In this document: positions 1-328 of the stretch, piece after piece | Numbering within the stretch: position 1 is the stretch's first letter | Layout of the letters: the number at the start of each line of letters is the position of its first letter | NCBI RefSeq assembly: GCF_003334385.1 | Contig: NZ_QOWN01000203.1 | DNA: 328 bases | From: Escherichia coli | GTDB lineage: Bacteria > Pseudomonadota > Gammaproteobacteria > Enterobacterales > Enterobacteriaceae | Reading direction: 5' to 3' (one strand) | Program-made: the position numbers and the translations under genes | The notes under the pieces: generated by a model | What the model was told of the DNA's origin: nothing | Database searches by the model: none | Seen by the model: only the letters and a program-made list of their open reading frames with translations

Positions 1-230
1 TGCACACCGGATTCCATCCCGCCATCGCGGGAACGCCGGGAAAGGACCACCACATTGCGGCGCAGTTTTCCCCTGCGCACCGGTGCCCGTGACACCACTT
101 CTTCTTTCAGTTCATTCGCCCCCGCGCGGGTTGCCTCACGCAGTACCCGGTTGTTTTCTGCACCACTCAGAAGCTGCAAATTACGGCTTATTTCTTCAAG
201 TCCCGAAAAATCCAGCAGGGTTTCGATCAT
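1..230 (-). CDS. Phage tail-component / head-tail joining protein, HK97 gp10 family (N-terminal 76 codons; 3' end lies beyond position 1)
   Basis: Minus-strand ORF starts at ATG (complement of 228-230) and stays open to the window edge. Translation: MIETLLDFSGLEEISRNLQLLSGAENNRVLREATRAGANELKEEVVSRAPVRRGKLRRNVVVLSRRSRDGGMESGV. The N-terminal 'gLeEl..L..L' stretch followed by 'RAPVRRGKLRRNV' matches my recollection of the HK97 gp10 family pattern (roughly 'aP.dTG.LrrSi'; Pfam PF04883 / TIGR01725). A GGGAGGGG Shine-Dalgarno sits 6 nt upstream of the ATG. Family assignment is from memory, not a search. Confidence 0.72.
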   Translation of the reverse strand, partial: MIETLLDFSGLEEISRNLQLLSGAENNRVLREATRAGANELKEEVVSRAPVRRGKLRRNVVVLSRRSRDGGMESGV

Positions 231-328
231 TTTTCCCCTCCCAGCCGACAGAGAATTTCCAGGCGCCCGCCGGTCGCATCCGGCACGGGCACCCCGACAA
301 CATTCAGGATACAGTCACGCCAGGGACC
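227..328 (-). CDS. C-terminal 33 codons plus stop of an upstream phage morphogenesis protein, possibly a head-tail adaptor / head closure protein (5' end lies beyond position 328)
   Basis: Minus-strand frame is open from the window edge (328) to TGA (complement of 227-229). Translation: GPWRDCILNVVGVPVPDATGGRLEILCRLGGEK*. The stop overlaps the downstream ATG (ATGA). The product name is inferred only from synteny, since head-tail adaptor genes commonly precede gp10-like genes in HK97-type clusters. I do not recognise the C-terminal sequence itself. Confidence 0.55.
   Translation of the reverse strand, partial: GPWRDCILNVVGVPVPDATGGRLEILCRLGGEK
235..242 (-). promoter_or_regulatory. Shine-Dalgarno ribosome-binding site for the gp10-like gene
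   Basis: Minus-strand sequence GGGAGGGG (complement of 235-242) lies 6 nt (after the GGAGG core) upstream of the ATG at 230-228, within the last codons of the upstream gene. Confidence 0.6.

Follow-up and report, generated by a model that had tools for sequence, protein, structure and literature searches.

A 328-nt stretch of Escherichia coli DNA spanning the junction between a head closure gene and an HK97 gp10-type tail completion gene, probably of a lambdoid prophage

The window, by which we mean the whole 328-nt stretch of DNA analyzed here, encodes parts of two adjacent genes on its minus strand. The longer of the two parts starts with an ATG at positions 230-228 and stays free of stop codons for 76 codons until it runs off the window at position 1. 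Translation of 230..1 gives a protein that begins MIETLLDFSGL..., and the residues encoded within the window are MIETLLDFSGLEEISRNLQLLSGAENNRVLREATRAGANELKEEVVSRAPVRRGKLRRNVVVLSRRSRDGGMESGV. The other frame enters from position 328 on the same strand, translates to GPWRDCILNVVGVPVPDATGGRLEILCRLGGEK, with GGRLEILCRLGGEK as its C-terminal part, and ends at a TGA at 229-227. The former was assigned to the first 76 of the 148 codons of a gp10-family tail completion gene (Ne1/TCP; 1..230, minus strand), according to its translation, its matches to PF04883, PHROG 5 and TIGR01725, its identity to HK97 gp10 and the RefSeq protein WP_032270882.1. The latter was assigned to the last 33 codons and the TGA of a head closure gene (Hc1, SPP1 gp16 family; 227..328, minus strand; 116 aa in all), according to its translation, PHROG 25, TIGR01563, its identity to the HK97 protein and RefSeq. 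The gp10-type gene extends past position 1, and the head closure gene starts past position 328. In the genomes that are 100% identical to the window, the RefSeq CDS limits are the same as those given here (locus positions 20230 and 20227 correspond to window positions 230 and 227). RefSeq names WP_032270882.1 'HK97-gp10 family putative phage morphogenesis protein' and the upstream gene 'phage head closure protein'. Both genes are already known and annotated, and nothing within the window is novel; the view of the earlier note that this is a known kind of system was correct.

The two genes share four nucleotides, since the TGA at 229-227 and the ATG at 230-228 form an ATGA (227..230, minus strand) that can be read directly from the sequence. 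The same holds for a Shine-Dalgarno-like GGAGG at 241-237 (237..241, minus strand), which is located within the 3' end of the head closure gene at a spacing of 6 nt from the gp10-type ATG (surrounding minus-strand sequence, ...CTGGGAGGGGAAAAATGAT). We regard the GGAGG as the putative ribosome-binding signal of the gp10-type gene, and the ATGA overlap is the predicted point of translational coupling between this gene and the head closure gene. The upstream gene had been described from the letters alone as co-directional and tightly coupled, and the stop-start overlap agrees with that description. HK97 has the same 4-nt overlap between its head closure gene and gp10 (5545-5883 and 5880-6329). 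Besides the two genes, an ORF scan of both strands of the window returned just two out-of-frame ORFs of 35 and 21 aa, both lying over the gene junction and neither of them supported, and no meaningful ORF on the plus strand. Scanning the window against Rfam with E values up to 1 matched no family.

We then consider the family of the gp10-type protein. The earlier note had proposed that the 76-residue N-terminus on the minus strand resembles HK97 gp10-family proteins. The 76-aa fragment matched PF04883 (HK97-gp10_like) with an i-E of 1.5e-8 and 35.9 bits, over residues 13-71 and model positions 2-59 of 78, and PHROG 5 'tail completion or Neck1 protein' with an E of 1.1e-14. BLASTP against HK97 gp10 gave 65% identity (E 2e-32). 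The proposal was therefore upheld by these matches, which also rule out the reading of the 76-codon frame as a chance ORF. Against TIGR01725, the fragment reached 26 bits (E 1.1e-5, model positions 1-64 of 120), which is below the curated equivalog cutoff of 30.8 bits because model positions 65-120 fall outside the window. When the full 148-aa protein from a 100%-identical locus was used, the score rose to 80 bits and the alignment covered model positions 1-120 of 120, so that the check suggested in the earlier note came out positive. The full protein aligned with HK97 gp10 (NP_037704.1, 149 aa), the reference member of PF04883 and TIGR01725, at 73% identity, with an E of 2e-82 and a single one-residue gap; the HK97 reference genome used for the protein comparisons was NC_002167. 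Judged from these alignments, the gp10-type protein is a member of the HK97 gp10 family and is a close orthologue of HK97 gp10.

Tblastn found the gp10-type protein in 244 phage records, at 97-98% identity in Stx phages, 66-74% in HK97-like coliphages and Klebsiella phages, and 27-40% in Burkholderia, Bordetella and Pseudomonas phages. The gp10 part of the window differs from that of phage Stx2a_WGPS6 by 15 nucleotides and three amino acids, and from other chromosomal copies by 2 to 11 nucleotides and one or two amino acids. This pattern of substitutions is consistent with purifying selection. A search of PDB sequences with the full 148 aa (phmmer) returned only designed beta-propeller 'Bagel' repeat proteins. 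Their individual E values were above 100 per stretch, and these hits were dismissed as artefacts of summing over repeats. No HK97 gp10 chain or close solved relative was found by sequence in the PDB copy searched. A further profile, PHROG 23409 ('unknown function', 264 positions), aligned its positions 117-192 with the gp10-type fragment (E 1.5e-48) and, weakly, its positions 84-98 with the first 15 residues of the head closure fragment (E 0.15). This profile may have been built from ORF calls that cross the junction between the two genes.

The genes on both sides of the gp10-type gene were compared with profiles and with HK97 in the same way. The 33-aa head closure fragment matched PHROG 25 'head closure Hc1' with an E of 2.8e-4, and it had no NCBIfam match, the fragment being too short. 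The full-length head closure protein scored a marginal 22 bits against TIGR01563 (cutoff 20.6) and was 44% identical to the HK97 head closure protein (E 2e-35). The gene downstream of the gp10-type gene was 49% identical to the HK97 tail terminator (E 3e-39). RefSeq calls this gene 'tail completion protein gp17', and the phage records call it tail terminator. It is the tail terminator gene; the RefSeq name follows SPP1 gp17, a terminator or tail-to-head joining protein. The current literature uses 'tail completion protein' for the gp10 family itself. The gene order Ad1-Hc1-gp10-terminator-major tail was the same in HK97, Stx2a_WGPS6 and the exact-match chromosomes, and HK97 gp10 occupies the same place between head closure and tail terminator as the gp10-type gene. 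Such a position, one gene before the tail-to-head joining or terminator gene and two before the tail tube gene, is a hallmark of the family (PMC11099176).

Where this piece of DNA occurs was quantified by megablast. At an identity of at least 90%, the window was present in 1,244 of 5,426 complete E. coli genomes, nearly always on the chromosome. Two chromosomes, from strains 2013C-3033 (human stool, USA) and SW070917 (wastewater, Galapagos), were 100% identical to the window, which was checked base by base. Including these two, twelve E. coli genomes reached at least 99% identity, and most of the others fell between 90% and 95%. The window is part of a very common lambdoid prophage lineage of E. 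coli. In the phage collection, 92 records covered the full window at 90-95% identity, most of them Stx1a-, Stx2a- or Stx2c-converting phages. These records raise the question of whether the window could come from a free phage genome, either virion DNA or a virome contig, instead of a bacterial chromosome, because such prophages are inducible and the same DNA could be obtained from particles. However, the best phage record was only 93.6% identical, compared with two E. coli chromosomes at 100% and ten more at 99% or above. We consider a free phage source very unlikely and take a chromosomal prophage as the origin of the window.

The Stx-converting phages Stx2a_WGPS6 (genus Pankowvirus), 1717, 2851 and YYZ-2008 were 93-94% identical to the window at the DNA level and 97-98% identical at the protein level. 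Their gene order from the terminase to the tail tip is identical to that of the prophage. One difference is that the tail region of Stx2a_WGPS6 has an ant/arc insertion, whereas the 2013C-3033 prophage has neither ant/arc nor annotated stx. The exact-match prophage also has the layout of Stx-converting phages in a DNA methyltransferase gene, tRNA-Ile and tRNA-Arg, and a gene for a SASA-family esterase (L001:34387-38860). In the 2013C-3033 prophage, the interval from the Q/tRNA region to the SASA esterase gene has no annotated stx genes, and a 142-aa ORF annotated as 'TolA' occupies the usual place of stx. The window marks the type of lambdoid prophage by which enterohaemorrhagic E. coli carries its Shiga toxin genes, and it is therefore usable as a prophage marker. 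Its importance beyond correct annotation is small: the biology of gp10 and tail completion is an active structural topic, to which the sequence of the window adds nothing.

The element around the window was delimited in the exact-match genome NZ_CP027323.1 (strain 2013C-3033). It is about 52 kb long and extends from ~981.4 kb to ~1,034 kb, with approximate ends. In the order of transcription, the exact-match chromosome has a control and lysis block (Q antiterminator, tRNAs, SASA esterase, the holin/lysozyme/spanin region and an HNH endonuclease), a packaging and head block (small terminase, large terminase, the 645-aa capsid gene, a small ORF and portal), and a joining block (head-tail connector Ad1, head closure, gp10 family and 'tail completion protein gp17'). 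The tail block that follows consists of the major tail subunit, chaperones G and T, the tape measure, an M-like 'phage tail protein', L, a K-like C40 peptidase, an I-like tail assembly protein, J and a tail fibre. Upstream of the control block there are RusA, replication and regulatory genes (repressor-like regulators), an exonuclease, an excisionase and an integrase adjoining potC. The structural gene order is common to both exact-match genomes and phage Stx2a_WGPS6. As the earlier note had anticipated, head genes lie past position 328 in the 100%-identical chromosomes (head closure, adaptor, portal, protease-capsid and both terminase subunits), and tail genes lie past position 1 (tail terminator, major tail, the G and T chaperones, tape measure and tail tip).

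The note had also expected a -1 frameshift in the tail chaperone. In the chaperone G gene, a slippery heptamer A AAA AAG was found in phase just before the G stop (L001:18274-18280, minus strand). The T frame (-1 relative to G) is free of stop codons starting 22 nt ahead of the G stop; RefSeq annotates G and T separately. The conserved G/GT frameshift is thus a plausible feature of the prophage tail chaperone, as far as the heptamer and the open -1 frame indicate.

Integrase and excisionase genes, Q, a lysis cassette and a complete set of head and tail genes, all of which characterize a lambdoid prophage, were found in NZ_CP027323.1. The earlier note had left a choice between a prophage and a phage-derived element such as a gene transfer agent or a phage-inducible chromosomal island. 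Genes of the HK97 gp10 family are also present in RcGTA-type clusters (PMC11409702). Nevertheless, an element of about 52 kb with a complete lambdoid layout, including integrase, excisionase, exonuclease, regulators, replication genes, Q, holin, lysozyme, spanin, terminases, a head and a lambda-type tail, makes a gene transfer agent or an island extremely improbable. The prophage part of that claim stood, with integrase and excisionase beside potC, and the alternatives within it did not.

Our overall reading is that the window consists of the 3' end of the head closure gene, followed by the 5' half of an HK97 gp10-type tail completion gene, in the late operon of a lambda-like siphovirus prophage, with the role of the protein assigned by homology; we give it a probability of roughly 0.93. 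The gene anatomy, family, synteny and prophage context in this reading come from the analyses above. The virion location, the assembly order and the mutant phenotype are taken from published relatives. In the proposed course of assembly, the head closure protein would cap the adaptor ring beneath the portal of the DNA-filled head. The gp10-type protein would probably join the tail once the tail terminator has capped the tube. By analogy with its relatives, it would finish the head-proximal end of the tail, aid head-tail joining and be required for productive DNA delivery.

The relatives are as follows. Within the tail completion protein family, Auzat et al. (2024, PMC11099176) take HK97 gp10 as the reference protein of PF04883. 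SPP1 gp16.1 helps to build the connector-binding surface of the tail, and DNA cannot be routed properly into the cytoplasm without it (PMC11099176). In 80alpha, the inside of the neck holds one copy of gp51, which is bound both to the ends of the tape measure trimer and to the end of the DNA (Kizziah et al., PMC11661146). The literature places both proteins in the same family, and their genes have the same position as the gp10-type gene. HK97 gp10 has pairwise homology to SPP1 gp16.1 and a predicted fold like that of gp51; moreover, AlphaFold models of HK97 gp10, SPP1 gp16.1 and lambda gpZ resemble 80alpha gp51 (PMC11661146). At the sequence level, 80alpha gp51 is too distant for phmmer to find among PDB chains with the gp10-type protein. 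SPP1 and 80alpha infect Gram-positive hosts, unlike the E. coli prophage. HK97 has cohesive ends. By contrast, 80alpha packages DNA by a headful mechanism (PMC11661146). Because of this difference in packaging, the contacts with the DNA end may differ between 80alpha and HK97-type phages.

Lambda gpZ acts at the same step of the assembly pathway, its gene has the same place in the gene order, and its core fold is predicted to be similar. In lambda, the gpZ-type protein is the last addition to the tail before joining, and virions without gpZ assemble with ~500-fold lower infectivity (PMC11661146), so that its loss gives normal-looking, poorly infectious particles. However, gpZ is 192 aa long with an inserted beta domain, and a published comparison found no pairwise homology to HK97 gp10 (PMC11099176). 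It is a functional analogue or a distant relative, not a member of the same subfamily.

The location of the family may not be uniform. Since p143, the family member of T5, has been assigned to the tail tip and not to the neck (10.1101/2024.10.16.618446), the location of gp10-family proteins may differ between phages, and the gp10-type protein could be a virion component of the tail tip. [quoted passage not shown] On the other hand, the same T5 study describes a common fold for the predicted structures of the remaining members, among them HK97 gp10, from which T5 p143 departs (10.1101/2024.10.16.618446). 80alpha gp51, the sole member with a high-resolution structure, lies in the lumen of the neck (PMC11661146), and the genetics of SPP1 indicate the tail-head interface (PMC11099176). 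The gp10-type protein, at 73% identity to HK97 gp10, is 148 aa long and not 255 aa. A tail-tip location is therefore improbable in our view, and the neck is the preferred site for the gp10-type protein.

The resemblance to HK97 does not extend to the head genes. The 645-aa 'major capsid protein' is a fusion in which residues 48-152 make up an S78 prohead protease domain and residues 386-633 a capsid domain of the HK97 fold, and its gene sits between the large terminase and the portal (L003:15707-17644, minus strand, equivalent to L001:23706-25643, minus strand). In HK97, three separate genes encode portal, protease and capsid, in that order; in the prophage, the S78 protease and the capsid are fused in a single gene that precedes the portal gene. 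Also unlike HK97, the prophage portal is trailed by, or fused to, a 407-aa repeat protein. Because the fused protease-capsid gene precedes the portal, the prophage is mosaic, with HK97-like joining genes and a head module of non-HK97 layout, and its likeness to HK97 is limited to the joining and tail genes compared.

The portal gene was inspected in five chromosomal copies, and PGAP annotates it as frameshifted in four of them and intact in the fifth. The portal locus is located at L001:20910-23494 (minus strand), ~0.6-3.2 kb past window position 328. Relative to the intact 860-aa gene of WGPS6, the sole internal indel was a run of five instead of six G at nucleotide 1346, ~1.9 kb outside the window in the exact-match locus. 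All four 'frameshifted' copies (L001, L002, L006 and L008) had G5, and both intact copies (L003 and L007) had G6. The G6 form encodes an 860-aa portal fused to the repeat domain. The G5 form encodes a complete HK97-type portal of 454 aa (TIGR01537, 353.7 bits, model positions 2-343 of 343), and a second ORF of 407 aa, the ATG of which overlaps the TGA of the 454-aa portal (ATGA). The 'frameshifted' portal may be two real coupled genes and not a dead gene; a homopolymer sequencing error or slippage is also possible. That the G5/G6 run works as a slippage switch, programmed or phase-variable, instead of being a pseudogenising mutation or a plain allelic difference, we regard as unlikely. The profile phrog_8767 starts exactly at residue 455 of the fused portal form, suggesting that the split arrangement of portal and 407-aa ORF is annotated in other phage genomes too.

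These observations bear on whether the prophage is still active. The genes could be exactly as described and the prophage nonetheless defective and decaying, with the gp10-type gene as a relic outside the production of infectious particles. The PGAP call of a frameshifted portal in four of the five chromosomal copies would fit such decay, and so would the several small pseudogenes in the early region of the exact-match prophages. The flanks of the 2013C-3033 prophage point in the same direction: potC/potD lie at the integrase end, and yodB/zinT and an IS621 transposase lie at the tail-fibre end (L001:1-3000 and L005:7400-10600; NZ_CP027323.1, about 981 kb and about 1,035 kb). On the K-12 map, potC and yodB/zinT are far apart. 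Because they are not neighbours there, the flanks suggest a chromosomal rearrangement between prophages. If the portal defect is real, the gp10-type gene may not now serve infectious particles. Nevertheless, the G5 form, with its complete 454-aa portal and the ATGA-coupled 407-aa ORF, looks intact. The other structural genes are all full length, and the differences in gp10 among copies are mostly synonymous. We consider decay doubtful, and we retain the reading of the gp10-type gene as a tail completion gene of a late operon.

At the other exact-match locus, in SW070917, the tail-fibre end of the prophage adjoins a gene for an S6 family peptidase. As for the second ORF of the G5 form, the 407-aa sequence (L001:20910-22133, minus strand) had no PDB match by sequence, and its lone NCBIfam match was far under the cutoff; Pfam searches with the fused 860-aa form gave nothing significant past the portal domain. 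The ORF contains 3.4 tandem copies of a 162-nt (54-aa) unit, in an array at L001:21364-21917. The 407-aa region of L002 has one additional 162-nt repeat unit.

Follow-up and report, generated by a model that had tools for sequence, protein, structure and literature searches.

The ATGA stop/start overlap between the Hc1 and HK97-gp10 family genes in the neck module of a lambdoid Escherichia coli prophage

In the canonical type 1 neck, the genes follow the order Ad1-Hc1-Ne1-Tc1 (Lopes et al., PMC4362835). Proteins of the Hc1 type are described as head-completion proteins (PMC4362835). Those of the Ne1 type are tail components that act on tails, and the position of their gene 5' of the tail terminator and major tail genes serves as a criterion for the family (PMC11099176). 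A tail-associated role needed for infectivity was described for SPP1 gp16.1 (PMC11099176), and 80alpha gp51 was placed in the tail lumen at the neck (PMC11661146). A gp10-family protein has been located in one structure only, the 80alpha neck. Its gp10 equivalent sits in the tail lumen as a monomer, capping the end of the DNA and binding three tape measure chains at their N-termini, and its Hc1 equivalent forms a hexameric ring (PMC11661146).

Approximately 15 % of co-directional gene pairs overlap. In prokaryotes, co-directional genes are spaced by NTGA far more often than in any other way, which supports translational coupling, and the -4 spacing is perhaps abundant simply because it evolves easily (PMC12548453). 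When overlapping E. coli pairs were tested with reporters, four of the five were coupled, and removal of the Shine-Dalgarno (SD) sequence lowered reinitiation in four of five tested pairs; bioBF is an overlapping pair without coupling (PMC6728339). Stable structures predicted around the downstream start could explain why the tightly coupled pairs lack de novo initiation (PMC6728339).

The window analyzed here is a stretch of 328 nucleotides from E. coli, and it is the junction of two adjacent neck-module genes of an HK97-type lambdoid E. coli prophage. Prophages of E. coli 2013C-3033 and of one further strain match it at 100 % identity, and many Stx1/Stx2-converting phages at 93 %. Relatives of the window (HK97-like neck modules) were found in 1244 of 5426 complete E. 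coli genomes. Judged by these identities, the source is a lambdoid prophage of the type carried by Shiga-toxin-producing E. coli.

The wider context was taken from the 12-kb locus of a 100 %-identical E. coli record (L001, to which all L001 coordinates refer). Its neck module consists of Ad1 (L001 5416-5742), Hc1 (L001 5752-6102), Ne1 (L001 6099-6545) and Tc1 (L001 6542-6886). Hc1 immediately follows the adaptor gene Ad1 and is itself followed by Ne1 and Tc1, in agreement with the order of Lopes et al. (PMC4362835). The module is densely packed: the spacings are -4 (portal to Ad1), +9 (Ad1 to Hc1), -4 (Hc1 to Ne1) and -4 (Ne1 to Tc1), and ATGA is found at three of the four junctions from portal to Tc1. 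The head genes of the locus are arranged as terminase, a 645-aa capsid protein, a small ORF and a portal of ~860 aa, which is unlike HK97, so that HK97-like neck genes stand alongside a non-HK97 head order. The same head/neck mosaic was noted for phage phi4795 (PMC4362835). In E. coli 2013C-3033 the portal gene (L001 2835-5419) is annotated as a frameshifted pseudogene; thus this copy of the prophage may be defective and may make no virions.

The upstream gene occupies positions 227-328 on the minus strand with its 3' end (the last 33 codons and the stop; 116 aa in full), and its TGA stop is at 229-227. Its translation within the window ends ...GPWRDCILNVVGVPVPDATGGRLEILCRLGGEK, with the C-terminal stretch ...RLEILCRLGGEK and the last residues ...LGGEK*. 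When searched against family profiles, the protein matched PF05521 (7.6e-16, residues 3-111 of 116), TIGR01563 (22 bits; cut-off 20.6) and phrog_25 'head closure Hc1' (8e-31). A sequence relative exists in the PDB (2kz4, 3e-21), and PGAP names the gene 'phage head closure protein' (L001 5752-6102). These matches identify the upstream gene as a phage head closure protein Hc1, similar to SPP1 gp16.

The downstream gene takes up positions 1-230 on the minus strand with its 5' part (the first 76 codons; 148 aa in full). It starts with ATG at 230-228, its translation begins MIETLLDFSGLEE... (MIETLLDFSG...) and the frame is open to the end of the window. The protein matched TIGR01725 (2e-22, 80 bits, cut-off 30.8, over the full model 1-120), PF04883 (2.5e-10) and phrog_5 'tail completion or Neck1' (4.7e-35), and is ~73 % identical to its orthologue gp10 of phage HK97, the namesake of the family. 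PGAP annotates it as 'HK97-gp10 family putative phage morphogenesis protein' (L001 6099-6545). The gene lies 5' of those for the tail terminator (THJP/Tc1) and the major tail protein. By profile and position, the downstream gene is identified as an HK97-gp10 family, Ne1 or tail completion protein. When solved structures were searched for a sequence relative of gp10, none was found, and the only matches were spurious low-complexity ones to designed 'Bagel' proteins.

At the junction, the minus strand reads ...CTG GGA GGG GAA AAA TGA in the Hc1 frame and ATG ATC GAA ACC... in the gp10 frame, which is -1 relative to Hc1. The two genes share the four nucleotides ATGA (227-230, minus strand; ATG 230-228, TGA 229-227), giving a spacing of -4. 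The coordinates given for the overlap in the preliminary description were exact, and the RefSeq Stx2a_WGPS6 record and the PGAP record have the same gene boundaries. The first ATG, GTG or TTG codon after the in-frame stop at 317-315 is the ATG at 230-228, so no start further upstream is possible.

The reality of both frames was examined by computing entropy per codon position over 101 unique junction segments. Upstream of the junction, the Hc1 frame gave 0.65, 0.54 and 1.34 bits for codon positions 1, 2 and 3, and downstream of it the gp10 frame gave 0.38, 0.20 and 0.94 bits. The third-position variation changes from one frame to the other precisely at the junction, which shows that both frames are real and are read up to it; together with the family profile matches, this agrees with the earlier claim that both are real genes. 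The gp10 N-terminus is conserved from residue 1 (M-I-[ED]-T-x-L-D-F-S-G-L). Homologues of 148-149 aa covering 100 % of the query were found in Cronobacter, Franconibacter, Enterobacter, Citrobacter, Salmonella, Brenneria and others, and the family alignments begin at residue 8 (TIGR01725) and residue 13 (PF04883). In the survey of homologues, a common absence of residues 1-17 was not seen. On these comparisons, the ATG at 230-228 is the start of gp10, as annotated.

A third-frame ORF of 35 aa (MLSGCPCRMRPAGAWKFSVGWEGKNDRNPAGFFGT) crosses the junction at 196-303 (minus strand). It was rejected as a gene, as its frame recurs only as the N-terminus of a frameshifted protein (P0009). When the junction was compared with Rfam, no match to a known RNA element was found at E <= 1.

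An SD sequence, GGGAGGGG, lies at 235-242 (minus strand) within the Hc1 codons CTG-GGA-GGG-GAA. It is separated from the start codon by AAAA (231-234, minus strand), which forms an A5 run together with the A of the ATG. The duplex with the 3' end of 16S rRNA was calculated at -10.7 kcal/mol with a 5-nt spacer (5-6 nt from the ATG), which confirms the SD in the last Hc1 codons that had been proposed from the bare sequence. One GGAGG in 328 bases is not unusual (0.71 expected; at least one in 108 of 200 shuffles), and thus the significance of the site rests on its placement. In the 12-kb locus, only 1.5 % of 20-nt windows match a duplex of -10.7 kcal/mol, and the strength of the site is comparable to that of the sites before the capsid and major tail genes.

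The strength of the SD is set by a variable residue between a conserved Gly and Glu in the Hc1 C-terminus (...C[KR]xGxEK*). Here the codon of this residue is GGG; in HK97-like relatives it is an Ala, Ile or Thr codon, and their weaker SDs (-3.9 to -6.6 kcal/mol) are explained by this change of the encoded Hc1 residue. The overlap is retained whatever the SD strength, including in lineages at -3.9 kcal/mol. When the mRNA of a 101-nt region was folded, the minimum free energy was -30.7 kcal/mol against a shuffle mean of -31.1 kcal/mol (z = 0.12). An occluding mRNA hairpin, the mark of obligatory coupling, was therefore rejected, the fold being no better than those of the shuffles.

The survey of overlap conservation covered annotated phages and two sets of 80 viral contigs, one set around the query and the other around a relative of 74 % identity. 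Both genes were placed by tblastn in each fetched locus and the stop-to-start distance was measured independently of annotation. Among the 168 loci with both genes, the junction was ATGA in 160, GTGA in five and an 8-nt overlap (ATGTCTAG) in two, both Burkholderia phages. In the remaining locus, a degraded prophage (L040), Hc1 is broken by a frameshift, and this is the sole non-overlapping case. ATGA or GTGA was thus found at 165 of 168 junctions, down to 44 % identity of the upstream protein, and some overlap in 167 of 168 loci. The tetramer alone is trivial, and it is the conservation across homologous junctions that argues against chance. The proposed comparison of homologous junctions hence favoured the start as first described: no internal start was indicated, and the only change was an occasional ATG to GTG that preserves the overlap.

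As annotated independently, the spacing is -4 in HK97, two Klebsiella phages and Serratia phage OS31, and -8 in the Burkholderia phages phi644-2 and Bcep176. One E. coli phage junction reads GTGATG, which our survey scored as GTGA (-4) and the record annotates from the ATG (-1). In 163 of 165 anchored junction segments (Stx-like and HK97-like groups) the NTGA start follows four A's, with an entropy of at most 0.24 bits at every position of GAAAA-ATG-A; the A-run is missing at the Serratia OS31, Burkholderia, 80alpha, SPP1 and lambda junctions. An overlap is thus the rule in HK97-like necks and usually takes the form ATGA, and neither is universal for the family. In distant necks the form of the overlap differs, so that ATGA characterizes the HK97-like lineage and not the family as a whole.

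Some further observations were made on GAAAA-NTG-A and on the surveyed loci. The string is near-invariant even at ~60 % Hc1 identity and with a varying SD, and this extends to the synonymous third position of the Glu codon GAA (entropy 0.08). Selection at the nucleotide level on that position was considered and was not significant, as 3 of 25 gp10 third positions show the same invariance. In Serratia phage vB_SspS_OS31, an IS150-family element with transposases A and B (L165 2305-3414) lies directly after Tc1 on the opposite strand and occupies the expected place of the major tail gene. Three gene names are likely misannotations. The 80alpha head-tail joining protein gp50 (L173 267-569) is named 'Holliday junction branch migration helicase' and the tail terminator gp52 (L173 928-1311) 'tail fiber protein proximal subunit', both at variance with PMC11661146, and Tc1 of Klebsiella phage ST147-VIM1phi7.2 (L169 1947-2294) is named 'portal protein'.

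Portal, Ad1, Hc1, Ne1 and Tc1 would be transcribed within one late operon. In a consensus scan, without transcript mapping, no promoter-like site was found on the coding strand in L001 5300-7100. The first terminator-like sites in the scan are at the 3' end of Tc1 and just beyond it, and none occurs before L001 6873. A weak hairpin of terminator type (AAGCTGCAAATTACGGCTT, then ATTTCTTCAA) occurs on the plus strand at window positions 171-189, antisense to gp10. It is probably due to chance, because the 1.8 kb scanned contain three sites of this kind and 1.4 are expected.

GC-rich hairpins followed by T-runs, CCGCtgcgGCGG-T7 and CCCGCcgcgtGCGGG-T6, were also observed 5' of the capsid gene (L001 622-690) and of the major tail gene (L001 6886-6956). 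Directly 3' of both is a near-identical string, TTTTTTATT[T/A]TCAGGAGGC, with a strong RBS. HK97 carries 'putative terminator' features at the places equivalent to both hairpins. This looks like a repeated terminator-plus-RBS cassette placed before the two most abundant structural genes.

The junction shares with coupled pairs a co-directional stop/start overlap, an SD within the 3' end of the upstream gene and the lack of a promoter-like or terminator-like site between the genes on the coding strand; the RNA structure that would block initiation under strict coupling is not among its features. Ribosomes that finish Hc1 would terminate on top of the gp10 start, where the SD may hold them so that they reinitiate on gp10 (termination-reinitiation coupling). 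Direct initiation by free ribosomes at the gp10 start is also probable, given a strong SD that no structure occludes, and would result in a mixture of reinitiation and de novo initiation. The outcome would be densely packed genes and a minimum level of gp10 synthesis that depends on translation upstream, and not an equimolar ratio. Taken as a whole, we consider it quite probable that this is a neck-module junction with an overlapping start, an SD, and likely reinitiation plus direct initiation. Coupling itself is a reasonable reading by analogy with the classic -4 architecture, and both it and its share of initiation are inferred.

It could be argued that the overlap reflects compact packing only, with free ribosomes using the strong SD of gp10 and ATGA arising as a by-product without any coupling. 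The strong SD and unremarkable fold make an accessible site plausible, the -4 spacing may owe its abundance to ease of evolution (PMC12548453), the bioBF genes overlap without being coupled (PMC6728339), and lambda copes with an 11-nt gap. Coupling may also be partial or dispensable here, because the fold is no more stable than those of the shuffles. However, 167 of 168 loci have the overlap, lineages with an SD as weak as -3.9 kcal/mol among them, and such persistence is expected if reinitiation matters. The majority of tested overlapping E. coli pairs were coupled (PMC6728339), and a terminating ribosome would sit physically on the start codon, where some interaction would be hard to avoid. 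We therefore regard packing without coupling as unlikely, although it is the alternative that survives best.

The A5 run at the stop (GAA-AAA-UGA; window 227-235, minus strand) was also weighed as a programmed -1 frameshift site yielding a low-level Hc1-gp10 fusion of 264 aa, comparable to the G/GT tail chaperones. The gp10 frame is indeed -1 from Hc1, GAAAA-NTG-A is near-invariant (163 of 165 junctions), and tRNA-Lys re-pairs perfectly after a -1 slip, as can be read from the sequence. In addition, the database protein P0056 is fused exactly at the A-run of the junction (...GAEK-MIET...), and a PHROG profile of 264 positions (phrog_23409), built from such fusions, spans Hc1 and Ne1. However, there is no X XXY YYZ heptamer; the Hc1 frame GGG GAA AAA TGA allows single-tRNA slippage on AAA only. 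The SD is just 4 nt upstream of the AAA codon, and by analogy with prfB versus dnaX an SD spacing of 4 nt promotes shifts of +1 rather than -1. The five distant junctions named above lack the A-run, and the invariance of the synonymous A is not significant when 3 of 25 gp10 third positions are as invariant. Fusion proteins are singletons in a set of 5.8 billion proteins and mostly arose from indels within Hc1, and a fusion between a head ring protein and a tail-lumen monomer has no obvious structural place (PMC11661146). We thus hold programmed frameshifting here to be very improbable. The same holds for a low-level tRNA-Lys -1 slip at a 'shifty' UGA yielding a fusion with its own role in head-tail joining, which is just as improbable. 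If true, the structural operon would contain another programmed frameshift in addition to that of G/GT.

Fused database proteins of 214-255 aa are rare. P0002 and P0005 were rejected as frameshift fusions because the gp10 frame is entered through indels inside Hc1, and P0008 because of an internal deletion.

The last alternative, that gp10 truly starts at an internal codon (TTG codon 18, GTG codons 45/46, or later) and that the overlap is incidental, draws on the in-frame TTG and GTG codons downstream and is scarcely credible, as the alignments to TIGR01725 and PF04883 begin at residues 8 and 13, residues 1-12 are conserved with free synonymous third-position variation, the 148-149 aa homologues of many genera cover the whole query, and a strong SD lies at the correct distance from the ATG at 230-228.

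Return to the favoured reading, a junction with reinitiation plus direct initiation, does not imply equal output of the two proteins. The preliminary description had considered the arrangement typical of stoichiometrically co-expressed phage structural proteins; this was found to be unsupported, as the 80alpha equivalent of gp10 is a monomer and that of Hc1 a hexamer (PMC11661146). Because one is described as a head-completion protein and the other as a tail component, Hc1 and Ne1 belong to separate assembly pathways. With both copy numbers and pathways differing, the overlap is not explicable as a device for equimolar supply, and the ATGA overlap should not be taken as evidence of equimolar expression. 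Both neck genes are small and easily miscalled, with fused or extended versions present in databases, and the analysis confirms the gene boundaries. The -4 overlap is a trait that HK97-like neck modules stably maintain; it has little import beyond correct annotation.

When compared with the coupled E. coli pairs hyfHI, astDB, ydbH/ynbE and menDH (Huber et al. 2019, PMC6728339), the junction shares the -4 spacing, an SD that lies within the upstream gene's 3' end and the same host translation machinery. It differs in that coupling of those pairs was measured with reporters and is here predicted from sequence. Stable structures at or near the downstream initiation region are predicted for the tightly coupled pairs, whereas none is predicted here.

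Among other phages, the order of head closure followed by tail completion is the same and the genes are closely packed in most cases, with different spacings: -1 in 80alpha gp50/gp51, -20 as annotated in SPP1 gene 16/16.1 and -8 in Burkholderia phi644-2 gp9/gp10. Lambda FII/Z also has this order, but with an 11-nt gap and a separate SD for the downstream gene. Since FII and Z sit 11 nt apart, the overlap is not required for neck assembly.

The closest known system is HK97 (NC_002167.1; Hc1/gp7 at 5545-5883 and gp10 at 5880-6329), which has the same families in the same Ad1-Hc1-Ne1-Tc1 order. Its Hc1-gp10 junction has the same ATGA overlap within an identical string, GAAAAATGAT, and its gp10-Tc1 junction is likewise -4. 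The HK97 Hc1 ends ...GAEK*, and because of this one differing residue its SD (GGGAG) is weaker, at -6.6 kcal/mol compared with -10.7 kcal/mol here. The upstream head genes also differ, being terminase, the 645-aa capsid protein and the large portal in the present prophage. The overlap described here is already annotated (RefSeq, PGAP), is the same in kind as the HK97 junction, and is ordinary.

Follow-up and report, generated by a model that had tools for sequence, protein, structure and literature searches.

Arginine-rich segment of a gp10-like tail completion protein from an Escherichia coli prophage

A 328-base stretch of Escherichia coli DNA (hereafter the window) encodes the beginning of a gp10-like protein in which twelve of the 76 encoded residues are arginine, a count given by the original prediction and unchanged on recounting. 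The question raised by this locus is whether such a segment, proposed to be a strongly basic, lineage-specific and possibly horizontally acquired variant, departs from the HK97 gp10 family, or whether it represents the ordinary state of the family as it appears in one phage lineage.

The window and the prophage that carries it

The window contains parts of two genes, both on the minus strand (Table 1), the original prediction having given no strand. The reverse complement of positions 1-230 translates over 76 codons into MIETLLDFSGLEEISRNLQLLSGAENNRVLREATRAGANELKEEVVSRAPVRRGKLRRNVVVLSRRSRDGGMESGV, which starts with MIETLLDFSG and belongs to a full protein of 148 aa (RefSeq WP_032270882.1; L001 8784-9230, minus strand). 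The upstream gene encodes a head closure protein (RefSeq WP_016232490.1) matching TIGR01563 gp16_SPP1 and phrog_25, head closure Hc1, and its stop codon overlaps the start codon of the gp10-like gene as ATGA. Searching Rfam with both strands of the window at E≤1 returned no match, i.e. no structured RNA was found.

Table 1. Features of the 328-base window (positions on the window; all on the minus strand)
Feature	Position	Strand	Details
gp10-like tail completion gene, 5' part, codons 1-76 of 148	1..230	-	ATG 230..228; continues beyond base 1 of the window
Head closure gene, 3' end	227..328	-	last 33 codons and TGA at 229..227; ends GGRLEILCRLGGEK before the stop
GGAGG, Shine-Dalgarno-like	237..241	-	read from the sequence; 6 nt spacer to the gp10-like ATG; within the 3' end of the head closure gene
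Family motif APVRRGKLRRN, codons 49-59	54..86	-	column counts in 124 representatives; AF2 model
Codons R52 (CGC) and R53 (AGG)	72..77	-	codon list
Codons 60-76: strand 1, basic tip SRRSRDGG and start of strand 2 of the predicted beta-hairpin	3..53	-	AF2 strands

A programmed frameshift at the junction GAAAAATGA (window 227-241, minus strand) was considered on account of fused database entries and of phrog_23409, and was rejected: in the fused entries P0002, P0005 and P0008, the gp10 frame is entered via upstream indels or deletions in the head-closure gene and not at the junction, for which the ordinary ATGA overlap and the upstream GGAGG account. The junction is shared with HK97 gp7/gp10 (L004 5850-5892), and the run of five A residues immediately 5' of the stop in principle permits a -1 slip to the gp10 frame. 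As for phrog_23409 (264 positions, 'unknown function'), its positions 1-98 correspond to the head closure protein and its positions 117-264 to the gp10-like protein, and it appears to be a family made from fused or mis-called head-closure-plus-gp10 ORFs. On the plus strand, frames 1 and 2 are open over the entire window (1-328) and a 141-aa antisense ORF with a TTG start is found at L001 8935-9360 (+); the antisense strand of HK97 is open to a similar extent (139 codons), and the plus-strand ORFs probably represent shadow frames opposite a GC-rich coding sequence.

An exact match to the window (100% identity) is found in the chromosome of E. coli 2013C-3033 (NZ_CP027323.1), within an STEC prophage. 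With a threshold of ≥90% identity, matches occur in 1244 of 5426 complete genomes of E. coli, and numerous Stx1a-, Stx2a- and Stx2c-converting phages carry a sequence ~93% identical to the window; the exact allele is rarer, with 26 records at ≥95% identity versus 1223 at 90-95%. The surrounding genes follow the late-gene order of a lambdoid prophage, from HNH endonuclease, small and large terminase, capsid and portal genes to head-tail adaptor, head closure, gp10-like gene, tail terminator, major tail subunit, chaperones, tape measure and tip proteins. The HNH endonuclease beside the terminase genes presumably indicates HK97-like cos packaging in this prophage. By profile, the adaptor matches phrog_40 and TIGR01560, and the gene downstream of the gp10-like gene matches phrog_347, tail terminator; the gp10-like gene thus lies between the head-closure and the tail-terminator/major-tail genes, the position of Neck1-class genes. 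Note that RefSeq calls this downstream gene (L001 8443-8787) 'tail completion protein gp17'. The gpZ-class tail completion protein of this prophage is the gp10-like gene product, not the RefSeq 'gp17'; the confusion in naming tail completion and tail terminator proteins is discussed in the T5 paper and in the 80α paper (10.1101/2024.12.10.627806).

Several other properties of the prophage were observed. The portal gene is annotated as a frameshifted pseudogene (L001 9910-12494) and, given this frameshift, this prophage copy may be defective. The 'major capsid protein' (645 aa) and the 'portal' gene (2.6 kb) are unusually large and their order is unusual. The head-tail adaptor (L001 9587-9913) is 15% identical to HK97 gp6 (L004 5219-5545) in a global alignment, while the adjoining gp10-like protein is ~74% identical to its HK97 counterpart, which points to mosaicism within the neck module. 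Two tRNA genes (L002 9790-9951) are located downstream of a DNA methyltransferase gene, with an antiterminator gene further upstream: one, with anticodon CAT, is called tRNA-Ile by RefSeq and would presumably be of the lysidine type reading AUA, and the other is a tRNA-Arg with anticodon TCG. A link is possible between these tRNAs and the enrichment of ATA and CGA/CGG codons in the late genes.

Codon usage agrees with this origin. The arginine codons of the window are CGC (5), CGT (3), CGG (3) and AGG (1), and its isoleucine codons are ATC (1) and ATA (1). In a set of 44 core genes from this host genome, CGG and AGG together make up 10.7% of arginine codons, and ATA 4.6% of isoleucine codons; the corresponding values for 16 prophage late genes are 35% and 15.7%. 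Over the full gp10-like gene, CGG/AGG account for 7 of 21 arginine codons and ATA for 1 of 5 isoleucine codons, a usage that differs from that of the host (P=0.005) but not from that of the prophage late genes (P=0.64). The original prediction had taken CGG, AGG and ATA as a hint of horizontally acquired DNA and had proposed a comparison with host core genes: the host does not favour CGG/AGG, these codons are rare in its core genes, and the DNA is indeed that of a prophage. A codon anomaly peculiar to this gene is rejected, the usage being prophage-wide.

Family assignment and basic residues of the motif

The original prediction placed the protein in the HK97 gp10 family, and both PF04883 and TIGR01725 match. 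The 76-residue fragment alone matches PF04883 with an i-Evalue of 1.5e-8, and the full protein scores 80 bits against TIGR01725, above the family cut-off of 30.8, over profile positions 1-120 of 120; it also matches phrog_5, 'tail completion or Neck1', with E=4.7e-35. HK97 gp10 is the founder of PF04883/TIGR01725, and a BLASTP alignment with it (NP_037704.1) gives 73% identity over 149 columns (E=2e-82). The query contains all the core residues G54, P50, L56, Y102, E107, G109, T110, P117, F118 and R120, which are ≥90% conserved among 124 sequences, G54 itself having been a selection criterion. The gene product is therefore a tail completion protein of the HK97 gp10 family (Neck1; the class of lambda gpZ, SPP1 gp16.1 and HK97 gp10). 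It follows that the 'HK97 gp10 family putative morphogenesis protein' of Stx-type prophages corresponds to the tail completion protein of the gpZ/gp16.1/gp51 class. Since the protein is already annotated in RefSeq, occurs in roughly one in four complete E. coli genomes and belongs to a well-known family, the significance of the locus is small beyond its correct annotation.

We then considered how the arginine residues are distributed. Clustering in VRRGKLRRNVVVLSRRSRDGG (residues 51-71, window 18-80), as originally described, is present, with seven arginines, but it is weakly above chance: the densest 21-residue segment holds eight, 8 of the 12 arginines falling in residues 48-68, and shuffling the 76 residues gives equal clustering in 4% of trials. 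The number of RR pairs (3) is not unusual by the same shuffling (P=0.24). The description of a strongly basic N-terminal region does not hold, with 14 basic versus 11 acidic residues among the 76 (net +3); the basic character is limited to residues 45-70 (net +8), residues 1-44 being Glu-rich and net acidic.

To place these values within the family, we used a close set of 120 homologues and a diverse set of the 150 best representatives at ≤50% mutual identity, taken from 1.84 billion proteins (2164 hits at E≤0.001). From the latter, 124 full-length representatives were kept, with G54 as a filter (124/130); note that these are best hits to the query, so that the sample leans to the query's own branch of the family. 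Over residues 1-76, the query has a net charge of +3 versus a median of +8 in relatives, and over the whole protein +5 versus +17, which puts it below ~90% of these 124 representatives. Its lysine content (2%) is the lowest of all 124, and its arginine content (14%) is exceeded by 18% of them. Net basicity as a special feature is thus rejected, the query standing in the lowest 10% of relatives by net charge.

The same representatives define the family motif as A-P-x-[R/D/K]-[T/S]-G-x-L-[K/R]-[K/R]-N. At position 52, where the query has R, the 124 sequences have R (39), D (35) or K (19). Position 53, R in the query, is T in 85, S in 21, K in 6 and R in none of the 124. The query G at position 54 is the filter residue (124/130). 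Position 55, K in the query, is K in 33 and R in 29. The two following arginines of the query correspond to K (60) or R (45) at position 57 and to R (47) or K (37) at position 58, again out of 124. R/K is thus the commonest state at positions 52, 55, 57 and 58 among these best-hit representatives, and the hairpin tip is also basic in most relatives. Among the 70 relatives most distant from the query (<33% identity), D (23) is ahead of R (18) and K (11) at position 52.

These counts bear directly on the proposed replacement of 'dTG' by 'RRG'. The second arginine does replace a conserved threonine; the first position, however, is not reliably acidic, 'dTG' being a fair consensus for distant members while HK97 gp10 itself has R at position 52. 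Close homologues typically read APVRTGKLKKNVVVVTQKSRRGEI, and the form RRG…RR is limited to the query's own clade at ≥92% identity among the 120 close homologues. A lineage-specific variant of the motif is therefore borne out for T53R, which is restricted to the Stx-phage clade and absent from the 124 representatives. In contrast, the arginine-rich motif as a departure from the family is not sustained: an Arg/Lys-rich patch is the common family state, the outcome that the original prediction had named as speaking against it. Overall, the basic stretch of residues 48-68 is the conserved positive loop and hairpin tip of the family, and what is specific to this protein is only the use of arginine in place of lysine and the T53R substitution.

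T53R and the shift from lysine to arginine

T53R stands directly before the conserved G54, at a position that is T or S in 85% of the 124 representatives, and is fixed in the Stx-phage clade. R53 is encoded by the sole AGG codon of the window, the HK97 codons at positions 52-53 being CGT ACC. AGR are the only arginine codons one step from a threonine codon (ACR to AGR); because this is the single-step route from threonine to arginine, the rare AGG at position 53 is best read as a probable trace of the T→R substitution.

The substitution of arginine for lysine extends beyond this gene. Compared with HK97 gp10, the query shows 40 differences, including 6 K→R and no R→K, together with Q65R, Q140R, S147R and T53R, and has 21 Arg and 3 Lys versus 15 Arg and 9 Lys, the sum R+K being 24 in both. 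In the neighbouring genes (head closure through tape measure), K→R replacements relative to HK97 number 14 and R→K replacements 3, giving a total for the neck-tail module of 20 K→R and 3 R→K (sign test P=0.0005; L001 3676-9913 versus L004 5219-11704). The GC content is 57.5% in the late region of the prophage versus 52.2% in the first 12 kb of HK97, and 56.8% versus 54.0% for the gene itself. Directional K→R replacement across the module, a higher GC content and a constant R+K together point to compositional drift with charge conserved: the simplest reading is that arginine replaces lysine through a charge-conserving drift to GC-rich arginine codons in a GC-richer lineage. The arginine-richness of this segment would then reflect such drift and not a new function.

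A candidate role in the neck and the alternatives

An AF2 model of the protein (pLDDT 92.3) has helices at residues 9-20 and 23-48, a loop at 49-56, strands at 60-66 and 72-78, a short helix at 103-108 and a helix at 119-147; in this model, the motif (49-59) is the loop linking the long N-terminal helix to the beta-hairpin. When the profile of the 124-sequence alignment was compared with solved structures, a single match was obtained, 9mu2 chain P (E=4.2e-8); the protein shares the fold of the sole solved Neck1-class member, 80α gp51 (9MU2_P). 9MU2 is the SaPI1/80α neck, as given by the fold-search description and by residue numbering that agrees with 10.1101/2024.12.10.627806. The family profile was needed to reach this structure: a phmmer search of the PDB instead returned designed 'Bagel' beta-propeller repeats (E=1.2e-8, query residues 85-115), an artefact whose score is the sum of eight sub-threshold repeats with per-domain i-Evalues >100.

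In the 80α/SaPI1 neck, a single copy of gp51 occupies the lumen, where Y78 and F81 stack on the last DNA base pair, N55 and the loop backbone hold the DNA 5' phosphate, the hairpin pairs with three tape measure N-termini, and a positive face is turned to the DNA and to the adaptor (Kizziah et al., 10.1101/2024.12.10.627806). The profile alignment equates T53-G54-N55 of 80α with R53-G54-K55 of the query, Y78 with Y102 and F81 with F105, and the conserved basic loop maps in this way to the DNA-end-binding site of the 80α neck structure. By homology with that neck, one copy of the gp10-like protein would sit in the neck lumen, where the T/R-G-K loop and the conserved Y102 and F105 would cap and grip the packaged DNA end, keeping the genome ready for ejection, and the basic flanks of the motif would serve contacts with phosphates or with an acidic wall. 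R52, R53 and K55 would accordingly be placed near the DNA, as the alignment suggests, and the basic patch probably lies at the DNA-end-gripping site inside the neck. Taken as a whole, the explanation that this is a tail completion protein with a family-normal basic patch modified by K→R drift, and with a DNA-end loop by homology to 80α, is one that we consider likely. It would provide a set of residues for work on genome gating in HK97-like and Stx phages: R52, R53, K55, R57, R58, Y102 and F105.

The basic loop and hairpin tip might instead bind protein, the arginines mattering for protein-protein contacts with the acidic neck wall (adaptor, head closure or terminator rings) or with the tape measure. 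The neck and tail lumen are negatively charged and ~60% of the buried interior-exterior surface of the 80α neck is with the adaptor (10.1101/2024.12.10.627806), and in the AF2 model the motif is at the base of the loop, all of which would fit; nevertheless, 80α N55, the equivalent of K55 here, touches the DNA 5' phosphate together with the loop backbone, and HK97-type adaptors do not have the hairpin that makes the contact in 80α. The two roles can also coexist, and we regard protein binding in place of DNA binding as possible but somewhat unlikely. The location in the neck is itself open to objection. It is established only for 80α, a headful-packaging phage of Gram-positive bacteria, whose authors leave open whether HK97-type proteins, with adaptors lacking the holding hairpin, sit in the neck (10.1101/2024.12.10.627806), and T5 p143 is located at the tail tip (T5 paper). 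Lambda gpZ is unseen in virion maps (10.1101/2024.12.10.627806), as are other tail completion proteins in several neck maps. It also counts against a direct transfer from 80α that cos packaging would leave the DNA end with an overhang, unlike the blunt end modelled there. An HK97-like tail completion protein could then be at the tail tip, as T5 p143 is, or be transient in assembly, and the basic patch would serve another partner. The T5 authors, however, call p143 distinct from other predicted tail completion protein folds, and SPP1 gp16.1 is tail-associated and required for head-tail joining and DNA delivery (10.1101/2024.12.10.627806, among other sources); we therefore judge a location outside the neck lumen to be improbable.

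A further possibility concerns the substitutions themselves: T53R and the K→R swaps could be adaptive in the Stx-phage clade and not the product of compositional drift, for example by gripping the cos end more tightly, by co-adapting to a diverged adaptor or tape measure protein, or by evading a host defence that senses the protein. R53 occurs in 0 of 124 representatives although T/S is 85% conserved there, the clade carrying the fixed variant is very successful (P0004, representing 1197 sequences), and the partners do differ, as the adaptor shows (15% identity to HK97 gp6 versus ~74% for the gp10-like protein). Yet the K→R bias is directional throughout the module, outside this gene included (14 versus 3), and goes with a higher GC content, as drift would have it, and 6 of the 124 relatives have lysine at position 53, which argues that a basic residue is tolerated there. 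An adaptive origin seems to us very improbable, and we give equally little credence to its more specific form, in which T53R and the all-Arg flank retune the grip and release of the cos end in Stx-type HK97-like phages or follow the adaptor.

Comparison with known tail completion proteins

A very close known relative is gp62 of Stx2a_WGPS6 (Pankowvirus), in which 3 of 148 residues differ (D13E, D17N, V40E); its RRGKLRR motif and its codons 52-58 are identical to those of the query, the nucleotide identity over the window is 93.6%, and homologues are also found in Stx1a/Stx2a/Stx2c phages. HK97 gp10 is of near-equal length (149 aa versus 148 here), has nearly the same net charge (+4 versus +5) and a motif that is also basic, APVRTGKLKKN, and its gene is likewise placed between head closure and tail terminator, with an ATGA overlap with the upstream gene. 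SPP1 gp16.1 and lambda gpZ are likened to the query by class and gene position. Their loss leads to non-infectious particles or to failed head-tail joining, and the structure predicted for the lambda protein contains an additional beta domain (10.1101/2024.12.10.627806); neither has a solved structure. 80α gp51, the solved member, is more distant, with 18% identity and 115 aa versus 148 aa, a loop that is ~20 residues shorter than the query loop 79-101, headful packaging and an adaptor with a lumenal hairpin, in contrast to HK97-type adaptors, which are without it. Its motif reads W-T53-G54-N55-L-S-R-N-I, so that R-R-G-K in the query corresponds to W-T-G-N in 80α, and its T-G motif, its stacking Tyr and Phe and its E-F-G-T motif all align with the query.

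Follow-up and report, generated by a model that had tools for sequence, protein, structure and literature searches.

A low-GC stretch at the head-closure/gp10 junction of an Escherichia coli lambdoid prophage as a probable by-product of coding sequence

Genes and signals at the junction

The stretch of DNA analysed here, which we call the window (328 nucleotides, positions w1–w328), belongs to an E. coli lambdoid prophage. A prophage in E. coli 2013C-3033 matches it with 100% identity, and many Stx-converting phages with 93–94%; about 2900 copies of the junction occur across 1244 E. coli genomes. The prophage genes are arranged in the order terminase, capsid, portal, connector, head-closure, HK97-gp10 family, gp17 tail completion and major tail, and the window contains the junction where the head-closure gene meets gp10. 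The two genes are encoded on the window's minus strand, and the codons quoted in a previous, sequence-only reading of this DNA (ATG ATC GAA ...) are those of the reverse complement. Positions beyond the window refer to the 16.3-kb prophage segment, L001. The junction comprises the following features:

w227–328, minus strand: 3' end of the phage head-closure gene (Hc1 / SPP1 gp16-type), last 33 codons and the stop TGA at 229–227; translation …GGRLEILCRLGGEK, then stop
w1–230, minus strand: 5' part of the HK97-gp10-family neck/morphogenesis gene, codons 1–76, start ATG at 230–228; translation MIETLLDFSGLEEISRNLQ…
w227–230, minus strand: ATGA stop/start overlap of 4 nt between the two genes, read directly from the sequence
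w235–242, minus strand: GC-rich Shine-Dalgarno sequence GGGAGGGG, with GGAGG at 241–237, 6 nt before the ATG and within the end of the upstream gene

The upstream gene is labelled 'phage head closure protein' in NZ_CP027323.1. The score of its product against TIGR01563 (SPP1 gp16 type) is above the cutoff, but marginal (22 bits, cutoff 20.6), and the assignment is backed by a match to phrog_25 'head closure Hc1' (E = 8e-31) and by the gene order. The reading frame that starts at the ATG at w230–228 reads MIETLLDFSGLEEISRNLQLLSGAENNRVLREATRAGANELKEEV…, and its product scores 80 bits against TIGR01725 (cutoff 30.8), covering profile positions 1–120 of 120, which bears out the previous assignment of the dip to the start of a gp10-like gene. 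This protein also matches phrog_5 'tail completion or Neck1' (PHROG 5; E = 4.7e-35), and has 73% amino-acid identity with its HK97 homologue.

An ATGA overlap with an embedded Shine-Dalgarno sequence is the classic arrangement of translationally coupled genes. Here the GGGAGGGG motif (w242–235) is located 4–6 nt 5' of the gp10 ATG. In order to compare the junction with its relatives we used a set of 91 homologous loci, 11 from annotated phages or E. coli genomes and 80 from IMG/VR, in which the (A/G)TGA overlap between the head-closure and gp10 genes is present in 88, with GGGAG/GGGG-type motifs at the site equivalent to the Shine-Dalgarno. The gp10 start codon is GTG rather than ATG in 14 of these 88 loci. 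The next junction downstream, between gp10 and gp17, also has a 4-nt overlap (L001 8542–8545).

The family phrog_23409 (264 positions) matches both proteins (genes at L001 7752–8542), with head-closure residues 1–98 aligning to positions 1–98 and residues 1–148 of the gp10-like protein to positions 117–264, which indicates that some phage records carry the two genes as one fused open reading frame. No such fused frame was found among the 91 loci, and in the few records concerned the fusion probably stems from an indel or a sequencing artefact. In the window the gp10 frame stays open for 28 codons 5' of its ATG. Outside the window, the portal gene (L001 6387–6965) is annotated as a frameshifted pseudogene in the prophage, and it contains internal repeats of about 160 nt, which can be aligned both with one another and with shifted positions in Stx2a_WGPS6.

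Extent of the GC dip and its relation to the gp10 protein

The 60 nt at w181–240, corresponding to −10 to +50 relative to the gp10 start, had been reported to be about 43% GC, against about 59% for the whole window, and we obtained the same values (43.3% and 59.1%), with the window outside this interval at 62.7%. The interval is slightly off-centre with respect to the dip: the lowest 60-nt window (w175–234) has 38.3% GC, a minimum reached in 58 of 5000 mononucleotide shuffles of the window. The whole dip is described by the following feature:

w142–240, minus strand: full low-GC trough (all 60-nt windows with at most 43.3% GC), −10 to +89 of the gp10 start; L001 8089–8187

The dip is real and non-random at the scale of the window, and is not unusual at the scale of the locus. 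In the prophage segment, which has a mean of 57.4% GC, 3.3% of the 60-nt windows are equally low or lower, and these form 18 separate troughs as deep as this one, about one per 900 bp. By chance, 2.8 of the 18 would be expected to have one of the 17 gene starts within 75 nt, and seven do (binomial P = 0.015), a 2.5-fold enrichment.

The AT-rich region had been thought to include the Shine-Dalgarno sequence, which does not hold, since GGGAGGGG is itself GC-rich and only touches the edge of the interval (w242–235). The low GC is therefore located in gp10 codons 1–27, and not in the ribosome-binding site. These codons specify MIETLLDFSGLEEISRNLQLLSGAENN, a conserved segment rich in Asp, Phe, Ser, Leu, Ile, Glu and Asn, and their GC content at the three codon positions (GC1/GC2/GC3) is 0.556/0.296/0.444, compared with 0.686/0.479/0.636 for the remaining gene. 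From the protein sequence and the codon usage of the locus, a GC content of 0.502 is expected for codons 1–27 and of 0.601 for the remaining gene, and the observed value for codons 1–27 (0.432) is 2.2 SD under this expectation. At third positions, GC3 is 0.33 in codons 7–27, against 0.646 for the locus, and 0.42 in codons 2–27, against 0.64 for the remaining gene. When the interval w181–240 was randomly recoded with synonymous codons (n = 400), its GC content was 47.5 ± 3.3%, and 16% of the recodings had no more GC than the native 43.3%. Of the 14 points by which the interval lies under the locus mean, about 10 are set by the amino-acid sequence and the fixed upstream bases, and the other 4 or so by codon choice, the latter within noise. 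Synonymous choice contributes to the dip in the window allele, and that choice may have been under selection.

The 91 loci yield 75 distinct junction sequences, with 41–99% protein identity, which are related, so that the counts given for them are not of independent events. The possibility that homologues have no such dip can be discarded, as the equivalent 60 nt are under the locus mean in 73 of the 75 (mean −7.7 points, range −15.7 to +0.8). On comparing codons 2–27 with the remaining gene, GC at codon positions 1 and 2 is lower in all 75 junctions, by a mean of 8.6 points, whereas GC3 is lower in only 51, by a mean of 4.5 points. The dip thus tracks the conserved N-terminal segment (…LDFSGL.DI..DL..LS.AENN), and not a conserved codon bias. 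Taken with the recodings, which reach a mean of 47.5% GC with the protein unchanged, the split by codon position makes the dip mainly a consequence of the amino-acid sequence, and speaks against selection for an unstructured initiation region as its cause.

The invariant GATTTTTC (Asp-Phe-Ser) was considered as a possible nucleotide-level element, such as a slippery site, and was rejected. Although GAT is favoured in 69 of 70 homologues and TTT in 66 of 70, other gp10 codons are equally fixed (GAA25 in 67/70, CGT31 in 63/70 and GAT32 in 56/58). No extra synonymous-site conservation was observed in the dip, compared with elsewhere in the gp10 gene.

A seven-base A/T patch in a rare allele

The window differs from Stx2a_WGPS6 at 21 of its 328 positions, and 7 of these 21 differences fall within 20 nt:

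w182–201, minus strand: patch of 7 substitutions in 20 nt, gp10 nt +30 to +49, codons 10–17; defined by alignment

All seven patch bases are A or T in the window and G or C in the common Stx-phage allele (GGA CTT GAA GAA ATA AGC CGT AAT and GGG CTG GAG GAC ATC AGC CGC GAT, respectively), and they amount to five synonymous changes and two conservative replacements, D13E and D17N. Reverting them raises the GC content of the interval from 43.3% to 55.0%. The common allele, with a nearly identical protein, has 55% GC in the equivalent 60 nt, and consequently the depth of the dip in the window is specific to its allele. In this nearest allele there is also no drop in GC3 (0.615 vs 0.645). The patch allele is rare: of 1249 E. 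coli records, no more than 23 carry it (at least 95% identity over w150–240).

The outgroups HK97, Fraca and Klebsiella phages have G/C or Asp states at most of the patch sites, and the state found in the window therefore looks derived. In E. coli EC2 (L011) the patch is followed, from about gp10 nt +78 on, by the sequence of the common Stx-phage allele, which points to a recombination breakpoint within the gene's first 80 nt. Another locus, from IMG/VR (L012), carries the patch with D17 and is a single base apart from the window (N17D); together, these two alleles show that the patch segregates as a block. A lineage of lower GC content (L031, L074 and L083, about 50% GC) has CTT GAA GAG ATA at patch codons and is the closest to a donor, differing at neighbouring sites, with no exact donor tract found among the 91 loci. 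Divergence from Stx2a_WGPS6 is patchy across 10 kb, ranging from 0 to 18 differences per 100 nt, which makes exchange among related prophages the likeliest origin of the patch. Most likely, then, it arrived by recombination or gene conversion between such prophages, judging from the alignments; given a length of only about 20 nt and no matching donor, a run of point mutations is also conceivable.

It is very unlikely, in our view, that the patch adaptively tunes the synthesis of gp10 in a rare lineage of prophages. If this were the case, the stoichiometry of neck proteins made from a translationally coupled operon could shift through the patch, and the patch would be a natural example in which gene conversion has spread a short synonymous tract that tunes expression.

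Predicted folding, competing explanations and known systems

The dip had also been taken to reflect a less structured initiation region, a view that is supported for the overall fold but not for the ribosome-binding site. The minimum free energy predicted for −10 to +50 is −11.2 kcal/mol, at the 87th percentile of the locus, i.e. weaker than the median, and that for the 60 nt from −30 to +30 is −12.8 kcal/mol (79th percentile). Across the locus this energy correlates with GC content (r = −0.69) and the gp10 junction falls on the regression line, with a residual of −0.1 kcal/mol, so the lower GC accounts in full for the weaker fold. The ribosome-binding site is not predicted to be unusually open: the energy for opening −15 to +5 is 9.2 kcal/mol in the −60 to +60 context, compared with 10.3 ± 3.7 for random positions, and in the −60 to +90 context it is 11.7, above 93% of the synonymous recodings, with 9.7 for the common allele. 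Neither was a specially stable occluding structure predicted around the start codon, as the comparison with dinucleotide shuffles gave z = 0.08 for −40 to +40 and z = −1.22 for the 160-nt context. A structure that could occlude the Shine-Dalgarno sequence, in which GGGAGG partly pairs with CCCU of codons 4–5, was rejected because it is no better than in the shuffles.

The patch weakens the predicted stability of −20 to +60 by about 8 kcal/mol, from −27.1 to −18.9, and this predicted weakening could have an effect on expression. The 80-nt fold of the window allele is weaker than that of its sister allele and than 86.5% of the synonymous recodings (13.5% are as weak). Among the 75 junctions the opening energy does not differ from that of controls (8.3 vs 9.2, P = 0.15), and in their 80-nt ensemble energy the junctions are slightly weaker than the controls (−18.9 vs −21.0, P = 0.001, for sequences that are not independent), a modelled difference that fits some family-wide selection for weak structure.

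These predictions bear on the possibility that low GC was selected at the nucleotide level, to give an unstructured initiation region for efficient ribosome loading on gp10, which we consider unlikely. A/T-rich, weakly folded 5' coding ends are a genome-wide trend, well documented for bacteria and phages (Gu et al. 2010, PMC2816680; Bentele et al. 2013, PMC3964316; Zhou & Wilke 2011, PMC3072339), and in this locus GC averages 46% over the initial 15 nt of the 17 coding sequences, against 57%. The lower GC3 of codons 2–27 and the weaker 80-nt fold, both relative to recodings and sister allele and across the family, point in the same direction. However, the published reduction in GC and folding covers the first 5–10 codons (PMC3964316), whereas the trough reaches codon 27–30 or so, and the GC3 drop is missing in the nearest allele and in 24 of the 75 homologues. 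Furthermore, the energy for opening the ribosome-binding site is average or worse, the weakness of the fold is accounted for by GC content, and both the native GC and the fold energy lie within the spread of the synonymous recodings (16% and 13.5% tails). Coupling through the ATGA overlap would also lessen the need for an intrinsically open site.

Three further explanations carry less weight. A pure compositional fluctuation, with a cause unconnected with the gene start, would be in line with the 11 of the 18 equally deep troughs that lie away from gene starts; it is largely refuted by the recurrence of the dip in 73 of 75 homologous junctions, and since the dip also tracks a conserved protein segment and troughs are enriched near starts, we regard it as highly improbable. 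A 'ramp' of rare codons, with GGA, CTT, ATA, TTG and CTT in codons 10–20 slowing early elongation and aiding ribosome spacing or folding, is hardly plausible. Each of these five codons accounts for 4–15% of the usage among its synonyms in the locus, but the common allele has GGG, CTG and ATC at three of the positions, codon choice there is free to vary across 70 homologues, and published tests (PMC3964316) tie rare codons at gene starts to reduced folding and not to slow decoding. The probability of a hidden regulatory element, be it a promoter (internal or antisense), a terminator, a small RNA or the binding site of a protein, is next to negligible. The one candidate is a terminator-like hairpin on the plus strand, antisense to the genes (AAGCTGCAAATTACGGCTT followed by ATTTCTTCAA, w171–199, with the stem at w171–189), but its stem is weak (3 G-C of 6 pairs), its T tract is poor, and the three terminator-like sites in the region are near the shuffle expectation of 1.2 ± 1.1. 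The promoter/terminator scan gave no promoter-like site in the interval, a search of Rfam at E ≤ 1 over L001 7400–9000 gave no match in it, and synonymous sites are not more conserved in the dip than elsewhere in the gene.

The sole Rfam hit in that search is an isrK-like match 600 nt downstream, in the intergenic region between gp17 and the major tail gene (L001 8833–8936), outside the window. It scores 18 bits, where the gathering score is 50 (E = 0.4), and overlaps terminator-like hairpins at L001 8873–8889 and 8916–8930; this sub-threshold match probably reflects the terminator stem-loops only. Repeats in the window are limited to short two-copy matches and one perfect 10-nt inverted repeat (GGTGCCCGTG at w82–91 and CACGGGCACC at w284–293), whose arms are 192 nt apart, one in each gene, and which is likely due to chance in GC-rich coding sequence.

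The reading that we favour, with a probability of roughly three in four, is that the dip is a coding by-product at a tightly packed, translationally coupled junction in the late operon of a lambdoid prophage. The codons for Asp, Phe, Ser, Leu, Ile, Glu and Asn are A/T-rich at positions 1 and 2, and the conserved N-terminal segment alone would take GC down by about 10 points, in every homologue. The patch, a cluster of G/C-to-A/T changes mostly at third positions, would add 4–12 points, depending on the baseline. A general tendency towards A/T-rich, weakly folded first codons may add to the dip in the first 5–10 codons, although it is not needed and leaves no distinct trace here. To initiate gp10, ribosomes are expected to depend on the strong upstream GGAGG and on the ATGA overlap with the upstream stop, where, if the layout is a guide to coupling, a terminating ribosome would unwind the region and could reinitiate. 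The GC dip itself is ordinary and without a hidden element. It matters little, beyond illustrating that low GC at a gene start does not automatically amount to selection for an open ribosome-binding site, and that a codon-position split, a synonymous-recoding test and a comparison of homologous junctions provide a quick triage for similar dips.

As regards known systems, the locus resembles the lambdoid/Stx prophage mosaics that arise from homologous recombination, in its patchy divergence and in the break found inside this region in EC2, and differs from them in that the patch is only about 20 nt long and has no donor among the 91 loci. As in the 5'-end trend described above, the junction has reduced GC at a start codon within phage DNA that is fairly GC-rich (57%), and the window also has early A/T-ending and rare codons and a local predicted fold weaker than average. 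In contrast to that trend, which covers the first 5–10 codons, the trough reaches about codon 27–30 and involves mostly positions 1 and 2, its synonymous part is limited to a rare allele, and the predicted accessibility of the ribosome-binding site is not improved. The junction therefore resembles the 5'-end trend in position only, and gives no clear sign of nucleotide-level selection.

Further parallels lie in the organization of phage late operons, in which overlapping genes are coupled. The 4-nt ATGA with its embedded Shine-Dalgarno, found as an (A/G)TGA overlap in 88 of 91 loci, suggests that the same holds here, and such coupling would account for the initiation of gp10, but not for the low GC. 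The HK97 junction (NC_002167.1, position 5880) shares the gene order, the overlap GAAAAATGAT and the N-terminal motif MIETSLDFSGL…AENN, and its equivalent 60 nt have 41.7% GC, compared with 53.8% for the HK97 locus. Whereas the window allele owes its depth to the seven-base patch, HK97, whose background GC is lower, arrives at a similar dip with a GC3 of 0.54.
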